A DNA stretch of 64,000 nt, from the NCBI GenBank assembly GCA_964106915.2, contig OZ066923.1, one strand, 5' to 3'. Numbering within the stretch: the stretch's first letter is position 1; the number at the start of each line of letters is the position of its first letter. The notes under the pieces were generated by a model that ran no database searches, had not been told where the DNA came from, and saw nothing but the letters and a program-made list of their open reading frames with translations. Origin of the DNA: Podarcis gaigeae (taxonomy: Eukaryota). Made by a program: the position numbers and the translations under genes. Below are positions 1 to 64,000 of the stretch, one piece after another.

Positions 1-761
1 TTTGACAGAAAATTAAGTCATAGTCAGTTTATTTGTATATTGCTATTTGGTATAAATTACACTCAAATCACTTCCTAGCAACAAAGTGTAAAAAGAAGGG
101 GGGGAAATGAAAGAAATGGCAACAAAAGGGGGGGAATGCATGGAAATATTTGTGTTAAGCCTTTATAAGGGACATTTTCATGTTTAAAATTAAATAGCAA
201 CTGCTTTAATAAAGTATCTTATTCTGAGCAGGCCCCATGAATAAAGTGGGATGTTCTTTCTGCATTTGCAATACTGAAATATCAAACGAAGGCAGCAAAG
301 CTGACAAGCATCAATGGCTGCAGTTGAGTTCCATGCTGATAGGAAAAACAGTAAAATTAGAAACAATTAGATTTAACATTGAAATTAGGATGACAAAAAT
401 ATTTCATTAGTGGAACAGGATCTCAGCTGTAATTTGGCAGTTGACTCACTCCGACAATGACAGGTTACAGTCTGGAGAATAATAGAAAATTGCCTCTGGA
501 AATAATTTTCCTTTGCATCTTTCTGCAACCACATTATCCATATAAATTATTTATCAGCACATGGATCTTCTCTTAACAAACTCCCAAACTCTTATCCAGT
601 GATAGACTCTACTCTCATCACACCACCGAAGGAGGTACCGTAATCATTCTGGCAGCGCCTCTGTGATTAGGCTTCTTGAAAGCTGCAGTCTGGCTTGCTG
701 AAACATGCTGAAACAAATGTGAAAATCTCCAAGTTGTAATGCCTCTACTTGCCAAGGTAAC

Positions 762-1313
762 TGTTAGGCATTCACACCCAAGGACTGACAATTGGCTAGT
801 ACCTGGAGCAGACAGTCTGGTGGTTGGGATGGTAGCCAGGTGTCAGATGTGAGCCAGCAGTAAATCACACTGTGGAAGATAGAGATAACGCTTTATTAGC
901 AAAAACACTATCTGCCCAGACCTGGCGGAGTGTCAGGTCAAATGAGCACAGCAACACATCTTGCTCTTATACAGCTGTTGCCTGGACTAATGGTCCCTGC
1001 TTTCCCACAGCCCTCTATGTCTTCTCCTGCCCAGGGTTTGTTCCAAGGAACCTAAGACTGCTCCTACATAGCTCTCTTTGCTCTTCCCTTTTCATGCCTC
1101 TCTTGGTTCTGGGAGCCCAGGGGGAGAGGAGCTTGTCGCAGCAGCAGGGATGACAGCTCCTCTTCCCAAGCTTTTCTTTCTTCTCCCTATAACCACTCGT
1201 CATTGTCCCACCACTAGTCTCTGGGATCTGAACCTTCTTACTTTGGTCGTTCCCCAGCTGGTTTCTCCCACCATTCCTCTGTGTCCAACCAGTCGAGCTG
1301 GTGTCACAAAACA
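762..1313 (-). mobile_element. Probable solo LTR (Gypsy/ERV-like); boundaries approximate
   Basis: TGTT...AACA ends; same layout and shared CCACCATTCCTC motif near the right end as the TSD-verified LTR at 13246-13713; no TSD found. Confidence 0.45.
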
Positions 1314-1594
1314 ACAGCCTACTTTAGAAGTGGGGGAGCTTTTTCACCCTGAGAGCCCCATTGCATTCTGAGCAGCCCTCCATGGCCCACATGCCACTGA
1401 TGACCAAGGCCCAAAGGCAAAGGTGGGCAGGGCAGCAAATGGATTTTTAAAAACTTTTTTTAAAAAACAAAAGCAATAGGCTGGTTCCTAAACACACACA
1501 CTCTTTTCTTCTTCCTTCCAGGCAGGCAGGGAACATTATCAGAGTTCAGGGACACATTCCAGCCAGGCAAAAAATAGACAAGTAAAAAGATTCA

Positions 1595-1702
1595 AGGATG
1601 GTCCTACTCAGAGTAGATCCATCGATAATAATGAGCCTAAGTTAGCCATGTTTATTGGTTTCAATGAGTCTACTTGAGCCTACTAGCATTGAATATCAAC
1701 CA
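1595..1702. mobile_element. Palindromic MITE (CCTACTCAGAGTAGA...TCTACT family), decayed
   Basis: Self-complementary arms; related copies near 3745-3840 and 5921-6390. Confidence 0.55.
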
Positions 1703-2142
1703 GGGATTTTACATTTTTGTTGAATACACCAAATCCTAGATTTTCTCAAACCATATTGTTGTGGATGATTTTCTCACACCCCTCTTTCCCATTTAGCTGC
1801 CACATGAAATTTTGCTGTTGTAAGGACAAAAATAATTGCTTCTTTATTTTCAGGACAATTTCAGATTCATAACATGCACTTTAAATCTCAAGAGCTGTGG
1901 AGGTGTACATTTACATTAATTGGTGGAATTAGTCCAGATTTATATTGGAAAACTTCCAGTCTGACTTCTTATCAGCATGTCACTGAATAACATGGGTACT
2001 TTAGAACCTCTCGTGCAGTGCCATAAATAAAGGAAAGGGAAAAATGGAATGTAACAAGATAATTAGATCTGAATGAAGGCAAAACCATAAACAAATTTTT
2101 GCACTGAATAATAACCAGCATGACCCTCGTGAATACCTCTTA

Positions 2143-2509
2143 CACACCCCTCCAACATTTCTCTGATGAAAATAGGGACGTCCCATTCCAGGGCTTTTTC
2201 GGCTGTGGCTCCAATCTGGTGGAACGCTCTGTCACAAGAGACTAGGGCCCTGCGGGATTTGACATCTTTCCACAGGGCCTGCAAGACAGAGTTGTCCCAC
2301 CAGGCCTTTGGCCAGGCCACAGCCTGACTCCCTCCTTTGGCAATCTTCGCGGAGCTCTGGCCCAATGGTTGCCATTGGTTTTATTTGAATTAATTTTATA
2401 ATGAATGATTTTAGAGTTTTGTGTTGGGTTGTACTGTTGTACTGTTTTATTGTTGTTAGCCGCCCTGAGCCCAGCTTTGGCTGGGGAGGGCGGGATATAA
2501 ATAAAATTT

Positions 2510-2540
<31 letters not shown>

Positions 2541-2822
2541 ATGATGATAATTTTACTATTTATACCCCACATATCTTATTGGGTTGCCCTAGCACTCTGG
2601 GCATACATACAAACCTAATAAAACACTAAACATTTTTAAAAAACCCTTCCTTATTGCCTTCAGATAGCTCAGGGGTTGGATAGCTCAACACCCTCCAACA
2701 CTTCTCCAATGAAAATAGGGACATCTTAAGGAAAAGCAGGACATTCCAGGATCAAATCAGAAATTGGGATGGCTTCTCTAAATCAGGGACATCCCTGGAA
2801 AATAGGGACACCTGGAGGGTTT
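2143..2822. mobile_element. Non-autonomous DNA element (ACCCTCCAA...TGGAGGGT ends) interrupted by an L2 fragment
   Basis: CCCTCCAACAyTTCTCynATGAAAATAGGGAC occurs twice (about 2147 and 2691); the right end CCTGGAGGGT is inverted relative to it. Confidence 0.5.
2188..2542 (+). mobile_element. L2 LINE 3' end
   Basis: Encodes RAFSAVAPIWWNALSQETRALRDLTSFHRACKTELSHQAF (typical L2 ORF2 C-terminus), followed by a 3' stem-loop, AATAAA and an (ATT)n tail. Confidence 0.85.
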
Positions 2823-3857
2823 GCTCTTACACATATAGGATAGACATACCATGTGACTCTGGTACCCTTTAGATGTCCTTAGACTACCACTCCCATCATC
2901 CCTCATTAGCCACGGTGGCTTGGGCAGATGCCAGTTGCAGTCCAACAACATCCAGAGAGCACCTCTGCTTATTGCATAATGCACCTTTATAATACACCTT
3001 ATAAGGACCAGTTTTTGTGGCTTCCTATGTGCTTTGTCTAATTTAACCTTGTGCCCAGCCCAACGAAAATGGACTGCAAAAGCACCAACAAGCACCACTT
3101 ATCCCCACAGTGAAGCAGCATGAGCTGATTACGCTTATTCTTTTGCTTATTATGACTTGCAGTGGAACACAAAATTAAGAGTCCACTCGTTCAACATTTT
3201 GCCACAACGTGGCATTGGGTGTCAGTGGTACTTTTTGCTTTTCACTTTGGCCAAGGTTATTCCAACAGTTACAAAGTTCTGACACCTCCAAATAAGATCA
3301 TAAGAGCCTTTTGAATTTGCTCGGCTTTTTCATCCATCTTAAAAAGTGAAAGTGAAGCCATCCGTTTTAGAAACACCAAAGGGATTCCCAGTGGTGCTCA
3401 GGGTAGATTTCAAGGCTATTTTAAATAGTTTTAGCTGTACTAAAACTAAAGAAGGCCTTTAGAAAAAAAGGACCTAATTATAATTATTACTCTGAGATAT
3501 GATGATAATATCAAAGCTGTTTCAGTGTTTCTGTTTAAGAGAACAGAAAGTTCAGATATAATTCTTAGTTTTAAAGTGAGAAAAAGACCACAGAGACTGT
3601 GGCAGAGAACATGGCCGGGAGACCATGCTCACCATGACTCAAGCAACAGTCACTGCTGCTCCACCATTTTGAAAACGGATACATTAATATTCCCCAGCTT
3701 GGAAATTTGTATGGTAGGCAATGAAGGTTTCATCCAACTAAGTCAAACTCATAGAATACACATTGAAATAAATGGAATGAAGTTAGGCATAGCTAACCTA
3801 AGTCCACTTATTTCTATAGGGTTTACTCCAACTCCCTATCTATCTTTTATAGCAGTA

Positions 3858-4098
3858 TCACACCACTTTAAGCAGCCATTCCTTCCCTCAAAGCATCCTG
3901 GGAACCTAAGTTTGTTAAGGGAGCTGTTAGCTGTTATTCCCCACAAAGAGCAACAATTCCGGGAGTTCCCTGAGAAGAAGGATTGACCATGAAGCCACTT
4001 TGAGAACTGCAGCTCTGTGAAGGGAACATGGCTTCACCAGCAAAATACAGTTTCCAGGATGCTTTGTGGAAGCCACGACTCTTTAAAGTGGTGTGAGG
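3858..4098. mobile_element. MITE with imperfect TIRs
   Basis: TCACACCACTT...AAAGCATCCTGG versus CCAGGATGCTTT...AAGTGGTGTGA; related copy near 36690-36850. Confidence 0.6.
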
Positions 4099-4109
4099 CT
4101 GCTTAGTCA

Positions 4110-4710
4110 ATGCAATTCTGGGCTGCATCAATAGGAGTATAGCATCTAGATCAAGGGAAGTAATAGTGCCACTGTATTCTGCTCTGGTCAGACCTCACCT
4201 GGAGTACTGTGTCCAGTTCTGGGCACCACAGTTCAAGAAGGACACGGACAAACTGGAACGTGTCCAGAGGAGGGCAACCAAAATGGTCAAAGGCCTGGAA
4301 ACGATGCCTTATGAGGAACGGCTAAGGGAGCTGGGCATGTTTAGCCTGGAGAAGAGGAGGTTAAGGGGTGATATGATAGCCATGTTCAAATATATAAAAG
4401 GATGTCACATAGAGGAGGGAGAAAGGTTGTTTTCTGCTGCTCCAGAGAAGCGGACACAGAGCAATGGTTCCAAACTACAAGAAAGAAGATTCCACCTAAA
4501 CATTAGGAAGAACTTCCTGACAGTAAGAGCTGTTCGACAGTGGAATTTGCTGCCAAGGAGTGTGGTGGAGTCTCCTTCTTTGGAGGTCTTTAAGCAGAGG
4601 CTTGACAACCATATGTCAGGAGTGCTCTGATGGTGTTTCCTGCTTGGCAGAGGGTTGGACTCGATGGCCCTTGTGGTCTCTTCCAACTCTATGATTCTAT
4701 GATTCTATGA
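4110..4710 (+). mobile_element. CR1 LINE, 5'-truncated, young
   Basis: ORF 4166-4630 ([20 protein letters not shown]...[12 protein letters not shown]-type CR1 ORF2 C-terminus); (ATTCTATG)n tail; TTAGTCA duplicated at 4103-4109 and 4711-4717. Confidence 0.97.
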
Positions 4711-5395
4711 TTAGTCAGACTCCACCCAGAGTATCTGTGGGCCTGCTAACATTACATTAGTACAGTGAGATATGCAGTGCAGTCTTATGGGTGTCTAATC
4801 AGAAGTGTGTCACACTGTGTCCAATGAGATTTAATCCCTGGCAAGAGTGTTTAAGGCGGCAGCCTGTCGTTAATCGTATACCTTTGTGGAAAGATTAACT
4901 GAGTAAAATTGTGCTTTCCCACATACATATCCTGAACTTTAGTAAAAAAGAATTCAAATATTTGTAAGTCCCGATTCTGCTCTCAGTTACCCCTTCATTT
5001 CATGATATAACTGACGGTTAAGTTGCTGACTCTTAGTTTTATGCAATGTTAAAGCAGACATAATGTGCCTAAAGAGCAAACCCAATGCTGTTGCAAGTCT
5101 AATGTAACTGAGAGTTTTGCGGAATATCGCCAAGTCTCTTGGTGTTTGTTTCAGTAACATTAAAAAACATTTTAAAAATGTTTCTGTAACATTAAAAAAC
5201 ATACATTCTGTTCATTAGGTGCAGCCCCCCCCCCCTTGTAGTTACACTGATCAAAGTAAATGCAATTGACTCCAAACCGAGATCGCTGGTTCTGTTAAGG
5301 AGTTTGCAAATGTTACCTGAGGGGGAACTAGTCTTCAAAAAGATTTGAGACATTTAGAGTGGCAATATTCAAGTCGCAACACGGTCTATGCAGGA

Positions 5396-5430
5396 GTGTG
5401 TGTCTGTGTGTGTGTGTGTGTGTGTTTGTG
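5396..5430. repeat. (GT)n microsatellite
   Basis: Direct reading. Confidence 0.95.
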
Positions 5431-5455
5431 CAATCATTACACTTTTTTTCAGTTA

Positions 5456-5680
5456 CAGTGGTACCTTGGGTTACAGACGCTTCAGGTTACAGACTCCACT
5501 AACCCAGAAATAGTACCTCGGGTTAAGGACTTTGCTTCAGGTTGAGAACAGAAATTGCGCGGCAGCAGCACGGCGGCAGTGGGAGCCCCCATTAGGTAAA
5601 GTGGTACCTCAGGTTAAAACAGTTTCAGGTTAAGAACAGACCTCCAGGACGAATTAAGTTCTTAACCCAAGGTACCATTG
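5456..5680. mobile_element. Tc1/mariner-pogo MITE, family A
   Basis: TA|CAGTGGTACCTTGGGTTA...TAACCCAAGGTACCATTG|TA. Confidence 0.9.
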
Positions 5681-6049
5681 TACAGTCATTAGAATCTAGT
5701 AGGAAATAGAAATGTGGAAGAGTACATTTTTTAAAAGAATGTATTGGAGCAATTTAGCCTAATTTTGGACACACTGGGATGGAAGGCGGTGCGAGGATGA
5801 CAGTTCCTGTGAGAGGGCTTCCCTTGCTCTGCAGCTCTCCAATGTGCTCTGGAGAATCAAGAGAACCCCGGGAACAGTGCCTGAGGCAAGGAAAGAGGAG
5901 ATTGTTGAATTCTACTCACTGGGTTGTATCCAATAGCAGTCCTACTCAGAGTAGACCCACTGAAGTTAATAGACATGACTAAGGAAGGTTTATTCCAGCC
6001 ATGTCCAACTCCCAAGGGACTGCAATCTACTCCCACTATAAAAAAACAA

Positions 6050-6171
6050 ATAATAAATAACAAGATGAAAGATGAAAAAAAATAATAATTCCAGTGTCAC
6101 CTTTAAGATCGACTAAATATAAGCTTTCAAGGTATGAGCTTTCGTGTGTAATACACACTTCATCAGATACT
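6050..6171 (-). mobile_element. Penelope-like element pseudo-LTR fragment
   Basis: Similar to 23627-23839 (TTCCAGT..CACCTT..AGA.C.ACTAA..GGTATGAGCTTTCGTGTG); flanked by CACTAT(A)7-8CAA duplication at 6034-6049 and 6172-6188. Confidence 0.85.
6132..6170 (-). ncRNA. Minimal type I hammerhead ribozyme motif
   Basis: Minus strand reads GUAU-CUGAUGA-A-GUGUG-UAUUA-CACAC-GAAA-GC-UC^AUAC: complete core, 4-bp stem I, stem II and palindromic AGCU stem III. Confidence 0.85.
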
Positions 6172-7509
6172 CACTATAAAAAAAACAACTGGCAGTGATC
6201 TATACATAGGATCGACCAAAGTTGTTGAGCTTTTTGGAGGGAGAAAGACCCACAGTTGTTTGTCTGTTTTCTGGGGGTTTTTTTGGCGGGGGGCAATCAA
6301 TCAGGATCAACCAGGGATGCCCCACAAATGACCAGTTGGACATCCCTGATTTATTCCTTTCAGTGGGTTTACTCTCAGGTTAATGTTAATAACCCCTTTC
6401 AATTAAAATATAGGCGATGGCTTGCGTCCAGCGGTGTAATTTTGCTAGCACAAACCCTAGACTTGCATAATTGGCAAGTCCCATGTTGGTTTAGCCTCAC
6501 TCAAGATGTTCTCCAATCACTAGCACTAGTGCACATAGGAAAATCCTCCTTGCCACTTCAATATGCTGAGCAACAGCTGCAGAACTAGCGCTAGCTGTGA
6601 GGTTTGGCACGCTGGTACTTACACAACCATTGCCACAAACAGAAACTGCTGGCAGAATTGTGGAAGCTCATCATCCATGAGAAAGGTATCCTTGGGTATC
6701 ATTAAATGTTAGATTTATGCAGATCAGCAGGAATTAATATTCTGGGAAATGTCATTTGAATGTAAGTAAACAAGCCTATCCCTTATATTATTATTTTCAA
6801 ACTGGCAAGCAGCATGAGCTCTCCCCCACCCCCAGACCTGTCTTACATTAATTCAGTAACATCATCATTAGTTTATTCCAGTGTGCAGATGGTTGCTTTA
6901 TTACTGGTATCAAAGAACGAAAACATTTCGGGCTAAAACATACTGAATGTTAAATGAAAATAGGTCTTTGAACAAGTTACAAATGATAGTTTTATTAAAG
7001 AAATCTTTTAAAAATGCTGGAGTTTTTTGAAAGGCTTGCTCTCACTATTCATAGAATCGTAGACTCGGAGGGGGCCATCTGTGAACTATAAATACACCTA
7101 ACAATCTATAGGGCCTGCATTGCAAGTGGCAGTTTTCTTCTGCCACCATTAGAGCAAGTCCTTCTGTGTTGGATTAATTTCTGTTTCAGCAGCCTGGGAA
7201 TGTAGACAAGCTGCTTGAAGAAGTGTGGCTGACCACTTGCTCCTTTGACCATTGTCCATCTTGGCTTCTTAAAGTCAGCCCTGGGGAGAGAGCAATTCTT
7301 CACCAGAGGAGGGGAAAGTACCACTTGCCTTGAAGGAGGCTGAGATGTGCCACTCCCTAAGAAGACCTCCCTGGTCCATCAGCTGGTGCTCCCTTTTGGG
7401 GCAAGGTGCTCAAGAGGGTGGCAGCGGCACAGCTTCATGCATAACCAGAAAAGAGTGAATACCTGGACCCATTTCATTCTCACTTCTGGCCAATCATAAC
7501 ACTGGTCAG

Positions 7510-8062
7510 GGACACACCCTGATAACCTTTATCGGGAGAGCTGTGGCAGGGAGTCTGACTCTGCTTGTTCTTCTTGACCCCGGTATCCTTCTGGGCTGAT
7601 TCAAGAGATTGGGGTTAAGGCCACTGTACTTCAGTGATTCTCCTCCTACCTCTAGCACTATTTCCAGAAAGTAGTTATGACATGCCACTGTTTGATGCCA
7701 TAGACCAGGCATAGGCAAACTCGCCCTCCAGATGTTTTGGGACTACAATTCCCATCATCCCTGACCACTGGTCCTGTTAGCTAGGGATGACGGGAGTTGT
7801 AGTCCCAAAACATCTGGAGGGCCGAGTTTGGGGAAGCCTGCCATAGATGATATCCTCTTCCCCATTCTATTTAACCTCTATATGAAGCCTCTGGGAGCTG
7901 TCACCAGGAGTTTTGGAGTGAAGTGTCACCAATATATGGATAACACTCAGCTCTGTCTCTCTTTTCTGTCTGAATCAGGAGAGCCAGCTGAGGTGCTAGA
8001 TGGGTGTATGGATGCAGTGATGAGCAGAATGTGGGCCAAGAAAGCAAAGCTGGACTCTGAAA
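7510..8062 (+). mobile_element. Decayed L2 reverse-transcriptase fragment
   Basis: LLVLLD upstream, then ILFPILFNLYMKPLGAVTRSFGVKCHQYMDNTQL (YADD decayed to YMDN); interrupted by a MITE. Confidence 0.85.
7706..7840. mobile_element. hAT hairpin MITE
   Basis: CAGGC...GCCTG ends, long internal inverted repeat, TSD CCATAGAC / CCATAGAT. Confidence 0.9.
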
Positions 8063-8842
8063 ATCACTATGTATTTGTGTCCAATATTTTATTAGCTTTT
8101 TTACATGTCCACCAAGCATGATAAAATGTCCCTTCATGTTCTTTTTGCAGCTCTATTATGGGTACTAAAACTGCAAATGCCTCCCTTTTAAAATTACCTT
8201 CAGAGTGATAATTTATAACCTAAAAGAGCTTCTACATCTGTCAGCAAAAACAAAGAATGGGTGAGCGAAGAGGACTTACTTCTGAGTAGACATGTATAGG
8301 ATTCCACTGTAAATCCCATAAAATACAATAATTACATTTTCAACATTTAAGTCCTAGATTAAAAAGGAAGCGGGGGGAGATCACCCACAGCTTAAAAAAA
8401 AAACACAGCAGCATCCAGAACAAGCTGTAATTTTCCTGCACTCGGGCTTTATTTATAAGCCTCATTTTTAATCTCCTTTCTGGCAGAGCTAATTTGAGGC
8501 TCTCTGGCATCCCTGTTCCTCTGTTGTATTTAAAACAGTTATCATTCAGTGTTGGAAAGGAAACACAGCAGTGATGACAAATCAGCAAAATAGCTCTCCT
8601 GATCCTGAACAGGCCCTCCAGCCACTCGCCTCCCACAAGTCCTCTTCAGGCAGCACAGCAGGGCAGGGTAAGCGCTTAGAAGGGAGTTGGGACCATGGAT
8701 GCTGGGCTGGCTCATGACCTCCATCACCATATTTATTTTATTTTATGCATTGGTTAATAATATTATATTGCATGAAATACATATGAGTATTCAGTCAAAG
8801 CCACAAAATTACAGTGACTCATACACAAACAAGAAGCTGATA

Positions 8843-9024
8843 CAGTGGTACCTCGGGTTAAGTACTTAATTCGTTCCAGAGGTTCGTACTTAACCTGAAA
8901 CTGTTCTTAACCTGAAGCACCACTTTAGCTAATGGGGCCTCCCTGAAGCACTATTTCTAGGTTAGTGGAGTGTGTAACCTGAAGCGTATGTAACCCGAAG
9001 CATATGTAACCCGAGGTACCACTG
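8843..9024. mobile_element. Tc1/mariner-pogo MITE, family A, internally deleted
   Basis: TA|CAGTGGTACCTCGGGTTA...TAACCCGAGGTACCACTG|TA; shorter than the 56564 copy. Confidence 0.92.
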
Positions 9025-10863
9025 TATTAGCAAAACAGATATATATACCATGTGCACATAACACATAGAGATCATAGGCACATGCAAGCTGTAGGCTGTT
9101 CCGTCTACACGATCTGGACCCGGTTTTAGTTTTAATTTTGCAGGATATAGATCACACAAAGCTTTTAGGCACACAACATGCCTAAATAAATTCCGCTGAA
9201 TTTATGGTATAAGTTGGGGCCCTTCATTCCACATGTATCTGCCACCCAGACAGGAATATTGATTGTTGCTTGTTTGTCTGAACTTGCACCTTTCAGCACT
9301 ACCATGTTATATTCCATACATCCGCCTCCTCTTCCAGGATTGGATAATGCTCTTTTGAGTATTCATAGCTTTTGTTCCTATACATTATTTGTGTTGTCTC
9401 CGCAACAGGTCTTGCTGGCAGGCCATTGTTACAACCGTCATTTTGCAGAACAGGGGAGGGGGCTGTAAAATTGAGACAACAGCAGCTTCTGTAATTGTGC
9501 TGATGAGTTTTTAATTTTGAAACATATTCCCACGTCATCTCTGTTTTAGTCTTCTTCGATGGACTGCCTTCCTCTTCCGACGGACGTTCATTGTATTTGT
9601 GGCAACAAAAAGAGCCTTCCATCTTCATTACGCCTTGCAGCTCTGCTTCTTCCACTTCATCTGCCAAAGCTGATACCAGGCAGCGTAACTCGTATGTTAT
9701 CTTGTAAGGCCATGGGTAGCTTCTTTGCTCTCAGTCACTGCATTTTTGTTGGTGTTCCAGTTATTCTTTCCAGCAGAAGTAGTTGACAAGTTGACAAGCC
9801 AATATGTAGTCTCTTCAAAAGGCATATTTTCTTTTTAACCCTGCATGGTGGATAATTTCCTGTTATCTCAGTCACAGTACAAAGTAACGTCTGCTCAATT
9901 TTGAATGTGTATGTGAGACAGAGATAGATAGCCTGGATTCCAACAGGTAATAATGACCACCATTTTTGTTGCATAAGAAGGGAAGATAGCAAGCTACGTT
10001 TTATCAAGTGAGATCACTGGATCATCTAGCTACACTGACTATATAACTGACTCTTCTTGATTTCACACAGAAGTTTTAACCAACCCTACCAGGAGATTCC
10101 AGTGATTGACTCCAGATCTATTGTATGCGATACATGGGGCTACAGCTTTCCTTTGACACAACGAGCTGTTGCCCATAGGGATTGGGACAGCCAGAAAACC
10201 CTGGGACATACTGTTAGAAAGTACAATTCTGGCATCTGCATCTTTTTTGGATTTGGGGAAAGCAAAAAAAATTAATAGCAAGCCTAGATTTGATTTTCTG
10301 TACTCTTTGTTTTACTTATTTGTGCCCACAGTCAAACTGTCAATGCTAATTTTTTCAAAAGGAAAAAAAAGGCCTTTGGAATATTGGCTCACAATACATC
10401 ATTCTGTCCCTTTTTTTGGCCTGTCTTCTGTAATTTTCAATTCCTTGGGAAAAACAACTGGATTTCTTTTCTGTGGTGGCAATCACAATGAATTATAGGG
10501 GAGAAATGCACCCCACCAAAGCCCTTTAACATCAGTTTGCTAATCATCCTGACCATATAGGGTTACAATCTTTTTATGATGATTATACACCATAAAATCA
10601 CATCAGTATTCCATGGTCCAGTGCTATTTTGATACAGAAACAATGTATTGGGCGGCAGAGGGAGAGGGCAATGGAAGCAGCTGCAATTGCCGTGCAAAAA
10701 AACAGTAATCCAGTCCCTGTGGCAGTTTATTTCCTGGAGTAAATCCTAAAAAAAGCTCAACAATTCAATCTTAAAGAAAAAAGGTTCGCTCCTTGGTTGG
10801 CCCTCACTGCCCTTCACTTCATCACATCTGGCCCTCTTTGAAAAACGTTTGGACACCACTGAC

Positions 10864-11580
10864 TTAGAACATAGCAGAAACTGCTGGACTAAAGTCCATT
10901 TAGTCCATAAGAGCATAAGAAGAGTCCTAAATCTGGACCAGACCATACGCCTATCTGGTCCAGCATCCTGTTCTCAAAACAAGATGCCCCTATGGGACAT
11001 CCATTGTCCTGTTTCCTGCAGAAGCCTGAAAGCTTCTTAGAAAAAGCAGTACCCCTGTCCTGCTGCGTGTCTCTCAGCAACTGATTACCTCCTTTTACGA
11101 AGGTTTCATTTAACTGTTATGGCTGATAGCTGTTGATGGACCTACCCTGCATGTCCAATTTCTTTTCAAAGCCTGCTGAATTAGTGACCACGCGGGTGGC
11201 GCTGTAGGTTAAACCACAGAGCCTAGGACTTGCCAATCAGAAGGTCGGCGGTTTGAATCCCCGCGACAGGGTGAGCTCCCGTTGTTCAGTCCCTGCTCCT
11301 GCCAACCTAGCAGTTCAAAAGCATGTCAAAGCGCAAGTAGATAGATAGGTACCGCTCCAGTGGGAAAGTAAACAGCATTTCTGTGCGCTGCTCTGGTTCT
11401 CCAGAAGTGGCTTAGTCATGCTGGCCACATGACCCGGAAGCTGTATGTCAGCTCCCTCAGTCAATAAAGCGAGATGTGCGCCGCAACCCCAGAGTTGGTC
11501 ACGACTGGGCCTAATGGTCAGGGGTCCCTTTACCTTTTAATCCCATCTTGTAGCAGTGAATCCCACAAGTTAATTAGGCC
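10864..11580 (-). mobile_element. Old CR1-type 3' end (TTCTTATG tail) hosting a SINE
   Basis: Reverse complement resembles the 43328-45262 host element. Confidence 0.6.
11189..11537 (+). mobile_element. Sauria SINE, full length
   Basis: tRNA-like head CGCGGGTGGCGCTG...GGTTTGAATCC, GGCCACATGACC body, CCCTTTACCTTT tail. Confidence 0.93.
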
Positions 11581-13245
11581 CCACCCCCGATGTGCATCCT
11601 TTCTGATATAAAGATATGAAGACAGGGAGAGGATCCAACCCATAAAAAGTTGAGGAACACCTTAGGCATGACTGGAACAGACGTTAAGCACTTGAAAGGC
11701 TATTTGAATGAAACTTTAAACACAGGTGCTTAAAGGTGTCCAGCTGTGGCTGAATTGTGCCACAGCTGATAAATACATGCAAATGAAGAACTAGGATATC
11801 CCACCTGGTGTGATATTAATGGGGATTTCTGTACTTCATTTGTGAATGCCTACTGCTCACCACTGAACTGGAGCTGCAAGCAGGCTTACGGGAAGTGGGT
11901 CTTTATCCATGCAAGGAGAGCTCTCGCAAACATATGACCATGTCACTGCCAAATATAAAAATGAATTGATATTGAACAGTGAGGGGTGAAGGGATCCATT
12001 TCTGGTCTATGTCTCTTTTGCATAGCTTCACCCATAAGTCTGTTCTATCTCATTTCCTCACTAATCTGCAAATTTTCCTTTTTTTGGAGGAGAGGGGGGG
12101 GGGGTTAAACATGAGGATGTGCATTTCACCATGTGCTTCACACACAGATTTCTAAATGTATTTTCTCTCAAAATATACACTTCTAAAACATATTTTGATA
12201 CACTTAAGCTGCTGAGAACCAACTTGCAAGGTTGCGTCAGTATGAGAGGTATAGATCAAGTGACTTCATGTCGGAATATAGAAACGTGGGCTTTGTCAAG
12301 CATCCCTAGTCTTGAATTCTGCTTGATCCAGGTTTCTTTGTCAGCTTTAACTCCCCATCATTAAAATGGGACTATTTCTGCTCTATTCTTTATATCCTTC
12401 TGTCATATTTCCATTCAGTGTCCAAATTTCTTTGCTATTCCTCTATGCAGCTTCAGCAAACTAAGAGCTCTAGAAGGCCAGTCATCTAGTATACTACAAC
12501 CATAAGAACCAAATTTGATATTAGCACAATGAGAGAACAGCAGTAGTTTTGAAATATTAGACTTCTGATTTAGGGTAAGGAGAAGCAAATTTGAGGATTC
12601 TAGCCAGCAGTTAAAGAGCCATGTAAAATATAATTCACAATGCAGCAAGACTCCCAAGCAGAAATAGACTAATATTACATGGTTGGCTGTATATTTATTC
12701 TTGTTTTGCATTTGCATGTAAATGTAAATTGCAAAACAAAAGAAATCTCACTTGACTGATATTTCCTTCCCAAGAAGAAACAAATGAAAAACAACTACAA
12801 CTGCAATGGGCATGAAGACTTAGCATAGGGGGGAGCTATAGATAAGATCTGATATTTCAATACCCTCCCAGTAAGTGACTTGGGGGAATTAACACATTTC
12901 TCTGCATGCTTCAAACCTGGAGAGAAAGGAATTTTGGAGGTGGAAGAAAAATGTAGCTGACTTCATGATCTATGGATTCATTATCTTCTACAAATTAGCC
13001 TAGGGTTTAGGATGCTTGAAAAGCTACACCTCTCTTCCAAGAATATATGGAAAGGATTAGGCAATCTGTGGCCTTCTGAATTTTGCTAAACTGCACCTCA
13101 ACCCTGACCACTGGCCATGCTGGCTGGAATTTTCTTCCAATTTTGCCTATCGCTGTGTATTTGCAGTCAATAAATGAGCGTGTGTGTGATTTGCAATTAT
13201 TCAAAGTGGAGAGAAAATTCAGCAAAATTTTCATGGCTGGAGTAC

Positions 13246-13713
13246 TGTCAGGCTTTGGGGAACACGATCCCTCCCATGGTAACAGCCAAGAAGCAGATAA
13301 ACAATAAAAGTCCTTACCAATATATTCACAGAGAGAGACGAAGGAATGCAGCCTTCCCTAGATAATGGCATTGCTCCAAATAAAGTCTCTCTCCCCTCCC
13401 TCCCTCCTATTCTACATCATCTCTGCGTTGGCTAATCTGAGCTTTCTGTTCTACTACCCTCAATGCTTGCCTGGTCCTGGTCCTGGGAGGTCAGGAATGC
13501 TTTCCAAAGACACTGAGTCTGTCAGCTGTCTCTCCCCTGCTGCTGCTTCTTCCTGCTGCTCTCCCAATATTTCCCAGATTCTTTCCTCTGCAGCCTCTGA
13601 ATTATGAGCTTCTGCAAACCACTGTTCTAAACCTACACTGTCCTTCTGTTCTTGGTAAGGTTCAGGAGAAGGGGGGCGGCCCCCACCATTCCTCCTCAGT
13701 CCAGCCCCTGACA
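13246..13713 (-). mobile_element. Solo LTR (468 bp), probably Gypsy
   Basis: TGTCAGG...CCTGACA inverted ends; perfect 5-bp TSD AGTAC at 13241-13245 and 13714-13718; orientation inferred. Confidence 0.9.
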
Positions 13714-13851
13714 AGTACTGGGTTTTCATGGCATTTAGCTTACTTTCAAGGTGACGAAGAAACATTGTGAGTGTCTTCCTTCATTCCAGAAATAACCTCT
13801 CCTGTGATCTGATTTTTTTATGGGGGTTTGAACTTCCTGAAAAACCCACAA

Positions 13852-14944
13852 AGTATAGGAGAGAAATCAGCTTAGGTTAAAAAGTTTTGAGGCAGTCTGA
13901 ACATACTTACAAGATTGGCTACATTACCACCAACTCAATGAGACATATAAATTAGACAAACGGAAGGGTTTCACTACAGAACCATCAAGACTAGAAAAAG
14001 AACTGATACAATCTAAAGAGAAAACACTCTCCAAAATGTATAGGCTCCTTGACTGGGAAGTCAAGGAGGAGGAGGTTATTATCAGTGATGATCAAATGGG
14101 CCCAAGATTTTGGATATAATATCCGGATGGAAGCTTGGGAAAGATTGTGGAAGGAAGACCTGAGGTTTACTGTGTGCTATACTTTGAAAGAAAATTTTAT
14201 AAAAATGTTCTATTGCTGGTATCTAACACCATCAAAGTTAGCAAAAATGTATAGAAATAGCTCTCAAGCAGTTGTTGGAGATGTGGAGAGGCAAAAGGCA
14301 CAATGTTACATATGTGGTGGAAGTGTAGAAAAGTAAAGCAATTCTGGGAGATAATACATAATGAGCTTTAAAATATATTTAAGATCTCCTTTGCAAAAAA
14401 AACCCCTGAAGCCTTCCTATTGGAAATAATGGGCACAGACATCCCAAAAAATGTGAGGAAAATGTTTTTTTTACAGTTACAGCAATAATGTTAATAGCCA
14501 GAAACTGGAAGGGAGACTCAATCCTGACCAAACTGGAGTGGCAAGCGAAACTGCTGGAGTATGTAGGATTGGCATGAATGACGGGAAAACTAAGAGACCA
14601 CACGACACAAACATTTAGGAGAGAATGGGACGTATATAGAAAATATCTCAGTGAGCATTGTAAAAAAATGAATTCATTGGCAGGTCTGGAGTGACTTCTG
14701 AAGAAATGTTTAAAACCCTAGGAAAATACGATAATGGAGATTGATTTGGACTGATAAAAGAAAAGTGTGACATGTTAAAAGTTTTTAGGACTCACGATGG
14801 GGTGACAAGAAGTCATTATAGAAGCTCTTTATGATGAAAGAAGTTAATTTTGTGGAAAGGTGTATTATTCTTTTCTTGACTGTTTGCTTTCTTTTGGAAT
14901 TCAATAAAGCATTTAAAAAGAAAAAAAGGGAGGAAAAAGAAAAA
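13852..14944 (+). mobile_element. L1 LINE 3' fragment, decayed
   Basis: IKWAQDFGYNIRMEAWERLWK...WYLTPSKLAKMY homologous to the 21513-23159 ORF; AATAAA and A-rich tail; 13-bp TSD GAAAAACCCACAA at 13839-13851 and 14945-14957. Confidence 0.93.
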
Positions 14945-16407
14945 GAAAAACCCACAATGTCCTTGGCTGGGCTCTCTTGTAAACATGGGGAAATGGTGAG
15001 TTCAATTCTCCACCCAGTGAAATGCTAAAGCACTATGCAAAGAGGCAGGGAAATAGAAGGGGAGAGAACTTTCAAGAAATTGGAGGACATGTTACACCAC
15101 GTCACTAATCTATAGACATAGATTACATGAAGCAGACGTTAACCATTCTTACCATGTTTATGTCTGTGTGATGGGAGTGATACAGGAAGGAATAAGACCC
15201 AAAATGTTTGTGTGAAGTTATTCTGGAGGTGATCTAGCTAACTGGTGAGAACCAACATCATGCAAGTGGAGTTTGACTCATGAGCAAGATCCTTCCCCTC
15301 TCCTGCAGCTTCTCATCTCCCCCCCCCCAAAAAAAAAATCTGTTCTGCAGGGTCCCTCAACCCTCTGGAAAAGATTTCGCGAGCATACAAAGACTATTCA
15401 GAAAAATGGGAACTCTTTTCCGCCAACATTTGTCTGTTCTACGGGTGGACAGCCCCTGCTGGATTTCACCCATTGATTAAAATTGGACTTATAAGTGGTT
15501 AGCTTTGGCTGGATCTTATCCTTCTGGTTTATAGTCTGTGGGGCAAATTAAAACTGAACAGTCTCAGAAGACAATGAAAGGCAGACCTCTACTGTCTGAC
15601 AAGGTCAGGCAGAGGGTAGTTTAATTTGCAGGGAGCTGTAAGAAGAGCAGTCTGCATTGCTTGAGTATAAACAAGATCTGAAAACTTCAGGAACTCCACC
15701 GCTGAAACAATTAGAATTCAGACACGACTCAGCTAATTTATTAGTGCCTTGTTGTTCTTGTCAGAGAGGCTCACGGTGCTTTCTCGTTTTGCTGCACTCT
15801 GCTGCATGACTAATCTGGAGCTGTATCTGTGCCCTTGGTCCAGATGTTTACAAATCAGGGAGACCAGGAGCATTTGACTTGCTTATCGTTATTGGTAAAC
15901 ATGATGCACACAGGAGTCGGCAACCAGCCATGTCAGCCTAATCTGGTGCTGTTTGCAAGTCTCACAGAGACATTTTCTGTGTGGACAATGAAGTAAAGGG
16001 AAAAACCAAAATGAAACAAAAACAGGCTACTCCCCTCCCCACCTTCACCCACCTAAGAGTAAATATCAATAATTGCAACATATGCTCCTGGAAAGGAGCG
16101 CTATTCTTGCCGCATTTGCAATGCTGCTGAGTAAACACATGATCGCGTTCTAGCAATTAGAGCCGTCACAAAAACTTAATTCATGGACCTGGGCAGATCT
16201 GTGGCAGATGTTAGAAGGGAGCAGGGCAAAGAGGGAGTGCCTGCAGGTTAATAAGATACTCTGTGAGAGAATACCAATGCCCATTTCTCAAGTGGCAAGT
16301 TGGGCCCCTCCTAATCTGTTTTGGCATTAGTACTGGATGGTAGGACCTGAACCAATGTATTCAAATTACTAGAAAGGGGGTTCCTTCCTTCCTGACAGTA
16401 ACACCAT

Positions 16408-16571
16408 TTGACAGGAGGTGGTGGGCTCTCCTTCCTTGGAGGTTTTCAAGCAGAGGTTGGATGGCCGTCTGCCATGGATGCTTTAGCTGAGATTCCTGCA
16501 TTGCAGAGAGTTGGACTAGAATGACCCTTGGGATCCCTTTAACTCTACAATTCCATGATTCTATGATTCTT
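16408..16571 (+). mobile_element. CR1 3' terminal fragment, older subfamily
   Basis: TCTCCTTCCTTGGAGGTTTTCAAGCAGAGG...GGACTAGA...ATTCTATGATTCT. Confidence 0.88.
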
Positions 16572-17671
16572 TAAACATTTATATTCATTAGTTGCTTTTA
16601 TACAAAAAATGTCATAATGAGGCTTCCCAAAGGGGCGATCCATTTATGGTGATATATTTATTTGATCTGCAGATTTGTGATGTATTTTGTATTTGTGCAC
16701 ATCCCTAATAAATACAACAGCCATAACTTCAGTAAGCATTCATTTGCTGCCTTTGAGAGAGTTGTGTGTCCTTGGGCAGCGCTTGGGACCCTGGAACTCA
16801 AGCCCAGGCCATCGCCTGAGGCTGGAAACTAGTTTAGCAAGCTCCCTGAATGTGAAGAGGTGGCGGTGGTGGAATTTTTTGAAATGTTTGCAGATGCTGG
16901 GAAGCTGCCTGAGTTTCATCTCAGAAGCTATTCATCCAAATCAAACTCGATTCAATTTGCACAATGAAAGTGGTGTCCAATATTTATATTCATTGCATTT
17001 TAGAACTGGAGGAAAGAAATGGTGGACATTAAACAAAACATGGCGGGGTTGCCCATCAGTGCAAGACGTTTGATCCAGAGGGTTTTTGGCACTATATCTG
17101 AGATACTTCAAAGCAGCCAGACCTCATGCTAGAGCTCATGTCCGTCTCTGATGACTCCCAGCACCAGATTGTACACAAAGACATCTTTTTATTTCTGTTG
17201 CTGCCCAAATGGAAATCACCAGATGAAAACAGCCAACTGCTGAAATCCCTGCCCTAGCAAAAGAACACAAGGCTGGCATACAGAGTCTGGCAAGCAGGCC
17301 TTTCAAATAGATGTATAGACAGATCAATCCTGTTGTTGAAGAGGAGTAGAGTGAAGGGTTTTACTCATGCAAGCCATATATATGTGAGGGAAGAGACTTC
17401 ATCAGGCAAGGCCTTCGTCCCCCTGCCTTGCCCCACCCTCCAGTCTCTGCTTCTCAATTTGTATTGTATTATTTTATGCACTGTGGCTTGCCGTTGTTTT
17501 ATTGATTGTAGTTTAGAAATTATTTATTGTAATTGTTAAGAGTAGATTTCTGTATAATTTTCATATGCTGATATTTAATATTATTTTATACTATTCTAAT
17601 GATTGTTGAATGTTACTTAATTTGATGTAGGTTGCTTATTTTAAAGTTGTGTTTTATTATCACATTTTTGT

Positions 17672-18169
17672 AGATAGATAGATAAACTTTATTTGCATTG
17701 GCCAATGGCCATAGCAACATAGAACAAACAATATACAGTGGTGCCCCGCAAGACGAATGCCTCGCAAGACGAAAAACCCGCTAGACGAAAGGGTTTTCAG
17801 TTTTTCGAGGCGCTTCGCAAGACGAATTTCCCTATGGGCTTGCTTCGCAAGACGAAAACGTCTTGCGAGTCTTGCGAGTTTTTCCCCTTTCCCCCCTTTT
17901 TCTAAGCCGCTAAGCCGCTAATAGCCGCTAAGCAGCTAATAGCCGCTAAACCACTAATAGCGCTAATCCGCTAAGCCGCTAATAGGGATGCTTCGCAAGA
18001 CGAAAAAAACGCTAAATGAAGAGACTCGCGGAACGGATTATTTTCGTCTTGCGAGGCACCACTATATACAATTAAAAAGACAACAGTGGGTAAAAAGGGC
18101 AAGTGGCCCATAATCTCACTGCACCCTTGATAAACCTTTTTCGTGTTGTATTAGATTGTTATAAGGCAT
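17672..18169 (-). mobile_element. Short LINE 3' end (RTE-X-like) with (TATC)n tail
   Basis: Minus strand TATGGCCATTGGCCAATGCAAATAAAGTT(TATC)n; approximate TSD ACAT5-6GT at 17662-17671 and 18170-18180. Confidence 0.6.
17736..18064. mobile_element. Tc1/mariner-pogo MITE, family C (CpG-rich)
   Basis: TA|CAGTGGTGCCCCGCAAGACGAA...TTCGTCTTGCGAGGCACCACTA|TA; repeated CGCAAGACGAA motif and a TAAGCCGC-type minisatellite. Confidence 0.92.
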
Positions 18170-18455
18170 ACATTTTTTGTTTCCTCAGCTTGTATACTGT
18201 CTTGGGTATTGTAAGATAGAAAAGACGGTATACAAATTAAAAGCGATGATGATGATGATGATATATACACACACACTGTGCTGGTTACACAGCTAGTTGC
18301 AATGTAATTGGGCCATGATTAAACAGAATGGAAAGGCACCAATATCAAAGGGACTAGGGCTAATTTTGTACAGCATGGGTACAACATGCCCCTTACAGGG
18401 CACACAGAGTTGTCTTGTTTACCAAGCTGTGGCCATAATGAAAAAAGCAAATAAA

Positions 18456-18456
<1 letters not shown>

Positions 18457-18489
<33 letters not shown>
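18457..18489. repeat. (TG)n microsatellite
   Basis: Direct reading. Confidence 0.95.
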
Positions 18490-18490
<1 letters not shown>

Positions 18491-18785
18491 TATCAAAGAA
18501 GAATAGTAATCAATTGATCCTTTAGAGCCAAAAAAATTGTTACAAGGAAATACATGTAGCTCTCTTGCAACGGGCTTTTTTGTTTCTAAGATGAAAAATG
18601 GGAGACTGTGAATTGGATTGGAAGAGCAATGAGGGGAAGGTCTGCTTACCCTTGTTGCCCCTGCTTGATTTCCCATGTACAGTTGTTTCATTTTTTACCT
18701 TTAAGGCAAAAGATACAGGTACTTAACCTTAATGAATTGAAAAAACCTTACTGAATTGCATCCAGCGTTAGACTTAATGCAAGTA

Positions 18786-19078
18786 CAGTGGTGCCCCGCA
18801 AGACGAATGCCTCGCAAGACGGAAAACCCGCTAGACGAAAGAGTTTTCCGTTTTGGAGGCGCTTCGCAAAACGAATTTCCTATGGGCTTGCTTCGCAAGA
18901 CGAAAATGTCTTGCGAGTTCCTGCGGTTCCTCCCCTTTTCTCCCCCTTTTCCTAAGCCGCTAAGCCGCTAATAGCGCTAATCCGCTAAGTCGTCAATGGG
19001 CTTGCTTTGCAAGACGAAAAAACCGCTAGACGAAGAGACTCGCGGAATGGATTAATTTTGTCTTGCGAGGCACCACTG
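18786..19078. mobile_element. Tc1/mariner-pogo MITE, family C
   Basis: TA|CAGTGGTGCC...GGCACCACTG|TA; same orientation as the 17736 copy. Confidence 0.93.
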
Positions 19079-19213
19079 TAGATGCTTTAAAATGAATAGA
19101 CATGGCTACTCTGAGTCACACTTAGTTGGATATAACCTTAAACAGGTAAAACACCTACCCCACCCCCCACCCCACGATGAAAACTGTGCATGCTCAATAG
19201 TCAATAAATCATG

Positions 19214-19304
19214 CAGCTCGTTAGAGCATGGTGCTGATAATGCGAAGGTTGAAGGTTCGATCCCCACATTCCAGCTCTTCAATTCTATGATTTTGTGATT
19301 CTAT
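19214..19304 (+). mobile_element. tRNA-derived SINE with CR1-like tail (Squam3-like), internally deleted
   Basis: GTTAGAGCATGGTGCTGATAA...GGTTCGATCCCC (B box) joined to an ATTCTATGATT tail. Confidence 0.7.
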
Positions 19305-20351
19305 TAAATATAGTGTGAAATTCGGAAAGGAAAAGGCTAACATGGTTGGGTGTGAGAAGGGGAATGTCCTGCTTGAAAGGAAGGCCACCTGCAATCCGGA
19401 ACAGGAAGGTTCTTTTTAAGAGGGAGGATGCACTGCAACATTTTGTTGCAGGTCCACATTTTTTAAAAAAACAAAAAACGCTGGGGGGTAACTTCTGTAT
19501 TGACAGAGCTGTACCACTCTGTGAATTGACCCAAAAGGAATGATTTGACTTACTGAGTCGAGGTGAATCTCTATCTTTTCCTTTTTCCCACACCCCCACC
19601 TTTCAGATCTGACTACCAGGCAACCTTCCTTCCCCAGTCTCTTTGGAAATCTTACATTAAGCTCACTAAAGTACTCCAAAGAGGCTTCCCCCTCCCCCTC
19701 TCTCTCCTTGGGTAAATTGGTTAATCTTGCTGAGAACAGAGAAGGGAGAGATCAAAAACGCCGGGCGAAGGCATATTGCTGTGATCAGAATTCAAGACAC
19801 AAACGACACAAGACACAAACATATAGTACATCTAATTACCACTCTTTAATTAAACCCCGGGGGATTTCTCAGCGAGCAAAATAAATGGATTCCCAGCATT
19901 TTCTCTTCCTTGGAAATTGAACTTTATGACAGCCCCGTTGAAAGCGCTTGCCAAAGAGTGGTCTGGCTCTGAATGGTGCTGGGGATGGTACTGTAATTAA
20001 AGAATCAGCACAGACAGAGATTGCAGGGTTCAAGTAATGCATTATTTATACTTTCAGGAGCAGGGATGGGGAAGCTCTGAAATATTGCTATCCATTAACC
20101 CCTAAGGCTCACAAGGGCCAAATGTTTTTTGGGGGGGGAAACTATGGCTTGCAGAGCCATAAAGCTATAACTTGCAGGTCTGCAGGCATGCAGAGGAGCC
20201 TACGGACTCCTTCCACCCACTTCCTGCCATTGTGGAGGTGATGTGCTTCCCTGTATCAACCAGTCTGCAATGGGGCGCATGCGTCATATAGAGATTTCTG
20301 GATGCTATTCCTCTCCTGGGTGCTGCAGAGTCACTGCAGCAAGTGCAATAC

Positions 20352-21093
20352 TGTAAAGTATTGCACTTGGGCAAAAAAAATGAGATGGGGGACACCTGGC
20401 TTGAGAGCAGTACATGTGAAAAGGATCTAGGAGTCTTGGTTGACCACAAACTTGACATGAGCCAACAGTGTGACACGGCAGCTAAAAAAGCCAATGCAAT
20501 TCTGGGCTGCATCAATAGGAGTATAGCATCTAGATGAAGGGAAGTAATAGTGCCATTGTATTCTGCTCTGGTCAGACCTCACCTGGAGTACCGTATCCAG
20601 TTCTGGGCACCACAGTTCAAGAAGGACACTGACAAACTGGAACGTGTCCAGAGGAGGGCAACCAAAATGGTCAAAGGCCTGGAAACGATGCCTTATGAGG
20701 AACGGCTAAGGGAGCTGGGCATGTTTAGCCTGGAGAAGAGGAGGTTAAGGGGTGATATGATAGCCATGTTCAAATATATAAAAGGATGTCACATAGAGGA
20801 GGGAGAAAGGTTGTTTTCTGCTGCTCCAGAGAAGCGGACACGGAGCAATGGATCCAAACTACAAGAAAGAAGATTCCACCTAAACATTAGGAAGAACTTC
20901 CTGACAGTAAGAGCTGTTTGACAGTGGAATTTGCTGCCAAGGAGTGTGGTGGAGTCTCCTTCTTTGGAGGTCTTTAAGCAGAGGCTTGACAACCATATGT
21001 CAGGAGTGCTCTGATGGTGTTTCCTGCTTGGCAGGGGGTTGGACTCGATGGCCCTTGTGGTCTCTTCCAACTCTATGATTCTATGATTCTATG
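20352..21093 (+). mobile_element. CR1 LINE, 5'-truncated, young
   Basis: CKVLHLG...EKDLGVLVD...ANAILGCI and PHLEY motifs; two nonsense changes; (ATTCTATG)n tail; about 9 differences from 4110-4710 over 600 bp by manual count. Confidence 0.97.
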
Positions 21094-21289
21094 GATCATG
21101 ACTACTCTATATGTCTAAAGAGGAAGGAAACATAGAACTGTATATTTGGAAGGGACCCTGAGAATAATCTAGTCTCTGCAATGCAAGAGCTGGTCCTGGC
21201 AAGGTCTTTCTATTCTTTTCAAGAAAAGGCGGGGGAAAGCTCTCTCTTTGTCTTATTGTTCTTACCCTATGCAGTCGTTTGACCTCTTA

Positions 21290-23159
21290 TTTTTTTTTTT
21301 TCATGTGTAATTTTTATTAGTTTACATAAATCAAAATACAAGACAGACTATAATATTCCACTTAATATCACACATATTTTAAAAGTGACTTCCTTCAACC
21401 TTTCCACAAATCATCCGTATTAATAAAGGCAAATAATTCCGCATTTCTTATTTTGTAGTGCCGTTAATCATTCTAGTTCATCTGTTTTTCTTTAGACATT
21501 ACCCTTTGCTTCTTACAGAGCTCCCTTAAAACCCACTAGTGTTATCTGTCCATCGCTTAAGTTTTCCAGATATTTCGTAAGACTTTCCCAATCTTTTACA
21601 AACCTCTGGTCTTTTATATATCTGATTTTCCCTGTCATCTTATCCATCTCCACATAATCTAGTAATTTTGATCTCCAATCCTCAATTGTCGGCAAACCCT
21701 CTAATTTCCAATTTTTAGCTAACAGGACCCTTGCTGCCGTTGTTGCGTACTGAAACAGCTTGTAATCTTTCCTTTTTATCTCCCTTCCTACCAATCCCAG
21801 CAGGAATGCCTCGGGTTTTTTAACAAAAGTATAGCTTAAAATTTTCTTCATTTCATTATACACACTCTCCCAGAACCCTTTAACCTTTTGGCATTCCCAC
21901 CACATATGGTAGAAGGTCCCCTCTCTTTCCTTGCACTTCCAGCATTTATTACAGGATCCGTACATTCTGGCTAATTTAACGGGAGTCATATACCAACAGT
22001 AGAACATTTTCATTAGATTCTCCTTAAGTGTCACACAAGCCGTAAACTTAAGATGTTGTTTCCATAGTTTTTCCCATTCTTCGAAGTAGATGTTACGGCC
22101 AAAGTCTTTGGCCCAGTATGTCATTACCGACTTGACTTCCTCATCAATTAGATTCCAGTCCAGTAACTGATTGTACATTTTAGACAAAGTTTTTATATTA
22201 TTTTCCAGGATCTCAATTTGGAATCTAGAGTTTTTATCAGCATATCCTTTATCTTTGGTATCTTTCCTAAACATGTCATTTATCTGGAAGTAGTGTAGCC
22301 AATCATAAACTTGGTTCTTGACCTGCTCGTACGGCCTCATTTTCCACTTTCCTTCCTCTTTCATGACCAGTTGTTCATATGTGGCCCAATTGGCCCTCAT
22401 ATTGGTCTTTTTAACGGACATAACCTCTAATGGTGACAGCCAGTGGGGTGTTTTTGGTTCTAGCACGTCTTTATACCTTTCCCATACCTCAATCAGTGGG
22501 CCCCTAAATATGTGATTTCCAAATTCCTTATGCGTTCTCCTCCGCCCATGCCACAAGTAGGCGTGCCACCCAAATCGATTGTCGTGGCCCTCTAAGTCCA
22601 ACACTTCTCTGTCCTCCAGATTGATCCATGTCTTTACCCAGCATAGGCATGATGCCTCGTAATATAATTTCAGATCTGGCAGGGCGAAGCCTCCCCTTTC
22701 CTTCACATCCGTCAACAATTTAAATTTTATTCTGGGCTTCTTCCCCTGCCAGATGAATTTTGAGATCTCCCTATGCCAGACTTTAAATATCCTTGTACCT
22801 TTGATCACTGGGATATTTTGGAAGAGAAATAATATTCTTGGAAGTACGGACATTTTAATTGTGGCTATTCTACCCCAAAATGACAATCTGAGCCTGCCCC
22901 ACATTTCTATATCTTTCTTAATTCCTTTCCATACTATTTCATAATTATTTTTAAATAAATCTATATTTTTTGGCGTTACCCATACTCCTAGATATTTCAC
23001 CCTCTTAATCACCTCTAATTCCGTTTCTCTTTGTAGTTCTTCAACTTTGTCCTTGTGCATATTCTTAACTATCATTTTTGTTTTCCTTTTATTAAGTTTG
23101 AAGCCCGATACTTTTCCAAATTGATCAAATTCTTCAAGTACCTCTTTTGTTGAGTCTAA
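21290..23159 (-). mobile_element. L1-clade LINE, 5'-truncated, young
   Basis: Poly(A) tail (T-run at 21290); 10-bp TSD TGACCTCTTA at 21280-21289 and 23160-23169. Confidence 0.96.
21513..23159 (-). CDS. L1 ORF2 C-terminal part (end of RT, DUF1891-like region, CCHC zinc knuckle); no start codon of its own
   Basis: 549 open codons with FGKVSGFKLNKRKT, KYLGV, GGFALPDLKLYY and CWKC-x5-TFYHMWWEC; the first 8 residues of the listed ORF come from flank/TSD. Confidence 0.9.
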   Translation of the reverse strand, partial: LDSTKEVLEEFDQFGKVSGFKLNKRKTKMIVKNMHKDKVEELQRETELEVIKRVKYLGVWVTPKNIDLFKNNYEIVWKGIKKDIEMWGRLRLSFWGRIATIKMSVLPRILFLFQNIPVIKGTRIFKVWHREISKFIWQGKKPRIKFKLLTDVKERGGFALPDLKLYYEASCLCWVKTWINLEDREVLDLEGHDNRFGWHAYLWHGRRRTHKEFGNHIFRGPLIEVWERYKDVLEPKTPHWLSPLEVMSVKKTNMRANWATYEQLVMKEEGKWKMRPYEQVKNQVYDWLHYFQINDMFRKDTKDKGYADKNSRFQIEILENNIKTLSKMYNQLLDWNLIDEEVKSVMTYWAKDFGRNIYFEEWEKLWKQHLKFTACVTLKENLMKMFYCWYMTPVKLARMYGSCNKCWKCKEREGTFYHMWWECQKVKGFWESVYNEMKKILSYTFVKKPEAFLLGLVGREIKRKDYKLFQYATTAARVLLAKNWKLEGLPTIEDWRSKLLDYVEMDKMTGKIRYIKDQRFVKDWESLTKYLENLSDGQITLVGFKGAL

Positions 23160-23626
23160 TGACCTCTTAGATACAACAGCCAAATGACATCCTTCTAGTC
23201 TTGAAAAACAACATCACTTACAGTATTGATTCCCCTCCCAGCAATGTTGCATTGACAAAAGGCAGCAGGGCTCTCACTCCGGCGGTTATGCTCTAATTGT
23301 TGTATGGTACCAAAAACATTTGGAGCAGAGTTCAGAAGACGCAGACAACCATTTCTAACCGGAGTATCATTGGTACCTCCTGCAGAGAAGTGATTTATTC
23401 ACACGCAAAGCTACCACCCAACAGAAATCATAGTGGTTCAATGTCTCATCTCCCATAAAGGCAACCAAGTAGTAAACAAGCTGGGGAGTATTGGGGAAAA
23501 TGCAACTGAAGCCTTTGCTGGAGCTTGTCACTTCCACCCTTACCTCTGACCATGAGGGTGACATCCTTTGGCACAGCAATTAGGGACTAAGAGTAAACAC
23601 ATATTTCAGGGACTGTTGTGGTCTAG

Positions 23627-23839
23627 TTACAGATAGGTAGCCGTGTTGGTCTGCCATAGTCAAAACAAAATAAAAAAATTCTTTCCAGTAGCACCTTAAA
23701 GACCAACTAAGTTAGTTCTAGGTATGAGCTTTCGTGTGCATGCACACTTCTTCAGATTCTTCAGGTACGAAAGCTCATACCTAGAACTAACTTAGTTGGT
23801 CTTTAAGGTGCTACTGGAAAGAATTTTTTTATTTTGTTT
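23627..23839. mobile_element. Penelope-like element with inverted pseudo-LTR pair
   Basis: Begins GTTACAGATAGGTAGCCGTGTTGGTC; perfect inverted repeat 23661-23735 / 23767-23841; 13-bp TSD TGTTGTGGTCTAG at 23614-23626 and 23840-23852. Confidence 0.92.
23722..23759 (-). ncRNA. Minimal hammerhead ribozyme motif with weakened stem I
   Basis: Minus strand GAAU-CUGAAGA-A-GUGUG-CAUG-CACAC-GAAA-GC-UC^AUAC; one mismatch in stem I at the inversion junction. Confidence 0.75.
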
Positions 23840-23889
23840 TGTTGTGGTCTAGACTCTCTACAGCCCATCCTAGTCCATTAGGGGGAAGT

Positions 23890-24308
23890 GTAGGGATGGT
23901 GGAAAAAATTCCTTTTCTTTCCTTTTCTTTTCGTATTTTTAAGGAGTTCCCAGACTTTTACCCAGTTTGGAATGCACTTAATCTGAATTTTGCAATTCAG
24001 TTTCAGTTCACAAAAATGTGCATCAAGTGCACATTTTGTAGACAAAATGCATACAAAATGTGTGTTTTTAGAGTGAAAATGCACAGAAAAGCATTTTGCT
24101 GGGTGGGGAGTCCATGGGAAATGAATACAGAATGTATAGGAAAGGCATATTTTAAAGCACTATAATACAAAAATGTCTTCAATTTAAATGTGGATTGTTT
24201 GAGTTGTTTAGGAAAAAATCTGCAGAAAACAGAACAGGATGGAATTAAGACTGAAAGTGGATTGAAGACTGACATAGAATGGAAACAGGCTGATCTACCC
24301 ACCCCTAG
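23890..24308. mobile_element. Old non-autonomous DNA element (TAGGGATG...CACCCCTA)
   Basis: Short inverted ends and AT-rich AAATGCA repeats; similar pieces near 11980-12310 and 39365-39540. Confidence 0.45.
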
Positions 24309-25053
24309 GAAAACATTACTCACAACCACCTTTATATATATTTTTTATCAATTCCTCCCACATTTACACTTAAAAAAATGCATAAGACCCCTAAGAATCA
24401 AATTACAGCATTGATTTTAAAAACTGTTAATCAGTAAAAAAAATTAAAAACCACCCCCCACCCACATATAAAGTATATTATACCCTGATCTTAGAGGCAG
24501 TGAAAATATCAGTCTCTTAATTCTGGTTCCAGCTTTCAGCAGCAGAGCTCATAGCAGAGGCACCACCTTGTTAATGTGACTGGGGGGGACAACGTCACCC
24601 GGGCCAACATCGCATCCAGAAGTCACAAGTGCTGACGTTGCATGTGTGATGCCTGAACATCACACCAGGTTGGAAGAGCCAGGAATGTGGTGGAGGCACC
24701 GCTGCCATGGCTGGCAGCTTCTTCACTGCTGGCCCCACCTGCTGCCTCCTCCAGCTGCTTCCTGCTACTTCCCCCTCCTTCCCCTCCGTGGCAGAGAAGG
24801 AGGAGAAGGAGCTGGCCACTGAAGCCATGCTGCAATCGTGTTCCTGGCTTCTACAACTTGATGCAATGTACATCGAAGGGCCCAGCCCCCTGCAAACAAA
24901 TATGGGGGGAGGGAAGGGTTTGGCCTCCAGGAGTTGGCACCCCCGACACTCTGTTTATGTGACAGGGCAGGATAGTCTGGTGCTTGTGAAGTCTGCTGTC
25001 CAAATTCCCAAATGAGGCAGGAAAGCAAAGACTTCGAACTTAATATGACCAGT

Positions 25054-25400
25054 GTAAGGTAAAGGTACTCCTGCCTGTACGGGCCAGTCGTGTCCGACTC
25101 TAGGGTTGTGCGCCCATCTCACTTAAGAGCGCTGTCTGGAGACACTTCCGGGTCACATGGCCAGCGTGACGAAGCTGCTCTGGCGAGCCAGACCAGCGCA
25201 GCACACGGAAATGCCGTTTACCTTCCCGCTATAAAGTGGTACCTATTTATCTACTTGCACTTAGGGGTGCTTTCGAACTGCTAGGTGGGCAGGAGCTGGG
25301 ACCGAAAACGGGAGCTCACCCCACTGCAGGGATTCGAACCACCGACCATACAATCGGCAAGTCCTAGGCACTGAGGTTTTACCCACAGCGCCACCCGCGT
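25054..25400 (-). mobile_element. Sauria SINE
   Basis: AAGGTAAAGGTA tail on the left, CAGCGCCACCCGCGT head on the right; B box GGTTCGAATCC on the minus strand. Confidence 0.93.
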
Positions 25401-26140
25401 GGGTGCAGAAATAATAACATGAATACAGTTTCTTTGCAGTCATGGAGTTTGTAGTCTGCATAAACAGTTGTGTGCTAGCATATAAAACATCCCTAGGCCG
25501 GGGGGGGGGAGGGGGGAGAGAATTAGGATTGCTTGTTGTGCCAAGAATGACAGAACACTTTTAGAACTGACATGCAGCGGAGCTGACAAATGTCCCTCTA
25601 CAGCTTCAGAATGAAACCCCACATTAACAGAAATCCTAATAATAAATCAAATTTTCTTTTGGATAAAAATTTATGGCCACCCTACTTCTGAAGTAGGTGT
25701 CATATTCTTGGTTTTGAGTATCAGCCCCTATCTCACACCAGAGCTGCCCTACTAAGACCACTACTCTCTACATGGAATGCTTAGAAAGTTGCTCCAAAAT
25801 AGCAGTCTTAAGTTTAAAGCTACTGTGGCACATAGTTTATTGCTGAATAAACTGTAAGGGATCTAGTGCTTTGTTTAGTGCTCATACAGAAGCTGAGCTA
25901 ATCTAAAAATCTGGCTCTAGGGGACACATTCTAATTCCACAGAAGATGATTGCAATTCTCATTGACTTCAGTAGGACAGCGATTTGGCCCAAAGGATACA
26001 TTACCATTTTTTAAAAGGATACATTATTACAGTGCACAGATATTATGTATTCAAGAAATGCCTATCACATTTGCAATTTAAAATTACACCATAATGATGC
26101 TTCAGGAATCTACACAGAGAAAGAAAAGAGCACTGAGCAT

Positions 26141-26141
<1 letters not shown>

Positions 26142-26172
<31 letters not shown>
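26142..26172. repeat. (CA)n microsatellite
   Basis: Direct reading. Confidence 0.95.
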
Positions 26173-26175
<3 letters not shown>

Positions 26176-27057
26176 GCTCAAAATGATTGGAAAAGGATTA
26201 GGTACTGGGAACCCCAACAGATATAATAGCATGTCCACATCTGAGTTTCTCATAGGACTGTGTGAAATTCTGCCCAGATTTGCTAACTTGTTTGTATCTG
26301 TTGGCAAATTTGGGGGAAAATTATAGCAATTTTTGTGGACTGTGGGACAGGGCTCACCACTGGTGGCAAACACAGCACTCCCTTTTAAATTATGTGTCTG
26401 TTTTTAAATTTCTGCACCCACTCACTGGTGGGCACCATTCTTCCCTCTAAAGTGCCCCACAGTGGAAGGGGTGGACAGCGAAGCCACAAGAAAAATGTAC
26501 AACATGGACTTGGAGGCACCACAGTTGTAAAATGAAGCTGGATTGGAAACCAAATATTTTATTTATTGAATTCTATCAAAGCCCACCTCCTAGGTCACTC
26601 TGTGACAGTGATGGCATAGAAGAAAGCTGACTTCTGTGTCACCATTACATCTGCTCAACACCACCATCTTTTGTGTGCTTGTAGGCCTCTTTTACCAAAC
26701 TGTCCGTAACCTTATTGTAGCCTGCCGTGAGCAGTTTGAATTGCCTCTAGTCAACGCAATTGCCAATTTCCATCCATTTCTTTCTGGGCTCAGTTTACTG
26801 GAAACAAATGTCTCCCTGCTTCCAGCACCATCCATGAGTTAGGGAGGCAATGGCAATACTAATACAGGGAGGGCAGAGGGCACATGCCCCCTCTGCTTCC
26901 CACCCCACATGTTTGTTTCAGGGCACTTGGGCTGGTGATATGCAGTGATATGGAATATTAGCCTCAATCCAGCCAAATTAAAGCACACAGTTTAAGCACA
27001 CAGCTTTATCATTTTAATTAATGGTACCTAAAACTGTGTACCTATGATGGGATCATG

Positions 27058-27302
27058 CCTATCATTTCTTTTTCTGATAGAGTTACAAGCTTGGTGGATC
27101 AGGGGAATGCTGTGGATGTAGTGTATCTTGATTTCAGTAAGGCTTTTGACAAAGTCTCCTATGATATTCTTGCAAGGAAGCTGGTAAAATGTGAGTTGAA
27201 TGAGGTAACAGGTGGATTTGTAGCTGGTTGACTGACCAAACCCAAAGAGTACTCATTAATGGTTCCTCATCATCCTGGGAAAAAATCAGAAGTGGGGTGA
27301 CA
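27058..27302 (+). mobile_element. CR1 internal RT fragment
   Basis: DRVTSLVDQGNAVDVVYLDFSKAFDKV, then after a frameshift WLTDQTQRVLINGSSSSW. Confidence 0.92.
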
Positions 27303-27335
27303 CACTTTTATCTCTGGAAGGTTGCCCAGATAGGA

Positions 27336-27395
27336 CTGTAATCCTCAAGCTAACAAACAGCATTCCTGTAATCCTCAAGCTAAAAAACAGCATTC
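27336..27395. repeat. 30-bp tandem duplication (1 mismatch)
   Basis: CTGTAATCCTCAAGCTAA(C/A)AAACAGCATTC twice. Confidence 0.95.
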
Positions 27396-30300
27396 CTCCT
27401 TGCATTACTGGTTTTTAAAGATGCAAGTCTCCTGGTAATATCATGTCAACTACAAGAGAATTATTCTTCCTCCTCCACAACCACTCTCTGCCAGCTGTGG
27501 TCAGTGGGAGCACATAGGAAGGTATATGACTGGAGAAAGGTCTCATTCTGCCCCACCCCACCTGTCAAACTGTGAACCAGGGATGGTGGCCCTGTGACCC
27601 TGCAGATGTTGTTGGATTATGACTCCAATCATCTCTGATTTTGGCCAACATCTGGCAGGCCTTAGGTCCCCTTCTGCTGCTGTAGATGCAACACTTGCAC
27701 AAGGGCAAAATCTGTGCACCAACATCTCTTCCCACCATCAAACATGTAGTCTTCTAACTAGGATGACTGCCAGTGAACCCATCCATAATCAAGATAGATG
27801 ATGATGATGTACTGCAATTAGTTTTCAGTGAGAATTTTGTCTCAAGGCGTTCCATGCAAGACAGCAGATTCACTTTGATGCCATCCAAAATCCCACATAT
27901 CATTATACAGAGAATATATATTTTTCTTTTTCTGAATAAATTATTGTTTAACTTTATACATGGTGCCCCCAGGCCATCCAGATGAATGGGATAACAAAGC
28001 ATATAGATGAAATCATCAGTTTCAAAGTTGTAGCTGTTCTAGTATGGGGGAGTGGAAGATTGTGTGGGTTTGTTAATGCACTCTGCCACCCCCCAGATGA
28101 TTGCCAGAGCAGGAATAGATCCTGCTGTCCACTGCAGGCATTCACAAACTAGCATCTTTTCTGGTCAGGAGCAAATGATGAAGTGGGTTCCAGAATACAA
28201 AAGTTAATTCCTTAAAATTATGTTCATCCAATACAGTCTTCTTCAATCTGGAGTCCTTCCGATGATATGGACTACTACCTCACAGTTGGGGTTGATGGGA
28301 GTTGTAGTCCAAAACGTCTGGAGGGTGACAGTTTGAGGTACTTCAAGACTCTCTGGGCTGCCTTTTTATTTCATACTATGGGTCTTTGAAGAATATGAAA
28401 AATAAATGCTGAATTATAGGTTTCTGTCAGTATAATCTTATGCAAGTCTCCTCAAATCTTAGGCACGTCTGCTCCAAAAGGAGCCCCGTTAAGTTCAAAG
28501 AAAGCACATATAGGATTTCTCATGGCCACAGTGTAAGCACTCAGAAGTAAATTGACTTGAATTTATTGGGGTTGACTTCTGCAGAGATTAAGCCATATAG
28601 GGACTCCTTTTATAGTCAGCAGACTGAATTTACAACACTGAAAGAGAAGTTTAGAATTGTGAATAATTATGCTAAAATCCAGCAAGCAGCATAATTTGTC
28701 ATAAAAAGAAACAACATCCCTACATCAGTACAGTGTCTACCCAGCATAACATCCAATGGCTCAAGCTAATGTTCCAATAAAGCAATTTGATGCAGCAAGA
28801 AGGAGCTGAAATGTGCACACAAGATGTGCGCATATTCCAAATATTTTCTGAAAATATCACAGGTATTGCCGTGCATGTAATTCAGCTGTGCGATACTGGT
28901 TGATAACATTAAGAACAAGTTTTTGTCAACTAATCAGAAAGATAATAGGGCATTGATTATAGTTTAGAATCTAACCTGCATTACTTTTCAGCTACAGTAA
29001 ATTAGAGGATTTTTGTTGTGGTGGTAGTAGTTTTATACCCTTGCTGCAGATGTGGATGTTTGGTGGTCCTTTAATGACATTGTCCATTACACAGTACAGA
29101 GATTGTGTTATCAGAATATTAGTTTTCAACGGAATGGTACTTCATTACAATCTAGCAGCATATAGGATATCCTTTCACATAAATGTATACTGCAAATAAA
29201 CACGTTAACAATATGCTGTTCATTACAAAATCAATAGCTATGGGGAAGGCGCAGAGCAAGGGACCATATACTGCAAGACTTCCTGTGAAAAGGCACAATG
29301 TTCTCTGTCTGCTCTGTGCACAGAGAGATGTTGACTTCTCTCCTCAACATTTCACCGACCAGTGAGGCCAGGTTCATCAGCTCAAGGCTCAGGGGGCAAA
29401 TTCTGGCCCTGTCACCTGTGCCCATTTATTTTGTTTCCACGGACCAAGGGTATTCCATCTTGGTCTTGCCTTCTGCTTGGTTACAAATACAATTCTTACA
29501 ACGCACAAGAGAAGGCTTAATTAGGCCTGGTTTCATGCTCAGATTTCCTCATGGTTGGCTGAGTGGCACTTAACTCACCTCCCAACTGGCTTACTGGGAG
29601 GTAGAATGAGTTGGCAGTGGGAAGGTCAGGACTTTTGATGTAAGGGAGGCTCTAGTTATTTATCTTTCTACTTTTCCTAATTTTCACTAATTTCCAGGGG
29701 TGATGGTGGTCCTGTACATCTATTTTATCTTCTTAACACTTGCCAAATCCTTTTTGTGCTACTGAGCTTATGCAGGCAATTAAGAACACATCTATCTGTA
29801 ATACTTAGTTGATGAGCCCTGATTTTTAATTTTTATTGCATCAATACAGTTGTAAACTGCTAAAAAATGATACAATAGTATATATATATATATTTATAAT
29901 TCCCCCCCCCCAAAAAAAAACCCAGAGCTGGAATGTTTAAACATTTTAAAGTGTCTTTCTGGGCATGGTACAGCTCATTTTATGCTGCTCATATAAGCCA
30001 ACTTGCTTAATTTCCACGATTCACCCTGTTGAGTCTAATCAAAGTCTCTAACTGGAGAGAGAGGAGCACAGTTCAGAGTGCTGGTGGGCTAGACGTATGC
30101 TTTGGACTATGAGCAGGAGTTTATAATTTAATGTAGCTGGCTGAACAGAAGACTTCAGGGTCCCACTTCCAACATCATTTAATGTCAAGCTAATACATTA
30201 AAAATGGGGAAAGTCTGTCTTAAAACAGAAAACCCCCCTCCATCAAAATGGAGTCATGTCTAAGAAAAAAAAGTCTTTATAAATGAAAGCTTGATGGAAT

Positions 30301-30611
30301 ACATTGAAATGAATCATTTCCCCCCAAAGCTCAAAAATCACAGAAAATTGGTTTTTCCTTAGCAAATGGAAAAGTCCAGCAACTGCATAAGGAAATATTG
30401 AGAATACAGAACTACCATATTTTGCCCTGAGAGATGCTTTGTCTCATTTGGTTCTCTAGGTGATTGTGGGAGGAACCAGCTCTGAAAACTCTTTTGTAAA
30501 GTCAATCCCTGATTGACTGCTAATAAACATAAAGGGGCTGCACCAGGAATTCAGTTTCTGTCTGGTTACAGATTATTTGTTTATGTACCTGTAATCCTTT
30601 CTCCCTGTGAA

Positions 30612-30755
30612 AGCCAATGTTGCATAGTAGCTACATAGTACTGGACTAAGATTGGCAAAACCTGGGCTCATTTCTCACCTGGGGAAGCTTGTGCCAATTA
30701 TGCTCTGTCAGCCTAAATTACCTCACGGGGTTGTTATGAGGATAAATGGGGAACA
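30612..30755 (+). mobile_element. Old MIR-like/CORE SINE
   Basis: Decayed tRNA head plus TCAGCCTAA..TACCTCACGGGGTTGTTATGAGGATAAA core. Confidence 0.65.
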
Positions 30756-30866
30756 AGCCAGGTCTCAATTTTTCGCCCCCTCTCCTCGGTGGCCTATATA
30801 GGGGAACCACCCGCACCACCCTAAATCTAGCACTGTCACTGGGATCTCAATGCAACTAACTGCATC

Positions 30867-31013
30867 CAGTGGCGTAGCATGGGTTGTCAGCACCCGGGGC
30901 AAGGCAAGTAATTTGCGCCCCCTAACCCATGGATTTGCGCCCCCTAACCCTAACCCCCAGATGTTGCGCCCGGTGCAGCCGGGCCCCCCTGCACCCCCCA
31001 CGCTACGCCACTG
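30867..31013. mobile_element. hAT MITE with CCCTAA hexamers
   Basis: TIR CAGTGGCGTAGC / GCTACGCCACTG; perfect 8-bp TSD ACTGCATC. Confidence 0.93.
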
Positions 31014-31689
31014 ACTGCATCTAGATTCAACGCATAATAAATTATAACTTCACAAGAATGATGCTTTACAGAGCTGGGGCAATGATGGTGGGAAGACTGT
31101 CCCAGGTTCCCGGCATACTGCATTTCTTGTGGTGCCATATGTTGAGTGGGAGGCTTCTGTGTGGCAACACCTTGAGCACACACAGCGATCTATGAGGATC
31201 AGGAATGAGGGTGGAAAGATACAAAGGGCTGCTTTTGTTTAGCCTTGGAAGCACATTGCTAAAAAGCAAGGCATTTTTAAGAGCATTTCTGATGGCAACA
31301 TTTTAATGCCGCAAAATAACTGAAAGATAGTCCATAAAATACGATAGTAGGGAGGACTGGCCCTCTTGCGCTCATTGGATAATAATTTCATCAATGATAC
31401 ATACCCAGCGAAAACAAAAACAAAACACTTGTGAGCTCTTTCTTTACCAGATGAAGAAGATTCAGCCTGTGGGGCTCAAAAGGCAAGATGAACGTCCTTC
31501 TAGTTTTAAAGGGTCTCAGGTAGCACAGACAAAAAAGAATAGAGGCCGTGGGCCAGTCAGAGTGGACATTGCAGGGAGAGGTAAACCAAGACAGTTTGCA
31601 GCCTGAAGAGAAGGAAAAGGAGGTGTCTCTCCAATTCCATGTGGGCACTTACTGTTCCCAACCCTAACCCTGCGGAAAGCCATCTAATT

Positions 31690-31938
31690 AGACTTTACTT
31701 TAACTTTGAGCTGCTTTTAGGAGGTAATTTATTTATTGTTTGATTTTATACTAATGTTTTATACTAATGTTTATTGTTGTTAGCCACTCTGAGCCCGGCT
31801 TCGGCTGGGGAGGGAGGGATATAAATAAAATTTTATTATGTTATTATTATTTTTATATATATCTGATGTTAGCCACCATGAGCCCGACTTCGGCTGGGGA
31901 GGGCGGGATATAAATAAAAGTTGTTTATTATTATTATT
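31690..31938 (+). mobile_element. L2 3' end with a duplicated terminus
   Basis: GTTAGCCAC..TGAGCCCG.CTTCGGCTGGGGAGGG.GGGATATAAATAAAA(TTA)n occurs twice (about 31779 and 31868); same terminus as 2455-2540. Confidence 0.85.
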
Positions 31939-34559
31939 AAGGGAGAATATGTGTGTATACATCTATTGTTGTTTCATCAAATATTAATCCCAATTTAAGA
32001 GGCTCTGAAGAGATTTCTTGAAGCTTCATTTTGAATGTTAAAAACTCCAAAGTTAAAAAAAAGACAAAGTAATAACTTTAGGATGGATTTTAACTGTTAC
32101 ATTCCTTTTAAATATAATGAGAAGCCTTTTGGACCACAGAAGGAAAGAGTCCTCCTCCATTTCTTCTCTCCAAATTCCATTTTCGGTTCATAGAAATGAT
32201 TAAACGCACATTCCCAATGGTCTGGTCTACGTACAATAGAGATACTGAAGCAGAACTATTGATATTCTCTCATAAAAATGAAAAGGCATTTAAGAAAGGT
32301 TATGGAGATCTCACAAAGAATACAGAGTGAACCTGAATAATGATAAGAGTATGGAACCAACAAAGCCACCACAAAAATCCAATAGAGCAATGGCTTTTAA
32401 AGGTAATAACATTTATGGATCCAGCTCAATTGTCTGAAATGGTATAAATGGCAAAGCTCCTAACAGTTGAGCTCAGGTTTTTGAGAAAGCATACCATAAC
32501 CAGCTGGTAGATTTAGGGAGGGGAAAATAGTATTATGCTAAAATTAAATTGCTTAGGATCTCAATGACTTCTTTTATAGAGAACAAAAAGCAGTAAGCAT
32601 GGCATTTAATTAAAGGACCCTGTGTTTATGGGTTTTTAAAATGTTTTCTCTTACTGAGCAACTAGAGATTTAACCATATGCTTACTAATTATATATTATG
32701 ATCTGTAAGTAATTATTTTATCTACCAATAATTTCAGTTGATGGATGTTCTACATAAATGAGGTGTTCACTTGTTAACAAACTATCTGTTCTAAATTACT
32801 ACATTGAATCTCTTCATGTTGAAGACAACACATGGTACCAGGAGTGAAACACTTTGTTTGAAGGTACTATGAAATATCTGAGAGCTCCACATCCTTTATT
32901 CTCTCTTGCATGAGACAGCTGAGGAATGGAGGAGGGAGAAGGGAGGGTCACTTAAGAATTTCCCTTCCTTTCTTCCAGTGCCCCCAACTTGTTCTTCCAA
33001 ATGCCCACATTAACCCCGTCCACTTCCGCCTGCCACTTCCATCTGTCACTCCCCAATTCCTACTTCTCTCCAACATTCTTCCCCTATCACCGGAGCCCTA
33101 AAACTGTCTCCCTCTCTCCGACCTTTCTGTTCACTTCCTCTCATTTCCCAAAAAGTCACCTTTACCCAATACCACCTGCCCCTTCCTCAGTTCTGTCTTT
33201 CTGGTCTCCCCTCCCCCGTCACCAGAGGACTAAAGCAGTCACACACAGAAAGGCGTTCCCTTGACCCCCAAGTATCATTAATTACAGACATGAGTCCCTT
33301 TCTTTATCTTCCTCCCTGTTCCTTCACCCCCTGCCCCTGCCTTTAGGACCTTGAGAAACAAGAAATGAAAACATATCATTAAGACTGAGTCTTATTGTCC
33401 CACAGGAAACATAGTCTGACACCCCTGGAATCTCACAGCACTTGAAGATGGGGCAGAGTGTAATGGTATACGTAGTAAGATTTGCATTTGTCCATCGCAT
33501 CACAGCAACCCACGTTTTCCAGGTGACGTATGATTAGGTTTAAAACAAAAAATAAAGACATAACCTGTGGCATATTCACTTTCTTTTACTTTCGGATTGT
33601 GGGGGCTGCTGACTATCTGTGATAAAGTTTGTGTCTCTTTGTTACAAAATGAGATGGCCATATAATGTTTCTATTATCTGTCACAGGCCAATTCCGACAA
33701 AGAACTTCAATTGCAGCAGTTATTGTGATTGAAGTGAATACTGCTAATGACGGAGGTATTTGAGCATGAATACCCTACTACTAGATTAATTCAATCACCA
33801 AATGCTTAAATTAGGTTTGCATCCATTGTTAAAGGCCAAGGAAACAGCAAATTAAATCCAGCCTGCAGAGTAGCTGATAGAAAATGAAGGATGGGGTAAA
33901 ATATTTTCAAGAATTATACTCAATCAAGGGGAAATTGTTTTTATTAACTTCTGACATCACTTTGATTTTCATTGGAATGAGAGTCACTGATGGTGCTTCT
34001 CTGAGACAAGATTGTGGGGCACTTTTGAATTAATAGGGTAATATACAGATCACACTGTCTTTCATTGAGGGCAAACCTTAGGCATAAATAGCTAAAGAAT
34101 AATCAGACAGGGAGACACATTGCTTGAACAGGAGAACCTATGAGCTAAGCCAAAAATTGCATTTCTCCTTCTCTCCATGAAAATATTTCCAAGCCAACAC
34201 ATCTTTTCAGCCTAACCAACCTCTCAAGGTTGTTGTGATATAAAACAGGAACAATCAGAGCCATGCACACTGCCAAGAGCCCCTTGAATGACAATAATTA
34301 AAATCTAATTAACCGACTTAGTATAAGTTAACAAAATTTCCATGTGGGCAGGTGTCACATGGACAAAAGCAATTCCAAGTGCAGTGCCTGTGATTGCAAT
34401 GCCCCCCCCATGCGATCAGAATGGTGGCAATTGCTGCCAGGCCCCCTTGAGACTACAGGATTCACATACTATTTTACTCTGCATGAATGTGCATTCAGGG
34501 GCGCCCAGGGCCACCTACAGGACAAATGTATGAGTTGTATTGTGTGCTGCTGTTCTGCT

Positions 34560-34732
34560 AGTGCAACAGAATTCCACTCGTGCAGTGGAACTTCCCTCCC
34601 CTAAGTCTCATCTCCCTTCACCCTCCAAATCTGTTCCAGAGGGTTGGGGAACCCTCCAGAGCTTACTTTGGGCATGCACAGGGAGAGGAGAGGAAAGGGA
34701 AGTTCCATTGTGTGAGTGGAACTGTTTGCACA
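34560..34732. mobile_element. Hairpin MITE
   Basis: TTCCACTCGTGCAGTGGAACTTCCCT pairs with AGGGAAGTTCCATTGTGTGAGTGGAA; central GAGGGTT / AACCCTC. Confidence 0.65.
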
Positions 34733-35889
34733 GTGTTGGTTGCAATCAATTATGAGCACATTTGCACAGTAGAATATCTGATTTCCTTCTGTGTGCTTGA
34801 AGAAATAGGAACCTCTCAGGCTGCAATCATGCGCACCTTTTCATCATCATCAAACCTTTGTTGGCATCACTTACAAACATTCAGAATAAATAGGCCAATG
34901 CAATCTTGCCACCATTTCAACAGTACAATCATTTGCCAAAGGGAAGAAGAGGCGAGCAATCTATTTCACATCTGTGGGTCTCCTGCAAGGGCAGGGTCCT
35001 GTAGCGTACTTCGGCGGCAAAAAAAAAAAAAAACATTTTCATGAAAGTAAGCCATGTGGAACACATTGGGACTTACTTCTTAGTAAACAGAGAGAGCCAT
35101 GCTGTTAATAATTTTATAGATAGATCAAGGGAGAGAGATTTTTGTCTGAGCCACATTGCCTTTCTGGTGTGTGCACACACCTGAGCATGTCGTCTCGCCT
35201 TCTTCAATGGCTTTTGGCAGCTTCCACTTACTTGAAGAGCTGGAAAAGTACAGAAAGTTTCCTTCCCTGCTTACATCCCAACTCTTCAAGCAGCTGAGAG
35301 CTGCTTCATAGTCTGGTAAAAGAAAAGAATGAGTAACCCTGATGTTGGTCCTCCATTCTCTTCTAACTGGCACACCTTGGAGTCTCCATGGAGGTGAAGG
35401 TGTGGATTTGGAAGGTTTCTGCGATTCTTAGCTTGAACGTCTGGGGATTCATTAAGCAGGCTTGGTAATGCTTTCGCTCTGCTGCAGTGCTGCTGTTTTG
35501 GAAAGCTTAGGAGGGCTCTTGGAGAGTCTTCATGAATGGCCTTTAGCTGATCTTGAAAAAGTGCTGCCTATTTTCAGAACAACTTGGCTGAGATAAAATG
35601 AAAATACATTTAGGGACAGCAGCCAAAACAAGACACTGTTTGTCTCTGCCAACCAGCTTCTCGTGTCACTGGGGGGGGTGGGGGTGGGGTGGGACTGAAC
35701 ACAAGATTCCGTTCGGACCTTGATTTTGACATTCAGAAAGCAGCCCAATTTGGCTTGATCTGCTTTGGAATCTGACCTCAGGTCCAAATCATAACATCAC
35801 TCAGGAAAACCAAAGCTTTGTGCATCCACATTCATTACCGGGGGGGGGGGGGAGGAGTTTCCAATGTAGCTGTTGCTCCTTTACCTTTT

Positions 35890-36356
35890 GATAGAGCTGG
35901 ATAAAATTTGCAGGTGCAGTAGCTTCACTTAAGTTTATAAAACGTGCCACATTCCAGACAAATTGATCCAGGGTTTTTTTGTTTGGGGCTTCTATCTCAT
36001 CTCTATCTTCGGCTGTGTTTAGACGGACACAGATGATTTCGTCCAGTATTTCCAGGTTACAGTCTATATAAGCTTCCTGTTGAAGAGATGCTATTCTCCT
36101 CTCTCATCCAACGTTGGTCTGCTTCTCAAAAGCCTGGCGTTTTGCTCAGCTGAAAGGAGAGGACAGTCCTTCACAAGGTGGCAATTTGTGCAGCAGCTGC
36201 TACAAAACCTAGAGGGACGTTGCTTGAAGCCAGCCTAGTCCCTCTTATGCTGCCTTTTAGATGCAGCATTTTATTATTGTGTTGTTCACTGTAATTGATT
36301 TGTATGATTGATTGTTATGGCCTAACCACTAAAGCAATAAAGTTTGTTTATTGACT
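35890..36356 (+). mobile_element. Old RTE-X-like LINE 3' end
   Basis: Frameshifted GC..DDFVQYF..SLYKLP (decayed C-terminal Zn knuckle) and VLHKVA; then TATGGCC...GCAATAAAGTT terminus like the 17672 element. Confidence 0.55.
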
Positions 36357-37824
36357 GTAGTGTCTCAGACATTATGCAAACGTGAGTGTTCAGGTAAAGT
36401 GGTCCTTATTTTAACCTAGCGTGAAAAACTCAACGCTATTATGCTTCTGAGATGCATAAAATTCAGCAAAGTTTTACTTACCATGTAACATTTACTTGAG
36501 CGTGCAGGAGTGATAAAACCAGGATCTTAATCATGTCAATTTCCGCAATTCTCAAAACATCTTCCATGCTCTGGGCTTTGATTGCAAACACTGACATTTG
36601 TTTGCAGGATCGGAGAATTATATGCTAGCTAAATTATTTAAGTAAACATACTGAAATAGAGGCAAAGTATAGGTTTCCAATCATCTTTGACATATATTTA
36701 AAGCACATGGCTTCCCTCAAAGAATCCTGGGAACTGTAGTTTGCTGAGGGGGCTGGGAATGTACTTCTGTGAGGGATAAAATACTGGTCATCGGATACTC
36801 TGGAGAAACCCTGTGTTTTAAATGCACTTTAAATGCATGATGTGGCTCTGACCCTGGTCATGATCAAAAAGAACAGAAAACTGTTAATCAATAATGAGTA
36901 GGTGGTATAACTATCAAAAAAAACCTGACCCAAAATGCAGGATAGAGTTTTCTTGGGGGTCAGACGTAACTAAAATCCAAGTGTAAAACGAACCCTGTAA
37001 GGCAGTGCACTGCCCACTGTTCCTGCTTTCTTTTCACCACATCTGAGCACGGAGATCTCAGACTGTACTCTGGATGTCCCAAAGATCTCAAGGAGCAAGA
37101 GCTAACCTACCACTCTCTGCTTCTCAGGCAAGAGATGCCATTTCACACTTGAGCAAATGTGACCAAGAGACCTAAGACATTGGTTTCACCCAAATGAAGA
37201 GGTGGATATTATATTGATAATACTTAAAAAAGCAGCATAGCATGAAACCTGTTATCAAACAGGAGGAATAGGAAAGGAAAACACCATTGATTTGAAAATC
37301 ACAAAACGACAAAAGCAATAAAACTAGCCAACCTAGTCTAATGAATCCATGGCCCCATGAAAAGATGTAACACAATTGTTGGCCAGGAAGGTAAAGGCAA
37401 AAAGTGAGGCACACTCGCAGGCCTTATGGGCAACTTCATACTTTTCTCCTTAGTAAAGAGCCTGAGTCTTCCCAACCAACTTCGTGTGACTGAGAGTCCT
37501 GGGTGTTTCATGTGATTCCACAGTTGTGGGATCCCTATCAGCTATGTGGCCAGCTCTGGCCTTGAAGCACTGGTGCAGGCAAGAGAACACAGCTGCAATT
37601 AATGAGGATGCTAGCAACTAGCTGAGAGAAATAGAGAGAACTGCTTTCTTATGAACTAACCATCTACTCAGAAGCCTGTACTTCTCCTGTCTGTGAACAC
37701 GCCTAATGCAAGACCCCTCTCCCCATTATCTTGACAAGCTCCAAGAACACTAAAAAAAAATGCTGGTTCCTTTACTGAGATATGTGGGGAGTGTAAAAAG
37801 GAGAAGTGGGTCTACTTTAATACA

Positions 37825-38066
37825 CAGTGGTACCTCGGGTTAAGAACTTAATTCATTCTGGAGGTCCATTCTTAACCTGAAACTGTTCTTAACCTGAAGC
37901 ACCACTTTAGCTAATGGGGCCTCCCGCTGCCACTGCGCCACCGCTGCGCCATTTCTGTTCTCATCCTGAAGCAAAGTTCTTAACCTGAGGTAATATTTCT
38001 GGCTTAGCAGAGTCTGTAACCTGAAGCGTATGTAACCTGAAGCATCTGTAACCTGAGGTACCACTG
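37825..38066. mobile_element. Tc1/mariner-pogo MITE, family A
   Basis: CAGTGGTACCTC...GAGGTACCACTG; flanking TA not preserved. Confidence 0.9.
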
Positions 38067-40224
38067 AATGGTGGTCACGTTAACTAGGGTGGACCTGTCT
38101 GTGCTGTCTTCACCTCCACAGTTTATGTGTAGGCTTACAACATTTCAGATACTACCACACGCAAAAAGGCAGCTGCCTGTATGTGAGACAGTGGCATGTT
38201 TGGCAGGAGAGCCTCCTGAGGCCAGTGTCACTGATGTTTACTGGGCTAGGCTGGGGAAGAGCAACGGAGAGGGCAGGTTGTGGAGCTACCCTGGCAGAGC
38301 TACTACCGCTCCTACCGGTGCAAGAATGCAGCCCCAGACTCACGGCTGCCCCCGCCCTGCCCTGGTAAGCAGCAGGGAGGTGAGTGGCAGGAGTTGGCTC
38401 CGTCTCTACACATGCTCTGCTAAGGTCTTGTATGTGTTTATGTGACATTATGGGTAAACACTGATTGCACAGGAAAAGCCCCTTTGTGCAACATTTCATT
38501 GTTTTGTTCTTGTCTGACCCCATAATACACAATTGACTCTGTTCATGGATAAATATCACAGCCCACAAAGTCATTACCTGAGGTGGGTTTGATTAATTAT
38601 GACGACGAGCATCTGGCAAAGGAAAGTCTTCTGTGACTGCAACCAGCAACAATAATGGGAAGATTCATCTTATTGTTTTTATAAAATGTGATCTATGGCA
38701 TCTATCAGAAGAACCTGGGAAAGGAGAGCTATTGATTTTGAATCATGATGAAAACTCAGGGACTGATTCAAAACTCACACTTAATAGAGCAAGAAAGAGA
38801 ATGAAAAAAAAAATCTTGCCCACAGCCTTTAAGTGTTGCTCCCCCTTTCACAAACTCTGCAGATTTTAGCGATTCATCAGCTGCAAAGACCCGCCTCTGT
38901 GGCCTCTGCTACACATCCTGCTTCCTTGTCTTAAAGCAAACACCTCACGAAGTGCTGCATATTATATAGTACCTGCCTGGGGTTACCAAGCCATCACACT
39001 GTTAACAAAAAGTGATGGGTGTATTCAGGACCTGTTCTTACAGCCTCCGCTGAACAAATAGCTGACAGGCTAGGAAGAGCCAAGGCAAAAATTTAAAATG
39101 AACCAGACAACTTTATTTGCATACCACCAAAGGGAATATTCTGTATACATATCTCTACATTAAAAATGCTTCTGAAGAACCATCTTTCAAACGCCCTTGA
39201 ATTTTGCTAGGGAGCCAGCGGTTGCAGACAGGGCACCCAGAAATCTGCCCAGCATTTGCAGGGATGTTGTAAAGGCATTTGTGGGAAGATGGAGTAGCAT
39301 TTGAAGTCACTGTGGTTCTTTCCAAAGGAGGGATTTGGAGTGCCAAAGGTACATTCCCCTCAGGTGCATGGGGAGGGGCAAATCTGTCCATTTCAGCCTT
39401 TTATGTTTCCAATCTTAAATTTACTTCTCCACATTTCCACTTCAGTTTTGATTTTTTTTAAAAAAACAAAAAACCACTCCTGTAAAGTCACCAGCAGTGT
39501 AGTGAGAATTTCGCCCAATGTGCACAGTTCACATGCAATCACTAGTTTTCCGGTGCTGGCAGAGTGGGGGGGGGTCTGCTTTACCAGTGTGTTCCCCTCA
39601 AGGAATGTGTTGGCAAAGCAGATCCCAGCAGGATGGCCCTCTCTGCTCACCAGCTGATGAGTGGAGGGTTCAATCCTGCTGACTGCAGTGCAACCAGAAG
39701 AGAATACAGGGTTTCTTTCTTTCCCCTCCTCCTTCTGTCTGCATATTTAAAAACTCTGGTTAACCATGCAGCTGCAGGTGGGGGAGGAGACACAGCATCT
39801 CCTTCTTCCCCCACCCCCAGTGGATTCAGGGCCCAGATCCATGTTGGGTCAACTCTGGATTGACCTGGGGGCCACTCCAGATCAGGCCCCAAACTGGATT
39901 GGGGGAGGCCCTGCACAGTCAGTACATAATCAATTCACCAGTTTCAATTTCAGCCTGTTTTCTGAGGTACTCCCATTCCTTCAATATTTTAACAATTCCT
40001 CATTTTTACCCACTGGCCCAGATCTTCCCCTACATGCCTTTTCTCTTGAGGGAGCAATGAGCTTTGCAATTTTAAACTGCACCGACATACATGTGTAATA
40101 TTGGCCTGCATTTTTGGCTTGTTTGGTTTTGGAGGGGGCCTGGGGGAGGAATTATAAAATAGCTTATGAAACAGTTAAAAGCTTTATTTTCTGGTAATGC
40201 TTGACCTCCTAGTGGTAAGCAATA

Positions 40225-40590
40225 AAGGTAAAGGTAAAGGTACCCCTGCCCGTACGGACCAGTCGTGACCAACTCTAGGGTTGCGCGCTCATCTCGCTCA
40301 AGAGGCCGTGAGCCGGCGCTGTCCGAAGACACTTCCGGGTCACATGGCCAGTGTGACGAAGCTGCACTGGTGAGCCAGCACCAGCACAGCACACGGAAAC
40401 GCCGTTTACCTTCCCGCTATAAAGCGGTCCCTACTTATCTACTTGCACTTAGGGGTGCTTTCGAACTGCTAGGTGGGCAGGAGCTGGGACCGAAAGACGG
40501 GAGCTCACCCCGCCGCGGGGATTCGAATTGCCGACCATGCGATCAGCAAGTCCTAGGCACTGAGGTTTTACCCACAGCGCCACCAGCATC
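40225..40590 (-). mobile_element. Sauria SINE, full length, young
   Basis: (AAAGGT)3 tail; 16-18-bp TSD (TC)CTAGTGGTAAGCAATA at 40207-40224 and 40589-40606. Confidence 0.96.
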
Positions 40591-40671
40591 CTAGTGGTAA
40601 GCAATAGTATAGAGCATATTTGTGGAGCCAAGGTGCACAGCTTTAATGCAATGACAGAGCTGTAGTTGTAC

Positions 40672-40742
40672 AGCTGGAGATGCCAGGGATTGAACTTTAG
40701 GACCTTCTGCATGTGTAAAGCAGATGCTCTCCCAAGGAGTGA
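40672..40742 (-). mobile_element. tRNA-derived SINE head fragment
   Basis: CTGGAGATGCCAGGGATTGAAC..GGACCTTCTGCATG..AAGCAGATGCTCT; B box on the minus strand. Confidence 0.6.
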
Positions 40743-41379
40743 CAAGCCTTCTGCTCCCCCTGACATCCCCCTTTCCTTCCTGGCACACCTGCTTCCTTCT
40801 CCCTCAGCTTGCCACTCAGGGATGACGAGTGATATCTCCTTTCCCTTGCTGTTGTTCTATTGAGATTAGTAGTAAAGAAACATTTGACTCACAAGTTCCT
40901 ATTAGAGTCAGATATTTAGGTTGACCAAAACAGCATTCAACTTAGATATTCAACTCTGGAGCCTGGTCTTTGGATCTTTGCACAATGGCCAGAAAATGCT
41001 GGCAAATGGAGGGGGCTATTTCTCTTAAACACTCCCCCCTTTGGAATCTGACTACAGAAGGAAGCAGATACTATTCTACTTGTGCATTCAAGAGCTCTGG
41101 CTTATCATATTTTTGACTTGGCAATGGAAACAGGATACACCTCTTTCTAAAAGCCACCAACTGCTTTTACAGGAACCCAAAGGGACCACTGCTTCAGGGC
41201 TGCCAGGGGCCTTCTGCCTTGTACCACAGGGCGAGAAAGTGTGTTTTCCCCCCAGGGGAAGATGTCACGTCATCTCTTATGTTATCTGTTGGTTCATAGT
41301 AGGCCAGAAGAATAAAAAGAAAACCTTAAATGCAAATCATTATCACCACCAACATGGTTTGGATAACGCTGAAGGTTAA

Positions 41380-41890
41380 ACACGAAATTAAAAGATGTCT
41401 GCTTCTTGGGAGAAAAGCAATGACAGCATCTTAAAAAGCAAATGTCAGTATAGTTAAAGCTATGGTTTTCCCAGCAGTGATGTATGGAAGTGAGAGCTGG
41501 ACCATAAAGAAGGCTCATCGCCAAAGTATTGATGCTTTTGAATTATGATGCTGGAGGAGGCTCTTGAGAGTCCCATGGACTGCAAGAAGAACAAACCTAT
41601 CCATTCTGAAGGAAATCAGCCCTGAGTGCTCACTGGAAGCACAGATCATGAAGCTGAGGCTCCAATATTTTGGCCACTTTGTGAGAAGAGAAGACTCCCT
41701 GGAAATGACCCTGATGTTGGGAAAGATTGAGGGCACAAGGAGAAGGGGATGACAGAGGACGAGATGGTTGGACACTGTTCTCGAAGCTACCAGCATGAGT
41801 TTGACCAAACTGCAGGAGGCAGTGGAAGACAGGAGGGCCTGGTGTCCATGGGGTCACGAAGAGTCGGACATTACTAAATGACAACAAACA
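41380..41890 (+). mobile_element. Bov-B (RTE) LINE 3' fragment
   Basis: VKAMVFPAVMYGSESWTIKKA...LRVPWTARRTNLSILKEISPECSLE...LMLGKIEG; GTCCATGGGGTCACGAAGAGTCGGACA terminus and CAA tail. Confidence 0.95.
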
Positions 41891-42111
41891 CCATCAATAT
41901 TATTTGATTTGATAAATTTCCAGCTCACCAACTGGGCTGGAAATAATTATTTGAGCTGAGAATATCTCCTTCCCAACTTCTTTTAATAAAAAAGATCTGC
42001 TAGCTCTTCCTTGCTTATGTATGGTCCTCCAGGTGTGACTCTCCCATCAGCCCCAGCCAGCAGAGCTGATGGCCAGGGATTCTGGGAGCTATAGTCCAGC
42101 AACATCTGGAG

Positions 42112-42245
42112 CAGGCATAGGCAAACCCAGCCCTCCAGGTGTTTGGGACTACAATTCCCATCATCCCTGACTACTGGTCCTGTCTGCTAGGGATGATGGG
42201 AATTGTAGTCCCAAACACCTGGAGGGCCGAGTTTGCCTATGCCTG
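42112..42245. mobile_element. hAT hairpin MITE inserted in an older relative (about 42020-42275)
   Basis: 15-bp TIR CAGGCATAGGCAAAC; perfect TSD ATCTGGAG at 42104-42111 and 42246-42253. Confidence 0.95.
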
Positions 42246-43397
42246 ATCTGGAGGATCTCAGGATCTCCATCCCTAATGCAGGTGCTCTGCTTAGCCTTGC
42301 TGAAATACTTCCCTCATTTCCCACAAACACTTGGCTCAGTTTGTGCAGATCTGCGTATTCTCCTTCTTCCTATTGATTGCTTAAATGGAACCCAAGCTCT
42401 GCAAAAGGATTACACAAGGCTTTTCCTGGTCCATTTATCTTCTAAATTGTGAACTCAACAAGGGGAAACAGAAATGATATTTCTTAACACCCTTTGGTTT
42501 TCGCTGCTAGAGGCATCATTTGTGGGCATTTTGGCAACCCCTGGCACATCAACTTGGCATTTCACATCATTTGCTTCCATATTTTCATATGAATTTTTAA
42601 TCAGCAGCCTGGACCTTCCTGATGTTGCCCTGAGACTGGTGCAGCTGTTTGGTTTTGATATGTTAAAGCTTTGGTTCTGTGATTGCAGTATCACAACTTT
42701 TTATTGCTAACACTTCATTAGAAGACTGGGCCAGTCTTGTTAAAACAGAAACCTTCTGAATGATTCAAAAAATGTGGCATTACTAAAGGGGCAATGTTCT
42801 ACAGATGTTATCCCAGGTGTCTCATGCCAGACCGTAATCAGCAAGATCTTTTTTTTTTTTTAAAGAACACAGACTTCCCTGTGTTACATGGTCTCTGCAG
42901 CATTAGAATAGATTGCATTGTTTTCCTGATTTTTCTCCAGGTAGCTCTTGCTATGTAGTGTTTCAGCACTCTATATAAAAGCTTTGACACAAACTGTTGA
43001 CACCAGCAACATGACCTTCTGTTTCTTTACTGCAAAGTCAGCAGCTCAGAGATCAGGGACCTGGTTCACCTCCAGTTTTTGCTTTATTTTACTTCTTAAT
43101 TACAGAATTTTAATGGCTAGGGCCTCTCTGTCTCCTAACACCTTGCTGCCGGAGTCATGATTTATTTGGGTTTTTGAGAGCAAATCTCTTAGCAAATCTC
43201 ATCCCTATGAAGGTGTACCTAAGCTAATGAATGTCAGTGAGTTCCAATATGAGCTTCCTAAAGAATACAATGATGTTTTTAAATGGTTGGTGAAAAACTG
43301 TGAAATATATAGAAAACAGAATCATGGAACTATGGAACTCACTCCCATAGGGGGCTGTGATGGCCACTAACTTGGATGGCTTTAAAAGATATTTAGA

Positions 43398-44460
43398 CTT
43401 CCAGACTGAACACCTCCAAAGTTGGTTGCATCATAGACAATTAAAGAGTATCTTTAAAGAAGATAATAAGAAAGGCTTCTCATACTCTGTTTCCAAATCC
43501 CAAATGGAAGTGATAGAAGAAAACACAAAACTACTAAAAAAAGGCATCTAATATCTTTTGGAGTGGGAAACTAAGGGTGAAGAAGTAAAATCGGTAATGA
43601 TTAAATGGCACAAGACATAGGCCATAACATACGATTTGAGAATTGGATAAAATTGTGGAAAGTAAACTTGAAATTTACAGATTTTATATTATTGAGAGAA
43701 TTATATGAAAATGATGTATAGATGGTATATATCACCGGTTAAATTGGCAAAAATGTATAAAATGAAAAGAAAGAGTGTTGGAGGTGTGAAGCAGAAGGTA
43801 CGTTTTATCATATGTGGTGGGATTGCAAAAAGGTAAAAGCTTATTGGGAAATGATATATAATGAGTTGAAGAAAATGTTGAAAATAACTTTTGCAAAAAA
43901 AAACCCCAGAAGCCTTTCTGCTAGGTATCTTAGGCCAAGATATACCGAAAGAAAAGAGGACTCTCTTTATGTATACCACTACAGCTGTGAGAATGTTGAT
44001 TGCACAAAATTGGAAGACTGGAGAAACACCAACTAAAGAACAATGGCAAGAGAAGTTGATCAACTATGCAGAACTGGCAAAAATGACAGACAGACTATGA
44101 GAAAAAGACAACAATGACTTTGAAAAAGAATGGGAACAATTTATATTATATTTGCAGAAACAAAGAAAGTCTATAGACTTGATGGCAGGATTTAAATAAA
44201 CATTCACATCATTAGTATTAGAAAATGTGTAGAAGATAGAGAAATAATATGGTGTATTTATTTTCATCTTTATGTTTTTTAGGTTAGATTTTATTGTATA
44301 AATATGTTATTAGTACTTTTTCTTTTAGGAGGTAGCAAGTTGGGTGAAAGGAGAAACAAACTAGAAGCGGAAGTTGGGGAAGCTTCGGAGGGGAGGGGGG
44401 AAGGAATGCATAGCAAATGTTATGGATATGAGATGTATGTAATGAATGAAAAATAAAACT
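43398..44460 (+). mobile_element. L1 3' fragment, decayed
   Basis: HMWWDCKKVKAYWEMIYNELKKML and PEAFLLGILG...LIAQNWK; G-rich 3'UTR and AATAAA. Confidence 0.92.
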
Positions 44461-44602
44461 CAATTTTCTGCCCTGCCTCCATGGTTGGGGGCAGCAAGGT
44501 TGAACAACAGTTGCTGAAAACCACAGGAGGGGATAGGGCTCTTGTGCTCAAATTCTGCTTGCTGGTTTGCTACCGGCATCTGGTCAGCCACTGTGGGAAC
44601 AG

Positions 44603-45201
44603 AAGTGGGATGTGAAACACAAGAACAGTCAAGTACAACTTTCTAGAGTGAACATGTTTACACATGGGGAGGAATGTTTGTCCAGCCGCAGGTAAACTTC
44701 CTGCTTCCTGCTGGGCTGGGACAGACTTCCTCTGCATGTGACTAGAGGTGAGCATGGCCTCACCTGTACAGATAACGACAAAAGCACAGGGCAGGGCAGC
44801 CATCTCTCTCTTTGGCTACATGCATCGAAGAAGCAACATCTGCTTAGCCTAAGATGCTCTCTTGACTTCTAGCTAAGAGGGGCTGTCTCCTTATGAGTTA
44901 GTCTCCAGGTGTATGTTACTTTTCTAAGCTAAGTCTGCCTTCTGGGATCCGATCGTGAACAGAATGTGAGTAAACTCTTTTTATACTTTTGTAGAAGACT
45001 GTGCCGTGTCTTATCTTTTATGAGGGAATAAGGGGGAAATACCAGAAGTTATTATAGAGGCTTTAGCGAGCCTAAGCAAACTCATCCGCTGTAAGTTTAA
45101 AAAGGGGAATGTTACTCTGCTAAATTGTGAACTTGTTAACACAAGTTGGAAAGGCTATAATCAAACAATATATCCTCTCCTGCATCCCTGAACATTCCCA
45201 C
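44603..45201 (+). mobile_element. Solo LTR-like insertion (599 bp)
   Basis: Interrupts host CTGTGGGAACAG|GATGCTGG with an AACAG duplication; imperfect inverted ends GTGGGATGT / ACATTCCCAC; AGTAAA poly(A)-like signal. Confidence 0.75.
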
Positions 45202-47869
45202 AACAGGATGCTGGACTAGATGAGTCATTGGCCTGTTCTAGCAGGCTTTTCTTATGTTCTTAACCTGTGGAAACTAGGAAATGCTTCCATGTGGCAGCAC
45301 TTCTAAGGTTGCACAGTATGTGGTGCCAAAATGGGAAAAATTCATAGATCTATGACTCATCACACATTAATTATGTGAAGGGACTCTGTGTGTGCAAATA
45401 AGCAACAGAGCATTACTGCTGTTCCTGACCCCAAGTTGTGCCCTTTCTTGCTGATGATGCCCACATGTTGAGTGTAGATGACTGTATTGGTGAAACCTTT
45501 CGGAATAATCCTCTATGTACACAGGCTTCCTCAAGCTGGAGTCCTGATCTTGTGGAGTTCAACCTTCCACAGAAGCCAACTCACATAGAAGTCTGGGCAC
45601 ATGGATGTTGGATGAAATGCTGAGGAACATGGCATGTATACATAAAGCCAGTGAATGTTCAAAGGGGGCACATGTGAGTATGGGTCCACATAGTAAGCAT
45701 TGTTGCATAATGTATGGAGATGTTTACTCATTCGATTGCCACATGTTCTGAAAGAATCTTGGTCTTGTTTTGCATTCCCAGCTCCCAAGAGTGATGGAAA
45801 GTTCTAGAGAGGTTGCACAGGACCTGTTTCCATTAAAAGGAAAGAAGATTGGAGACTTGTGTTTTCATAATACTGGATCATTTTTTTAAAAAATAAAATG
45901 CTCATCTGGCAACATCTTAATAAGGACAAGTCTAAAAGATAGAGCACCATCAGAAGAAACATTAATCAATCTGCACAAACAAACAAACAAAAACTCTTAG
46001 CACCTAAAGACTGACAAGGATGGTACCAGGGTTGTCAAAACACCAGTGCAGGTGTTAACAGACCAACTCCCATAGAAGCACTTGCATTCAAGACTAGGCT
46101 TCTTGTTTGGGACAAGAACCATCACAGAGATAGGCCTGTCCCACATAAGGAGCACACCAAGTGGTGATCTGTGCTTCACGTGGTCATGTTTCCCACCAGC
46201 ACTTTAAGTTATATTAGGTACTAATACAGCCCAGTCCATCTTGAAGACCGCTGACAACATCCAACACAGAGCTCTAATGTAATTAAGCATAGGTGGTTCA
46301 GATCTCAGTGGGAACAGGTGTACCATCTATGTCAGCTCATGACAAATAAGCTTTTGGTTAAGTTGGGACTATGGGATATATAAATTGCAAGTCTCAGCTG
46401 TAACATTGATGGTACTTTCTCATTCTCATAGATCTACTTAATGTACTTTGCCATTGGGAAATTAAGTTTCCCCATATATTATTAATACAATTGGTGAATT
46501 ATTTAAAATAGAAATGTACAGTATATGTACGATACACATTTTGGAAAACAAAGGCAAAGTGGTAGCAAGCCATACTACGTGTAAAAAACTGTTGTTTCTT
46601 TCTGAAACAGATGCACAGACTTTTAAGGATCATCTGAGTTATTTTTCTGTATACCAGTATCTCCCACAACATTACAGACACTGATTTCTTAATTGTTTTA
46701 GCTTCCTTTCATCCACCCTTGAATTCATCCAAGAGCTGGAAGAGAAGAAAACACTTGCATTTTCACAAGGCTATAGAAGCTCGTTTGAGAACGTAAGAAT
46801 CATATTCAGAAAGACTTTGACAAAGAGGTGCAATGGGGGAGAATCATATAGTTTTAAACCTTTTGTCCCTAATTGTTACTTCAATCCTTTGCATGTTTAC
46901 TTAGAACTCACTTCATCCATTAGTGGCTTCAAATAAGACAGATTGTCAAGTGACAGCCTAATCTTAGATATATTTAAATGGAAACAAGTCCCTGGGGTTT
47001 ATGAATGGAACTTATTTCAAGTAACCCTAATTATGATTGTGCATTTAAAAACCAACACCAGATGTGATCAATCCTTTATGAAACATTCCAAGTAGAAATT
47101 TAAGCGCACACCTAAGTCTCCCTTTAACATCAATAGGACATTAGCAGTGTAATCTTGCACATGCTTACCCAGAATTAAGCTCCTTTGAGTTTAAAGGGAT
47201 GCATTTTTAGGTAGGTTAAGTGCAGGATTGCTGCATTCCTAACCCCACTTACCTTCTGCACCACCCAGATTCTTAACTGAGTTCAACTGCGTCACGAGAC
47301 CATTGGTCCAAGTGGGACATCAATGCTGGGGTCCATTCAGGCCTGCTCCTGCTGAGGCTCCTGGTTGCCAGGCTCCTACTGAGGTTCGTACCCCAACAGT
47401 GATGGCGCTTCTTGCTGTTCTGCTAGTAGTAGTTCTTCCTTTTGCTGTGTGACTTAATGTTGCTTTCTCCTCCATTAGATTTGCACTGGGGATGTTTCTT
47501 GCTATTGCATTCCTACCGATGCTGCTGGCTTTTGCTAGAACTGCTAAAGTCCAGCTTGGGCCTCTTCTCCACAGAGGCCAGCAAGGGCAATGGGTCATTG
47601 TTTGCGATACCCCTAAGTTGTTCCTGCCTCTCTCAAGAGCTCAGAAAGGGTACAAGCAGACACCAGACATGGTGTCAGAGACTGGCAGGGCTCCAGTGAG
47701 TGTGTGGCAGACACAATAGGATGATGGGGTGTGTGAGCTGGCAGTAGTGGAGCATGTCACCAAGGCACCTGGAGTGTGTGTGCATGGGCACACTGGGGGA
47801 GGGGGGAGATGCAACTGGAGTGATTGGAAGGGTGCATGCCTGCTGTGCCCTCCTCACACTGCCCTACCA

Positions 47870-48760
47870 ACACTGTCTGGAAGGGTGATGTCGGGAGGAT
47901 GTTGCAGGCAGCCCATGAGTTCTCCCCGTGCACAGGGGGACATGGCTTACCATATCTAAGCAGCCACACGGCTGGGGATCACCCCCTTGGTTCCCGCTTC
48001 TGTGGATCTCCAGCCCTCTTTTCATGCGTTCGTCATCTTGGCCTTGCTGGTTGGTCATCTGTTGAGGGGGCCTGATAGGAATTTTTCCACTTGGCAAATT
48101 GGCACCAGCCACTTGGTTTTCACCTACCTCGTAGCAAACTTTGTAAGGTTTGGTGGTTAGGCATTGGTAAAACCTGGTTCATGGGAGGGGAGGTTGTGGC
48201 CATCACCAGCCCCTCCTCATTTAAGGGTATTCCGTTAAAGGGATCCTGGGTATGGATCTCGTCCGGAGCCCGGGTATGGGCTAGGCCACAGGGGTCAGAA
48301 AACCTTTCCAGCAGGGGGCCAGTCCACTGTCCCTCAGACCTTGTGGGGGGCCAGACTATATTTTGAAAATTACATACGAATTCCTATGCCCCACAAATAA
48401 CCCAGAGATGCACTTTAAATAAAAGGACACATTCTACTCATGTAAAAACACGCTGCTTCCCAGACCGGCGATTGGGCTGGATCCAGCCCCCGGGCCTTAG
48501 TTTGCCTACCCATGGGCTAGGGTCATGCCATGACCCCATCGGGGACCCTGGGGGAGCTCGCAGTTGATGTATGCCAACAGGGCTCCCCCTACTGGTGGTT
48601 GACCTTTACTGGACTCCCTGCATGGCGGGCAGGAGTCAGATATAGTCGGTTCAATTCCAGTGCCTAAGCCAATACCACTCACATTCTGTAACCAATAAAG
48701 TTGTGGCCTTAATTTGCCCATTAACCTAAAATACTGGTGTCCATGTGTCAGTCTGATTGG
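47870..48760 (+). mobile_element. LTR-like/terminal-repeat element, possibly DIRS/Ngaro; boundaries approximate
   Basis: GC-rich block with TATA-like ATATCTAAGC near 47952 and AATAAAGTTGTGGCC near 48694; family assignment from recollection only. Confidence 0.4.
48287..48514. mobile_element. hAT non-autonomous element
   Basis: CAGGGGTCAG..AAAC / GTTTGCCTACCCATG ends; GGCTAGGC / GGCTAGGG flanks. Confidence 0.75.
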
Positions 48761-51700
48761 GCTGATCTGAAGGGCACACGCCTGTTGCATCTTCTTCAGC
48801 CCCACGCTGCTTTGCAAGCCTGGGATGTGGGATCAGACTCACAAAGCAGTGCAGGGCTGGCAGGGGCGGCATGGGGAGCAAAAGGCACCCTCAAAGAAAA
48901 TGTGCCTGGGGCAACAGCCCCCCTCACCCCCGCCCATGCTGTGAGCTGGCAAGTAGCGGCAGCTGGCAAGTAGCAGGATGCAGGGAATGGTGTGATCCTG
49001 CAAGAGGCAGTGGCCATGGGGTGTGTGGGTGAGCTGGCAAGTGGCAGCCACAGGATGTGGGTGGGAGAAATGTCCCAAATTCTTTGTGGAAATGTTGGAG
49101 CGTATGGACTATTTGCTCAGTGAGTGAAAAATATTTTTGTGATGTTATTTTTACAACCCACTACAAAGTGTCTTTGGGATTTGTAGTGTAGCAGTTTCAG
49201 AGAGGACAGGTGCTGGAACACACAAATGCAAAAATATGTTGGGGGGGGGGCTCAGGAAAAAGTGGCAGGCAGGAAAATGGTTAAGCATCCTTTTTTTCCT
49301 TCTGAGCCAGTTAATTGGCTCCCCATGGAAAAGCAATGACCACAGTAAATATTACATACAGCTGTGTTGTCAGGTACAGCTTGGCCTCAGGCGAGAAACG
49401 GAAGTTTGTGTAAAGTGGCCCTTTGTGCTAACGCTTCCTTGTCTTTTAATAGGTGCTTCTGTTCAGAGTACGTCTCCCATGATAGAGTCTCTGCCTGATT
49501 GCTCTCCTATGCTCTTGACCTCATTGCAAGGAAGACGAGGCATTCCTTCACAATGACATTATTAAATGAGAACCTAAATGCAAGAGCAGTTCATCATGGT
49601 GGACTACACTGTGGAAGAGGCACAGCATAAGCTCTGCTTTGCAAAGACTATAAATTATTTTAAAATCTTGTGAACCAAATGTACTCTGTCAAATATGTAC
49701 GGAGCCTTAAAGTTCTTAAACATTGGAAATGCCCCTTTGTCATTCTGGCTGAAGGGGTCATTGTTTTAAGGGGCCAGCATGAAACAAGGCCAAGGTGGTT
49801 TTCTCCTCCTCTGGTTTCTGTTTTTCGTAATAAGAACCAGAGCTCAGCACTTCCTCTGCCTGCCTATCCCTGCATTTCCTAATTCCCACCTGTCATTTCT
49901 GCTTGGAAATTCATTCATCATAAGTGGGAGCTGGAACAAAATGTTGCAGCACAGCAACATTCCAGGCATTCCATTCTCCCTGCTCCTGATCTCCTCTTCC
50001 CACACCAGTCAATTAGTATTCAATGGCCACTGAGAGGCCACTCTCAGTCCTCATTGCACTGCCTGAACTTCCTCGTCCTTTGAAATTGGCCCCACATTTT
50101 GTGGGGAGAAGCAACTTCTGCACTTCGGTGTTCTCCAAAGCCTGCTTGCATCTCCTTCTTGTCTGTGTCATTTTAGCTACATAAAGCGGTCACAGCCTGC
50201 ACATAGAAGTTATGATGTTACAAGCCAGGCTAGGCTAGACACTTCTTGACATTGAATGTTGCATATGAAGGATATACAGAGAACCATTCCAATCTGGAAC
50301 TCTCCCATCTGTAGCCTAAAGCAGTAAGTGGTAATGAACAAAGGTACCTTATCACCTGCAAGGTTATGTGAACTAGGACTCAGGGGTTGGCTTCAGACAA
50401 TCCACTCAGCTGCAAACTCAAGCTTAGAAGGGGCAATGAAATGATGTTAATGCTGACCTTCCTTACAGGATCATTGTGAGACCTAAAGGATAGTTTTTAC
50501 GCAGACTGAAATAATCAATCTGTGAGCTAGAATGTGAGAGCCAAAGAACATCTTCCCCAGTGTCAATGAACTAATAAAAAACACACACATAAAGAATACT
50601 TCTCTACTGTTGATTGTTTAAGAAAAGTAAAACAAAACAAAAAACTCTGGGCACTGTAGACACAATGCAGCAAATAATAAGCCAATTTGGACTTGTTACA
50701 TATCATTGTAAGGTGTTGGAATATAAATTTGCAAGGTATTTCATTATGCCAGTTCCATGTATCACCAACCCACCAAAAGACAGCTTATGTTTCCCAGAAT
50801 AGAGTTTTCCCATTAGGCCTGAGTTGATATTTGCAACTGCCTCATTGAATTATGGGCAAGTAATGGAGGACAACTGGATAATGGATGATTAATTGGTCAG
50901 CATTTAAAGTGAACTTTTCAAAGCCACCTAGGAAATCTGCATGCCAAGTTCCCATTAATTTTGGACATCCAGGAATAGGATTATCCAGATGTCCTAGACC
51001 GATATGTGAATCTCGGTGGGGAGGAAAGAAATCCCCAGGTGACAGGTGGTTTGTTTCCATTTGCTTCCTAATGAAAGGAGAATTTTTTTGTGATAATTTG
51101 AGCATACTGTGGAATCTGAAGCTAAAATTGCAGCTCCCACTCCTTCCTCTCTTCACCTAAGTGCCTTTGAAGGGAAAGTTATTAGAAGAGATGTTGATGG
51201 CCCTCAGAAAAAATCTGTGTGAGTCTAACCACATTATCATATATGTCAGTGATTCCTAAACTGTGTGCTGGTGCGTGCACTGCATGAGAACTCCCAACAC
51301 ACGGCAACGAAGGAAGAAGTTAAGTGGATAAGTATAACAAAAGGAGAACAGCAATGAAATCATGCTCTGAGCCAAAAGCAGCCACTCGCCAAAGAGCCTT
51401 TTCCTTGCACCTCTTGGTGTCACTGACTGCTCTGAGCTACAGAAGTGAGATGGTGGTTAGATGGTTTTAAAAGGGGATTAGGCAAATCCATGGAGGACAG
51501 GTAATATATCTGACCCCTAAATTGTAGTAGTTATCATCATCATCATTATCCTTCTATTTACTTATATTGCACCTTTTTCCCAACAACCTACAACAAATTA
51601 AAATACAGGTTAGATGAACCAATGGGCTGACTCAGTCCTTGAGGGTTGATCTGAACCACATCCGCAAGACAGTCAATATACCATTTCAACATCCATTTGG

Positions 51701-52167
51701 TGCCACAGATCTACATCTTCCATTAAGCCATAAATACAATCCTGTTCTTTACTTCCAGGAACTGCAACAACCAACCACTGGAGCAGGGGATATGGAAATG
51801 TGAAATTTGCCTAGTTGAAAGAAGCAAGCTTCATAAACTATGGTTGAAATTAGCTTGCATTGGTTTTAAGGTAAACCACAATTTGTCAGGTTCAGGCGAC
51901 ACTGTGAGCTGTGGTTAATTAAAAAAAACTTCTAACTACACATGACACATAGGGGGCAGTGTGCAATGCCAAGGCTTTATTTGGCTCGTTCCTGTCATGA
52001 TAAACCATGGTTTATTGTGAAGTATGAATGCAACCTGCACATGATAGAGGTTGAGAGGAAAACTTGACACAAAGCTATAGATTTCAGTGGTCTTATGTTT
52101 CATATAATGAGTGCTTCTGCCCACCATGTTCAGACTCAAACAGCAGGAACACTACATGTGCTACACA

Positions 52168-52628
52168 AGAGGATTTGACAAATTCATGGAGGATGGAACT
52201 CTAAATGGCTACGCATCGTGATAGTTGTCTACTGTTTCCCAGATTGGAGGCAGCGTACTACAGTGGTACCTCTGGTTACGAACGCTTCAGGTTATGAGCT
52301 CCACTAACCCGGAAGTAGCTGCTCCTGGTTGTGAACTTTGCCCCAGGATGTGAACAGAAATTGTGCACCAGAGGCACACGCACAGCGGGACAGCCCATTA
52401 GCAAAAGCGCACCTCAGGGTAAGAACGGTTTCAGCTTAAGAACGAACCTCCAGAACCAATTAAGTTCATAACCAGAGGTACCACTGTAGTTCCTAGGGAA
52501 TAACGATGGGAGAGTTCATGTCCTGTTGTGAGTTTCCAATAGGTGCCTTGGTTGATTAGCTGTGGGGAACAGGATACCAGCCTAGATAGACCTGTGGTCT
52601 CGTCCAGAAGGGCTCTTCTTATGTTTTT
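52168..52628 (+). mobile_element. Old CR1-type 3' end hosting a MITE
   Basis: GACAAATTCATGGAGG...GGGCTCTTCTTATGTT. Confidence 0.7.
52261..52486. mobile_element. Tc1/mariner-pogo MITE, family A variant
   Basis: TA|CAGTGGTACCTCTGGTTA...TAACCAGAGGTACCACTG|TA. Confidence 0.92.
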
Positions 52629-54187
52629 AGTGAGGATGCTATCATTTCTCCAAAGGAATAACAGAGGAAGCAGGTAGTGAACATCCAGTGACATTCAGCA
52701 GCTATTTGCTTTGTGCCGTTCTGCTGCAGCGAGTTCCGATTTGCTTAGATTTTGAATATGCGGCATATTCCCATGAAAGGCAGAGAAAAAGTAATATTTA
52801 AAGTGAATTATCACCCAATTAGTACAGAGAGCCGAGCCCCAGCGTAATTGAAAAAAGAAGCATACATCAATTTATTAAAGCCAGGGTTCTAATGGGTAAG
52901 TGCTTACAAGACCCTCCTAGAAGCTGTCCACATGTATGTAAATATATGCTAATTACTGTTCTCCGCAGAATGCTTGAAAGACAATGAGCAGAATATACAG
53001 TTGTGAAAGGTCAACTGAATGAGAGTTTCCCCAGTGCGCCTCTAATGGCAGAGTGCCCGTTTTGACAGAATGGATGTCACTTAAAGTAAAACTCATTTTC
53101 CTCATCACCATTTTCTTTCAGAAAATAAAAAACAAGCATAAGCAACATAATATCGCCAGAGGGCTTAAACAGAAGACTCTCCAATGACTTGAAGGCGAAA
53201 GAGAGGCTACGAAGCGCACCAAATGTAATGGGAAAAACAAACAAGGAGGAGAGGAATACGGGCAGCTGCTAATGAATTTAGAATAATGTTATGGGCAATA
53301 TTTGTAAGTTAATTGCCCAGCTATGTCATTTCACCATTTTGTTCGTTACCAGTGCTAGGCTTGCATTTTAAGTGAGCAGGCGAAGGCTGTGGTCTTGTGC
53401 GTGCCTTGTGGGGAGCAAGAGCTCAGTAGGACTGATTTCTGAGCCATTAAAAATATGCAGAGGGGTAGACGGTACGTGTTTTCAAAGCAGCCCTTGCACA
53501 TTTCCCCAGTAATCCTTACAACAGCCCTGAAAGAGAGGACATTCTAGAGACACAAAAGTCTTCTGACACCTGAAAAACAAAGCTGATTTGTGAACTTATC
53601 TCTGGACATGGTGCATTATCAGTTGGCAGCTCTCTCTCTCTTGTTCTGCACCTTATGAAGTCCATAAAAAATGTCTGTAGGTTAAGGTCAGTATTTATTA
53701 ATTACACAAGTGAGACCTGCAAGAAAATATTGCAGTGTGGCATTCTCTGGTCAGGGTTCCAGCCAGCCAGTCATGCTTTCTTCCAGGACATTCTTTGCCT
53801 CCTTCCACTTCTTTCATGGTCCCTGAGCATGCTGCTTTTGAGTACCCCCTTAAGATTCGCCCCAAACTTTTGAGGGGATGGCTACTTCTGAAAACCCAGA
53901 AGCAGATTACTGGGAGCGGGGCTGTGCAGCAGGTGGTTCACTGCAGTTTACTGAGAGAAAGAGGGGCAAGGTAGCAGGGATGTCCGTACAGTGGCAATGT
54001 GTTGATGGAGCCATTGCGGGACGCCGGACAATGAATCTACGTTGTGCCAACCTGCCTGCTGCCTGGCCCCACCACCTCTCCCAGTAAATATCAGTGACCC
54101 ACCTGCTGGGAAAGTAGCATAGCAGCTCTGCCCCACCTAACAGGCTGCTTCTGGTCCCCCCCCCCCAAGCCTGCTGATGGTGAATTA

Positions 54188-54601
54188 CCGTATTTTTCGC
54201 CCCATAGGACGCACCGGCCCATAGGACGCACCAAGTTTTTTTGGGGGGAAATAAAGGGGGGGGAAATTATTTCCCCCCCAGGTGCTTGTGGGGCCGGCAG
54301 CGGGGAGAAGTGCTCTTCTCCCCGCCGCCCACCTTCAGATCAGGTCCAGGGACAGCAGGAAGATGCGCTGCACCTCCCAGCTGTCCCCAGAGCTTGCGGG
54401 GCTGGCAGCGGGGAGAAGCGCTCTTCTCCCCGCCGCCCGCCTTCAGATCAGGTCCGGGGACAGCGGGAAGACGCGGTGTGCACCGACCCCTCTCGCTCTC
54501 CAGGCTTCAGCGAAAGCCTGCATTCGCCCCATAGGATGCACACACATTTCCCCTTCATTTTTGGAGGGGGAAAAGTGCGTCCTATAGGGCGAAAAATACG
54601 G
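54188..54601. mobile_element. Tc1/mariner-pogo non-autonomous element, CpG-rich
   Basis: TA|CCGTATTTTTCGCCC...GGGCGAAAAATACGG|TA; subterminal CATAGGACGCAC repeats; internal duplication with about 108-bp period. Confidence 0.92.
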
Positions 54602-55874
54602 TATGTCTTTTTGGCTGCATCAGGCTCCACACTCAGAGAACTGAGTTTGCTAGTCATATATATGACATTGCAGAAGGGAAACTAGGTCTGAAGGACTTTG
54701 GCTTCCCCAAGGCCACTTCATGAGTTTGTGGCTGGTGTGAGGGTTGAACTGGCGGCTTCTTCACTGTTCCTTCAATGCTGTGTGCTACACCATGTGATGA
54801 ACGCATTACATTATCCATCTGTTTAAGATTCATTCCTCAGTGGTGGAAAAAAAGAGAGGGAAGCCTTTCCCAGCAAGATATATGGAATGCAGCTATGCTG
54901 CAAAATGTGCTGTGCACATGTATTTGTGAGTGTGCGCACGATAATGTGGTTTTGTGAGATAGTGCCCTTTCAGTTAATGTAATGACAGTCGGCGATAAAT
55001 GGATGGACACTCTATGCTGTTTTATTGCTAGACTGCAGAATTCGTCTAATGTCCTCTGGACAAGGGTAAGCGCATTGCAACAACCATTCAAATCCCTTTC
55101 CTAATACTTAATGATAGCTTTAAAAAAATCTTGATAGTTTCCTGCTTCCTTTTTAACAGTCTTGCCTGCTTTCAACATCTCTATCTCATTTCAGGTGCTT
55201 ATGTATGGAATTCAGGTTTAGAGCTGAAAGATGTATGGGGGGGGGATGTTGCAGCATTGGGGGGACTTGGTAAATGTCCTTAATGCCTTTTTTGCTGACA
55301 AGGAGGTTGCTGGCCAGTAGCCAGGTCTTCCTAGCTGGCCATGCCTCTGCATATGTGATTGGAATGGTGAGCACAAGAAAGATTGCACAGGGCAAAGCAA
55401 TTTTGCAGAGCAGAACTGCATCATCCAGGTGGCTGTTGTGTGAGGGGGAAGTCTATACATATGGCAGTTGCCCATGCAGTTTAGATTTAAACACTCCGAT
55501 TGACAGGTGATGGTGTACCGGGGAAATTAATGCAGAAGTCTGAGCTTCACAGCAAAGCAAGGAGAAATAAAGGGAAGCAGGATCTACAACAAAAGAGAAC
55601 AGTGTGATAATGCTGACAGTGAGAAATGCTTCAGATATTCGTGTTTTAGTGAGCAAATGCAGCGAAGGCTTATGTTGAAAATGTACACCAAACCAGCTCT
55701 TAAGTCTCCAGCAGTCCAGTATAGCTACCTTTTTGTAAATAGCATCCAGGCCCCCCTGGTTAAGCCCATTCCAGTCCAGGCCCCCTAACCCACTTCTAGG
55801 TATGTGTAGTGGTTAGTTGTCTTTGATGGGGATGGGTAACACCATCTGCATGAATTGATTCAGTGGGGCCCATG

Positions 55875-56024
55875 CAGTGGCATAGCGTGGGTTGTCAGCA
55901 CCTGGGGCAAGGCAAGTAATTTGCACCCCCTAACCTGTGGATTTGCGCCCCCTAACCCTAACCACCAGATGTTGCGCCCGGTGCGGCTGGCCCCCCCCCC
56001 TGCACCACCCACGCTACACCACTG
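55875..56024. mobile_element. hAT MITE with CCCTAA hexamers, second copy
   Basis: CAGTGGCATAGCGTGG...CACGCTACACCACTG; perfect TSD GGCCCATG. Confidence 0.93.
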
Positions 56025-56563
56025 GGCCCATGGTGCAGGTGTGCATTCGTACTTACAATCTGCTGTACCTGCATCAAGTTCTTTCTGCATGCAGATCTTG
56101 GTTGTTGCAACAGAGAAACTGGGTTTAAATGCACCACACACTTAAGTGCAGGGAGCAGTGGGGAAGAGCTGGTGGTCTCTTGAGATGCTGATTCACTGTG
56201 CCACAGGCAAGCCAATAGGTGGCAATGGGAGATGGCCTCATTGCAAAGATAATGAGGATGCCCCGATGATTTCCTGAGAAGATCTGGCTAATTTTGAGCA
56301 AGGATGTAGAGTGATTGGTCTTGAATGAGGAAAGTGAAATATCGCTGGGAACAACAGTGGGGAAAGGAGTAGTCTCCTGCAAACCCTTGGTATGAACTGC
56401 ATCAGAGGAGACAAACGATGCCTGTCATTCTTCCTTTCACACACTGAAGGACACTGGGAACTATTGTAGAGTTCAAAGAGGGGGACAATAACTGTCAGGC
56501 CCCGTTTCCCTCCCATTGTGTTGGATCTTGGCCTTTGTCCACAGGGAGGGATTTGAATTAGTA

Positions 56564-56789
56564 CAGTGGTACCTCGGGTTAAGTACTTAATTCGTTCCGG
56601 AGGTCCGTTCTTAACCGGAAACTGTTCTTAACCTGAAGCACCACTTTAGCTAATGGGGCCTCCTGCTGCCGCCGCATCACCAGAGCACGATTTCTGTTCT
56701 CATCCTGAAGCAAAGTTCTTAACCTGAAGCACTATTTCTGGGTTAGCGGAGTCTGTAACCTGAAGTGTATGTAACCCGAGGTACCACTG
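56564..56789. mobile_element. Tc1/mariner-pogo MITE, family A
   Basis: TA|CAGTGGTACCTCGGGTTA...TAACCCGAGGTACCACTG|TA. Confidence 0.94.
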
Positions 56790-56958
56790 TACTCAGTACT
56801 CAGCCTGAGGGCTCATCTGTGAGCATGGGAACTCACATCAAAGACAAACATGCATGTAGATTCACTCTTGCCACGTATAAGGGATGTAGTCAAAACCTTT
56901 TAAAATACAAAGTTTCCAAACTGTGCCATGCAGTGTGTGTGTGAGATGCTTCATAATA

Positions 56959-57210
56959 CAGTGGTACCTTGGTTTATGAACTTAATCCGTTCCAGAAGTC
57001 CGTTCTTAAACCAAAGTGTTCTTAAACCAAGGTGTGCTTTCCCATAGCAGCGGGAGACGCAATTTACAAATGGAACACACTCAACAGGAAGCAAAACATG
57101 TTCTGCTTCCAAGGCAAAGTTCAGAAACCAAAACACCTACTTCCGGGTTTGCAGCATTCTTAATCCAAGTTGTTCATAAACTAAGCTGTTCTTAAACCAA
57201 GGTCCTACTG
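56959..57210. mobile_element. Tc1/mariner-pogo MITE, family B
   Basis: TA|CAGTGGTACCTTGGTTTA...TAAACCAAGGTCCTACTG|TA. Confidence 0.92.
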
Positions 57211-58722
57211 TATACTGATTTGCAGACATATGTTAGGAACCCAGTGCCATTTCAAATACAACGCATTGTATTTTATATAATGTCAGGTATGTAGGGCAGG
57301 TGCGTGTGGCTTAGTCAAAATAACCTTGCTGACCAAATGGGGATGCCTGATGGGCCTAATGAGGCCTGTGGGCTGGAGTTGCCCCACATCTGGCTTACAA
57401 TATAAAAGACACAACATTAAAGGAAAAGGGATTGATGAGGGGGGAAAGCAAACCCAGATAGCTGCAAAATCCTTATACCAATCAGCCTTGATGGATGGAG
57501 GAGGCTGATGGACTGGTGTCTCAGCAGAACTGGCATATTGTCTCAGAACTGAACCCCAAGTTGCTAGCAAAGAGCAGCATCACATCACTGACCACACACC
57601 TGGCCTGATATGGCAGCCAGAAAAGAAATTAGATGTATAACAGTGAAACCAGATAAATGTGTTAAATTCACCTGCACACTGTTGCTATGCTGTTCACCCT
57701 TTTATCCTGTAAGCATACAGGGTGGTTATTTCTGCAAAATAACTAGAAGTTTTGTGTGTGACAAACACACAGGGCAAAGCACCTTATATTTAAAGTGAAG
57801 AAGCCTTTCAGACTTCCTTGTTCTTCACCAAAGTACAGAAAAAGGCATGAATACAGGATTTTTTGTGGGTCACCTTTAAATTTGCATGTATGAGAACAGA
57901 TAATCCTAAAAGCAGAAGGTGATCTTCCCCGTTCTGAAAAAAAAATGTGCAAAGGAGGCTATTGTTTAAGGATTAGACACAGGAAAATAAGGGAATTGTA
58001 ATTCTAATCTCAAAAGGAAAATAAAAGACAAAAACAAGACTCTGTGATAAACACCATACACTGAGCTGTAAGATTAACATAGTTGTGTTTAGCAGACGGA
58101 AGGTAAACAGATTAGAGATGAAGGTGGCACTGGGATTCAATCTGATTTAGTTGCTATGAATACATATTCTTTGCAATCTAGAATGTGTAATGCTTTTTGA
58201 GGCAGCAGTCCTGCTGCTAGTGTTGTGTGTGGCACTGCTAATATACAGGTGCCAAGAGGAATAGACATAGATGTGGCATCTTGATTAAAAATCTTTGCTT
58301 GGTAGGTAAAATCATACCCCGCAATGTTGACAATAGTCCATTCTTTTCCCTAGTCTTCAAGCCTGAGGGATTTTCCAAGGTGCCTTCTGTTCTTTTGATG
58401 GAAAAGATTTTTGGCACGCCTGCCTCCAAACAGGCCAAAACACCCTGGCTATTACTCTGCTGGTACCAATTCCCTCATTTGTTGCTCAGGTGAAACTGAG
58501 CATTATGGAACCTTGCCTCAGTAATCTGCTGGTGGGTGCTTAAACACAGACTCAACATGCTGCCTTTTGTGGGAGGTGTGTGGCTTCTTATTCCGCCATC
58601 TTATAATAATATAACAGGGGATTGCAGTGTTAAAGAAAAAAGGCCTCTATTTTCTACCGACGTGGAGCCCTTAATATGTTGTGCACCATACATGTCATGA
58701 AAAGATCAAGCATTACCAAGTA

Positions 58723-58974
58723 CAGTGGTACCTTGGTTTATGAACTTAATCCATCCTGGAAGTCCGTTCTTAAACCAAAGCGCTCTTAAACCAAGGCGTG
58801 CTTTGCCATAGCAGCGGGGCACGCAATTTACAAATGGGACACACTCAACAGGAAGTGAAACATGTTCTTATTCCAAGGCAAAGTTCACAAACCAAAACAT
58901 CTACTTCCGGGTTTGCAGCATTCTTAATCCGAGTTGTTCATAAACTATGCTGCTCTTAAACCAAGGTACCACTG
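58723..58974. mobile_element. Tc1/mariner-pogo MITE, family B
   Basis: TA|CAGTGGTACCTTGGTTTA...TAAACCAAGGTACCACTG|TA; colinear with the 56959 copy. Confidence 0.93.
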
Positions 58975-59551
58975 TAATACCTATCTACCCAAAGAGAGAG
59001 ATTCTAGAGCAAGGAGATAGTCAGCACCAAGGACAGGGCCGTGAATGGAGTGTTGTGTAGCTCATTAAGTCAGACTACTTATATAGATAGCAAGAGATGC
59101 CAGTAAATTACTTACTTTTCTTATGTCTTTGAGGGTAATTATTTGCAGATGCTTGGCATTTTTTAATAGCATTTTTTAAAAGCAAAAGCAGTGAAATACC
59201 AAAACTTGCTTGCTCATTCACTCGGTTTACACAGGCATAATCACACCTTCAGGAGGCTTTCTCTTTTGTAAGGTAAAGTACATCTGTCAGCCGAGCATTC
59301 TTCACATATTTTAAAATGAAGTATCTCAACTGTTCATCCTGCATCCTTAAGGACTGCCACTTCTCCCACCACAGCTATTATATCTTTCTGACTGCAAGAG
59401 GTTGCTGCTTCCCACTTCTGGAATGCTTTCCTGCTGTGAAGCTATGCATGTTCCAGAAAGAATGCTAGCTCTTTACTTTTAGTATGATCCAGGAATGGAT
59501 AGCTGTGATTCCCACCCACCCCAACCTACACATCCCCCCCCCAACCTACAC

Positions 59552-60045
59552 ATTTCTTTTAGGAATTACAGGGAATGAAATTAGAAGAAAAGACTGTAAA
59601 CTTTTTCAATATGCAGCCACAGCAGCAAGAATTCTACTGGCCTAGAAATGGAAACAAGAGGAAATACCGACAATAGAAGAATGGAGACTGAAGCTGACTG
59701 ACTATGCAGAATTGGACAGATTAACCAGAAAAATTAGAGATCTTCAAGACCAAAAGTTCATCGAGGACTGGGGGAAATTTGTTGAATATCTGAAAAGAAC
59801 ATGTGATGTGCAAACAACACTGGTGGGATTTCAAGAAGCTCTGTGAAAGCAGAGATATATTGTTAAAAACAAATAGGAGTGGGAGGGAAGTTTAATGGCA
59901 ATATAAACAGAGGAATGCGTAAACTGAGAAGTAATTATGGATGATTGTCAGAGAAGCCAAAGGAAGTCTAAAAAGAATCAAATTTGTGAAAATTTGACAT
60001 AATTGTATATTTGTGTTGGAAAATAATAATTTTTTTTTAAAAAGT
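59552..60045 (+). mobile_element. L1 3' fragment related to 21290-23159
   Basis: FLLGITGNEIRRKDCKLFQYAATAARILLA*KWK...TLVGFQEAL versus FLLGLVGREIKRKDYKLFQYATTAARVLLAKNWK...TLVGFKGAL. Confidence 0.92.
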
Positions 60046-60789
60046 GATTTAGTTTCATGGGTCTTCCCAGAATATGACTTAGTTGGATTTAAGAGTCCAA
60101 CGATGTAGTTTCTGTTTACCTGGACATTCTCGGTAAGTGTTTCATTATAATTTGTTTTACTGACTCTACTGAGATGACATGTCAACAGCTGCAAAAAAGT
60201 GTAGTCTTAGCAACAAAAAACTATGAACACAACAATGTCACTTGGTTAAATCATACATCCCCCCCCGAAAAAAGGGGTCCCAGAGTGGTTCCAATGTTGT
60301 GCCGATATGTGATGTGTTGATTTATATTTACTCCACATTTTGTTGTTTGCAAACTCTACCCCTCCTGCACCGTTGCAGTGGAACTCCAGAATATCTTCTT
60401 GCTTTGAACTAGTAGCACTGACAAAAGGTGATCTGCCAGCTACATTAGCCAGCAATTCCCAAACAAGCCTAGACAAGATAGATCACATCCCCACCTCTTT
60501 TTCTAATTGCATGTCTGCAGACCAAGAGTTCCCAGAAACTGTTCATCTTGCTGCATGGTGGCACATTCTGGGCACTGAATAGCAATCGGGACATTGACCT
60601 AAATGAGCTTGCAAAACTGTGCGTGGTCCTTTCTCTCTTGTTAAGGAGTAGGGCCTGCAATACCAGGGCCAGGGCTCACAGGAGCTCCTCTTCATGGTTC
60701 CTGCCTTGCAGTCCAGAGCTATCTACTTCTGAGAGGCTCTTGCTTTCAGCCCAGACTCAGTCCTAGCCTTCCTTGTGGTCTTCTTTCCA

Positions 60790-61215
60790 TTTTTTTTAAT
60801 GATATTTTATTAAGTTTTAAGAATAACAACAAACAGAAAAAGGAAAAAACACATACACAAAAATATGAAGTTACAAAGTACAAAAAATTCAGAAGTTTAA
60901 CTTAGGGGAAAAAAGAAAAACAAAAAAGAAAAGAAAAAGCACATTAAAAAAAAAGAAAACACAAAATCCCTCTTTTTAATTCCTCATCTTTAATTCACTT
61001 ATTTTCCTGACTTCATCACATCTCCCTTTTTTGTATCCCTTTTGAAAATTAGTTCAGCAAATTCATATCCAATTAATTTATCTATTATCAATCCAATCTT
61101 ATTTTTTACCTTGTTGCTAGAACCCCTTCAGTTCATTTCAATGTCATTAACGTTCAAAAATTTTACAATGTTTCTGTAAATAAATTTTAAATTTCGTCCA
61201 ATCTTCTTCCACCAA
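60790..61215 (-). mobile_element. L1 extreme 3' end
   Basis: T-run and TTTATT on the left; minus strand EEDWTKFKIYLQKHC; perfect 19-bp TSD CCTTGTGGTCTTCTTTCCA at 60771-60789 and 61216-61234. Confidence 0.92.
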
Positions 61216-61304
61216 CCTTGTGGTCTTCTTTCCAGCTGCCCACCATCTGTTTCTGCTGCTGAATCCCTGTTACTGGCTAGTACTCCCTGCTGCATCCAGC
61301 TGCC

Positions 61305-61605
61305 CTTTCGCTTATTTATCTATGTATTCATTTCATGAAATGTGTATACTACAACTGTAAAAAAACCCAAAAAGTTGTTTATAAAAAGAGTAAAACAATG
61401 AAATTATCAGTTTAAAAACACTTAAAAAATACAATTTTAAATATTAAAAAAATTAAAAATAAATGATAAGCTAAAAGCCCCATGTCAGCATTCTACATGT
61501 CCAGATAGGTTTGCCTAAAGAAAAATGTCCAGCAGACACAGAACACAGGGAAGACACCTTCCTGAAGTCAATCAGCAGGGCGTTCCAAAGGTGGGTGCTG
61601 CCAAA
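61305..61605 (-). mobile_element. Old L2-like 3' end
   Basis: Minus strand AAPTFGTP.. (decayed APxLWNxLP), AT-rich UTR, (AAAT)-like tail. Confidence 0.5.
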
Positions 61606-63079
61606 TGAAATAATATTATGAGTATTATGTGGCCCCTGCAACGGTGAACATTCAGTCAGTCCTCAACACCTGGGTGTCCTCAGGACAGGGAACATGCAGG
61701 AATTTTTGAGGAGGGGCCAGGGATTCCCTTTAACTTTACAAACTGATTGGCAAACATTGTGCCCAGGGACGTGGTTGTCATTGGCAAGGAAATCTGGTCC
61801 CTCTCCCTTCCATCCACACTTTGAACTATGGCTTTTGTTTCAGATCACTACATTCTGATACCCAAAGATTTCTGCAGGTGAAGACAGATCTATCTTAGGT
61901 GTGTGACAGAAAGTGGTTTGCACATACATTCTAATCTCTGCCTTGAAAACAAATGCCTGTAATTAATGTGCCTTCAGACAACTGTTTTCAGCACTGTCTC
62001 TCTCCCTCCTAAGATAGCCACACCCCAGTATTAAGGTAACCGAATCTGCAGTTTGTAGAGAACCCAAAGTAGACAAGCAGGCTCCTAATCTCACTGACAG
62101 ATTGATTTAAATTGATACTGGGAGAAAATGAGGTCATTTTCTAAACTGAAACTGTGCAATGTATAATTTTTCTTTAATCATGGTTTGAAATGACTAAATT
62201 CTGCACAGAGCTCATGTTTGTATAGAAGCAATATAAAGAGAGAGAAGCTCAAAATACGTCATTGCAGTGGGAAGGTTCTCAAAATGAGACGGAATGACCA
62301 CCATCACAATCTATTCAGAGTAAACTATGCAAGTTAACTCTGAAGTGTGTTGTTCAAAGGGAATTTTCCCCAAGGTCCAATGTGCACAGGCTTGTGTGCA
62401 GCTTAAAAACTGCAAAGATACATTTTACCTAAGAACATAATGCAGAACTTAACTGTTTTGTTCCTTTTGAAACCCTCTTACCTGCTCAAGAGTTATACAA
62501 TGGTTTTATCTGCTTTTGTAATTGTATAGTCTATGGTTGTGATGTGCCCTGGGACCACATGGTGGAAGACAGGTAAGAAATTACTATAAAGAAAACAACA
62601 TTGAGAGTCCTATTTATGTTGATGCATATTTGTTCAACTGTAGCAGACCATTGCAGGTTCATCTACGATCATGTACACGTCATCCGTTTCACAATCATGC
62701 ACTGAGAAAGCAGCAATGTGAGCACCGAGGCCTATCTAAATGCTTGGCCAAGTGGGTAATGGGGTCATGTCATGAGGCCAGCCCATCACCAGCACACAGG
62801 ATCCTTGGGCAACTTCCAGGACCTCAGCATCTTGACAAGAGCCCAACTTGGCAATGATGCAGGTCTAGGAGCCACCAACCATTTGAATTTCCCATAACGT
62901 TGGGAATGTTGGGAGGTGGGTGCTTTTAGTTTCAGGAACTGATTTCATGGAGTAGGACCTATAGGGCATGAGCTCATTAAGCCCCAAACCCAGCCAAGCC
63001 TGTGAAGATTCTAAGAAAGAGTTAACTACAGCTTTGAACTGTGTGATTTACTGACCAGCTTTGCTCTGTGACACTATGC

Positions 63080-63215
63080 TAGGCGTGGGGAACCTTTGCC
63101 CCCCCCCCCCAGATGTTACTGAACTACAAACTCCCATCAGCCCCGTCAAGCCTGGACAACAGCCAGGGATGGTGCTATTTGCAGTTCAGCAATGTCCAGA
63201 GGGTCAAAAGTCTCC
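63080..63215. mobile_element. Decayed hairpin MITE (CCAGATGTT..ACTACAACTCCCATCA family)
   Basis: Similar to 7706-7840; other decayed copies near 2860-2962, 27578-27655 and 28240-28335. Confidence 0.65.
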
Positions 63216-64000
63216 CCCCCCCCCCGCCCCACACTCTCTGCATTTCATCTAACAGTGGTGTGGCATGTACATGTCCCAGAAATATACAGCTGCTAACTTT
63301 AGGGCCCAGATTGGGGAGATAAAGATTGTTGGCTTTTATTTGGCAGATGTAGGCACGAAGGGGGGTGTGTGTGTGTAGGTGTGACACAAATGAGGGAAAT
63401 ACATGGATGTGGCAGGAGCAAGTAAGCTGCAAACCCATCGCCACAAGACTTGATGAGTTTCCCCACGTTGCTAAAGTCGCACGAGGCTTTGGGGTCAAGA
63501 AATCAACCCCTCTTATTTTATCTGTATCTTATCACTAATGAGTGTTTTTCTAGAAATAAACATCCAATTAACCTTTCTATTTTATTTGATAAAGGAAGCC
63601 AAATCAATGCCCTCCAAACTGAACTATGAAATAAAGAATTAAACAATGTGCAGCAGACATTGACTTCTTAAAAGCTCTATTGTGTGTGTGGTTTTTTACA
63701 TTTAAAAATGCATAATAATATAATTTATTCTATGCTTGCATCTCTGTTTCAATAGATTTCAGATTTCATGTGATCTTATTTTAACAGTAGGTTAGTTATC
63801 TGACAGTATTGTTGCTGGAGTTTATAATGAACTGATTTAATTAGATGTAGTTATTAAAATCTGAACACTTGGAGCTATTAATACATTCCAACAACAACAA
63901 AACTTGTTAATTCACAAAGTACATTAAACAGCAGTGCACACGTAAGAAAACAGGTGGATGATTAAATTGAACCTATGCAGATTGATGGCAGAGATCTCTC

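What the first reader, a model, noticed from the sequence alone, without database searches (positions are those of the whole stretch)
6132..6170. Intact minimal hammerhead ribozyme on the minus strand
Seen: GUAU CUGAUGA A GUGUG UAUUA CACAC GAAA GC UC^AUAC, with every core nucleotide present, stem I GUAU/AUAC, an extra A after A9, and stem III reduced to palindromic AGCU. Established: Penelope-like retroelements carry such minimal type I hammerheads in their pseudo-LTRs, thought to cleave as dimers through the palindromic stem III. Inference: any minus-strand transcript through here could be cut between 6136 and 6135. The class is known; activity of this copy is untested.
Basis: partly seen in the sequence, partly recalled or inferred. 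Interest (0 to 1): 0.7.

Follow-up and report, generated by a model that had tools for sequence, protein, structure and literature searches.

The report
Penelope stub starting at its hammerhead
This is a real but already described miniature self-cutting RNA motif, one of more than 11,000 in the genome, carried in a 123-base leftover of a Penelope-like jumping gene; such leftovers mostly begin at the motif's first base, often with an extra G, which likely marks the capped, uncut start of the RNA that was copied.

Summary
The motif is there as described. It is a minimal type I hammerhead of the class known from Penelope-like elements (PLEs). It lies in a 123-nt solo stub (6050-6172, minus strand; 16-17-nt target duplication) of a Neptune-type PLE whose longer copies run into a GIY-YIG ORF. 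It is not special: 11,218 intact-core motifs occur genome-wide. In its subfamily only 5 of 23 copies keep the core, and the core decays like neutral DNA. No partner, host gene or RNA evidence was found, so cleavage of this copy is unlikely and untested. The stub's 5' end tells more. In the sister subfamily 33 of 100 copies end within 7 nt at the start of helix I and 4 near the cut site. Of 100 copies ending at helix I's first G, 69 carry a non-templated G, against 11 of 100 at a control position. These stubs are likely run-off cDNAs of capped, uncleaved RNA that starts at the ribozyme. I reached this before the look-up; the scan had noted it on other genomes.

The parts
6132..6170 (-). Minimal type I hammerhead motif. 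Helix I 6170-6167 / 6135-6132; core CUGAUGA 6166-6160; extra A 6159; helix II 6158-6144; GAAA 6143-6140; palindromic AGCU 6140-6137; predicted cut 6136^6135
   Evidence: Sequence; pattern versus shuffles. Most subfamily copies have C at position 7, so U7 here is likely a CpG decay product
6050..6172 (-). Solo 123-nt stub of a Neptune-type PLE pLTR (subfamily A), without the tail; 5' end at G-AGUAU, 3' end just before the tail and ORF start
   Evidence: 44 other matches at 82-100% identity, most over query positions 19-141; longer copies extend into a GIY-YIG ORF
6172..6188 (.). Target-site duplication, copy on the element's 5' side (17 nt, T-rich on the minus strand; 6172 could belong to either target or element)
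   Evidence: Sequence; contigs of paralogous host repeats skip 141-143 nt across the stub
6034..6049 (.). Target-site duplication, copy on the element's 3' side (16 nt)
   Evidence: Sequence
23627..23839 (-). Second PLE stub (young subfamily B) with tail, a 75-nt inverted arm and an apparent 13-nt target duplication; hammerhead at 23759-23722 with helix I 5' strand GAAU (one mismatch)
   Evidence: (I6)

Best explanation
The motif is the minimal hammerhead from the pseudo-LTR of a Neptune-type Penelope-like retrotransposon, left in a 123-nt solo stub that is likely an inert, neutrally decaying relic and was likely made when the element's reverse transcriptase ran off the capped, uncut 5' end of its RNA. 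Shown: the stub's borders, its duplication, its family, its link to an RT + GIY-YIG ORF, neutral decay of sister copies, the pile-up of 5' ends at helix I, and the extra G. Inferred: (1) a TATA-type promoter just upstream starts the RNA at or one base before helix I; (2) reverse transcription begins internally near the ORF start, as shown for the anole PLE, and in the 5' pLTR reaches the RNA's end after about 95-165 nt; (3) the extra G is the copied cap; (4) templates were uncleaved. The stub lacks that promoter, and as a lone motif it would need a second copy, and perhaps the PLE protein, to cut.
For: Family. A 931-aa sister frame has RVT_1 + GIY-YIG, the CX4CxxC linker and CxxC inside GIY-YIG (features from PMC8557442). 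Abundance: 11,218 motifs, control 0. Decay in 23 distinct subfamily-A copies picked on a flanking word: G8 changed in 10 of 20 scorable, G12 in 7 of 23, C11.1 in 6 of 23; non-CpG positions 8 of 230 versus flank 25 of 483; core intact in 5 of 23. 5' ends, subfamily B: 33 of 100 at -37..-31 from the cut, 4 of 100 within 3 nt of it; per-base stop rate 0.090 versus 0.0032 further upstream and 0.0056 around the cut. Subfamily A: 10 of 23 at -40..-30 and none from -16 down. Genome-wide, 15,691 exact 30-mers lie just downstream of the motif and 2,664 just upstream. Extra G: 69 of 100 listed versus 11 of 100 at a control position, Fisher p 1e-17 (hand counts; test; first 30 rows confirmed by script). 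2,385 versus 322 copies end at those two positions. TATA-like words lie at -33 (B) and -29 (A, in L035 but not L018). 3' ends cluster near 96 and 132 nt, matching two initiation sites. PMC11167929: unprocessed RNA is the main insertion substrate. PMC11702581 (one passage): an extra G at full-length L1 junctions reflects capping.
Against: No RNA data exist here, so neither the start site nor the cap is observed. The control junctions are mostly fold-backs, so they do not separate a cap from a general C-adding bias at any run-off end. At this copy the G is also present in the template and in the target, so the cap is not shown for it. Only 6 of 60 loci gave a clean duplication (two of them tandem repeats), and only 2 fix the junction exactly. 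The 5'-end sample comes from the first 5.3 Mb of one contig and counts both arms of inverted pairs. The template reads pyrimidines + CAG right before the hot spot, like a splice acceptor. The insertion is shared by two related organisms, and whether their cores are intact was not resolved.
Confidence: 0.78

Rival explanations
1. This copy is an active ribozyme that cuts minus-strand host RNA, pairing in trans with abundant PLE transcripts through AGCU (subfamilies A and B share helix I and AGCU, so they are cross-compatible).
For: Core and both helices are intact, which holds for few sisters (core intact in 5 of 23). Dimers and trimers cleave weakly in vitro (PMC4209133). The insertion is shared with related organisms.
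Against: The intact state fits chance: C7>U removed one CpG. Monomers were inactive (PMC4209133). The host flank offers a competing helix. No host exon was found among 112 of 176 open frames scanned. The cis partner is 17.6 kb away and mismatched.
Confidence: 0.08
2. The 5' hot spot is a 3' splice site: PLE or host read-through RNA is spliced to the CAG before helix I, as the Drosophila virilis Penelope intron ends at helix I.
For: A pyrimidine tract + CAG precedes the motif in both subfamilies. There is precedent in PMC4209133 and PMC2377424. 2,020 copies begin G-UGUAU, right at that G.
Against: No shared upstream exon at the junctions. 2,385 copies end one base further in, where the template has no AG, and 69 of 100 of these carry a G that is not in the template.
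Confidence: 0.08
3. Reverse transcriptase stalls or switches template at the folded ribozyme, so the hot spot reflects RNA structure and not an RNA end.
For: 21 of 100 ends lie at -30..-16, many at the palindromic helix II in fold-back pairs.
Against: The main peak lies beyond the whole fold and not at its 3' edge (stop rate 0.090 versus 0.0056). Stalling does not explain the extra G.
Confidence: 0.06

Closest known systems
[quoted passage not shown]
   Same: [quoted passage not shown]
   Different: Helix II is 5 bp (6 with U-A) against 7-8 bp in the schistosome examples. In the parts read, that paper does not relate copy ends or transcript starts to the motif.
PAc (Poseidon) of Anolis carolinensis (Frangieh et al. 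2024, PMC11167929)
   Same: C-terminal GIY-YIG PLE with a pLTR hammerhead, an optional tail and two 3' end points, AT-rich targets, and uncleaved RNA as template
   Different: This family has the CX2-5CxxC linker of Neptune/Nematis. Its AUG lies 99 nt (B) or 131 nt (A) after helix I's first G, whereas PAc's ORF starts inside the ribozyme.
Non-LTR retrozymes (bioRxiv 10.64898/2026.07.22.740005)
   Same: Short non-coding, PLE-derived units with a type I hammerhead
   Different: This copy is a monomer with a target duplication, not a tandem array; that preprint's criterion of two or more consecutive hammerhead units is not met.
Full-length L1 insertions with an extra 5' G (PMC11702581, one passage)
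   Same: Non-templated G at the 5' junction, read as a copied cap
   Different: Here the capped end is reached after about 100-165 nt because synthesis likely starts internally, so 'complete' cDNAs are tiny stubs.

Membership tests
PLE minimal type I hammerhead | Core C3 U4 G5 A6 N7 G8 A9 ... G12 A13 A14 A15.1 ... U16.1 H17 | tested here: met
PLE minimal type I hammerhead | Short helix I (4-5 bp), helix II closed by G10.1-C11.1, extra base between 9 and 10.1, palindromic helix III remnant | tested here: met
   features from PMC4209133
PLE minimal type I hammerhead | Located in a PLE pLTR | tested here: met
   downstream of the GIY-YIG stop, upstream of the ORF start and tail
PLE minimal type I hammerhead | Compensatory changes in helices across families | tested here: inconclusive
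   Subfamilies A and B have identical helices and differ only in N7 and loop 2. A search for other helix II sequences gave 110 matches; the 100 listed are almost all point mutants of B.
PLE minimal type I hammerhead | Self-cleavage as a dimer | not testable with these tools
   Needs an assay
Rfam hammerhead families | Covariance-model match | tested here: not met
   No hammerhead hit at E<=5 or E<=10
Neptune/Nematis-type EN+ PLE | Single ORF with RT followed by C-terminal GIY-YIG | tested here: met
   Sister subfamily B, about 80% identical over the endonuclease region, frames of 931 and 813 aa; for subfamily A only the GIY-YIG end was recovered
Neptune/Nematis-type EN+ PLE | CX2-5CxxC linker and two cysteines between GIY and YIG | tested here: met
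   definition in PMC8557442
Neptune clade specifically | RT phylogeny groups with Neptune rather than Nematis | not tested
   No reference RTs on hand; the bioRxiv passage lists Neptune and Poseidon as the clades found in vertebrates
Non-LTR retrozyme | Tandem array of two or more hammerhead units | tested here: not met
   Solo copy with target duplication

The most novel reading that the evidence does not exclude
In these PLEs the pLTR promoter starts the RNA on the first base of hammerhead helix I, so the ribozyme is a 5'-terminal decapping switch. A cut would shed a capped piece of about 35 nt, 65-95 nt ahead of the AUG. Because cutting needs a dimer, it would act only when PLE RNAs are abundant or bound by the dimeric PLE protein, and cut RNAs are not integrated. 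The thousands of short stubs, this one included, are strong-stop-like cDNAs that record the capped start.
Probability: 0.3. Interest if true: 0.72.

Novelty: new member of a known kind. Interest (0 to 1): 0.4.

Why it matters
The single motif matters little: it is one of more than 11,000 and likely inert. The family pattern bears on an open question, namely what PLE hammerheads do (PMC8557442 calls their function unclear). If stubs end at a capped start placed exactly at helix I, the transcription start can be read from DNA alone. The integrated templates would then be uncut, in line with the in vitro work on the anole element. The ribozyme's likely target would be the cap-bearing 5' end of the element's own RNA, rather than separation of tandem copies. 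CAGE or 5' RACE and a TPRT assay can test this directly.

Tried and rejected
Rfam scans found no hammerhead. No RNA holder was listed by the run search; this is no evidence on expression. Pfam on 112 of the 176 open frames of 75 aa or more found only two LINE-type RT remnants and one weak DUF match; short exons would be missed, so genic context stays open. The idea that cleaved RNA is the template was rejected: 4 of 100 B ends lie within 3 nt of the cut and 0 of 23 A ends. A covariation test failed for lack of divergent families. A hairpin between upstream UUCAG and the core, as a read-through inhibitor, was considered: core pairing was 0.95 versus 0.90 (B) and 0.70 versus 0.58 (A), which is not discriminating. 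An unconstrained co-fold of two 39-mers preferred an intermolecular helix II duplex, not the AGCU dimer; this is not informative on activity. Contigs from related organisms break inside the motif, so orthologous cores could not be read. Lunse et al. (PMC5785218) is not held; only its title was seen in a reference list. Supplements of PMC4209133 (reptile alignments) and PMC11167929 (Fig. S2, copy ends) were not seen and may already show the 5' pile-up.

Full report
1. Observation. A motif pattern finds this site and a second one at 23727-23755, against none in 100 shuffles. Rfam has no hammerhead hit here, and the 39-mer is not unusually stable (z -0.88).

2. What it lies in. A DNA search of the own genome gave 45 matches, a lower bound, most over the same 123 nt, window 6050-6172. 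The stub is flanked by a 16/17-nt direct repeat (6034-6049, 6172-6188). It sits inside an older host repeat whose other copies skip 141-143 nt here, which fits stub plus duplication. Longer sister copies extend 500 nt or more upstream into an ORF end with a GIY-YIG domain. A second, much younger subfamily B, about 80% identical over that region, gives frames of 931 and 813 aa with RVT_1 and GIY-YIG. It has the CX4CxxC linker that PMC8557442 (passages read) assigns to Neptune and Nematis. The motif therefore lies in the pLTR of a Neptune-type PLE, 99 nt (B) or 131 nt (A) before the AUG. Contigs of two related organisms span the stub's 3' junction, so the insertion predates their split; nearby unique flanks differ by about 3-4% in letters.

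3. How ordinary. A pattern demanding the intact core and part of helix I matches 11,218 times (control 0); the 100 listed rows are all subfamily B. In B, 60 of 67 in-register copies keep the core, and 6 have lost G12. For subfamily A, 24 copies were picked on a word outside the core and one duplicate was dropped. The core is intact in 5 of 23. G8 is changed in 10 of 20 scorable copies, G12 in 7 of 23 and C11.1 in 6 of 23, all CpG sites. Non-CpG positions on the 3' side changed at 8 of 230 and flank positions at 25 of 483. This is neutral decay. The window copy's U7 replaces the family's C7, which removed one CpG and helps explain its survival.

4. Can it cut? PMC4209133 (parts 1-2 of 4 read) found no activity for single minimal motifs and low activity for dimers and trimers. 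PMC11167929 (parts 1-2 of 4 read) found that the anole PLE ribozyme cut only with protein present, that cleavage was not needed for insertion, and that no RNA-seq reads ended at the cut. PMC6765202 (passages) summarises the dimer model. Here the only same-strand partner found in the window is 17.6 kb away, with GAAU in place of GUAU. The host flank favours a competing helix, though the folding model is weak for hammerheads. No host exon was detected. Activity of this copy is unlikely but untested.

5. Where copies begin. For all 100 listed B copies picked by a 30-mer downstream of the cut, 5' ends were mapped. 33 lie at -37..-31, 8 at -45..-38, 21 at -30..-16, 15 from -15 to +13 (4 within 3 nt of the cut), 11 at -46..-250, and 12 run further. 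The stop rate per base is 0.090 at the start of helix I, 0.0032 upstream and 0.0056 around the cut. The -30..-16 group is largely fold-backs at the palindromic helix II. Genome-wide, exact 30-mers fall from 15,691 just downstream of the motif to 2,664 just upstream. In A, 10 of 23 end at -40..-30, the window copy at -37, and none from -16 down.

6. The extra G. 2,385 B copies have a non-T letter directly before helix I's first G, where the template has T; the pattern admits about three quarters of such copies. Among the 100 listed that letter is G in 69, C in 17 and A in 14 (hand count; two rows are point mutants of longer copies and were kept; the first 30 rows were confirmed by script). Four bases further in, only 322 copies end and 11 of 100 have G (Fisher p 1e-17). 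Another 2,020 copies begin G-UGUAU with no second G (T precedes in 23 of 30), which fits a start one base earlier with the G from the cap. In 2 loci a target duplication abuts that G exactly. The window copy has the same form: target T, then G, then AGUAU. TATA-like words lie 33 nt (B) and 29 nt (A) before the G; PMC3846280 (passage) notes a TATA plus initiator in a rotifer pLTR. An extra G marks capped full-length L1 insertions (PMC11702581, one passage).

7. Mechanism. Inferred: an upstream pLTR promoter starts a capped RNA at helix I. The PLE protein nicks AT-rich DNA and starts cDNA internally at the tail; 3' ends cluster near 96 and 132 nt, as for the anole element. In the 5' pLTR the enzyme runs off the cap after about 95-165 nt, copies the cap as a G, and the product is joined directly or after folding back. 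This gives promoterless stubs that start with an intact, uncut hammerhead. The window copy is one such stub. The splice-site, stalling and active-copy rivals are weighed above. The cap itself is inferred, since the control does not exclude a general C-adding bias at run-off ends.

8. Novelty. The motif is a new member of a described class. The start-site and cap reading did not appear in paper searches or in the parts I read, but I did not see the supplements, and the library lacks most subscription papers. Other papers seen: bioRxiv 10.64898/2026.07.22.740005 (part 1 of 5 and passages), PMC2377424 (abstract, one section, passages: D. virilis starts 46 nt before an intron, which PMC4209133 says ends at helix I), PMC10018344 (one passage, not relevant). 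The scan's own notes describe the same pile-up, and twice the extra G, on other genomes; I found them after and do not count them as evidence.

9. Verdict. A real, known-class motif, probably inert at this locus. The family-level junction signature is well supported in DNA and directly testable. Interest 0.4.

Noticed in passing
window 23627-23839 (-): Subfamily B stub with tail, a perfect 75-nt inverted arm and an apparent 13-nt target duplication; it also ends at the start of helix I.
   Followed up: partly
L257 (G000:C1 about 9,792,050-9,792,330): Four hammerheads in a head-to-tail array of 75-nt units, each restarting at G-UGUAU: a miniature retrozyme-like array, perhaps made by repeated template jumps from the RNA's 5' end.
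   Followed up: no
L212, L220, L249: Sequence from about 40-60 nt into the PLE ORF is joined directly in front of the G at helix I, suggesting a jump from one RNA's 5' end onto another RNA near the initiation region.
   Followed up: no
G000:C1:185348/185410 and 2761892/2761978: Inverted pairs fold back symmetrically at the AGCT palindrome or at palindromic helix II.
   Followed up: partly
L088:2499-5291 (-): An uninterrupted 931-aa PLE frame with both pLTRs cut off, inserted in other repeat sequence.
   Followed up: partly
window 21513-23213 (-): 566-aa open frame of a LINE ORF2 C-terminal part (weak RVT_1), next to the second PLE stub.
   Followed up: no
window 7723-7822 and 42109-42248: Palindromic MITE-like repeats; the first matches Rfam mir-5408 below the gathering score on both strands.
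   Followed up: no
window about 5995-6049 and 6187-6243: Older high-copy host repeat into which the stub inserted; not classified.
   Followed up: no
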